In this document: positions 1-32,000 of the stretch, in pieces
How the letters are laid out: the number at the start of each line of letters is the position of its first letter
How positions within the stretch are numbered: the first letter of the stretch is position 1
Source: Synechococcus sp. A15-24
GTDB taxonomy: Bacteria > Cyanobacteriota > Cyanobacteriia > PCC-6307 > Cyanobiaceae
Reading direction: 5' to 3'
DNA: 32,000 nt
Assembly (NCBI RefSeq): GCF_014280195.1
Contig: NZ_CP047960.1
Span: 2,070,001 to 2,102,000, forward strand
The notes under the pieces: model-generated
What the model saw: only the letters and a program-made list of their open reading frames with translations
Databases searched by the model: none
What the model was told of the DNA's origin: nothing
Program-made: the position numbers and the translations under genes

Positions 1-225
1 AAGATCTACAGCGGTGAAGAAGCTGCTGCTGTGGTGAAGCAGCTCAACCCCAGACGGGTCATCCCAGTGCAGTACATCAACGGCGATGCCCCTGCCAACT
101 GCGATCAGGGCGGAGTTCAACCGTTCCTCAACGCCATGGGCAGCACCACCGTGGTGAATCCAGGCCGCAACATCAACCTCCCCGCCAACCTGCCCGACAC
201 CACCGTGATCACGGTGTTGCGATAA
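1..225 (+). CDS. C-terminal fragment of an MBL-fold (beta-lactamase-like) hydrolase-type protein; 5' end lies outside the window
   Basis: Frame 1 is open from base 1 to TAA at 223-225. '..EEAAAVVKQLNPRRVIPVQY..' resembles the C-terminal part of MBL-fold hydrolases. The family call is weak. The 3' end overlaps the convergent asparaginase gene by 17 nt. Confidence 0.35.
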   Translation, partial: KIYSGEEAAAVVKQLNPRRVIPVQYINGDAPANCDQGGVQPFLNAMGSTTVVNPGRNINLPANLPDTTVITVLR

Positions 226-1210
226 GGGGTGTTGCGCTGATCATTGCGGCCAATTCACCCCGACTCAGTCCGGCGATCAAGGCCAGCAACAGCAGCACTC
301 GGGCCTTCTGCGGGCTCAAGTTGCCAGCGGGCAACAGCCCGAGCCGTTCATCCTCGTAATGATGGTGCACGGGGCCAGAACCACAGCGGTTGGCCCGCAG
401 CATCAAAGGCCGTTTGCCTGGCCAAGCCTGCAGAACAGAACGCTCTGCCGCCGACAACTGTCCGGCTCCGGTGCCCGTGAACACCACCCCCATAGCACTG
501 GCGTTGAGACAGGCCTGGAGCATCAACGACTCGGGCTCCACACAGCCGTAGACGATCGGCACCTTGGGCCATTGCTCCGGTAACGCAAGCTCTGCGAAGG
601 GCACCCGGCGTGATCCGCTCGCCATCGGCAGATGAACGCCAACGTCATCCACCCAGCCCAAAGACCCGCTGCCGGGACTGGCAAAGGCCCTCACTCCCTG
701 GGTCGCCATCTTGGTGACCCGCTGCGCGGCATGGATCTGGCCATCCATCACCACCAGTGCGCCGTGGCCACGGGCTTCACGGCTCAAAGCCACCTGCACC
801 GCCTGGAACAGATTGAGCGGACCATCGGCACTGAGGGCCGTGGCCGGCCGCATCGCTCCCACCAGCACCACCGGCCGGAGATCGTCGATCAACAGCTCCA
901 GCAACCAGGCGGTTTCCTCCAGGGTGTTGGTGCCATGGGTGATCACCACACCCGCCAGTTCGGGGTCCGCCGCGAAGGCAGCACGAATGCGCGCCACTAG
1001 CGCTCGCCAATGCTCAAACAACAGATCGGCACTGTCGACATTGGCCACCTGCTCGACGCTGATGGTCGCCAGGTCCTGCAACTGGGGGACCGCCGCCAGC
1101 AACGCGTCTCCCGCCATGGCACCGGCGGTGTAGTCGTTCAAACGGGTTGGGTCGCTTGCCTGGCCGGCGATGGTGCCGCCCGTGGCCAGCAACAGCAGCC
1201 GGCGGCTCAT
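209..1210 (-). CDS. L-asparaginase (type II-like)
   Basis: The ORF contains 'LLLLATGGTIAG' (TGGTIAG catalytic motif) and 'HGTNTLEETAW' (HGTDT-like motif). I chose the ATG at 1208-1210 (MSRRLLLL..) rather than the ORF-track start at 1282, because it forms an ATGA overlap with the upstream gene's stop (1207-1209). Confidence 0.8.
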   Translation of the reverse strand: MSRRLLLLATGGTIAGQASDPTRLNDYTAGAMAGDALLAAVPQLQDLATISVEQVANVDSADLLFEHWRALVARIRAAFAADPELAGVVITHGTNTLEETAWLLELLIDDLRPVVLVGAMRPATALSADGPLNLFQAVQVALSREARGHGALVVMDGQIHAAQRVTKMATQGVRAFASPGSGSLGWVDDVGVHLPMASGSRRVPFAELALPEQWPKVPIVYGCVEPESLMLQACLNASAMGVVFTGTGAGQLSAAERSVLQAWPGKRPLMLRANRCGSGPVHHHYEDERLGLLPAGNLSPQKARVLLLLALIAGLSRGELAAMISATPLIATP

Positions 1211-2325
1211 GGATCGATGCTCAGATAGGCCTCCATAAAGCGCTGCATCTGGCTGGTGGTGCCGATGCTGACGCGGAAACACCCATCAATCAGCGGTTTG
1301 CCCGCCATGGAACGGATCAGGATGCCCTCACTGCGCAAGGCCGCATCGATCTCTTCCACGGAGCGCCGGGGCCAGATCAACAGATAATTACCGCCATCGC
1401 AGTGGTGGCGCACGCCCGCGTCCCGCAGCGCCTGCAGGATCCAATCGCGAGCACGCAGCACCTCGGCCACATAGGCGTCCACATACGACTGATCGGCCAA
1501 GGCAGCAAACGCTGCAGCCACGGCCACGCTGTTGACGTCGTAAGGCCCCGTGACGCGGCTCACCCGATCGACCACATCGGCATGACCAATGGCAAAGCCA
1601 ATCCGCAACCCCGCCAATCCAGCTGTTTTGGCCAAGGAGCGGAACACCAGCAGATTCGGTGTGGCCGTGAAATCCGCGCTCGGCAGCACGCTGTCCCCGG
1701 TGAAGGCCTCGTAGAGCTCATCCACCACCACCAAGGTGCCCGGGGCTGAGGCCGCCAAAGCAATCACCTGATCCGCTGGCAAGCGCGTGCCGGTGGGGTT
1801 GTTGGGGTTGCAGATCAACAGCAACCGCGGCGTGCGAGCCGCCAACGCCTCCTGAATGGCCGCCAGGGGGAAGTCAAACGTCTCCCCCTCGTAGGAGATC
1901 GCCTTGATCGTCATGCCCTGCATCCCAGCGCAGGGGCTGTAGTACCCGAAGGTGGGCGCTGTGGTCAGCAAAGTTTCACCGGCATCGCCATAGGCCTGCA
2001 ATACCGCATGGATGGCGGCATCCACACCGTTGAACAGGCCCACCTGAGCAGGCTTCAACCCCAGACGGCAGCCGGTCTCCACCAGGTTCTGGAGCAGCGC
2101 CTCCCGCAGGCCGTCGTACTCCGGATAAACGGCAATTTCTTCGGTGCTGAAGTTGCGCAGCGCCTGGGCCACCAGGGGGCTGGGGCCAATCGTGTTCTCG
2201 TTGAAATCAAGCCGCAGCATCTGGCGGCGACCCTCCAGAGGCGCGCTGTAGGCCTTGAGCTGCTCCACTGCGGCGCGGGCCGCAGGAGCACCACCGGGGG
2301 TGAACGGTTGGATGGTGTCGCTCAC
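1207..2325 (-). CDS. hisC: Histidinol-phosphate aminotransferase family (class II PLP aminotransferase)
   Basis: Motifs '[12 protein letters not shown]', 'NPNNPTG' and '[17 protein letters not shown]' (PLP lysine region). GTG start at 2323-2325 overlaps the argS stop (GTGA). Exact substrate is not provable from sequence. Confidence 0.65.
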
Positions 2326-4097
2326 ATGCGGTCCAGGGTTGCGATGCCCAGCAGTCTGAGACCCAGTCTGAGGGTGTCTGCCGTTAAGCGGCAGAGGGCG
2401 AGGCGGGATGCCAGCGCTTCAGGATCCGCCTTGAGCACCGGCACCTGGTCGTAGAAGCGGTTGAACATCTGGCTGAGCTCGAACAGATAGCTGCAAAGGC
2501 GGTTGGGCAGTAGCTCCTCCTCCACCTCGGCGATCACGGTGTCGAACTTGAGCAGCTCCCGCACCAGGGCCCATTCCTGGGGTTCGCTGAACTGCAGCTG
2601 GCCCGTCGACACCTCCAGGTCACCCCCTTTGCGGGCGATGCCGGCGATGCGCACCACCGCATAGAGCAAGTAAGGGGCCGTGTTGCCCTGCAACGCCAAC
2701 ATCCGGTCGAAGGAGAATTGGTAGTTGGTGATCCGGTTCTGGCTGAGGTCGGCATATTTCACCGCCGCCAAACCCACAGTGCCCGCCACTTGCTGGATGA
2801 ACTCCTCCGACTCGCTGCGCTCCTCCACCTTCAGACGCGAGCGCAGGTCAGCTTCGGCCCGCTCCACCGCTTCATCGAGCAGATCCCGCAACCGCACCGT
2901 GTCGCCGGAGCGGGTCTTGAGCTTCTTGCCGTCTTCCCCCTGCACCAGGCCAAAGGGCACGTGCTCGAGGCGCGCACCTCCGGGAATCCAGCCAGCCCGT
3001 TCGGCCACCTGGAACACCCCGGCGAAGTGATTGGCCTGGCCTGCATCGGTCACATAAATCACCCGGCGTGCGTCATCCCCGTCCGGAGCCGCACCAAAGC
3101 GGTAGCGGATCGCCGCCAGGTCGGTGGTGGCGTAGTTAAAGCCCCCGTCGCTCTTCTGCACTATCACCGGCAGGGGCTTGCCGTCCTTGCCCTGCACACC
3201 TTCGAGGAACACACACTGGGCACCGTCATCGGTGACCAGCAACTCGGCGGCCTTCAGCCCATCAATCACCGCGGACAGGAAGGGGTTGTAGAACGACTCA
3301 CCTCGCTCATTGAGGCGAATATCGAGCCGGTCGTAGATCTTCTGGAACTCACGCCGCGACTGATCGCAGAGCAGTCCCCAGGCCTTGAGCGACACTGGAT
3401 CCCCCCCCTGAAGTTTCACCACCTCATCGCGGGAGGTGGTCTGGAAGGCGTCGTCGTCGTCGTCGAAGCGTTTCTTGGCTTCGCGGTAGAAGGCCACTAA
3501 ATCGCCCAGATCCACTGCATCGGCGGTGTCCAGGGCGTCCGGCGCCACCTGCTTGAGATGGGTTATCAGCATGCCGAACTGGGTGCCCCAGTCGCCCACG
3601 TGATTGAGACGCAGCACGGGGTGGCCGCGGAACTCCAGCACCCGGGCCAGGGAGTCGCCAATGATCGTGGAACGCAGATGCCCCACATGCATCTCCTTGG
3701 CGATGTTGGGGCTGGAGAAATCCACCACCACCGGAGCAGCCTGCTCCACTGCAGGCACACCGAGTCGCTCATCTCCCAGCCGGGACGAGACCTCGGCCGC
3801 CAACCGCTCCGGGAGAATCGTGAGGTTGATGAAGCCAGGCCCGGCGATTTGCGGCTCCAGGCAGAGGTCTGTGAAGGCGGAATCGGCCTGCAGCTGCTCC
3901 ACGATCGCCGTGGCGATCTGGCGGGGGGCCTGCTTCAAGGGCTTGGCCAGGGGCAGCGCACCATTCGCCTGGAAGTCGCCGAATTCCGGCTTGCTGGCCG
4001 GCGCCAGCTGGGGGTCCAGCACCGCATCGGCCTCCGGGAAGGCCCGTTGCATCGCCGCCCGCAGCTGGGCATCCAGGGTGTTGGACAGGCTGAGCAT
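2322..4097 (-). CDS. argS: Arginine--tRNA ligase
   Basis: 598-aa ORF with class I signatures ('[21 protein letters not shown]' HIGH-type; '[17 protein letters not shown]', KMSKS-region-like) and an ArgRS-type C-terminal anticodon-binding end '..ATLDRM'. The ATG at 4095-4097 (MLSLSNTLD..) is preferred. An upstream GTG at 4118 is possible. Confidence 0.9.
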
Positions 4098-4131
4098 CAG
4101 GGCCGAAACATCCGGCACCGATCATCTCTCC

Positions 4132-4971
4132 TCAGGTGAAGCGCATGCTCAGATCCAGCCAGCGGCTGCGGGTCACCGGCGCGCTGGTGGAGATCAGATC
4201 AATGCCGGTGGCGGCGTAGGCCTGCAACTGCTCGGGCTGAATGCCGGAGGCCTCCAGCACCACCACACCGGTGCTGCAGTCCCGCAAGCGCGGCACCAGC
4301 TGCGTGAGCTGCTCAGGGCTGAATTCATCCAACAGCACCCCATTGGCGCCCGCCTGCACCGCCTCCAGCGCCTGAGCCTCCGTCTCCGCTTCCACAATCA
4401 CGGCCGTAGGCCAGGGGGCCTGCTCACGCACAGCCGCGATGGCCATCGTGATGCCCCCCGCCCAGGCGATGTGGTTCTCCTTCAGCATTGCCGCATCATC
4501 GAGACCCATGCGGTGGTTGATGCCGCCACCGCAGCGCACCGCATATTTCTCCAGCAAGCGAAGCCCCGGTGTGGTCTTGCGGGTGTCGGCCAGACGCACA
4601 CCCGTGCCCTCAAGCTGGGCCACCAATTCAGCTGTGGCGGTGGCGATGCCTGACAGCCGCATGGCCAGGTTCAAGGCGGTGCGCTCGCCAGCCACCAGGG
4701 CCGTGGCCGGGCCTTCCAGGTCGAGCAGGCGATCACCCACCTCCACCGCGGCACCGTCATCCCGAAGCAAGTGAACGCTCACTTCAGGATCAAGCCGTTG
4801 GAACAGCTGTTGCACCAAGGGGCCTCCACAGAAACAGCCCGTCTGCTTCGCGATCCAATAGGCATAGCCGTGCTTGCCCTGCAGGGCTGAAGCGGTGAGA
4901 TCGCCGCGGCCAATGTCCTCCTCCAGCCATCGGTCGAGGGCGCGGGTCAGTGCCGAGGACTGCCAGTCCAT
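4132..4971 (-). CDS. nadC: Nicotinate-nucleotide pyrophosphorylase (carboxylating), quinolinate phosphoribosyltransferase
   Basis: 'WLEEDIGRGDLT', 'ERTALNLAMRLSGIAT', 'DTRKTTPGLR..EKYAVRCGGG.NHR', 'IMLDNF-like LLDEFSPEQL'. ATG at 4969-4971 (MDWQSS..) chosen. The ORF-track start at 5058 adds a 29-aa non-conserved-looking leader. Confidence 0.88.
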   Translation of the reverse strand: MDWQSSALTRALDRWLEEDIGRGDLTASALQGKHGYAYWIAKQTGCFCGGPLVQQLFQRLDPEVSVHLLRDDGAAVEVGDRLLDLEGPATALVAGERTALNLAMRLSGIATATAELVAQLEGTGVRLADTRKTTPGLRLLEKYAVRCGGGINHRMGLDDAAMLKENHIAWAGGITMAIAAVREQAPWPTAVIVEAETEAQALEAVQAGANGVLLDEFSPEQLTQLVPRLRDCSTGVVVLEASGIQPEQLQAYAATGIDLISTSAPVTRSRWLDLSMRFT

Positions 4972-4979
4972 TCCGCTAA

Positions 4980-6620
4980 TTGCGGTTGAGCGGACTGTAT
5001 GGGAAAGGCCAGGCTGATCACGATGCGGCGAACTGCTTGTCGACACAACACCGAACAAAGCTCAGGATCCAGACCGGTGATCTCGACGGTCTACTTGGAC
5101 TGGGCCTGAACAACCTGATTCAAGTCCTGCTGATCATCAGCCTGTGCCGCGGCGTGCTCGGCTTCCCCGACAGTCTGCTGTTCGGAATAATCCTGCCGGC
5201 GACAGGGATCAGCCTGCTGCTGGGAAACCTGATCTATGCCCAGCAGGCCCGGAGGCTGGGCCAAGCCGAGCAGAGGGGCGACTGCACAGCGCTCCCCTAC
5301 GGCGTCAACACGGTGAGCCTGTTCGCCTTTGTGTTTCTGGTGATGCTGCCGGCCAAGTTGTCTGCTCTCGATGCAGGACTGAGCGAGGCCGAGGCCGTGC
5401 AGCGCTCCTGGCAGGTGGGATTAATAGCTTGCCTAGGGTCCGGTGTCATCGAAACCCTGGGTGCCTTTGTTGCCCAGCACTTACGGCGCTGGTTACCTCG
5501 GGCTGCGCTGCTCTCCACCCTGGCGGGCATTGCGCTGGGCTACATCGCCCTGGGATTTTTGCTGCGCACCTACGCCAATCCCCTGATTTGCCTCACCAGC
5601 CTGAGCGTGATCCTGCTGGGCTATCTCGCCAGGGTGCGCTGGCCACTGCCGACGGGACTGCTGGCCTTGCTGCTGGGCATGGTTCTGGCCTGGGGGAGCG
5701 GACTGATCTCTCCCGATGCTGCGAGCTGGACGCAGGCTGCCCGTGCCATCGGCGTGCACCTCCCAAGTCTCCAGCTGTCTGCGCTCTGGCAAAGCCGCTT
5801 TGATCTGATCCCCTGGATGGGGGTGATCTTGCCGATGGGGCTGTTCAACCTGATCGGCTCACTGCAAAACCTGGAGAGTGCGGCAGCAGCCGGCGACACC
5901 TACCCAACACGCGGCAGCTTGATGGTGGATGGCTGCGGCACCCTCACAGCTGCGGCCCTGGGCTCCTGTTTTCCGACAACCCTCTACATCGGGCATCCGG
6001 GCTTCAAAGCCCTGGGGGCCCGCTCGGCCTACTCCTGGATGAACGGAGTGGTGATGGCCGTCGGCTGCCTGTTCGGCCTGTTCGGGGTGGTGACTGTGCT
6101 GATCCCAGTGGAAGCGGGGCTAGCGATCCTGCTGTACATCGGCCTGGCCATGGCCTCGCAAGCCTTCGCCTCAACATCTGAGCGCCATGGTCCGGCCGTG
6201 GTGCTCGGGATGCTTCCTGGTGTGGCGGGCTGGGGCGCACTGATGCTCAAAGCTGGCATCCGAGCCGGAGGAGCAGCGGGTGATCCCAAGCTGTTCGGGC
6301 CGCAGCTGCTGACGCAACTGGCCACGGCCGACATCTGGGCCGCTGGCGTGTTTGCACTGGAGCAGGGGCAGATCATCACGGCCATGTTGCTTTCGGCCTG
6401 GCTTGTGTATGCGATTGAAAGTCGCTTTCTGGCCGCCGCCTGTTGCTCCGCCATGGCCGCGCTACTGGCCTGGTTCGGCGTCATCCATGCCTGGCAGTTC
6501 AGTCCGGGGGACACGGTGATGCACTTGGGCTGGGGAACAGGCCGAGCTTGGGCGGAGGGTTACGCCGCCATCACGGTGATTGTCCTATTGGCGCGATGGC
6601 GCCAACAAACGGACCATTGA
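4980..6620 (+). CDS. Polytopic membrane permease, xanthine/uracil/vitamin C (NCS2/AzgA-like) family
   Basis: 546-aa ORF with many hydrophobic segments. 'GDLDGLLGLGLNNLIQ', 'ALPYGVNT' and glycine-rich helices are typical of AzgA-type nucleobase permeases. The start is uncertain. 4980 is a TTG only 8 nt from the divergent nadC start. An in-frame TTG at 5037 is an alternative. Confidence 0.6.
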   Translation: MRLSGLYGKGQADHDAANCLSTQHRTKLRIQTGDLDGLLGLGLNNLIQVLLIISLCRGVLGFPDSLLFGIILPATGISLLLGNLIYAQQARRLGQAEQRGDCTALPYGVNTVSLFAFVFLVMLPAKLSALDAGLSEAEAVQRSWQVGLIACLGSGVIETLGAFVAQHLRRWLPRAALLSTLAGIALGYIALGFLLRTYANPLICLTSLSVILLGYLARVRWPLPTGLLALLLGMVLAWGSGLISPDAASWTQAARAIGVHLPSLQLSALWQSRFDLIPWMGVILPMGLFNLIGSLQNLESAAAAGDTYPTRGSLMVDGCGTLTAAALGSCFPTTLYIGHPGFKALGARSAYSWMNGVVMAVGCLFGLFGVVTVLIPVEAGLAILLYIGLAMASQAFASTSERHGPAVVLGMLPGVAGWGALMLKAGIRAGGAAGDPKLFGPQLLTQLATADIWAAGVFALEQGQIITAMLLSAWLVYAIESRFLAAACCSAMAALLAWFGVIHAWQFSPGDTVMHLGWGTGRAWAEGYAAITVIVLLARWRQQTDH

Positions 6621-6640
6621 CCGCATCCTTGTGGCCGGTC

Positions 6641-6653
6641 ATTTGCCAATGCA
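6641..6653. repeat. Left copy of the 13-bp direct repeat ATTTGCCAATGCA (attL-like)
   Basis: Identical to 9606-9618. Read on the minus strand it gives ..C-I-G-K followed by TGA (6639-6641), a duplicate of the MnmE C-terminus. Confidence 0.75.
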
Positions 6654-7057
6654 TAAGTTGTCAAGAAACCTAGTTGTCGCAGCAAGTATTACCCGAGCAA
6701 ATAAGTCTGTTGTGCAGCCAATATAAAAGGCAGAATTTGCTTAATGTTTCTGGAACGGTTCGACCTGATCCTGCAGCACGCCGTCTTCATCGTGGCTTGA
6801 AAAATGTGGCGTTTCGTAGCCCCCTCCCTTTAAGAATTAAGGTAATTTGCGATGTAGACGCCAGAAACATCGAATAAGCCTTCTAGACAGGCTCAGCGAC
6901 TTCCAAGCTCAGTAGTTAATTAGTTAGAAAACCGTATGACTTGTGAAGTAGAACTGCTGTTAGCGCTCCAAAACCTTAATAATTGTTGCATATTGGGCCC
7001 TTTTGCGCTGTTTTTCAATAGAAGAGTCAGTATAAAAGTAAATTTTGTGGGTAATTC

Positions 7058-9184
7058 ATGGAAGAAGAAAATTCTGCAGAACTAGATTTATTAGAAAATA
7101 TTTCTGAAAATCTTGAGTCAGTGCAGGAATCAGAACCTGTTTGGGAGGAACCTATTTGGGAGGAACCTGTTTTTGATGATGTCACGATCTCGTCGGTCGC
7201 ATGGGCTGGAAGTAAGCATTGGGATCGTGCTATCTACACGTTGTCTAATGGCAACACTGCTTTTGCTTCGAAAGGATTGGATGCCGGAGACTCCCCTTTT
7301 GATTACGAAGAAATCAGAACATCAGGGGGTGGTTATTTCAGTGATCCTGGAGGAATTGTCGGTCATACCCACACACGTAATGGCGGAGCTCTAATCATTA
7401 AGCAGGGTGAGTCCTTCCTGCAACAGCAATATGCCTGGGGTAATCAAGGGCCAGTGATGTCCCCCAACACTTCTGACGTCACAAAACAGATTGGCTCCAT
7501 TGAGGAGCGAGAACAGGAGGATATGAATGGTGATGGATTTATAGGTGCGCCTGAGGAAGATGAACCAGAGGTTGAGGTTTCCTCAATTGTTTACGAAAAT
7601 ACAGACGCTAATTTTGACAGATCTATCTATAAAATGACAGATGGTTCTGTTCGCTTAGCTGAACAGGGTCTCTCTATCGGAGATTTGCCTTATGAAGGGT
7701 ACGATCATCTAAAATCTAAAGATGGTTCTCCGATTGAAACGCTGGGAATTGTAGGAGCTATATGGATGAATAACGGGTTTGCTGTACTTTATAACAATGA
7801 TAGTGTCATAACTCAGCAGGCTTTTAAATGGGGAAATAGCGGTCTAAGACCGTCTGGCAGTTTACGCAATGTCACAAGGCAGATTGATACAATTGAAGAA
7901 CGTGAAGGTATTGATATTAATGGAGATGGTCGAGTAGGTAATGAGCTTTCAGAAGATGCTGAGGTTCAGTCGGTTGTTTACGATAATCCCGATGCTGGTT
8001 TTGACCGATCGATCTATAAAATGACTGACGGCACTGTTCGCTTGGCCGAACAGGGCCTCTCTGCCGGAGATTTGCCTTTTGAAGGAGATGATCTGTCAGA
8101 GAAAGACGGATCACCGCTTGGGATAGACGGCCTTGTAGGTATTCTTGGATTACGCAATGGTTTTGGCATAATTTACAATAACAATGGTTTTATTATGCAG
8201 CAACAATTTAAATGGGGGGGGAAAGGCATAAAAGCTAGCGGTCAGTTGCGCGATGTTACCAAACAGCTTGCTTTAATTGAGGAGCGTGAAGGCATTGATG
8301 TCAACGGTGATGGCCTGATAGGTGAGCAATTTGAAGAAGATGCTGAAGTTCTATCCGTTCTTTTTAGCCCTGATCCTGAAGCTTACGATCGCTCTCTCTA
8401 TGAACTCACCTCCGGGGATGTAGTTCTCGCAGAGATTGGACTTCGGCCTGGAGAAATACCTTTCGAGTCTGATCCTCTCTCCTACGCAAATGGCACATCT
8501 ATTGAAGCAGATCGCGTGGTCGGCCTAATTGGGACTAGAAGCGGAGAAGCAGTCATCTTCAAGAACGGAGATAGCTATTCCATGCAACAATTTAAGTGGG
8601 CTGGTCGAGGTTTAAAACCCAAAGGGAAAGAGCGTGATATTACGAGGAGAATCTACGAAGTCGAAGAACGTGAATATTATGACTTCACCGGTGATTTAAT
8701 CATTGGAGATCCTTCTTCATCCTCCAGTGATGATCTTGAGGTAAGAAGAGTAATTTTTCTTGGAAATGATGAATTCAGTGAAGGTCTCTACCAGATGGAT
8801 AATGGAGATTTGGTCTTTGCAGAGTCCGATCTTAGTCCTGGGGATACACCCTTTGAAGATGAAATCATTACTGGCAAAAACGGAAAGCCATACCAAGGAG
8901 ACTATGTCGTTGGGATTTATCCAATAAAGAATGGGTTTGCATTGATTGAGAATGTTGAAGGTATATATAAAGAGCAAGGATTCCGATTCAAAGGTGGTGG
9001 AAGGCCAAAACCCTTTGGGAAAGCACGCGCTGTAAAGGATATTGGCAAAATTGAATCAAAATATGGTTTTGATTTAGATAATGACGGATTGGTCGATGAT
9101 GGCAGTAATATAGATGACTTAGGGCCCGCTTTTCGATTGATTCAGCAACTCGATTTAAATAATATTTCAGACACCCTCGTCTAA
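7058..9184 (+). CDS. Acidic, cysteine-free tandem-repeat protein. Five ~130-aa modules each end in a DxNGDG/DxDxDG Ca-binding-like loop. No recognised family.
   Basis: 708-aa ORF, ATG start, the only long ORF in the low-GC island. Recurring anchors: [FWY]DR[SA][IL]Y.[ML][TS].G at aa 55, 186, 315 and 443 (R5 degenerate, FSEGLYQMDNG at 572); FKWG at aa 256, 384 and 512 (variants at 125 and 642); IEERE..D.NGDG at aa 148, 279 and 407 (degenerate at 535 and 664). No N-terminal signal peptide (MEEENSAELDLLEN..). No Cys in 708 aa. Confidence 0.8.
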   Translation: MEEENSAELDLLENISENLESVQESEPVWEEPIWEEPVFDDVTISSVAWAGSKHWDRAIYTLSNGNTAFASKGLDAGDSPFDYEEIRTSGGGYFSDPGGIVGHTHTRNGGALIIKQGESFLQQQYAWGNQGPVMSPNTSDVTKQIGSIEEREQEDMNGDGFIGAPEEDEPEVEVSSIVYENTDANFDRSIYKMTDGSVRLAEQGLSIGDLPYEGYDHLKSKDGSPIETLGIVGAIWMNNGFAVLYNNDSVITQQAFKWGNSGLRPSGSLRNVTRQIDTIEEREGIDINGDGRVGNELSEDAEVQSVVYDNPDAGFDRSIYKMTDGTVRLAEQGLSAGDLPFEGDDLSEKDGSPLGIDGLVGILGLRNGFGIIYNNNGFIMQQQFKWGGKGIKASGQLRDVTKQLALIEEREGIDVNGDGLIGEQFEEDAEVLSVLFSPDPEAYDRSLYELTSGDVVLAEIGLRPGEIPFESDPLSYANGTSIEADRVVGLIGTRSGEAVIFKNGDSYSMQQFKWAGRGLKPKGKERDITRRIYEVEEREYYDFTGDLIIGDPSSSSSDDLEVRRVIFLGNDEFSEGLYQMDNGDLVFAESDLSPGDTPFEDEIITGKNGKPYQGDYVVGIYPIKNGFALIENVEGIYKEQGFRFKGGGRPKPFGKARAVKDIGKIESKYGFDLDNDGLVDDGSNIDDLGPAFRLIQQLDLNNISDTLV
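7178..9112 (+). repeat. Five tandem coding repeats of ~385-393 bp (approx. 7178-7567, 7568-7960, 7961-8344, 8345-8737, 8738-9112)
   Basis: Protein-level periodicity is 128-131 aa. Repeats 2 and 3 are also visibly similar at DNA level (e.g. ATCTATAAAATGAC and CGGAGATTTGCCTT are shared). Repeats 1, 4 and 5 are more diverged. Confidence 0.8.
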
Positions 9185-9603
9185 TGTTTAATACCTTCAT
9201 ACTTTACTTAGTCGGCCAAGGAGAAACATGTGAATAACGCTCAACTAATACTTGCCATACCCTTTTGATTAACCTCTCTTAACTTCTGAGCTGAGCAATT
9301 CGGGAAGTAGCTGGAATTGCTGGCACAAAATCATTAACTTGTACTGAAAGAAAGTTTATTCCTTCCTTAAATGCCACATTCAATAAAATGGCCCGAAATA
9401 GTCATCAAATAAATAGCTGACTTAAATCTTCATCGTTTTAGTGCTATAGATTTTCAATTGATGAGCAACCTGCTTTATACTGTCTTAGCAACAGCAAAAA
9501 TGTTGCCAATGTCGAGCCATGTTGAGTGGAGCAATGCACAATTGCTCAACAAGTTTTGCTATATTTTGCCAGATGTTTGCAATGCTTTTCAAGGTTTGCT
9601 GAA

Positions 9604-10932
9604 TTATTTGCCAATGCAGAAACGGGAAAATACGCGATCAAGCACCGCTTCAGTAAGCTCTTCGCCCGTGATCTCCCCCAGGGCACTGATCGCCTCGCGC
9701 AGGTCGATCGTCCAGAAATCCCAGGGCAATTGCTGGGCCGCGACCTCCTGACTGCGGCCAAGAGCAGCGGCGGCAGTAGCGGCCAGATCCCTTTGGCGCT
9801 CGTTCAGAGCTAGTAGCACCCCTTCAGTGCCTGCAGCCCCACAACGCTCCAGCAGAGCCTGCACCAGGTCTTCCTCACCCGTGCCCTCCAACGCCGACAG
9901 CTGCACATCCACTGGCTGGGGCAAGGCCCCCGCGGGAAGATCCGCCTTGTTGGCGACAAGGATCCTGGGGATGTGCTCTGGGATTCGCGCCAGCAAAGCA
10001 GCGTCTTCGGCGGTCCAGCCCGCATGACCATCGAGTACTAATAGCACCACATCCGCCGTGGCCAGAGCCTCTTCGCTGCGGGCAATTCCCAGCTGTTCCA
10101 CCGCATCGTCGGTGCTTCGAATGCCGGCGGTATCGAGCAGGGTGATCGGCACCCCCTCCAATACGATCTCGCTCTCCAGCAGATCACGGGTGGTACCCGG
10201 CAGCTCGGTCACAATCGCCCGCTCGCGCCGGCTGAGCCGATTCAAAAGCGAGCTCTTGCCCACGTTGGGGCGGCCCACCAACGCCACCCGAAGACCGCTG
10301 CGCAGGGTTTCCCCGCGCTCTCCATCCGCCACCAGGGTGAGCAATGCCTGGCGCACCTGCTGCAAGTCATGCAGCAAGGCATCACCATCCAACGGCGGCA
10401 GATCCTCTTCGAAATCCACCCGCGCCTCCAGCTCGGTGAGCTGATCCAGCAGCTGCTCGCGCAATGTTGTGATCCGAGCCTGAATGCCGCCATCCAGGCC
10501 GGCGATGGCCAGGTCCGCTGCCCGCCGACTGCGGGCCGCCACCAACTGACTGATGGCTTCGGCACGGGTGAGATCCAGACGGCCGTTCAGCACGGCCCGC
10601 TGGCTGAATTCTCCGGGCAACGCCCGCCGCACCCCCGGATGCGCAAGCACCCGTTCCAGCACCTGCTGCACAGCGATCACCCCGCCATGGCAGTGGATCT
10701 CCACCACGTCCTCACCGGTGAAGCTGCGAGGTCCGCGCATCAGCAGCAGCAACACCTCATCCAGGCGTCGCTGACCATCAGCACCGAGCACATGGCCGTA
10801 GAGCACCCGGTGGGACTGCCAGTCCTGCTGGCCTGGAACGTGGACGACCGCTTGACCGACGTCCTCCGCCGCCGGGCCAGAGACACGCACCACGGCGATT
10901 CCCCCCTGGCCCGGCGCCACGGCTGTCGCCAC
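9604..10932 (-). CDS. mnmE: tRNA modification GTPase MnmE (TrmE/ThdF)
   Basis: 'GQGGIAVVRVSG', the G-domain 'GRPNVGKSSLLN' and 'DTAGIR', and the C-terminal 'FCIGK' signature. 10932 is a GTG. The conserved N-terminal residues (..SDTIAAV) are encoded upstream of it with no canonical start, so the real start may be CTG at 10957-10959. Confidence 0.9.
   Translation of the reverse strand: MATAVAPGQGGIAVVRVSGPAAEDVGQAVVHVPGQQDWQSHRVLYGHVLGADGQRRLDEVLLLLMRGPRSFTGEDVVEIHCHGGVIAVQQVLERVLAHPGVRRALPGEFSQRAVLNGRLDLTRAEAISQLVAARSRRAADLAIAGLDGGIQARITTLREQLLDQLTELEARVDFEEDLPPLDGDALLHDLQQVRQALLTLVADGERGETLRSGLRVALVGRPNVGKSSLLNRLSRRERAIVTELPGTTRDLLESEIVLEGVPITLLDTAGIRSTDDAVEQLGIARSEEALATADVVLLVLDGHAGWTAEDAALLARIPEHIPRILVANKADLPAGALPQPVDVQLSALEGTGEEDLVQALLERCGAAGTEGVLLALNERQRDLAATAAAALGRSQEVAAQQLPWDFWTIDLREAISALGEITGEELTEAVLDRVFSRFCIGK
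9606..9618. repeat. Right copy of the 13-bp direct repeat ATTTGCCAATGCA (attR-like). It overlaps the last codons of mnmE.
   Basis: Identical to 6641-6653. The minus strand encodes ..F-C-I-G-K-TAA (stop 9604-9606). Confidence 0.75.
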
Positions 10933-11022
10933 AGCAGCAATGGTGTCGGAGGCGTTCAGGGCAACGGCTGCGTCTCAGTTCCCATACCTAGGATCTCGTA
11001 CCTTCATTGCACGCCTGGGTCC

Positions 11023-11475
11023 ATGCAACGGTTGCTGCAGACCAACCGTGAACGCCTGCGCCGCGGCCTGAAATGGCTTTGGGCGCAAGAAGGCACACCC
11101 GGGCAACGGGCCAGGGGACTGGCGGCTGGCGTGTTCTGCGGCTGCTTCCCGTTTTTCGGCCTGCAGATCGTGCTGAGCATTGGGGTGGCGAGCCTCGCCC
11201 GCGGCAACCATCTCCTCGCGGCAGCAGGAACACTGGTGAGTAACCCGATCACCTATGTGCCGCTGTACTGGTTCAACTTCGTGGTGGGCAACCGGCTGCT
11301 CGGACCTCTCGCCGGAGCCGACTTGGATGATGTGAACCGCAGCAACCTCTGGGACCAAGGCTGGGATGTCCTGCAGCGTCTTCTCCTTGGATCCACGTTG
11401 GTGGGGACTCTGATGGCTTTGCTGCTGGGACTGCTGGCCTACCTGCTCTTCCAACGGCGCCCGAGCGTCAGCTGA
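11023..11475 (+). CDS. DUF2062-family small membrane protein
   Basis: ATG at 11023. 'GLAAGVFCGCFPFFGLQIVLSIGVASL..GNHL.AAAGTLVSNPITYVPLYWFNF' is typical of DUF2062. The long upstream part of ORF 10369..11475 is antisense to mnmE and was discarded. Confidence 0.7.
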   Translation: MQRLLQTNRERLRRGLKWLWAQEGTPGQRARGLAAGVFCGCFPFFGLQIVLSIGVASLARGNHLLAAAGTLVSNPITYVPLYWFNFVVGNRLLGPLAGADLDDVNRSNLWDQGWDVLQRLLLGSTLVGTLMALLLGLLAYLLFQRRPSVS

Positions 11476-13798
11476 TACCCGTTCGGGCAATATCGATCAC
11501 ATCAGCCATGGAGCGGATCTGATTCATGGTGCGGCTCAGCTGATCCGAACCTCGCAGTTCCACCCGCAGGTCGATCCTCGCTGGTCGGCCCACAGCGGTT
11601 TTCACCTGAGCATCACTGACGTTGATGGCCCCATCGGACAGGCGCATCAGGATGTCCTTGAGAATGCCCACACGGTCGATCACCTCGATCCGCAACTGCA
11701 CGGGAAAGCGTTGTAGGGGCTGTGAACCATGCACGTTCCAACGCACCGGCAAACGCCGATCCTTGGGAATCGACTCAACATTGGCGCACTCCTGGCGGTG
11801 GATGGTGATGCCATGGTTGCCGAGGGCCACCGTGCCAACAATTGCTTCACCCGGTAGTGGGCTGCAGCAGCCCCCCAGGCGGTAGTCCAACCCTTCCAGG
11901 CCAAGAATCGCGTCTTCGCTGTGGCGTTGATCTGAGCCTGGCTCCTTTGAGGGCACAAGGGCCCTGGCCACCTCCTCGTTGCTGGGGGGGGCGCTGTCCT
12001 GCTCGGCGATCAGACGTATCTCCTCGCGGAAGCGATTGAGCACCTGTTGCAGGGTCACGGCACCGAAGCCGAGCGAGGCCAGCAGGTCGTCGGTGGAGCC
12101 AACGTTGCAGCGCTGAGCCACCCGGGTCATCGCCTCACCGTTCAACAGGGCTTCGAAGCCATCCCGACCCAGTTCGCGCTCCAGCAAATCCTTGCCCCGC
12201 TCGATCGTCTCGTCCCGGTGGCTGCGCTTGTACCACTGGCGGATGCGGTTCCGGGCCGTGGGGGTGGCGACGAAATTGAGCCAATCCAGGCTCGGATGGG
12301 CCGTGTTGCTGGTGAGGATCTGAACAAAGTCACCGTTCTGCAACGCCGTGGTCAGCGAACAGAGACGGTCGTTGATGCGGGCACCGTGGCAGTGGTTCCC
12401 CACCTCGGAATGGATCCGGTAAGCGAAGTCCACCGGGGTCGCCCCTTTGCGCAGCCCCACCACGTCGCCCTTCGGGGTGAACACAAACACCTCTTCGTCG
12501 AAGAGATCCTCTTTGATCGACGAGAGGTAGTCGTTGTGGTCATCGTTACCACCCTCCTGTTGCCAATCCACCAGTTGCCGCAGCCAGTTGAAGCGTTCCG
12601 CCTCGCTGCTGCTGCTGGCCGGTGAACCGCCCTCCTTGTATTTCCAGTGGGCTGCAATGCCGAATTCCGCCACACGGTGCATCTCAATGGTGCGGATCTG
12701 CACCTCAATCGGGCGGTGACGTCCGATCACTGCGGTGTGCAGCGACTGGTAGCCGTTGGGCTTGGGCAGACCGATGTAGTCCTTAAAACGACCGGGAATT
12801 GGACGGAAGGTGTCATGCACCACAGCCAGGGCCCGGTAACAGGCCTCGACACTTGGCGTGATGATCCGCAGCGCGGCCACGTCGTAGATCTCGTGGAACG
12901 CCTTCTGCTGGCGCTGCATCTTGCTCCAGATGCCGAAAAGGTGCTTCGGACGGCCGCTGACTTCACAACCCTCAAGGCCAGCCTGAGCCAAGCGGTCGTT
13001 GAGCAGTGCGACGGTGACCCCCAGCCGCTCCTCCCGCTCACTGCGCTTGCTGGCCACCTCCTGCTGGATCTCCCGGAACGCCTCCGGCTCCAGCAACTTG
13101 AACGCCAGGTCCTCCAGTTCCCATTTGAAGCGACCGATGCCCAGTCGATTGGCCAGGGGTGCATAGATCTCTTTGGTCTCCCGGGCAATGCGCTGGCGCT
13201 TCTCCTCTTTGAGCGCCCCAAGCGTCCGCATGTTGTGAAGCCGATCTGCCAGCTTCACCAGGACCACGCGGATGTCACTGGCCATCGCCAAGAACATTCG
13301 CCGCAGATTCTCGGCCTGGGCCTCGGTGCGGTTGTTGAAGTGAATGCCACCCAGCTTGGTGACTCCCTCCACCAGCTCGCGCACTTCAGAGCCGAAATGC
13401 AGCTCGATCTGGTCAGGGGTGACGTCAGTATCTTCCACCACGTCATGCAGGAACCCGGCGGCGATCACGCTGGCGCTGGCGCCGATGTCCCTCAGCAGAT
13501 CGGCAACGGCAACGGGATGAACGATGTAAGGGTCACCGCTGGCCCGGAATTGGCCCTCATGCAGCTGAAAACCGAAATCGAAGGCCGCCACCAGCAGCGC
13601 TTCAGGATCGATCGGACAGCTCTGCCCCAGGCCCGGTGGAACGTTGAGGATGCATTGCCGGAGCCACTCCGGCAAAGGGATGTTGTATTCGTCCGGATGG
13701 CGCACCGGATGACGCCTCAACTCAGGACGACCGCACACAACAGGAGCCGGAGCACTGTCGGTCCGGGAGGAATCCTGTGGTGAGGAAGCGTCGAGCAT
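11468..13798 (-). CDS. spoT: Bifunctional (p)ppGpp synthetase/hydrolase, RelA/SpoT homologue
   Basis: HD domain ('HPVAVA..LHDVVEDT'), synthetase domain ('YRALAVVHD..FKDYI..PKPNGYQSLHT'), TGS region ('VFVFTPKGDVV.L..GATPVDFAY.IH') and a C-terminal ACT-like region. ATG at 13796-13798 (MLDASS..) chosen. Confidence 0.9.
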   Translation of the reverse strand: MLDASSPQDSSRTDSAPAPVVCGRPELRRHPVRHPDEYNIPLPEWLRQCILNVPPGLGQSCPIDPEALLVAAFDFGFQLHEGQFRASGDPYIVHPVAVADLLRDIGASASVIAAGFLHDVVEDTDVTPDQIELHFGSEVRELVEGVTKLGGIHFNNRTEAQAENLRRMFLAMASDIRVVLVKLADRLHNMRTLGALKEEKRQRIARETKEIYAPLANRLGIGRFKWELEDLAFKLLEPEAFREIQQEVASKRSEREERLGVTVALLNDRLAQAGLEGCEVSGRPKHLFGIWSKMQRQQKAFHEIYDVAALRIITPSVEACYRALAVVHDTFRPIPGRFKDYIGLPKPNGYQSLHTAVIGRHRPIEVQIRTIEMHRVAEFGIAAHWKYKEGGSPASSSSEAERFNWLRQLVDWQQEGGNDDHNDYLSSIKEDLFDEEVFVFTPKGDVVGLRKGATPVDFAYRIHSEVGNHCHGARINDRLCSLTTALQNGDFVQILTSNTAHPSLDWLNFVATPTARNRIRQWYKRSHRDETIERGKDLLERELGRDGFEALLNGEAMTRVAQRCNVGSTDDLLASLGFGAVTLQQVLNRFREEIRLIAEQDSAPPSNEEVARALVPSKEPGSDQRHSEDAILGLEGLDYRLGGCCSPLPGEAIVGTVALGNHGITIHRQECANVESIPKDRRLPVRWNVHGSQPLQRFPVQLRIEVIDRVGILKDILMRLSDGAINVSDAQVKTAVGRPARIDLRVELRGSDQLSRTMNQIRSMADVIDIARTGIS

Positions 13799-13851
13799 CC
13801 GACCCGGCGGGTCAATCCATGGTATGCAGTGCTCGCCCCCCCGTCTTCTCC

Positions 13852-15444
13852 ATGTCACGGCCTGTTCTGGAGCTCGAACAGCTGCGACTGCGCTACCCGG
13901 GCAGTGATCGCTGGACCCTCAATGGTCTGGACCTGAGCCTGACGTCCGGAGAGACCATGGCCCTGGTGGGTGCCTCAGGCTGCGGCAAAAGCACAGTGGC
14001 CCGTGCCGTGATGCAGCTGTTGCCCCCTGGCACCCAATGCGAAGGGACGCTGCGATTGACGGGCATCGATCCGCGACCACTGGATCGTCCCTCCCTGCGT
14101 CGGCTGCGCGGACAGGCCGCTGGCCTCGTGTTTCAGGACCCGATGACCCGGCTGAATCCGTTGATGACCGTCGGCAGTCATCTGCTGGACACCCTGAAAG
14201 CCCATCGGCCGGACAGCAGCGACAGCTGGCGGCAGCTACGGCGCGATGAGCTGCTGGAGAGAGTGGGCATTGGCGCCCGGCGTCGACGCGCCTTTCCCCA
14301 CGAGCTGAGCGGTGGCATGCGCCAGCGTCTGGCCATCGCCCTCGCCATCGCCCTGGAGCCGCCTCTGCTCATCGCCGATGAGCCCACCACCAGCCTTGAT
14401 GTCGCCGTGGCTGGGCAGGTGATGGCCGAACTGAGCGGTCTCTGCGCAGAAATGGGCAGTGCCCTGCTGTTGATCAGCCACGATCTCGCCATGGCAGCGC
14501 GCTGGTGCGAGCGCATGGCGATGCTCGATGGTGGCCGGAAGGTGGAGGACGGCCCCAGCCAACAGCTGCTGACCCAGCCTCGTTCCGAGGTGGGCAAACG
14601 GTTGGTGGCCTCAGCCCGGGCCCGGGAAGGGGGGCAGACGCCCTCCAGGCCCGATGCCGACACCGTGCTGAGCGTGGACGAGATGCGCTGCTGGCACACT
14701 GTTGGCGGCACTCCCTGGTCCCCCGTCTGGCTCAAAGCGGTGGATGGCATCAGCCTTACGCTGTGCGCCGGGGAAAGTCTTGGGGTCGTTGGAGCCTCAG
14801 GCTGTGGCAAGAGCACCCTTTGCAGGGCGTTGATGGGGCTCAACAGCATCCGCGGTGGCCGCGTGGACCTGTTGGGGCAGAACCTGCTCAGCCTGAAGGG
14901 TGAACCCCTGCGACAGGCACGCCGAGCCCTGCAGATGGTGTTTCAGGACCCTCTGGCCTGCCTCAATCCGGCCCTCAGCGTGGCGGATGCCATTGCCGAT
15001 CCTTTGCTGATCCATGGCCTGTGCAGCAAAGCTTCCGCCCGCCAGAGGGCCAGGGAATTGATGGAGCGGGTTGGCCTTAATCCGGCTGAGCAGTTTCAGG
15101 ATCGTCTTCCCCGCCAGCTCTCCGGCGGCCAACAGCAGCGAGTGGCCATCGCCAGAGCCCTGGCCCTGCAGCCGAAGGTGCTGATCTGCGATGAAAGCGT
15201 CAGCATGCTCGATGCCGAGGTTCAGGCCGAGGTGCTCGCGCTGCTGAGGGAACTGCAGCAGGAGCTGGGGCTGGCGATGATCTTCGTCACCCACGATCTT
15301 TCGGTGGCCAGCGGCTTCTGCCACCGCGTGATCGTGCTGGACAAGGGCCGGATCGTGGAGGAAGGACCAGGCGAGCGAATCTTCCGAGCCCCTCAGGCTG
15401 TGATCAGCCGCACGCTGGTGGATGCTTGTCCACGGCTGCCATGA
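13852..15444 (+). CDS. ABC transporter ATP-binding protein with two fused ATPase domains (oligopeptide/dipeptide/nickel class)
   Basis: Two Walker A motifs ('GASGCGKST' twice), two signatures ('LSGGMRQR', 'LSGGQQQR') and two Walker B motifs ('LLIADEPT', 'VLICDESV'). ATG at 13852 is preferred. ATG at 13819 is possible. Confidence 0.85.
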
Positions 15445-15650
15445 ACCCGCGTGAAACAGAGGTGAACCCTGGAAAAGCCAGCACCTTCGGCTGATCCACC
15501 ACGATCAGGTGACGTCTGATGCGGAGTGGCATCAGCTGATTGCGCAGCGACCGCAATAGAGCAGACACCCACATCCGGCGGCAACGCAAACGGATGACCA
15601 CAGACGATCTGTCAGCAAGTTGATCTATGGAAGGGAGTTCCAGACATTTG

Positions 15651-16646
15651 TCAACCGATTCGCCGCCGCAATGCCCCCAGCAACCGCTCCATCACCGGCG
15701 GTAACGGCGCCTGAAAAGCCATCCGTTCCCCGCTGATCGGATGATCCAGGCCAAGCTGAAAAGCATGGAGGGCCTGCCCTGGCAGCTCCATCGGCAGTTT
15801 GCGGCAGCGGCTGTAGGTGGGGTCACCCACCACCGGATGGTTCATATGGGCACAGTGCACCCGGATCTGATGGGTGCGACCGGTATCCAGCTTGAAACGC
15901 AGCAACGAGTAATCACCGAGCCGTTCCTGCAACGTCCAATGGGTGCAGGCGTAACGGCCGGAGTCATCGTTGACAACGGCGTACTTTTTGCGATCAGCGG
16001 GATGGCGGCCGATGGCACCCACGATCGTGCCGCTGTCACCACCAGGTACGCCGTGAACCACCGCCAGATATTCCCGTGATGCGATCCGCTTCTGGATCTG
16101 CCCCTGCAGCCGCACCAGCGCCTCCTGGGATTTGGCAATCACGATGCAGCCGGTGGTGTCTTTGTCCAACCGGTGAACAATGCCGGGGCGCAGCTTGCCG
16201 CTGATCCCCGGCAGATCAGGGCAGTGGTGTAGCAGGCCGTTCACCAGCGTGCCGTCTTTGTTGCCGGGGGCTGGATGCACCGTGAGGCCGGCGGGCTTGT
16301 TGATCACGATCAGATGCTCGTCCTCGAACAGGACGTCCAACGCCATCGGTTCCGGCTTGAGGTAGGGCAACGGCTCCGGTGGAGGCATCCAGAGCTGCAC
16401 CTCATCGCCCTGGCGCAGGGGGGTTTTGGCTTTGCCGGTCTTGCCGTTCACCCGCACATAGCCGGCATCAATGAATTTCTGGATCCGGGCCCGGCTCTGC
16501 TCGGTGCGCTGACTCACCAGCCAGCGGTCCAACCGCATCGGCAGCGGCTTGGGATAAACGAGGGTGAGCAGTTCACCCTCCCCCTCACCGAAGGACGCGC
16601 TGAAGGTCTCCTCCGGCAGCGGGAGTCGCTTCCAGGTGGGGCTCAT
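15651..16646 (-). CDS. rluD: RluA-family 23S rRNA pseudouridine synthase (RluD-like) with N-terminal S4 domain
   Basis: 'HRLDKDTTGCIV', 'Y.A.V.G', 'GRTHQIRVH' motifs. The ATG at 16644-16646 overlaps the rbgA stop (ATGA). Confidence 0.85.
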   Translation of the reverse strand: MSPTWKRLPLPEETFSASFGEGEGELLTLVYPKPLPMRLDRWLVSQRTEQSRARIQKFIDAGYVRVNGKTGKAKTPLRQGDEVQLWMPPPEPLPYLKPEPMALDVLFEDEHLIVINKPAGLTVHPAPGNKDGTLVNGLLHHCPDLPGISGKLRPGIVHRLDKDTTGCIVIAKSQEALVRLQGQIQKRIASREYLAVVHGVPGGDSGTIVGAIGRHPADRKKYAVVNDDSGRYACTHWTLQERLGDYSLLRFKLDTGRTHQIRVHCAHMNHPVVGDPTYSRCRKLPMELPGQALHAFQLGLDHPISGERMAFQAPLPPVMERLLGALRRRIG

Positions 16647-17509
16647 TCCGGCAGCTCCAGTGCAATGCTGCCAAGGGCGGATTTGCGGAAGTCATCCAAC
16701 AGGCGCTGGGCCATCCGGGCCGTGTCGCCAGAGGTGTGGCGCTGCGCCGCCGCCTCAAGCCAATAGGGGGGATCCGCTGTCTCCCCCTGCACGGGAATGC
16801 CGTAGCGGCTTTCCAGCACAGCGATGGCCACGCCTGAGGCCTGCTGCTGCTGAAGGTCAATCAGCAATTGCAGGAAGGCCTGGGCCACCAGCTCGCCGTC
16901 ATAGGCGGCCTGGCCAATGTCGTCGCAGAGAGCCAGATGAAGAGCCGCCTGCTGATCATCCAGTCGGGGCGGCAACACCCCGGGAGCATCCAGCAAATCG
17001 AGGTCCTGCCCAAGCCGCACCCAACGCAACGTGCGGGTCACACCAGCCCGCCGGGCACTGGCCACCACCTTCTGCTTCACCAGGCGATTGATCAGCGCGG
17101 ACTTGCCCACGTTGGGGAAGCCCAGCGTGAGGGCCCGCACAGGCCGGGGCCGCATGCCACGGTTGCGCCTCCGTTCATTCAAGTGATCGCCGGCCCGAAT
17201 CGCCGCCTGCTGCACCTGCTTCACACCAGTGCCCGCCTTGGCATCGCACCACACCGTGCGCTGGCCGCGCCCTTTGAACCAGGCCTCCCAGGCCTCCCGA
17301 GCCGCGGGCGTCACCATGTCGCGCCGGTTGATCACCAGCAGGTGCTGCTTTCCCTTCAGCCAACGGTCCAGGTGGGGGTGCCCGGTGGCCAGGGGAATCC
17401 GGGCATCGCGCACTTCGATCACCAGATCCACCTTGTCGAGATGGCGACTGAGCTGCTGCTCCGCCTTGGCGATGTGACCGGGATACCACTGAATTGCCGG
17501 TGTGCTCAT
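16643..17509 (-). CDS. rbgA: Ribosome biogenesis GTPase A (YlqF/RbgA)
   Basis: 'IQWYPGHIAKA', circularly permuted G motifs ('NRRD', 'GFPNVGKSALINRL', 'DAPGV'). The ATG at 17507-17509 overlaps the upstream stop (ATGA). Confidence 0.85.
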   Translation of the reverse strand: MSTPAIQWYPGHIAKAEQQLSRHLDKVDLVIEVRDARIPLATGHPHLDRWLKGKQHLLVINRRDMVTPAAREAWEAWFKGRGQRTVWCDAKAGTGVKQVQQAAIRAGDHLNERRRNRGMRPRPVRALTLGFPNVGKSALINRLVKQKVVASARRAGVTRTLRWVRLGQDLDLLDAPGVLPPRLDDQQAALHLALCDDIGQAAYDGELVAQAFLQLLIDLQQQQASGVAIAVLESRYGIPVQGETADPPYWLEAAAQRHTSGDTARMAQRLLDDFRKSALGSIALELPE

Positions 17510-17865
17510 GGCACCACCAGGACGGGACAGGGAGCCAACTCGATCACGCGGGCTGCCGTGCTGCCGTCATCGGAGTTAAGGCTCACGCCGCCGATTCCCA
17601 TCACGATCACATCCACATTCAACTCGTCTGCCACGTCCAGGATCACGGTCACGGGCTCACCGCCGCGCTCCAGCCGCTGGCAGGGCACACCGGACTGATC
17701 AATCCGCGCCTTGATCCGCTCCAGAAGCGATGGATTAGGAGCCGAATTCAGCAGCTCGAGCAGCACCAGGCGGCGGTCGTTGCCCTGGACGAGTTCTAGG
17801 GCCATGACCGCGGTGTCCAGAGCCTGGGGGTTGGCGTCCATGGGCAAGAGGAGGGTCTCAAACAT
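17506..17865 (-). CDS. Universal stress protein (UspA) family protein
   Basis: 119 aa. 'DVIVMG..G.....GSTA..V...A.CPVLVV' is the C-terminal Usp signature. First gene of the usp-rbgA-rluD overlap-coupled cluster. Confidence 0.7.
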
Positions 17866-17931
17866 CGCCGATCAAAGACGCGAAAACACGGGTTAACCTC
17901 CTCCCGTTTTCCTACCGCACGACACAACCCC

Positions 17932-19140
17932 ATGGCGAAGCGTTCCCTGGCCAGCCTTAACGCCGGCGACCTGAGCGGCAAACGCGTTCTCGTGCGGGTT
18001 GATTTCAACGTGCCCCTGAACGACGCCGGTGCGATCACCGACGACACCCGCATCCGCGCCGCCCTGCCCACGATCAACGACCTGATCGGCAAGAGCGCCA
18101 AGGTGATCCTGTCGGCTCACTTCGGCCGCCCCAAGGGTCAGGTGAACGACGCCATGCGCCTCACCCCCGTGGCCGCTCGCCTGAGCGAACTGCTGGGTAA
18201 GCCCGTAGCCAAGACCGACAGCTGCATCGGCCCCGATGCCGAAGCCAAAGTGAACGCCATGGCCGATGGCGATGTGGTGCTGCTGGAGAACGTGCGCTTC
18301 TTTGCTGAGGAAGAGAAGAACGAAGCCAGGTTCGCCGAGAAGCTTGCGGGCTTGGCTGAGGTTTACGTGAACGATGCCTTCGGCGCCGCCCACCGGGCAC
18401 ACGCCTCTACCGAGGGCGTGACCAAGTTCCTCAAGCCCGCTGTCGCCGGCTTCCTGATGGAGAAGGAACTTCAGTATCTGCAGGGTGCCGTGGATGAGCC
18501 CAAGCGTCCCCTGGCCGCCATCGTCGGTGGCTCCAAGGTGAGCTCTAAAATCGGCGTGCTCGAGGCACTGATCGACAAGTGCGACAAGGTGCTGATCGGC
18601 GGCGGCATGATCTTCACCTTCTACAAGGCCCGCGGCCTCTCGGTGGGCAAGAGCCTGGTGGAAGAGGACAAGCTGGAACTGGCCAAGGAGCTGGAAGCCA
18701 AGGCCAAGGCCAAGGGCGTTGAGCTGCTGCTGCCCACCGATGTGGTGCTGGCCGACAACTTCGCCCATGATGCCAACAGCCAGGTGGCTGATGTCACCGC
18801 CATCCCCGACGGCTGGATGGGTCTGGACATCGGTCCAGATGCGGTGAAGGTGTTCCAGGACGCCCTTGCCGATTGTCAGACCGTGATCTGGAACGGCCCC
18901 ATGGGTGTGTTCGAATTCGAGAAGTTCGCCACCGGCACCAACGCCATCGCCACTACCCTGGCGGAGCTCAGCGGCAAGGGCTGCTGCACGATCATCGGCG
19001 GTGGTGACTCCGTAGCAGCTGTGGAGAAGGCCGGTCTGGCCGCGAAGATGTCCCACATCTCCACCGGCGGCGGCGCCAGCCTCGAACTGCTGGAAGGCAA
19101 GGTGCTGCCTGGAGTTGCAGCCCTCAACGACGCCGCCTGA
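17932..19140 (+). CDS. pgk: Phosphoglycerate kinase
   Basis: 402 aa. 'RVDFNVPL', 'SHFGRPKG', 'LLENVRF...EEKN', 'GGGD' and other canonical PGK motifs. Confidence 0.95.
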
Positions 19141-19147
19141 TCGTTTC

Positions 19148-19504
19148 TCAGACCTGCTGCTTCCGGCGCTTCTTCTTCGGGCGCGCCGGTAGCCCAACGT
19201 CTTCCCTGACTTGATTCAGATAGGCCCGGCGGTCCTGCCTCAGGGACCTCCGGGCTTGTTTGTAGCGATCGCGGCAGTCCTTCAAGGCCCTGATGGACTG
19301 GGAGGAATCCACACAGCGCTGGCTGCGTTGCATCAGCTCGAGGCGCTGGTTGAAGGTCTGCTTAGACCAGTTTTTATGGGCTTGCACAAGATCCTGCACC
19401 TGGTCCTGCGAAGGTTTGGCTGCTGCCTGGACCGAGCGGGATGACTCCACCCCTGGCACAACCAACAGGGCCAGCAAGGCGAGAGAGAGGGCTGATCGCT
19501 TCAT
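19148..19504 (-). CDS. Small secreted/periplasmic helical Q/R-rich protein with polybasic C-terminus (hypothetical)
   Basis: The ATG at 19502-19504 gives '[22 protein letters not shown]', a signal-peptide-like start. The protein is 118 aa and ends '[12 protein letters not shown]'. The remainder of ORF 19148..19909 upstream was discarded. Confidence 0.5.
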
Positions 19505-19577
19505 GGGCACAGCATTGGGTTTGACCTCACTGTGACGGGATCGTTCGACCAAGATCTGATTGCTTCGGGCCAAAGGG

Positions 19578-20459
19578 ATGACCAGATGTGACCTGAACCT
19601 CGGCTTCATCGGTCTGGGCGCGATCGGACGGCCGATGGCGGCCAACCTCAGCCAAGCCGGCTTCCAGCTCAATGTGCACACCCGTAGCCGGAGCGCTGAA
19701 ACGGCTCCTGAGCTTGCGGAAGCACGCTCTTGCGCCAGCCCGGCCGAAGCAGCCGAAGCCGTCGACGCTCTGCTGATCTGCGTCAGCGATGACCAAGCCG
19801 TGGAAACCGTGCTGTTCGGATCCGACTGCGCGGCCTCGACCCTCCAACCCGACTCGGTGGTAGTGGACTGCTCCACCATCGCTCCTGCAACAGCCATGGC
19901 CTGCGCCAAGCGCCTGGCCGAGAAGGGGATCCACTACCTCGATGCACCGGTAACCGGCGGCACTGAAGGAGCCAAAGCCGGAACGCTGACGCTGTTGGTG
20001 GGAGGTGATTCAACAGCGCTGGCCTGCGTGCGACCCGTGCTGGAGGTGATCGGCAGCACGATTCACCACTTCGGGCCTGTGGGTCGCGGTCAACAGGTGA
20101 AAGCGGTGAATCAGGTGCTGGTGGCTGGCAGCTACGCCGGCGTGGCGGAAGCGATGGCGCTGGGGAAGCGGCTCGACCTTCCTATGGATCAGGTGGTGGA
20201 GGCGTTGAAGAGCGGAGCTGCTGGCTCCTGGGCCCTCAACCACCGCTCGGCGGGGATGCTGGCGGGGCTCTACCCGCTGGGTTTCCGCCTGGCCCTGCAC
20301 CATAAGGACCTAGGAATCGCCCTGGAGGCAGCGGACAGCGTGCAGCTGGAGCTGCCGATCAGCCGCATGGTGCGACAGCTGGAGGCTGACCTGATGCAGC
20401 AAGGGCATGGCGATGAGGACGTCTCAGCGCTGCATCGACATTTTGCCACGAAACCGTGA
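19578..20459 (+). CDS. NAD(P)-dependent beta-hydroxyacid dehydrogenase (3-hydroxyisobutyrate dehydrogenase family)
   Basis: 'LGFIGLGAIGRPMAANL' Rossmann motif, 'LDAPVTGG..GA..GTL', 'GQ..K..NQ'. ATG at 19578 is preferred over TTG at 19560. Confidence 0.8.
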   Translation: MTRCDLNLGFIGLGAIGRPMAANLSQAGFQLNVHTRSRSAETAPELAEARSCASPAEAAEAVDALLICVSDDQAVETVLFGSDCAASTLQPDSVVVDCSTIAPATAMACAKRLAEKGIHYLDAPVTGGTEGAKAGTLTLLVGGDSTALACVRPVLEVIGSTIHHFGPVGRGQQVKAVNQVLVAGSYAGVAEAMALGKRLDLPMDQVVEALKSGAAGSWALNHRSAGMLAGLYPLGFRLALHHKDLGIALEAADSVQLELPISRMVRQLEADLMQQGHGDEDVSALHRHFATKP

Positions 20460-20480
20460 ATATATATATACGATTATGAA

Positions 20481-21236
20481 TCAGTATCGTGCCAACTCGG
20501 TCTCTGTGTCGACGACTCGTACTTGCTTGGTCGCTGTAACGACACCATCGGGGTGAATCAGCATCACAGCCCAGGCCTGAACGCCGGATTGCTGCGGCGC
20601 CTGCACCTGCTTGAACAACCCACCGCCACCAAGGGGGGCCAGCTGAACCAAGGGGGGCCTCTGCTCCAGCCGTTGATCCGGAGTGAGTTCGATCAGCCCC
20701 CCCGCCGCCACTGCCTGACCCAAGGGCTCATCAAAAATCACATCGATGTCGTATCGGCTTCCTGTGAGCACTGCAGTAGGAATCTGAAGAGTGATCGGAA
20801 GCTCATTCGCTCCACTGCGCAACAGCGACTGTTCCTCAAGCAACTCCTCCTCCACCATCACGCCAGCCTCAATCCGAACAGCCAGGACCTGAGACGCCTC
20901 CAGCCGATAGTTCTGGCCATCAGCCGTTCCGGATCCGCTGACGGCCACGCGCAACCGTGAACGACCATCGTCCAGCGGATCCATAGCCTCGACACGCCAA
21001 CGGGTTTCGGGGAAATCCGTCGCGAAACGGTCATAACGACGCTGGACGGTGCTGGTCAGATCGGGGCCTGTTAAGTGATTGAAATCGTCGGAGTCGCCGC
21101 TGTTGAGGGCCATCTCCAGACGGCTGCCGTAACCCTCCACAGCAGAGGGAGCCATGCCTCCAGCGGCCAGGAGCGGCGTGGGCATGACAGCAGCCCAGAC
21201 CAGGGTCAGCAGCGCTGCTCTCACTGAAGGCCTCAC
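20481..21236 (-). CDS. Hypothetical exported protein
   Basis: 251-aa ORF with host-like GC content. GTG start. N-terminus 'RPSVRAALLTLVWAAVMPTPLLAAGG' is signal-peptide-like. No family recognised. Confidence 0.55.
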   Translation of the reverse strand: MRPSVRAALLTLVWAAVMPTPLLAAGGMAPSAVEGYGSRLEMALNSGDSDDFNHLTGPDLTSTVQRRYDRFATDFPETRWRVEAMDPLDDGRSRLRVAVSGSGTADGQNYRLEASQVLAVRIEAGVMVEEELLEEQSLLRSGANELPITLQIPTAVLTGSRYDIDVIFDEPLGQAVAAGGLIELTPDQRLEQRPPLVQLAPLGGGGLFKQVQAPQQSGVQAWAVMLIHPDGVVTATKQVRVVDTETELARY

Positions 21237-21293
21237 CGGACAACCTCAAGGATCGACTTAAGTTAGGCCGCAAGAGCAGGCACGTCCGTCGCC

Positions 21294-22370
21294 ATGACCC
21301 GGCTTCTGATCGCCGCCAGCGGCACCGGTGGACACCTGTTCCCTGCCTTGGCAGTAGCGGAAGCACTTTCCGAGCGTTGGCAGGTGCGTTGGCTGGGAGT
21401 CCCGGACCGCCTCGAAACGCAGCTGGTGCCAGGCCGCTTCAAGTTGATCACCGTGAATGCAGGGGGCTTGCAAGGCAGCAAGCTGAGCAAGCTGTTTCAA
21501 CTGCTGCGACTGCTGGCTGCAGGGGTCCGCGTGGCCCGTCTGATCCGCAGGGAACGCATCCAACTGGTGTTCAGCACCGGCGGCTACATCGCTGCTCCGG
21601 CCATCCTGGCGGCCCGATTCTGCGGAGTGCCAGCTGTGCTGCACGAAGCCAATGCCATCCCCGGTCGGGTGACCCGGTTGCTGGGTCGTTTCTGCCGGGC
21701 TGTGGCTGTGGGCCTGCCTGTCGCCGCCGACCGGATTCCTGGCATTCGCCCCTTGATGACGGGCATGCCGGTAAGGGCTGATTTTCTGCAGAGCCAACCT
21801 TTGCCTGAATGGGTGCCTGAGGGTAGGGGTCCTCTGCTGGTGGTGATCGGTGGCAGCCAAGGGGCCGTGGGACTGAACCGCATGGTGCGAGCTGTGTTGC
21901 CGCCATTGCTCGAGCAAGGCTGCCGTGTGGTGCACCTCACCGGCCGCAACGACACCGAGGTAGGCCAGGTGCAACACCCGTTGCTGGTGGAGCAGCCCTT
22001 CAGCGACGAGATCCCTGGCCTACTGCAACATGCCGACCTGGCGGTGAGCCGTGCCGGCGCCGGCAGCCTGAGTGAACTGACGGTGTGCGGGACCCCCGCA
22101 ATCCTTGTGCCTTTCCCCCAGGCGGCGGATCAACACCAGGAGGCCAACGCCGCCTGTGCCGCAGAGCAGGGCGGGGCTGTGATCGTCCATCAGCACGAAT
22201 CGGAGGCAGCGGTGCTGCAGCAAACGATTCAACGTCTGCTTGGACATCGGCTGGGGGATCCCAACGCTGACCCTTCGCTGCTGCTCACCATGCGCGATGG
22301 AATGGAGCGGCTGGCCATCCGAGATGCCGATCAGCGCTTGGTGGATCTGCTGAAGAGCCTGCTGGATTGA
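21294..22370 (+). CDS. murG: UDP-N-acetylglucosamine--N-acetylmuramyl-(pentapeptide) pyrophosphoryl-undecaprenol N-acetylglucosamine transferase
   Basis: '[17 protein letters not shown]', 'GGYI..P', 'GGSQGA', '[10 protein letters not shown]...G.PAILVP' motifs. Confidence 0.9.
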
Positions 22371-22372
22371 CC

Positions 22373-23449
22373 TCAAGCCAGTGGCGCACGGCTCAGCTCC
22401 TTGCGCATCGCGCTGACGATGCAGCGATTGTTCCGCCGTGACTGCAGACCGATCCGGAGCCAGTTCTCTCCCAGCCCTTCAAACGAACGGCAATCACGCA
22501 GAAGGATCCTGTGGTGCAGCTCCAGCGCTTGGCGCAGGGGCAGCAGGGATCGGTTCGCCCGAATCAGCAGGTAATTCACTGCTGATGGCATGGGGGTGAT
22601 GCCAGGCAGCAACGCAAGCTGCTGCTGCATCCAGGCTCCTTCCCGCGCCACCCAAGCCTGCGTTTGCCGACACCAGCGCTGATGGCGACGGGGGGATCCC
22701 AACAAGCGTTGGCCAACGGCCATGGCAATGCCATTCACAGGCCAGGGATCGCGCCACTGAGCCCAGCGCTGCAGGCGTTCGGGCTGTGCAACGGCATACC
22801 CGAGCCGCAACCCGGCAATGCCATAGAGCTTGGTGAGGCTGCGGATCACCACCAGATTTCCGGTCTTGGCCACCAACGGAATCAACGACTGCTGCTCGCC
22901 CGCGGGCACCAGCGGCAGAAAGGCTTCATCGCAGATCACCAGACGAAACCGCTTCAGCAACGGTTCCAGAAATGCCCGACTCCAGAGCTGACCTGTGGGG
23001 TTGTGGGGGTTGCAGATCCACAACACCTCAGCCTCAGCAGGCGATGGAAAGGGTTGAGGACGATCACCACTCCAGGAGAGCGGCAGCTGGTGACGGATCC
23101 AGGACCCATCCCAACAACCCAGGGCTCGGCTGTAATCGGCGAACCCTGGCGATGGCACCAAGCTCAGGCCTGAACTGGCCGCATCTCGCGCCGCCCAGGT
23201 GAACAGTTCCGCCGCCCCGTTCCCCACCAGCAACAGCTCGGAGGGAACACCATGCAGCCGCGCCAGGTCGCATCGCAGCTGGTTATGACTGCGATCTGGA
23301 TAGTCACGGATAATCGATCGGCTGAGGCGAGGCAGACGCGGGGTCCAGGGCACGAGCGACGCACTGGCATCCAGCAGATCAGAGGGTCGGCAGCCGAGGC
23401 GCTCGGCGATCGAAGCTCGGTTGCCGCCGTGACGGTGCTCGACGTCCAT
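22373..23449 (-). CDS. cobD: L-threonine-O-3-phosphate decarboxylase-like aminotransferase (CobD family)
   Basis: The ATG at 23447-23449 gives 'MDVEHRHGGN..', the HGGN N-terminus typical of CobD. Also 'NPHNPTG' and 'IRSLTKLYGIAGLRLGY'. The 156 codons upstream in the same open frame are a secretin remnant, not part of this enzyme. Confidence 0.75.
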   Translation of the reverse strand: MDVEHRHGGNRASIAERLGCRPSDLLDASASLVPWTPRLPRLSRSIIRDYPDRSHNQLRCDLARLHGVPSELLLVGNGAAELFTWAARDAASSGLSLVPSPGFADYSRALGCWDGSWIRHQLPLSWSGDRPQPFPSPAEAEVLWICNPHNPTGQLWSRAFLEPLLKRFRLVICDEAFLPLVPAGEQQSLIPLVAKTGNLVVIRSLTKLYGIAGLRLGYAVAQPERLQRWAQWRDPWPVNGIAMAVGQRLLGSPRRHQRWCRQTQAWVAREGAWMQQQLALLPGITPMPSAVNYLLIRANRSLLPLRQALELHHRILLRDCRSFEGLGENWLRIGLQSRRNNRCIVSAMRKELSRAPLA

Positions 23450-23599
23450 CGCGACTCCCGATACAACCCAGAGACACCCCCCAGCGTCGCCCACCGCGCC
23501 CATGGCGATTCGAGCTGTCCTGCTGTTGTCGCTGGTGCTGGTCACCACCCCGAAGGCATGGAGCGCTGATGCCAAGGATCTGGTCCGAATACTGAAAAG

Positions 23600-24158
23600 C
23601 GGGCGCTGAACCAGCTGACGCCCTGCCGGCGTGCCAGGGCGATAGCCGTAACCGAAGCGACCGCCCTGCTCATCATCCAGAATGGTCGGCGTGACGATGA
23701 TTACCAATTCGTTCTTTTCCCGAGACGACGAGGACTGACAGAACAGCTGCCCAATCAGCGGCATGTCGCCAAGAATCGGCCATTTACGCACCTGCTGACG
23801 GTCCGAATCGGTAATCACACCCGTAAGAATCAACGACTGTCCATCACGGAGGCGGATGCTTCCAGACTCCAATTTTCGAGCCTGAATGTTGAAGATTCCG
23901 ACACCTTCTTCCGACACCTTCCTGCGTTCCGGCAGGAATCTGCACAGATATTTCAGGCTTCAGCTCAAGACTGATAAATCCATTGTCATCAATTTTGCTC
24001 ACCGAAAGATCAACTGTGAGGCCAGCATTCTCGCGAGTGTTCTGAAACTGTGTTGAACCATTGGCTGTTTCCGTAGCACTCACCCCTTTAATCACACTCT
24101 GGCCAGTTTCTACCATGGCGGCTTCCCCTTCCTGCACCAACAATGTGGGCTGGGCCAA
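23600..24158 (-). pseudogene. pilQ: Type IV pilus / type II secretion secretin (PilQ/GspD family), C-terminal domain remnant. N-terminally truncated and frameshifted.
   Basis: Two ORF pieces. '..AQPTLLVQEGEAAMVETGQSV..GLTVDLSVSKIDDNGFISLELKPEISV..' is at 23844..24158. '..IFNIQARKLESGSIRLRDGQSLILTGVI......VRKWPILGDMPLIGQLF......NELVIIVTPTIL' is at 23680-23900. They join perfectly if one 13-bp repeat unit is removed. Only ~540 bp, stop-ridden in all frames, separates it from pyrD, so the N0/N1/AMIN region is missing. Confidence 0.75.
23896..23921. repeat. Exact 13-bp tandem duplication TTCCGACACCTTC x2 (minus strand GAAGGTGTCGGAA x2) that frameshifts the secretin
   Basis: 23896-23908 equals 23909-23921 base for base. 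Both secretin ORF pieces contain 'EGVG' translated from the two copies. Confidence 0.95.
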
Positions 24159-24701
24159 TAGACACCACTTACAGGGAGCAGCAGCTCAAGCTGAACACCG
24201 ACCACATCACTATCAAAGAGAAGTTCCTCCAGCGCCTCGCTCATCGCCTTGCGCTGCATTGGCATGCCATCACGGCAGGCATCAGGGGGCCAATCAACGG
24301 ATCGCCAGTACCAGATCGACTTGTGCAGCCAGCAACAGATCAATCGACGCTCTGTGGCCAAAGCCAGAACTCGACGCACGCCAAGAAGACGCTTCAAGCC
24401 AGTCTGAAAAGCCTGAACCTGAGGAATTTCAACCAGGGACAGCGGACTCAATCAGACACATTGTTTTGACCCAGGATATCCAGATCGTAGCAAGAAGACA
24501 AGACAAATTTTATAGGCAATGCAGGCAACTCATTCACCTGGTTTTCATCAAAAAAATCTTTAATCGCGATCAACAATCAAATCACTCCACTCTTTGATTC
24601 TGAGTTAACGAAGCATAGTGAAATCAAAAAACGATCATCAATTCCTGATGGAGTCACTCCGCCAATCTTGAAGTAAGCCAATTGAATCTTTAACCCCCGA
24701 A

Positions 24702-25892
24702 TCAGCTTTCAGCATCCTCTGAACCGGGCAGCCAGGGCAAGCCACTGCCCACCGCTTCTGAGATGTTTCGCAAGCCATAGCGGTCCAACTGCAGCTGAAG
24801 CCCTTCAAGGATGCGAGGCACCAGATCCGGACCCTGGAAAATCCAGCCGGTGTAGAGCTGAATCAACGTGGCTCCGGCGGTGATCCTCTCCCAGGCGATC
24901 TCTGCCGAATCAATGCCTCCAACTCCGACAAGCGTTAACGCCGGACCGGCACTGGCCCGCAACCTGCGGATCACCTCCAGTGCCCTTAGCCGCAGGGGCG
25001 CACCACTGAGCCCACCCGCCTCCTCCGCCAGGGTTCGGCCGGTCTGCAACAACCGACGCTGCTCCAATCCCAGGCGATCCAGGCTGGTGTTCACAGCAAT
25101 CACCCCGGCCAGACCCTCCTCGAAGGCCACCCGGGCAATGCCATCAATCGCCTCATCCTCAAGATCCGGTGCGATCTTCACCAGCAACGGTGGACAGGCA
25201 GGCAAGCGACGCAGCCGCTCCACCAGCCGCCGCAACTGGCTGGAATCCTGCAGATCCCTCAGCCCAGGGGTATTGGGAGAACTCACATTGATCACGGCGT
25301 AATCCGCTAAAGGGGCCAATAGCTCCAGCGAAGAGGCGTAATCCTCAGGGGCCTGTTCCAACGCGGTGACCTTGGATTTACCGACGTTGATTCCCAGGAC
25401 TGCCGGGCGACGACCGGGGGGATCCAGCCGTTGACGTTCCAGGGTTCTACGCAACGCCTGGGCTCCATCGTTGTTGAACCCCATCCGATTGAGAGCTGCC
25501 TGTTCCTGAGCCAGGCGAAACAACCGGGGTCGGGGATTGCCGGGCTGGCCATGCCAGGTGACCGTGCCCACCTCCGCGAAACCAAAGCCAAAGCGATCCC
25601 ACAGCCCTGCCGCCACCCCGTTCTTGTCGAAACCAGCCGCAAGACCCACTGGGTTGGGGAAGCGGCAACCGAACAACACCTGCTCGAGCCGCAAATCACG
25701 GCGCTGCAGATCACCGGCCAGGCCCTCCAGCACCGTGGAGACCAGCGGCCACTGGCGCCGCAGCGACGCTTGTCCTAAGGCAGTCAGTGCTGTGCGGGAC
25801 AGCTGTTCAGCATCGAGCCCCTCGTCATTGGCGAGCACAGGCCCCAGCCAACGCTGATAGAACGCGCCGCTGCTGAGAGGGGATGGCGGCAT
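24702..25892 (-). CDS. pyrD: Dihydroorotate dehydrogenase (quinone), class 2
   Basis: 396 aa. '[15 protein letters not shown]', 'GFGF.EVGTVT...Q.GNP.PR.FR', 'NRMGFNN.G', 'GINVGKSK', '[12 protein letters not shown]' motifs. Confidence 0.9.
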
Positions 25893-25901
25893 GGCGAACG
25901 C

Positions 25902-26648
25902 TCAGGACTGTTCTGATCCTGCCTCGCGACGATGCAGAGTCCAGCGACCCTCGTCCGCGGGGTGCACCTGCCAGTCCCGCCAGATCCAGGACTCCTGACG
26001 CTGCTCCAGCTGCTTGAGCGGGACTTCCACCAGCTGCGCCAGCTCCACCAGGCTGAGACTGAACCCTCCATCCGCCAACCGGTCCGCCAGCTCCAAGCGG
26101 CTCAACGACTGCACCAGCTGTTGTGGTGCCGGATCAGCATCGACATCGACTGCCGCAACGTCGCTCTCAACGGCTGGCTGGCCGAGATCCAACGAACACC
26201 CCTGGGAAAAAGCAACTGCGATCCGATCGACCCGGTCGTTGTCCGGATCACCGCTGTGGCCTTTCACGTAGGCCAGCGGCACATCATCCAGCCGAGCTGC
26301 ATCCAGGGCTTTCCAGAGGTCCTGGTTGAGAACGGGCTTGCCGGCTGCTGTCTTCCAGCCCTTGCGCTTCCATCCCTTCATCCAGGATCCGAGCCCATCG
26401 ATCAGGTACTTGCTGTCGGTGCGAATCGTCAGATCGGGATGGCGTGGCAGTTGTTTCAGCCGCTGCAGCAACTCCAGCGCCGCCTGCAGTTCCATGCGGT
26501 TGTTGGTCGTTGCCGGATCATGGCCGCCGAATTCCTCGACACTGCCATCTTCAAAGCGCAGCAAAGCGCCCCAACCGCCTGGACCCGGGTTGCCGCTGCA
26601 GGCTCCGTCGGTGGCAGCTGCCACCACTCGACCCCGTCCTTCAGCCAT
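25902..26648 (-). CDS. rnhA: Ribonuclease HI with a ~95-aa C-terminal extension
   Basis: N-terminal ~150 aa: '[15 protein letters not shown]', '[11 protein letters not shown]', 'IRTDSKY', 'W...GWK', 'VKGHSG...N...D'. The remaining ~95 aa have no recognised domain. Confidence 0.85.
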
Positions 26649-26698
26649 TGCTCCCCCTGCACTGGTTTCGGTACAACGTGGTTTCTCGCAGGCCCTTG

Positions 26699-27394
26699 AT
26701 GGGGCGAACCTACCTCCGCAGCCTGATCCTGGCCGCAGTTCTCGTTAGCGCAGCGGGATTATTGCCGGCGGCTCAGTCCGCCCGCGGCCTGTTCGACAGC
26801 AAAGCTCTCCAGCAGAACCGCTTCGCGGTGCTGGCCCAGCCGGTGGGACAGCGCAACTGGAAGCTGCTGGTGCTGGAGCAGATCAAGCAACGGCCCCGCT
26901 GCTGGACACCGCGGGCGGATGGTCTGGTGGATCCGACCCTCAACACGTTCAACTTTGCTGGAATCTGCAGCCGCTACCTCGACAGCAATGGCTATTCCCT
27001 CCGCAGCGGCGATGCAGACCTCGGCAGCCGCTTTCGGCTGAGCCTGCGGCAAAGCGGCAACAGTTTGCAGTTGCAAGCTTTGAACCCACGTCAGGGGGCC
27101 CCAATCGTGGTCGGTCGGGCAACGATTCCCAGGCGGGATCGCGACGGCTTCGTCCAGATTCAGCTGGATCCAGCCTGGCGACTGGAACGGCGTGTCTACA
27201 AAGGGCGCACCCTGAGCCACGTTTATTTCTCTCACCCCGACCCGGTGAACCGGCTCCTGGCCCGGGCAGAACGAGGCAGCGACGATGGATTCAGCCGGCT
27301 GGGGGCCCCAACGGCACCCATGGCCCCACGCATCAATCAGCGCATCGCAAGCGGCGAGCCCATTCGGCTGGACGTCATTCCTTACCGGCCCTGA
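26699..27394 (+). CDS. DUF3747-family exported protein (cyanobacteria-specific)
   Basis: The ATG at 26699 gives '[28 protein letters not shown]' (signal peptide). 'F..Q.L.Q..F...A.P', 'W.LLV.EQ', 'CW' and 'FNF.GIC.RY.DSNGYS.R' resemble DUF3747. The upstream part of ORF 26444.. is antisense to rnhA. Confidence 0.65.
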
Positions 27395-27541
27395 GGCCAG
27401 CGACTGTCACAGTGCCAGTTGGCAGGCCGACCTGTTGAACCTGGGTATTCGGTCGCTCGCCCTTAGCTTTTGAAAGTGTGAGGAGTGCTGAATGCCTCTT
27501 CAGGGTCGAAACAAGGACAGACTCCTGAACGTGTTCCACTT

Positions 27542-27574
27542 AAAAAAAGCCCCTGCCTTCGGCGGGGGTTTTTT
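27542..27574. terminator. Bidirectional intrinsic terminator (A7 - GC hairpin - T6)
   Basis: AAAAAAA GCCCCTGCC TTC GGCGGGGG TTTTTT. The GC-rich stem is 27549-27568, with an A-run at 27542-27548 and a T-run at 27569-27574, so it is U-tailed on both strands. Confidence 0.75.
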
Positions 27575-27592
27575 ATTGAGCAGGTGTCCAAC

Positions 27593-27616
27593 AAAAAACC
27601 GGCCCCTGGGGACCGG
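27593..27616 (-). terminator. Intrinsic terminator downstream of rplL
   Basis: The minus strand reads CCGGTCCCCAGGGGCCGG followed by TTTTTTG (plus-strand A-run 27593-27598). It lies 50 nt after the rplL stop. Confidence 0.7.
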
Positions 27617-27667
27617 CTTGGTTTTGCGGAAGAAGTGAATCGGGCCGGTGAAATCAGCCCGAACAGG

Positions 27668-28063
27668 TCACTTGAGGGTGACCTTGCCGCCCACTTCTTC
27701 GATCTCTTTCTTGAGAGCTTCGGCTTCGTCCTTGGAGATGCCTTCCTTGATGGGCTTGGGAGCAGCTTCCACCAGAGCCTTGGCATCGCCAAGGCCCAGG
27801 CCGGTGGCGTTGCGCACAGCCTTGAGCACCTTGATTTTGGCTGCGGCGTCGAAACTTTCGAGGATGACGTCGAATTCGGTCTTTTCCTCGGCGGCTTCAC
27901 CACCACCACCGCCGGCAGCAGCGCCAGGGGCAGCCATCACGACGCCGGCGGACGCAGCGGCGGACACACCGAAAGCTTCCTCGATCTGCTTGACCAGCTC
28001 GGAAGCTTCCAGCAGAGAAAGGGACTTCAGTGATTCGAGAATTTCGTCGGTTTTTGCAGACAT
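27668..28063 (-). CDS. rplL: 50S ribosomal protein L7/L12
   Basis: 131 aa. '[25 protein letters not shown]', an Ala/Gly-rich hinge, and '[20 protein letters not shown]'. Confidence 0.97.
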
Positions 28064-28119
28064 GGTTGTGAATGAAGAAGCAACAGATCAGTGAAACCAG
28101 TGATGTCGGCAGAGAGTGC

Positions 28120-28647
28120 TCAGCTGTCGCCGCCTTCGGCGTGCTGCTTGAGCGCCCGCGCGAGACCGGAGGGAACCTCGTTGATGCCCACAGCAACCTT
28201 GGTGGCCACAGCGTTGATCGCACCGGCGATCTGAGCCATGAGCTGCTCTTTGGAAGGGAGATCGGCAATAGCCTTGATCTCGTCCTGGGACAGCAGCTTG
28301 CCTTCGAAAAGGCCGCCTTTGGTTTCGGACTTCTTGGTCTCCTTCTGGAAGGCCTGAACGGCCTTCACACCGGCACCGACATCGCCCTTGATCAGGACGA
28401 AGGCATTGGTGCCTGTCAGAAGAGAGTCGAGATTCGACCAGGCGCTATCACCATCAATTGCACGGCGCATCAAGGTGTTTTTGGTCACCTTGCACACCGC
28501 ATTGCCAGCCCGCAGACGATCCCGCAGGTCGGAAATTTCCTTGATGGAGAGGCCCTTGTAATCAAGAACCAGCGCCAGTTCGGACTCGGCGAGGAGCTCC
28601 TTGAGCTCTCCGACGATCTGCTGCTTGCTCTCCAGCGTGCGGCCCAT
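28120..28647 (-). CDS. rplJ: 50S ribosomal protein L10
   Basis: 175 aa, '[16 protein letters not shown]..', directly upstream of rplL. Confidence 0.95.
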
Positions 28648-28648
28648 A

Positions 28649-28737
28649 GGGATTGGATCGGATCGAGGGGGAACAAGCTGGACACACGGCCGATCGAGTC
28701 TTCAGAAGAAGACGAGGCCGCGTGTCGATCCAATCCC
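28649..28737 (-). promoter_or_regulatory. Structured rplJ 5' leader (L10-leader-like autoregulatory helix)
   Basis: A perfect 12-bp inverted repeat, GGGATTGGATCG (28649-28660) / CGATCCAATCCC (28726-28737), encloses a second helix, GACACACGGCC (28681-28691) / GGCCGCGTGTC (28716-28726, one mismatch). It lies immediately upstream of the rplJ ATG (28647). Confidence 0.5.
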
Positions 28738-28886
28738 GAATGGGACAAAAATCATGTTGCGTCTGCCTCGGCAGGGATTACATCAGCTGGCCCGTAAGAA
28801 ACGGGCCAATAGAAACCCTGCTGTCTCAGGCCGGGCGCGTGCCCGGTTTGGCTTTCGCCAATTTTGAATTGTAGAGGAGAGCCTGC

Positions 28887-29594
28887 TCAGCTCCCCTGCT
28901 CAATGTCCTGCAGTGCGGAGAAATCCACTTCCACGGATGGGCCCATGGTGGACGTCACATAGAGAGACTTCCAGTAGCGGCCCTTGGCACCGCTGGGCTT
29001 GTTGCGGTCGATGGTCTCCTGCAGGGTCTTGAGGTTCTGCAACAGAGCCTCGGCAGTGAAGCTCGCCTTGCCGAATCGGACGTGGACGATACCCGTGCGG
29101 TCAGCTCGGAATTCCAGTTTGCCGGCCTTGAATTCTTGGATGGCTCCAGCCAGATCGGTGGTGACCGTTCCGGCCTTGGGGTTCGGCATCAGGCCCCGGG
29201 GACCGAGGACACGACCCAGTTTGGCCACCTTCGGCATCATGTCCGGAGTGGCGATCAACAGGTCGAACTCCATCTCGCCTTTGGCGATGGTCTCCACCAG
29301 ATCTTCATCACCTGCCAGTTCGGCCCCGGCGGCCTTGGCTTCGGCAACCTTCTCACCACGGGTCACCACCGCGATGCGAACGGTCTGGCCAGTGCCATTG
29401 GGCAACGCCACGGTGGTACGCAGCTGCTGGTCGGTGTACTTGGGATCGATGCCGAGGCGCACGTGGGCCTCCATCGTTTCGTCGAACTTGGCGGTGGCGT
29501 TGTCCTTCACCAGGGCAATCGCCTCGAGGGGTTCGTAGATGCGATCCTCGATCTTGCTGGCAAGACCTGCCAGTCGCTTAGAGAGTTTGGGCAT
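28887..29594 (-). CDS. rplA: 50S ribosomal protein L1
   Basis: 235 aa. '[16 protein letters not shown]', '[15 protein letters not shown]'. Confidence 0.97.
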
Positions 29595-29665
29595 AACAGG
29601 AGTGGGGTACGGACGACATCAGCGATGTCTCCCCCGGTAAGGGTTGAAGAATGAAGCGGCGACGA

Positions 29666-30091
29666 TCAGTTGCTGATGGACACGCCCATGTTGCGGGCGG
29701 TGCCTTCGATGATCCGCATCGCGGACTCAACACTGGTGCAGTTGAGATCGGGAAGCTTGGTTTTGGCGATCTCCTCGAGCTGAGCCCGGTTGATCGATCC
29801 AACGCTGCCCTTAGCGGACTCGCCGGAACCTTTCTCGATCTTGGCGGCCTTGGTGATCAGCACCGACGCCGGGGGTGTCTTGGTGATGAAGGTGAAGCTG
29901 CGGTCTTCATAGACCGAGATCTCCACCGGAATCACAAAACCGGCTTTGTCCTGCGTCCGAGCGTTGTACTCCTTGCAGAACATCATGATGTTCACACCGT
30001 GCTGACCGAGGGCAGGGCCCACCGGCGGCGCGGGGTTGGCTTTGCCGGCCTGGAGGGCCAGCTTGATAACAGCGGTGACTTTCTTGGCCAT
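29666..30091 (-). CDS. rplK: 50S ribosomal protein L11
   Basis: 141 aa. '[34 protein letters not shown]'. Confidence 0.97.
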
Positions 30092-30198
30092 TGACGAACG
30101 GCTTTTGACTTCTGCGGATCACCAGGCCCGTGGGCAGGGTGGGGCAGGGTGAAAATCACCCCTCAGGCCGCCCTCCACAGGGAAGCGGCCGCCCGTAG

Positions 30199-30867
30199 TC
30201 AGTTCTGCTTGGAGATCTGAGAGAACTCCAGTTCCACCGGGGTCTCCCGACCAAAGATGGACAACAGGGCCTTGAGCTTGTTGCGTTCGCCGGAGACCTC
30301 GATCACCTCACCCTGGAAGTCCTTGAACGGACCAGCGGTCACCAGGATCTGATCGCCTTCGGTGAGATCAACCTTGACGACGGTTTTCTTCTCGGCAGCA
30401 CGTTTGAAGATCCGGTCCACCTCGGCGCGGCTGAGGGGGCGTGGCTTGATATGGCCCCGAGCCTTACCGGCGGCGCGCCGGTCTTCCGCCCCAACGAAGT
30501 TGATCACGTTCGGTGTGCTGCGGACGGCCATCATCGTGTCCTCATCGAGCACCATCCGCACAAGCACATAGCCGGGGAACACCTTCTCCTCGGTGGACTG
30601 ACGGGAACCGTCCTTCTTCACCTTGACCGCAGGGGTCTGCGGAATCTCAATCTCGAGGATGCGCTTGCTCACCCCCAAGGTGATCGCCCGCTGCTCCAGG
30701 GTCGCCTTCACCTTTTTCTCGCAGCTGGAGGCCACCTGCACGGCGTACCAACGGGCAATTGCCGTGTTGGCGGACGGCGCATCCGAGAGTGTGCCCTCCT
30801 CACCCTCATTCGGGGCCGGCAGGTCGAGCACCTCGGCGGGGTCCGTTGTGGTCAGATCGTCGGGCAC
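30199..30867 (-). CDS. nusG: Transcription termination/antitermination factor NusG
   Basis: 'RWYAVQV.S..EKKV', KOW region 'GD.I.V..GPFKDF.G.V.EV'. The ORF-track start (30939) is a TTG inside secE. The GTG at 30865-30867, 20 nt after the secE stop, is preferred. The start is uncertain. Confidence 0.85.
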   Translation of the reverse strand: MPDDLTTTDPAEVLDLPAPNEGEEGTLSDAPSANTAIARWYAVQVASSCEKKVKATLEQRAITLGVSKRILEIEIPQTPAVKVKKDGSRQSTEEKVFPGYVLVRMVLDEDTMMAVRSTPNVINFVGAEDRRAAGKARGHIKPRPLSRAEVDRIFKRAAEKKTVVKVDLTEGDQILVTAGPFKDFQGEVIEVSGERNKLKALLSIFGRETPVELEFSQISKQN

Positions 30868-30886
30868 GGCTGAAAAGGGGTGCGGA

Positions 30887-31129
30887 TCAGCGGAACACCT
30901 GGGATGACGCCCATCCGAAGAAGCGACTGACCGCGGCAATGCCGGCGGCCGACAAGCTCACCATCAGAATTACAGCGATCGATTCGCTGAACAGCTGCTG
31001 ACGGCTGGGCCAGACCACAAGCTTGAGTTCGTCGACCGTGGCCGGCAGAAAACCGCGAGGGGCGGCGGGTTCTGCGGGTGTGGCATCAGGACTCTTGGTT
31101 GAGGTGTCCTCGGAAATCGGGCTGGTCAC
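30887..31129 (-). CDS. secE: Preprotein translocase subunit SecE
   Basis: 'ELK.VVWPSR.QL..ES..V' followed by a single TM helix, in the conserved position upstream of nusG. The start is either GTG at 31127-31129 or TTG at 31175-31177. Confidence 0.8.
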   Translation of the reverse strand: MTSPISEDTSTKSPDATPAEPAAPRGFLPATVDELKLVVWPSRQQLFSESIAVILMVSLSAAGIAAVSRFFGWASSQVFR

Positions 31130-31203
31130 GGAAGGGGGACCGGGTGTTGACAGGGATGCCGGCAGGCACACTGCCAAACAAACACCTTACTGGATGCCCC
31201 TGC

Positions 31204-32000
31204 TTACTCCAGGGGCTCAAACACCAGCGACGGGCCGTCGTCTGCTCCGCAAATAACACGGATGCCCCGCGCCGAACGGAAACGCTCCTCCAGCAGTTGC
31301 GTCGCCAGTGGGTTTTCCAGCTGACGCCGCAGCACCCGCCGCAACGGTCGGGCGCCGTACTCCGGCTCATGGCCCTGTCGGGCCAGGGAGTCCGCCACCG
31401 CATCGTCCACCTCCAGCGACAGACCTTGTTCAGCCATAAGTGAGGAGAGATCAGCCAACTGCAGGCGCACGATCCGCACCAGATCCTTCACCTCCAAGGG
31501 TCGGAAACGGATCACTTCATCAATGCGATTGAGGAATTCCGGGCGGAACTGACTGGACAAGGCCGCATCCACCTGCTGCTGCAGCTGGGCGTCATCACTG
31601 CAGCCGGAACGGGCGTGTTCAAGGATCACCGGACTGGCCAGGTTGCTAGTCATCACCACCACGGTGTGGCGGAAATCAACGGTCCGTCCCTGGGAATCGG
31701 TGAGGCGTCCATCGTCGAGAACCTGCAACAGCAGATTGAAAACATCCGGGTGAGCCTTTTCCACCTCATCCAGCAGCAGCACGGCATAGGGACGCCTACG
31801 CACCGCCTCGGTGAGCTGTCCCCCCTCCTCGTATCCGACATAGCCCGGTGGTGCACCGATCAGGCGCGCGGAGGCATTGCGCTCCATGAACTCGCTCATA
31901 TCGAGGCGCACCAGCGCCTCCTCCTCATCGAAAAGGGAGGAGGCCAGCGCTTTGGCCAGCTCGGTTTTGCCGACCCCCGTCGGGCCAAGGAACAGGAACG
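31204..32000 (-). CDS. clpB: ATP-dependent chaperone ClpB (C-terminal part; 5' end outside the window)
   Basis: The frame stays open to the window edge. It encodes the second AAA+ module ('[15 protein letters not shown]', '[31 protein letters not shown]') and 'GARPL.R'. The family is clear. ClpB rather than ClpC is inferred from the C-terminus. Confidence 0.8.

Follow-up and report, generated by a model that had tools for sequence, protein, structure and literature searches.

The window, i.e. the whole 32-kb stretch of DNA that was analysed, contains a low-GC island at 6641-9622, located between two convergent host genes, a purine permease gene and mnmE (Table 1). Homologs of the permease carry the source names 'NCS2 family permease' and 'adenine/guanine/hypoxanthine permease', and no Pfam or NCBIfam match was obtained for the ORF itself; the gene is situated between mnmE and nadC in some lineages only. 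No tRNA gene was found in the 32-kb window. A search of 6300-10000 against Rfam gave a sub-threshold snoRNA match only, and a promoter/terminator scan yielded nothing above shuffles. The earlier statement that neither an integrase nor a transposase is aboard the island could be extended to the whole window: none of its 29 ORFs encodes a recombinase, and tblastn with the integrase of the related elements described below gave no match. An integrase pseudogene in the arms was considered and rejected, the tblastn search being empty and the six-frame translations full of stops.

Table 1. Features of the island and its host flanks (positions in the window)
Feature	Position	Strand	Evidence or remarks
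NCS2/AGZA-type purine permease gene, host flank	4980..6620	+	ORF; convergent with mnmE
attR core	6641..6657	-	Orphan mnmE 3' end, F/x-C-I-G-K; ancestral 17-bp core, mutated at 6654
P' arm remnant	6658..6737		blastn, binned identity, shared 18-mer
Decayed 5' fragment of rluE-type pseudouridine synthase gene, codons 1-48	6821..6963	-	Frameshift and two in-frame stops
Cargo upstream region	6964..7057	+	Divergent rluE-cargo intergenic region of donor locus; common to L082, L088 and L086
Cargo gene, 708-aa acidic protein	7058..9184	+	Five ~128-aa all-beta repeats
Right arm remainder	9185..9568		Stops in all frames
P arm remnant, int-proximal end	9569..9605		blastn to L181
attL core	9606..9622	-	Functional last mnmE codons F-C-I-G-K and first stop base
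mnmE, tRNA modification GTPase, integration target	9604..10932	-	Pfam TrmE_N, MnmE_helical, MMR_HSR1

The preliminary description placed a 13-bp direct repeat at the points where the GC content switches. This was confirmed: ATTTGCCAATGCA occurs in the 32-kb window only at 6641-6653 and 9606-9618, in the same orientation (exact 13-mer count; 0.08 expected by chance with one mismatch allowed), and both copies sit exactly where the GC content drops from about 0.63 to about 0.40. The shift itself was upheld by GC calculation, with values of 0.60-0.67 outside and 0.37-0.47 inside the island, and GC3 of the cargo gene is 0.34 versus 0.65-0.82 for the neighbouring genes. The reading of both copies was also correct, as the right one encodes the end of MnmE (...SRFCIGK, followed by TAA) and the left one, on the minus strand, gives C-I-G-K followed by the original host TGA stop, retained at 6639-6641. 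Only the length of the repeat had to be revised. Extended to 17 nt, the repeat of the window has one mismatch per copy, and two related metagenome contigs (L081 and L087) have the island at the identical site, L081 from ERZ922693 and L087 from ERZ802827, and there its repeat, ATTTGCCAATGCAGAAG, is perfect over 17 bp. The 13-mer is therefore a slightly mutated form of an ancestral 17-bp core, which has since changed by G>T at 6654 and by a synonymous G>A at 9622; the two copies in the window are now 15/17 identical, with 13 contiguous positions.

The interior of the island was captured from another Synechococcus chromosome. The rluE fragment, whose weak similarity may extend to about 6760, matches the loci L086, L088 and L085 by blastn and tblastx (tblastn E 2e-5), and the rluE neighbours, RluE-like by NCBIfam, are intact in L085, L086, L088 and L090. 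The home context of fragment and cargo gene, with the order rluE, cargo, infA, is present in L085, L086 and L090. The combination of cargo module and truncated rluE recurs in contexts that are unrelated to each other (L082, L083 and the window), and in L088 the cargo gene is flanked by one intact and one truncated rluE copy. Around the cargo homologs elsewhere the island arms were not found, and neither the cargo nor the whole island had a match among phages, plasmids or IMG/VR.

Each repeat of the cargo protein ends in a helix and a D-x-N-G-D-G-x-I-G loop. The protein lacks a signal peptide, gave no sequence match in Pfam, NCBIfam or PDB, and could be placed in no known family. Its full-length model (pTM 0.28) gave generic beta-propeller matches only, with a TM of about 0.1, and for the model of a single repeat (pLDDT 84) the best match in PDB was not significant (E 0.05, TM 0.37). 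The gene is intact in three strains with a pN/pS of 0.24, and is under purifying selection. Between the window and L081, pS of the cargo gene is 0.059 and the arms diverge by 6-9%.

Parent elements and the attP arms of the island

A family of elements of 10.4-11.7 kb was identified on contigs of ocean metagenomes (L181, L182 and L183), with L179 as an integrated member. L181 repeats itself every 10,417 bp and L182 every 11,689 bp; because of this assembly self-overlap, both represent circles or tandem arrays. L181-L183 each encode a 481-aa tyrosine recombinase (Int), which scored 29.3 bits against PF00589, above the Pfam cut-off of 27.1, and a DUF3987 primase/helicase-like protein. They also carry a ribbon-helix-helix (RHH) protein and variable cargo, and weak primase and helicase matches were obtained for their ORFs in PHROGs. 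In L182 and L183, a 129-aa ORF beside int is a possible excisionase gene. Searches of PDB, phages and plasmids with Int gave no close match, only remote similarity (22-28%) to annotated integrases on alphaproteobacterial plasmids.

The attP site is located ~115 bp from int and consists of a P arm, an mnmE-like core and a P' arm. The core reads ATTTGCCAATGCAGAAC, ACTTGCCAATGCAGAAG or ATTTTCCAATACAGAAG in L181-L183 and is a 17-nt mimic of the last mnmE codons, F-C-I-G-K with the first stop base, while the P arm is conserved over at least 120 nt in the intact elements. The preliminary description had suggested looking elsewhere in the genome for a tyrosine or serine recombinase whose own island shares the core; a tyrosine recombinase with such an element is present in metagenomes.

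One side of attP (..ctcaaggattaytgaatt) matches the island end beside mnmE and the other (ttgtcaagaaaccyagtt..) the end beside the permease, and exact 18-20-mers are common to the window ends and the attP arms of the elements. By blastn, window 9569-9621 is 83% identical to L181 6495-6546, and window 6643-6674 is 90.6% identical to L182 9529-9560. Of the two arms, the island keeps ~30-37 nt (P) and ~20-80 nt (P'). The first 20 nt of the P' remnant are 90-100% identical to attP of L183/L182, and the remnant shares an exact 18-mer with L183/L184; beyond these 20 nt identity decays to ~50-60%, up to ~80 nt. The last two bases of the P-arm remnant provide the AA of the current TAA stop of mnmE. 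Since its ends match the attP arms, the island is bounded by attL and attR of an attP x attB recombination: attL of the window consists of P arm, core and mnmE, attR of host sequence, core and P' arm, and attB of the related genomes L178 and L180 of host sequence, core and mnmE. The same core is found in the direct repeats of the window, in attP of L181-L183 and in attB of L178/L180.

With these matches the earlier picture of one cargo gene between two non-coding arms of ~400 bp has to be corrected, as the left arm contains the decayed rluE fragment and the P' remnant, and the last ~37 nt of the right arm are the P arm of an element. The rest of the right arm (9185-9568) showed no similarity to elements, phages, plasmids or Rfam families. 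Extra degenerate core copies in the arms were discarded, with one weak match per arm (p about 0.05-0.09).

Empty and occupied mnmE sites in relatives

When the island was removed in silico, the permease stop was followed by 20 nt and then the core. The compact convergent junction predicted in this way by the preliminary description matches the natural empty sites of L178 and L180, in which the permease stop is directly followed by the mnmE end. These two sites also contradict the possibility, raised at the same time, that all relatives carry an orthologous low-GC segment. The permease adjoins mnmE, with attB present, in L012, L046 and L065 as well, and in L001-L007 mnmE adjoins nadC. In L179, from ERZ17173246, a larger low-GC, DUF3987-bearing element with the same core and a well preserved P' arm occupies the same permease/mnmE junction; the contig covers the permease-side junction of this integrated element only. 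Occupancy is patchy in terms of permease nucleotide identity, the window clade being occupied and L178 (87% identical to the window) empty, and L179 (79%) being occupied and L180 (85% to L179) empty.

No genome among 80 species-representative picocyanobacteria was found to have an additional copy of the core, or an Int homolog, at a distance of up to 8 kb from mnmE, which indicates that the mnmE-targeting element family is rare or transient. Another locus with two mnmE copies (L068) encodes no recombinase and is probably a duplication or a MAG artefact. In IMG/VR, the 16-mer TTCTGCATTGGCAAAT gave 86 matches. At none of the 80 inspected loci was it located at an mnmE gene end, the stop-codon-bearing groups examined fall, on the opposite strand, within structural genes of phages, and none of the matches revealed an attP. 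Int and MnmE as queries in IMG/VR yielded nothing relevant.

Origin of the island

Quite probably, the segment 6641-9622 represents the remains of site-specific integration by picocyanobacterial integrative elements of ~10-12 kb and is now a fixed relic. From the anatomy of the sites, the recombinase would have exchanged strands between attP and the chromosomal mnmE 3' end, leaving an integrated element flanked by two core copies. The P arm of the element would have given mnmE its new TAA stop, and the original mnmE end with its TGA would have stayed as an orphan beside the permease. In the lineage of the window, integration and replication genes are no longer present and short pieces of the P and P' arms persist; between these lie the rluE 5' piece, the divergent gene of the 708-aa repeat protein and the ~385 bp of the right arm remainder. 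Because the window holds no recombinase, we infer the catalysis of this event by the 481-aa Int, and the order of capture and deletion, like the present immobility of the island, is presumed. This explanation accounts for the island apart from ~385 bp in the right arm and ~80 bp in the left one.

The attL/attR signature at the mnmE 3' end, as proposed in the preliminary description, is supported by the attP arm matches, by the element in L179 and by the empty sites of L178 and L180. Its two options for the present state of the island, mobilised in trans or a stripped-down relic, do not fit equally well. A relic fits better because the arms are truncated, both cores are point-mutated and at least three strains inherit the island with neutral-looking divergence; mobilisation in trans fits less. 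The island is most likely a fixed, vertically inherited, CIME-like relic, with the cargo gene as its retained part.

It is unlikely, with the same origin, that the island is a working non-autonomous, CIME-like 'mini-tycheposon', which a full-length mnmE-targeting element present alongside it would excise and re-integrate in trans, or take along after tandem accretion, and by which a chromosomal gene would be shuttled. Such activity would agree with the presence of both att sites and their still largely identical cores, with the good conservation of the core-proximal 20-30 nt of both arms, with the recurrence of cargo and truncated rluE in the unrelated contexts of L082, L083 and the window, and with the mobilisation of CIMEs by related elements in streptococci (PMC5704250). 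However, the P arm is gone beyond ~30-37 nt, compared to at least 120 nt conserved in the intact elements, the P' arm has decayed to ~50-60% identity and each core carries a point mutation. The island also occupies the same site in three strains with neutral-like divergence, its arms are absent around cargo homologs elsewhere, and its circular junction was not seen. Slightly less probable again is an active role of the island as non-autonomous partner of the mnmE-targeting elements, in which the remaining parts of both att sites would just suffice for its excision, its packaging or transfer, and its re-integration, with the 481-aa recombinase provided in trans; if this were true, ordinary chromosomal genes, here that of the rluE-adjacent repeat protein, would be cassettes moving between Synechococcus lineages via the att site of a protein gene, a site that SGI1 would have reached independently in another phylum.

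An origin without any recombinase, in which a circularised foreign fragment entered by Campbell-type short-homology recombination, a single crossover where 17 bp happened to be identical to the mnmE end, is very improbable. A 17-mer in common between a random 3-kb fragment and a 2.5-Mb genome is estimated to arise by chance ~0.2-0.9 times, the interior is chromosomal DNA and not element genes, and the intact and truncated rluE around the cargo in L088 are the pattern of a homology-driven single crossover. But the inner flanks of the island match attP arms beside a tyrosine recombinase gene in independent elements, and since chance microhomology cannot yield such matches, this crossover is effectively refuted. 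Moreover, L179 occupies the same junction, and the intact rluE genes contain no core-like sequence, so that microhomology between rluE and mnmE was rejected as the source of the repeat. Least probable of all, with hardly any likelihood, is a transposon insertion that duplicated a long target site, or a native low-GC gene whose repeat arose by chance. A direct repeat does flank the insert, and a weak inverted repeat (10/13; 6661-6673 versus the reverse complement of 9590-9602) is located 3 nt inside the copies, but this inverted repeat is judged to be chance because it is only 9/13 in the relatives L081 and L087. No transposase is present, transposons do not typically duplicate 17 bp, empty sites are known and the arms are accounted for by attP.

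Relation to SGI1, tycheposons and CIMEs

Integration at the 3' end of mnmE/trmE is not new in itself, as it is the classic site of SGI1 in Gammaproteobacteria, where recombination by the SGI1 Int between an 18-bp attP and the terminal 18 bp of thdF/trmE/mnmE gives the 18-bp repeats DR-L and DR-R (PMC2297512, PMC8409611). The picocyanobacterial elements share with SGI1 a tyrosine-type recombinase, the same target gene and essentially the same nucleotides, here the last 16 coding nt and the first stop base, which include the F-C-I-G-K codons. In the cyanobacterial element int is situated at the mnmE-side end. The layout of SGI1 is likewise one with int at the element end beside mnmE. In contrast, the SGI1 family has its own features, namely gammaproteobacterial hosts, a size of about 43 kb, mpsAB/oriT, traN/G/H, integron resistance cargo and dependence on IncA/C helper plasmids. 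For the conserved SGI1 backbone (int/xis of SGI1 type, mpsAB-oriT, traN/traG/traH, AcaCD-responsive promoters and IncA/C dependence), the ORFs scanned in L179, L181, L182 and L183 gave no such domains, and the hosts of the present elements are cyanobacteria. The shared targeting may represent convergence on a very conserved sequence. The use of the same 17-18 nt as by SGI1 in enterobacteria suggests a preference for the invariant F-C-I-G-K-stop as a landing site in different phyla.

Tycheposons have been reported at seven tRNA/tmRNA genes in Prochlorococcus (Hackl et al., bioRxiv 10.1101/2020.12.28.424599) and tycheposon-like insertions at tRNA-Phe in Synechococcus (PMC8995045). The parent elements resemble them in picocyanobacterial hosts, 10-20 kb size, tyrosine recombinase, primase/helicase module, variable cargo and lack of capsid and conjugation genes; with part of the ORFs scanned, this gene content and size apply to L181-L183 and not to the island. 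Degenerate integrase-less remnants flanked by partial target copies are also common to both, and the rluE'-cargo interior fits the tycheposon model of import of flanking chromosomal DNA from earlier hosts. They differ in the target, which is here the 3' end of a protein-coding gene, mnmE, and not a tRNA or tmRNA gene bordering a genomic island. No report linking tycheposons or Synechococcus islands to mnmE was found in the literature searched. Tycheposon-like picocyanobacterial elements can target a protein-coding 3' end, whereas tRNA genes only are described as targets in that literature.

Like a CIME, a cis-mobilizable element derived from an ICE or IME, the island keeps attL and attR and has no integrase or transfer genes, as judged from its ORFs and tblastn. 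CIMEs, however, were defined for decayed conjugative or mobilizable elements of Firmicutes, and the parent here is not conjugative; in addition, the island arms are truncated, which argues against mobilisation by a related recombinase.

With attB, attP, attL, attR and both an intact and a decayed element, the locus offers a full case of the origin of a marine Synechococcus low-GC islet. The rluE fragment with its neighbour inside the island is direct support for the model in which host DNA is imported and left behind. As a search key for more islands and elements, the 17-mer can be combined with the arm motifs: 'GAATT, core, TTGTCAAG' marks attP, and 'core, TTGTCAAG' beside non-mnmE sequence marks attR.

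Boundaries, target and age of the island

The repeat ATTTGCCAATGCA was found only twice in the window, both copies on the plus strand, and shuffled sequence gave a mean of 0.08 matches with one mismatch permitted. GC content is 0.37-0.47 between the copies against 0.60-0.67 on either side, and the sole long island ORF, the cargo gene, has a GC3 of 0.34 compared with 0.65-0.82 for neighbouring genes. The right copy lies within the end of mnmE (...SRFCIGK, stop TAA), while the left copy, read on the minus strand, gives C-I-G-K-TGA, 20 nt from the stop of the convergent permease gene. The preliminary description, which placed a 13-bp direct repeat of the MnmE end at the GC switch and noted no recombinase aboard, is borne out by these data: none of the 29 ORFs across the 32-kb window carries a recombinase or transposase domain. 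No tRNA was found in the window.

Features of the island and its surroundings (window coordinates)
Feature	Position	Strand	Remarks
Permease gene	4980-6620		546 aa
Left repeat copy	6641-6653	plus	
Decayed rluE-type pseudouridine synthase, 5' piece	6821-6963	minus	first 48 codons; frameshift and two stops
Cargo gene	7058-9184	plus	708 aa
Core-like motifs, right arm	9500-9516, 9563-9586		ATGTTGCCAATGTCGAG; ATTTTGCCAGATG; TTTGCAATGC
mnmE	9604-10932	minus	TrmE_N, MnmE_helical, MMR_HSR1 domains
Right repeat copy	9606-9618	plus	
Low-GC patch	22373-24700		GC 0.45-0.55

Two metagenome contigs (L081 and L087) carry the same island in the same place. In both, the repeat around it is a perfect 17-mer, ATTTGCCAATGCAGAAG, relative to which the window copies show one later substitution apiece. 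In mnmE sense this 17-bp core reads C-TTC-TGC-ATT-GGC-AAA-T, that is F-C-I-G-K and the first stop base. The core-like motifs of the right arm, weakly above chance (p ~0.09), may be what is left of an earlier att copy. L081 matches window 4007-9638 at 94% nucleotide identity and L087 matches 6481-11667 at 95-97%, with 96.6% amino acid identity for MnmE. Between the window and L081, identity was 97.0% for the permease, 94.3% for the left arm, 97.6% for the cargo and 91.4% for the right arm, with a cargo pS of 0.059 and pN/pS of 0.24. The island is therefore older than the split of the three strains, its arms drifting roughly neutrally and its cargo gene being maintained.

Empty sites and parent elements

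Among species-representative genomes, the closest ones (L001-L007, MnmE 80-88%) have nadC directly after mnmE, without permease or island; in three other loci (L012, L046, L065) mnmE and the permease gene are convergent with a gap of 0-50 bp. Closer relatives were retrieved with the permease as query. One of them, L178 (permease 87% nucleotide identity to the window), shows the permease stop, 20 nt, the core and mnmE, and L180 has an equivalent arrangement, so that the compact empty site predicted beforehand has natural examples. The permease itself has thousands of homologs, named in their sources as NCS2/AGZA purine permeases, although it had no match at E<=0.01 in the Pfam and NCBIfam copies used. 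Its gene overlaps or adjoins the divergent nadC start and stands between mnmE and nadC in scattered lineages only.

A larger element occupies the same junction in L179, whose permease is 79% identical to that of the window and 85% to that of the empty L180 at the nucleotide level. After the permease stop follow ATTTGCCAATGCAGAAT and ttgtcaagaacccttgtc..., which are the window's orphan core and the same first island bases; beyond them the sequence differs and belongs to a low-GC element, more than 4.8 kb long, with a 611-aa DUF3987 protein. Homologs of this protein led to three contigs, L181, L182 and L183, each encoding a 481-aa tyrosine recombinase (PF00589, 29.3 bits; cut-off 27.1), an RHH-like protein, a DUF3987 protein and variable cargo. 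L181 (17,568 bp, long-read) repeats itself with a period of 10,417 bp and L182 (a locus of a 22,671-bp long-read contig) with one of 11,689 bp, and each contig derives from an extrachromosomal circle or a tandem array of the element. In L181 the second copy of int looks frameshifted, possibly by a read error.

In all three contigs attP lies ~115 bp upstream of int; that of L183 reads ...ctcaaggattattgaatt, ATTTGCCAATGCAGAAC (core), ttgtcaagaaacccagtt... The P' arm of L183 also holds, at 5880-5960, a tandem ACACCTGTAAT x2 and a core-resembling palindrome TTGCCGAATCGGCAA, candidate arm-type or accessory integrase binding sites; L179 has a similar repeat, TGTAATGC. In the window, the mnmE-side junction consists of ttttcaaggtttgctgaatt (P arm), core and mnmE, and the permease-side junction of host DNA, core and ttgtcaagaaacctagttgtc (P' arm). 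Both arm matches were confirmed by blastn, in which window 9569-9621 matched L181 at 83% and window 6643-6674 matched L182 at 90.6%, and exact 18-20-mers occur only in the island copies and in the elements. Of the P arm, ~30-37 nt can be recognised in the window, whereas at least 120 nt are conserved among intact elements. The P' arm is near-identical over 20 nt and then ~50-60% identical out to ~80 nt, a stretch of which L179 keeps 70-90%. No trace of int was found in the window. The island ends stand to the element attP as attL and attR do after attP x attB recombination. The P arm gives the AA completing the present TAA of mnmE, and the orphan left copy retains the host TGA, as does attB of L178.

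Captured interior and cargo

The island interior is not element DNA. The rluE fragment is placed within the left arm, with the cargo gene as its divergent neighbour. In L085, L086 and L090 the cargo family forms a single-gene low-GC islet between intact rluE and infA; in these three, as in L088, the intact rluE is divergent from the cargo homolog. L082 and L083 have the cargo in other surroundings, along with an rluE truncated in a similar way. In L088 intact rluE (108-770) stands beside the cargo and infA is replaced downstream by a second, decayed and truncated copy (3154-3501); the copies share 83% nucleotide identity over 321 bp, as would be expected if a circle carrying rluE'-cargo had been inserted through a homology-driven single crossover. 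No source was found for the ~385 bp 3' of the cargo (9185-9568). The island therefore holds a chunk of another Synechococcus chromosome, as predicted by the tycheposon model, in which flanking DNA is captured (Hackl et al., bioRxiv 10.1101/2020.12.28.424599).

The cargo protein comprises five ~128-aa repeats, each predicted to form a seven-strand beta unit with a helix, after which comes a D-x-N-G-D-G-x-I-G loop. Its N-terminus is acidic, with no signal peptide, and contains strain-variable numbers of DLEPVQES units: one in the window (7058-7180), three in L081 (3061-3230) and six in L087 (578-800). An EEPxWEEP 15-nt tandem repeat is also present there (TRF 7133-7172). No match was obtained in Pfam, NCBIfam or PDB sequences, and no significant one among PDB folds; the 48 homologs are all unannotated and come from marine metagenomes or Synechococcus genomes. 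By inference, the protein may bind calcium and be surface-located or secreted.

Origin of the island and comparison with known systems

Transposition is excluded, with neither a transposase nor conserved inverted repeats present, and the empty sites likewise exclude a native gene flanked by a repeat that arose by chance. A crossover at chance microhomology, without a recombinase, had to be taken seriously as a rival before the arm matches were found: by our own estimate it is not unusual for 3 kb and a genome to share a random 17-mer, and L088 shows a homology-type rluE duplication around the cargo. However, microhomology cannot account for both inner flanks being the two sides of an int-adjacent attP. 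Origin through site-specific integration by the L181-L183 element family is strongly supported, and the arm matches and empty sites uphold the attL/attR-type integration at the mnmE 3' end proposed earlier. Of the two fates then offered, a fixed relic is more probable than mobilisation in trans, since the arms are truncated, the cores carry mutations and the island is stably inherited.

The island is a decayed integrative element, an ordinary kind of object, and by its kept att sites and absent mobility genes it agrees with the definition of a CIME, in which att sites are retained and mobility genes lost (PMC5704250). SGI1 targets the last 18 bp of thdF/trmE/mnmE (PMC2297512, PMC8409611), the same gene and essentially the same nucleotides as the picocyanobacterial core, but its backbone was not detected in the scanned parent-element ORFs and the phylum differs. 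The parent elements resemble tycheposons in host group, size and gene modules, whereas reported tycheposon targets are tRNA/tmRNA genes instead of the mnmE 3' end; no tycheposon-mnmE link was found in the literature searched. The island reveals a lineage of mnmE-targeting picocyanobacterial elements not described before, and is a clean example of the capture of chromosomal DNA.

Two further observations concern other loci. A freshwater Cyanobium MAG contig (L068) carries mnmE copies at 2184-3509 and 8001-9332, 5.8 kb apart, with the same ORF upstream of each and a spoT fragment, unrelated enzymes and no recombinase between them. The second low-GC patch of the window contains C-terminal fragments of a PilQ-type secretin, one of them fused in-frame to a class I/II aminotransferase (514-aa ORF, Pfam Secretin and Aminotran_1_2), and is probably a decaying secretin gene.

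Follow-up and report, generated by a model that had tools for sequence, protein, structure and literature searches.

The 708-residue protein encoded by a foreign island in Synechococcus sp. A15-24 is built from five tandem modules that, on profile and pairwise sequence comparison, are a divergent, distant branch of the W_rich_C domain (PF07483), a domain of uncharacterised function. On balance, we lean towards the view that it is an exported structural or binding protein consisting of a disordered spacer, five W_rich_C-like Ca2+-binding modules and a tail, with a type I-like export and a gene carried on a cassette at mnmE.

The ratio dN/dS was 0.10-0.24 when the gene was compared with four orthologs, which shows that it is a functional coding gene under purifying selection. 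The protein has no Cys, contains 132 Asp and Glu versus 60 Lys and Arg residues and has a pI of 4.23. The highest Kyte-Doolittle hydrophobicity within the first 60 residues was 0.81 (15-residue window), and this region therefore has no signal-like hydrophobic segment. Neither a signal peptide nor a transmembrane segment was found in the protein; the N-terminus is strongly acidic and, as in type I substrates, has no cleavable signal peptide. The acidic, cysteine-free and signal-less character ascribed to the protein in a preliminary description of this DNA was thus confirmed.

The five modules of about 128 residues have pairwise identities of 27-62% and their anchor motifs are in register (Table 1). 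A module HMM recovered every one of them end to end, both in the query and in 40 homologs, which contain 3-6 copies per protein (4-6 in the complete proteins). The linkers between the modules are acidic or Ser-rich, and the number of Trp per module is 0-3, one of them semi-conserved (FKW). The five-module layout of the preliminary description was therefore correct, but some of its anchors do not occur in all modules; FKWG is exact in modules 2 and 3 only and reads FKWA in module 4, FRFK in module 5 and YAWG in module 1, while DRSIY is absent from module 5. Likewise, a DxNGDG or DLDNDG loop had been thought to close each module, but only four of the five are canonical and the fourth is the degenerate DFTGDL. 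The N-terminal spacer terminates in EP-x-WEEP repeats, encoded by 15-nt tandem repeats at 7133-7179, and its place is taken in the homologs by poly-Pro or PEPE spacers that differ in length. At the extreme C-terminus the family has a tail with the consensus [FS]R.I.P.D.....D-[PST]-L-[AVGL], which the 708-residue protein has in its conserved form, predicted to be disordered and ending in D-x-L-[AVGL]. Signals recognised by type I secretion systems (T1SS) have no sequence consensus, and the tail is a candidate uncleaved export or retention signal.

Table 1. Features of the mnmE cassette and of the protein that it encodes (positions in the analysed stretch).
Feature	Position	Strand	Remarks
Left 17-nt direct repeat (ATTTGCCAATGCATAAG)	6641-6657		Left GC break; minus strand reads ...LCIGK* then native DNA
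5' noncoding leader	6658-7057	+	About 400 nt, low GC
708-aa gene	7058-9184	+	ATG start; WP_186498169.1 / QNJ30198.1, annotated 'hypothetical protein', Synechococcus sp. A15-24
N-terminal spacer, acidic, predicted disordered	7058-7177	+	aa 1-40; pLDDT <50 for aa 1-38
Module 1	7178-7570	+	aa 41-171; loop DMNGDG at 7520-7537 (aa 155)
Module 2	7571-7957	+	aa 172-300; loop DINGDG at 7913-7930 (aa 286)
Module 3	7958-8341	+	aa 301-428; loop DVNGDG at 8297-8314 (aa 414)
Module 4	8342-8734	+	aa 429-559; degenerate loop DFTGDL at 8681-8698 (aa 542); Ser-rich linker next
Module 5	8735-9103	+	aa 560-~682; loop DLDNDG at 9071-9088 (aa 672)
C-terminal tail, predicted disordered	9104-9181	+	aa 683-708; pLDDT <50 for aa 682-708
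3' noncoding region	9185-9605	+	About 420 nt, low GC
Right 17-nt direct repeat (ATTTGCCAATGCAGAAA)	9606-9622		Encodes last codons (FCIGK) of native mnmE
mnmE (tRNA modification GTPase), target gene	9604-10932	-	Repeat core in 3' end

Scans of the 708-residue protein with Pfam and NCBIfam gave nothing even at E<=10, and PF07483, which has a gathering threshold of 26.2 bits, was thus also without a match at that level. An exhaustive search with the module profile against 1.84 billion proteins returned 166 representatives at E<=1e-3 and retrieved the protein P0057 at E=2.6e-42. P0057 scored 41.7 bits against PF07483 (cut-off 26.2) over residues 692-759, which fall within its module match at residues 633-761. 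BLASTP aligned the query with P0057 at E=7e-23, with the modules in register and an identity of about 24%, so the query is homologous to proteins that pass the PF07483 threshold. Among 61 relatives, PF07483 matched 14 (E<=0.01), always within the module and finishing at the module end. The preliminary description had suggested a possible new repeat family and proposed Pfam and wide profile searches of the module; the direct Pfam search was negative, and the profile search placed the module in the existing, uncharacterised PF07483 superfamily.

PF07483 is described as having several conserved tryptophans and a C-terminal position, often in tandem copies, and it occurs as the last domain of RTX, metalloprotease, Calx-beta and FG-GAP proteins. 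The 708-residue protein and W_rich_C proteins share, besides their homology, a module size of about 105-125 residues, the tandem layout, here extending nearly to the C-terminus, and a terminal D-x-N-G-D loop. They differ in that the 708-residue protein escapes the Pfam model and is low in Trp. Moreover, a typical W_rich_C region is a C-terminal pair that is added to enzymes or RTX regions and ends in ...ISLVGQE..P.GW, whereas the query family consists of modules only (4-6), apart from a Pro/Glu spacer and a conserved tail peculiar to it. RTX repeats were present in 10 of the 61 relatives, and the other domains found in them were Peptidase_M10/M10_C, M8, Calx-beta, FG-GAP, Big_5, Lectin_C, Laminin_G_3 and SWM_repeat, the FG-GAP matches falling outside the module. 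A search of one literature library found no functional paper on PF07483. W_rich_C-type domains have no known structure or function, although they occur in exported proteins of abundant marine cyanobacteria.

The best-conserved residues of the superfamily are those of the motif E-x5-D-x-N-x-D, a probable Ca2+ site as judged by its sequence. The module pattern is eight strands and a helix, followed by the loop D-x-N-x-D-G-x-I-G; the sixth residue ahead of its first Asp is an invariant Glu. In close and distant modules (n=176 and n=135), respectively, Glu108 of the profile was conserved in 100% and 100%, Asp114 in 100% and 99% and Asp118 in 91% and 90%; in module 3 these profile positions correspond to Glu408, Asp414 and Asp418 of the protein. 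Four of the five loops have the canonical form D-x-[DN]-x-[DN]-G, and the first loop position is conserved in 99-100% and the fifth in 90-91% across the 311 modules. The module resembles the DxDxDG loops of EF-hands, dockerins, FG-GAP/integrin repeats and thrombospondin in having D-x-[ND]-x-D-G-x-[IV] and a helix before the loop. However, what comes after the loop is a linker or strand and not the helix of an EF-hand or dockerin, position 12 of the loop is not conserved as acidic, and the additional acidic ligand candidate lies instead six residues upstream. The Pfam models of EF-hand, Dockerin, FG-GAP (PF01839, PF13517) and VCBS had no match in the protein, nor were RTX nonapeptides (GGxGxDxUx) found with PF00353 or by regular expression, so that the module does not belong to the FG-GAP, VCBS, dockerin or RTX repeats.

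The C-terminal end of each module, beside the linker to the next one, is the most likely place for a single bound Ca2+, although the degenerate fourth loop counts against such binding. At the Ca2+ concentration of seawater (about 10 mM) the folded modules would be stabilised and the chain stiffened. The Ca2+-rigidified domains of T1SS adhesins (BIg extenders, LapA/MpIBP-type) and cadherins are, as the modules would be, tandem β-domains with acidic Ca sites at or near their junctions, and a variable copy number and a surface location, the latter predicted for the 708-residue protein, are further points of likeness. However, the module fold is different, PDB fold and sequence searches detected no homology, and the 708-residue protein is much shorter than the T1SS adhesins and has no N-terminal retention module.

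Because it has neither a signal peptide nor cysteine, the protein would most likely leave the cell unfolded and in one step, via a type I (ABC/MFP/TolC-type) system whose genes would lie in another part of the genome. The C-terminal tail would then serve as an uncleaved signal, and folding would follow on the outside. The protein probably forms a surface or extracellular coat or a fibril, or acts as a multivalent binder. Three close, two-module relatives with a Sec signal contain 1.6-2.3% Cys at paired positions, one pair bracketing the loop, whereas the mean Cys content of 99 signal-less relatives is 0.077%, although two signal-less homologs (P0032 and P0039) do have Cys. This split fits an export that bypasses the periplasm, as in type I secretion, and such a route is what we infer. 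T1SS lipases and the RTX proteins of S-layers typically have an acidic, Cys-free composition (PMC3034196). The 708-residue protein resembles RTX and other T1SS substrates, among them S-layer proteins of the RTX type such as Synechococcus SwmA, in this composition, in the absence of an N-terminal signal, in its repeated Asp/Gly-rich putative Ca2+ sites and in its conserved unstructured C-terminus (PMC3034196), and its relatives fuse the module to RTX blocks. It differs from them in lacking nonapeptides, in having as its putative Ca site one helix-loop per 125-residue globular β-domain and not a β-roll, and in having no linked secretion genes that could be found.

A search of the window, the whole 32-kb stretch of DNA analysed, for T1SS genes of the kind that the preliminary description proposed to look for in the genome found no ABC exporter, HlyD or TolC gene, and none adjoined three distant relatives or lay in the loci L002-L010. 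These results, together with the absence of RTX repeats and the signal-less proteins of marine Synechococcus exoproteomes that have been ascribed to 'non-classical' secretion (PMC4949707), would suit export by outer-membrane vesicles, by a pilus-type or other non-classical route or by lysis, with the tail acting as a surface retention or partner-binding motif and not as a secretion signal. We regard this as possible but unlikely, since the module shares polypeptides with RTX and serralysin-C domains and since signal-less members avoid Cys almost completely, as expected for the one-step export of unfolded chains. The same exoproteome data include a protein with five tryptophan-rich domains from Synechococcus WH7805 (EAR17767.1), which made up 0.67% of the exoproteome (PMC4949707). 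The earlier idea of a non-classically, type I-like exported surface protein therefore gained circumstantial support from the WH7805 protein, from the domain company of the relatives and from the Cys/Sec split, but not from any T1SS gene in the window.

The lack of a signal peptide, of a transmembrane segment and of secretion genes in the window would also agree with an acidic repeat protein that stays inside the cell, perhaps as a cation buffer or scaffold of the cytoplasm; the extracellular associations of the distant relatives would then not apply to it. This is improbable for several reasons: 1) close relatives with two modules have Sec signal peptides and Cys residues in paired positions, 2) the distant relatives join the module to exclusively extracellular domain types, 3) sites of the DxDxDG type have affinities in the millimolar range and would be empty at cytoplasmic Ca2+ and 4) envelope proteins typically have Pro-rich or PEPE spacers and a repeat number that varies.

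Modelled alone with AlphaFold, module 3 gave a confident prediction (pLDDT 93.3, pTM 0.84) with eight strands followed by a helix, each half of the module being a 4-strand antiparallel meander. In the full-length model all five modules were predicted as the same 8-strand and helix unit, but as separate bodies that do not pack against one another (pTM 0.32); the pLDDT dipped to about 59-64 in the linkers and was below 50 at the termini. The chain would thus resemble beads on a string, with a disordered acidic spacer, five independently folding β-modules of about 125 residues and a short family-conserved tail. A search of PDB sequences with the module profile gave 0 matches at E<=10. When the module model was compared with the PDB by Foldseek, nothing was found at E<=0.001, the top match being a paraoxonase propeller (TMq 0.39), and BFVD contained no structural match. 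In these searches, no solved structure proved to be related to the module, so that none lends it a function.

All of the Foldseek matches, of the single module and of the full-length model, were to β-propeller proteins (TM-scores 0.1-0.39), half a module is a 4-strand meander, and the Ca loops of FG-GAP-type propellers resemble DxNGDG. The five modules might accordingly be imagined to close, as ten 4-stranded meanders, into one or two β-propeller-like lectin bodies forming a compact multivalent glycan or particle binder. We consider this improbable, since a lone module is predicted to fold confidently, acidic or Ser-rich linkers separate the modules and no packing between them is predicted; the TM-scores are low, and the 2 to 12 modules found among the relatives are hard to square with a closed ring. 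The full-length model matched only propellers in the PDB, at TM ~0.1, and these matches were read as similarity between repetitive β-meanders rather than as a fold in common.

The gene lies on an island with a GC content of 43% compared with 64%, and a GC3 of 0.34 compared with 0.73-0.82. The cassette, which is 2.95 kb long and carries one gene, sits at the mnmE 3' end between two copies of a 17-nt direct repeat. The left and right repeats match at 15 of 17 positions here and at 17 of 17 in two metagenomic contigs (L004 and L020), and such a repeat occurred in 0 of 300 shuffles. Metagenomes contained occupied sites (L004 and L020) as well as precise empty sites (L015, L019 and L013); direct repeats at both ends together with a single-copy empty site are the structure of a site-specific integrative element. 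The observations strongly support the conclusion that the cassette is horizontally inserted foreign cargo, and the preliminary assignment to an island of foreign composition was well founded. In wild populations the presence or absence of the cassette is polymorphic, and an excised circle is predicted to have the attP junction ...CTGAATT-ATTTGCCAATGCAGAAG-TTGTCAAG....

The 708-residue gene is the only credible ORF in the cassette, which has no integrase or recombinase, and the island flanks have no credible ORFs, small ones included. These noncoding flanks are conserved in the near-identical contigs L004 and L020 only and not at other family loci. Rfam found no RNA family on the island except for one chance sub-threshold match, and a consensus scan, uninformative for cyanobacteria, found no convincing promoter or terminator on the plus strand. 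At the rluD-infA site, where other family members lie, the search for flanking repeats was negative. Transposon-type ends were also considered, but the only 17-nt inverted pair was not terminal. The tycheposons of Prochlorococcus are att-flanked integrative elements (bioRxiv 10.1101/2020.12.28.424599) that, like integrase-less CIMEs (cis-mobilisable elements), share with the cassette a low-GC cargo at the 3' end of a conserved gene, duplicated core flanks and polymorphism in the population. The cassette differs from these elements in that its target is the protein-coding mnmE and not a tRNA or tmRNA, its core is 17 nt compared with about 40 nt and its content is a single gene with no integrase or replication module.

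A composition close to that of the gene is typical of cyanophages, and the insertion is att-like, yet a protein that derives from a cyanophage or interacts with phages (as a receptor-binding domain, decoy or defence factor) and is carried on a phage-related element is very improbable, since the cassette has no phage genes or integrase, tblastn gave no match in 50,697 phage records, IMG/VR contigs, BFVD and PADLOC gave none and PHROGs gave noise only. A phage origin or defence role was accordingly rejected, and nothing in the phage, PADLOC and PHROGs searches linked the protein to the predation or phage-susceptibility role suggested earlier.

With the exported, modular protein that we favour, the W_rich_C superfamily gains a confidently predicted domain structure, a putative metal site (E-x5-D-x-N-x-D) that can be tested and a membership much wider than that in Pfam. 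The cleanly bounded mnmE cassette, with its natural empty sites, is a tractable case of gene acquisition by picocyanobacteria in which there is no obvious mobile element. A more far-reaching proposal, which at present is speculative and rather unlikely, is that the module is a previously unseen Ca2+-dependent β-fold and the hallmark of a large superfamily of extracellular 'W_rich_C-like' domains that has so far gone unrecognised, and that its all-module versions in marine picocyanobacteria move as single-gene cassettes without an integrase, which insert at the ends of conserved genes such as mnmE. The protein would then be an exchangeable component of the outer coat that changes the appearance of the cell to phages, grazers or particles, and it might in part take the place of the SwmA/SwmB surface layer, a layer absent from A15-24. 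Members of the all-module family are polymorphic between near-identical genomes and their codon usage is always foreign, as would be expected of flexible genes for the cell surface that influence interactions with phages, grazers and particles. The family is common in seawater metagenomes, where the 90% cluster of the query alone has 107 sequences.

The five-module protein was encoded by an uninterrupted reading frame. The product had no cysteine, 132 Asp and Glu residues compared with 60 Lys and Arg, and a pI of 4.23, and no hydrophobic segment resembling a signal peptide was found in residues 1-60. The modules were 27-62% identical in pairwise, nearly gap-free alignment, and an HMM made from them matched all modules over their full length in the query and 40 homologs. 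The modules, loops, acidity and lack of cysteine and signal noted in the preliminary description were real, with the caveat that the fourth loop is degenerate. Comparison with four orthologs gave a dN/dS of 0.10-0.24, indicating that the gene is functional. Short tandem repeats made up the N-terminal spacer, as 15-nt EPxWE units in the window and with additional 24-nt DLEPVQES units in the metagenomic contig L004, while other homologs among P0001-P0047 had long poly-Pro or PEPE tracts. The spacer length differed even inside the 90% identity cluster (695-745 aa).

Coordinates of the protein modules, cassette ends, genomic sites and neighboring features (window numbering unless stated)
Feature	Position	Remarks
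Five-module ORF	7058-9184 (+)	708 aa
Module 1	aa 41-171	loop at residue 155
Module 2	aa 172-300	loop at residue 286
Module 3	aa 301-428	loop at residue 414
Module 4	aa 429-559	loop at residue 542, degenerate (DFTGDL)
Module 5	aa 560-~682	loop at residue 672
N-terminal spacer repeats	7133-7179	
N-terminal spacer repeats, L004	3113-3230 of L004	
Left direct repeat, 17 nt	6641-6657	ATTTGCCAATGCATAAG
Right direct repeat, 17 nt	9606-9622	ATTTGCCAATGCAGAAA
Site A		permease-gene-mnmE; window, L004, L020
Site B		rluD-like-gene-infA, recurrent; L003, L006, L007
Site C		small-ORF islands; L002, L005
Homolog in L005	9513-11683 of L005	
Permease-like ORF	4980-6620 (+)	546 aa, multi-pass membrane
Secretin-related ORF	22373-23917 (-)	upstream of aminotransferase
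Second lower-GC patch	~23500-25000	52-54% GC
ORF in second patch	24061-24597	178 aa

The protein is recorded as a "hypothetical protein" (WP_186498169.1 / QNJ30198.1) of Synechococcus sp. A15-24, a clade III strain that lacks swmA and swmB, which is unusual in that clade (PMC7522525). A word-indexed search of 5.8 billion proteins matched 48 clusters, mostly from marine metagenomes and all unannotated (48/48); the query's own 90% cluster had 107 members. Complete homologs carried 4-6 modules and truncated ones as few as 3. Pfam and NCBIfam scans of the protein gave no matches, even at E<=10. An RTX, FG-GAP, VCBS, EF-hand or dockerin identity of the module was rejected, there being no Pfam match on the protein, and the FG-GAP matches in relatives fell outside the module, in other parts of those proteins.

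A profile built from 45 non-redundant modules was searched exhaustively with HMMER against 1.84 billion representatives; 166 proteins reached E<=1e-3, of which 73 also reached E<=1e-10. The distant relatives were multidomain proteins of up to 3,352 aa with 2-12 modules, usually at the extreme C-terminus, with the typical end ...YDLDLNGD..ISLVGQE..P.GW. The Pfam domain W_rich_C (PF07483) matched 14 of 61 distant relatives at E<=0.01 and, in all cases for which coordinates were obtained, the match lay within a module and ended at the module end. One protein, P0057, passed the Pfam gathering score (41.7 bits vs 26.2), and BLASTP aligned the query to it with the modules in register (E=7e-23). This placement, together with the score and alignment of P0057, puts the module in the W_rich_C superfamily as a divergent branch, and the Pfam model under-detects that superfamily. 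The proposal of a new repeat family is scaled back accordingly: the protein is an all-module, divergent form of a domain family that already exists and is functionally blank. No confident match to a well-described domain of known function, which would have counted against the preliminary description, was found, since W_rich_C itself has no assigned function; its sole mention in the searchable literature was in a domain-architecture table. The superfamily comprises abundant marine proteins whose fold, putative metal site and function are now directly testable. It also extended beyond cyanobacteria: P0221 (CAN1500107.1, 1,949 aa), from a freshwater genome of a Burkholderiaceae bacterium, shared a 90% cluster with P0079, which had 12 module matches.

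AlphaFold2, supplied with the 45-module alignment, gave a confident one-domain model of a single module (pLDDT 93.3, pTM 0.84) in which eight beta-strands came first, with a hairpin meander made by the final four, and then one helix (residues 101-111) and the D-x-N-G-D-G loop. In the full-length model the unit occurred five times with undefined inter-module packing (pTM 0.32), residues 1-38 and 682-708 were disordered, and confidence dropped at the loop and linker segments. The module profile had no matches among PDB sequences. For the module, Foldseek returned no PDB structure at E<=0.001, and its top hit was a propeller fragment (TMq 0.39); for the full-length model it returned only propeller proteins, at TM ~0.1. 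A closed propeller is unlikely because the module folds autonomously, the copy number is variable and the linkers are flexible.

Conservation was compared between 176 modules of the close family and 135 of the distant relatives. At module profile positions, E108 was 100% conserved in both sets, D114 100% and 99%, and D118 91% and 90%, respectively, followed by N116 (N/D/T), G119, I121 and G122. The resulting superfamily pattern, E-x5-D-x-[NDT]-x-D-G-x-I-G, describes a DxDxDG-type loop that follows a helix, the invariant upstream Glu being a candidate extra ligand. Apart from this acidic cluster, which adjoins the linker at the C-terminal end of the module, no polar feature of the superfamily was strongly conserved; this argues for a putative structural Ca2+ site.

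Several observations point to a function outside the cytoplasm, 1) the module was fused to RTX nonapeptide blocks in 10 of 61 relatives, and also to serralysin M10 catalytic and C-terminal, leishmanolysin M8, Calx-beta, FG-GAP, Big_5, C-type lectin, Laminin_G_3 and SWM_repeat domains, 2) experiment placed a 1,961-aa protein of Synechococcus WH7805, which has five tryptophan-rich domains, in the exoproteome at 0.67% (PMC4949707), 3) the close metagenomic relatives P0058, P0069 and P0083, with one or two modules each, began with a classical Sec signal, MRKIFGVAGAIALSIIPNPVFS, and 4) cysteine content was split, these three having 1.6-2.3% Cys in paired positions, of which one pair flanks the Ca loop (FCHYEE...DFNGNQISGC), compared with an average of 0.077% in the signal-less proteins (n=99) and none in 38 of 41 close family members. 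P0032 and P0039 shared some Cys with the Sec-signal subgroup, but a signal peptide was not seen. On the same four grounds a cytoplasmic role is unlikely, and a search for a phage origin or defence role found no support.

Type I secretion substrates and S-layer RTX proteins are known for the same combination of missing signal peptide, cysteine avoidance and acidic pI (PMC3034196). The family also had a common, predicted-disordered C-terminal tail ending ...[FS]R.I.P.D.....D-[PST]-L-[AVGL]. Secretion of serralysin-type proteases requires an acidic-then-hydrophobic extreme C-terminus, which the tail resembles, a lead only. Two results count against a type I route: no RTX repeats were found in the 708-aa protein, and no ABC, HlyD or TolC genes in the 32-kb window or beside three distant relatives. 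The protein is likely an exported, Ca2+-stabilised modular protein, with a type I system the best but unproven route. The suggestion of a non-classically secreted surface protein is plausible, with independent circumstantial support.

The preliminary assignment of the gene as island cargo was strongly confirmed and sharpened by a 17-nt direct repeat at the two ends of the low-GC segment, empty and occupied sites, and base composition. The final codons of native mnmE (...RFCIGK-stop) lie in the right repeat; the left copy reads ...LCIGK-stop on the minus strand and is followed immediately by native high-GC DNA. A repeat of this kind occurred in 0 of 300 shuffles of the two boundary zones. The empty junction predicted from the repeat, a sequence absent from the window, was used to scan metagenomes. 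In three contigs, L013, L015 and L019, the island was absent and a single 17-mer linked the permease flank to the mnmE flank; of these, the GOS contig L015 was 95.5% identical to both flanks. Two others, L020 and L004, were occupied, with a perfect repeat (17/17) at both ends. The cassette measured 2,965 nt start to start (~2.95 kb) and contained the gene with ~400 nt of noncoding DNA on either side; no recombinase or integrase, small ORF or known RNA was found within it. Judged from these junctions, the island is polymorphic by Campbell-type insertion and excision. The logic is like that of tycheposons and CIMEs, but the cassette differs in using the 3' end of a protein gene and in having no integrase. 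Because the occupied contigs shared ~95% identity, all of them may derive from one ancestral event, and site-specificity does not follow. A one-gene cassette with natural empty sites offers a tidy model for gene gain in picocyanobacteria. The permease-like ORF adjoining the island had no Pfam match at E<=1e-5 and retained 90-95% identity in L004, L015 and L019.

The window gene had 43% GC compared with 64% for the genome, and a GC3 of 0.34 compared with 0.73-0.82 in its neighbors, so that its codon usage is foreign beyond amino acid composition alone. The genomic contexts of the family, of three kinds, were picocyanobacterial (psbC/psbD, ycf4, petM and similar), and at every locus compared the gene was 10-20 GC points below its flanks. 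Low GC is a family-wide trait, not limited to recent insertions. At site B, apparently stable between core genes, GC3 was 0.12-0.30 below the neighbors and no flanking repeats were found in L003, L006 or L007. In L005, the called 560-aa product (P0023) was preceded by further sequence resembling the window gene: the nucleotide similarity began at 9665 and overlapped a separately called 141-aa gene; this homolog is probably frameshifted or mis-called.

Elsewhere in the window, the second lower-GC patch contained the 178-aa ORF, which had no Pfam match, and was abutted by an ORF whose start corresponds, in the same frame, to the final ~75 residues of a PilQ-type Secretin domain (Pfam E=1.2e-20). 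Another insertion may have truncated a secretin gene at this point.
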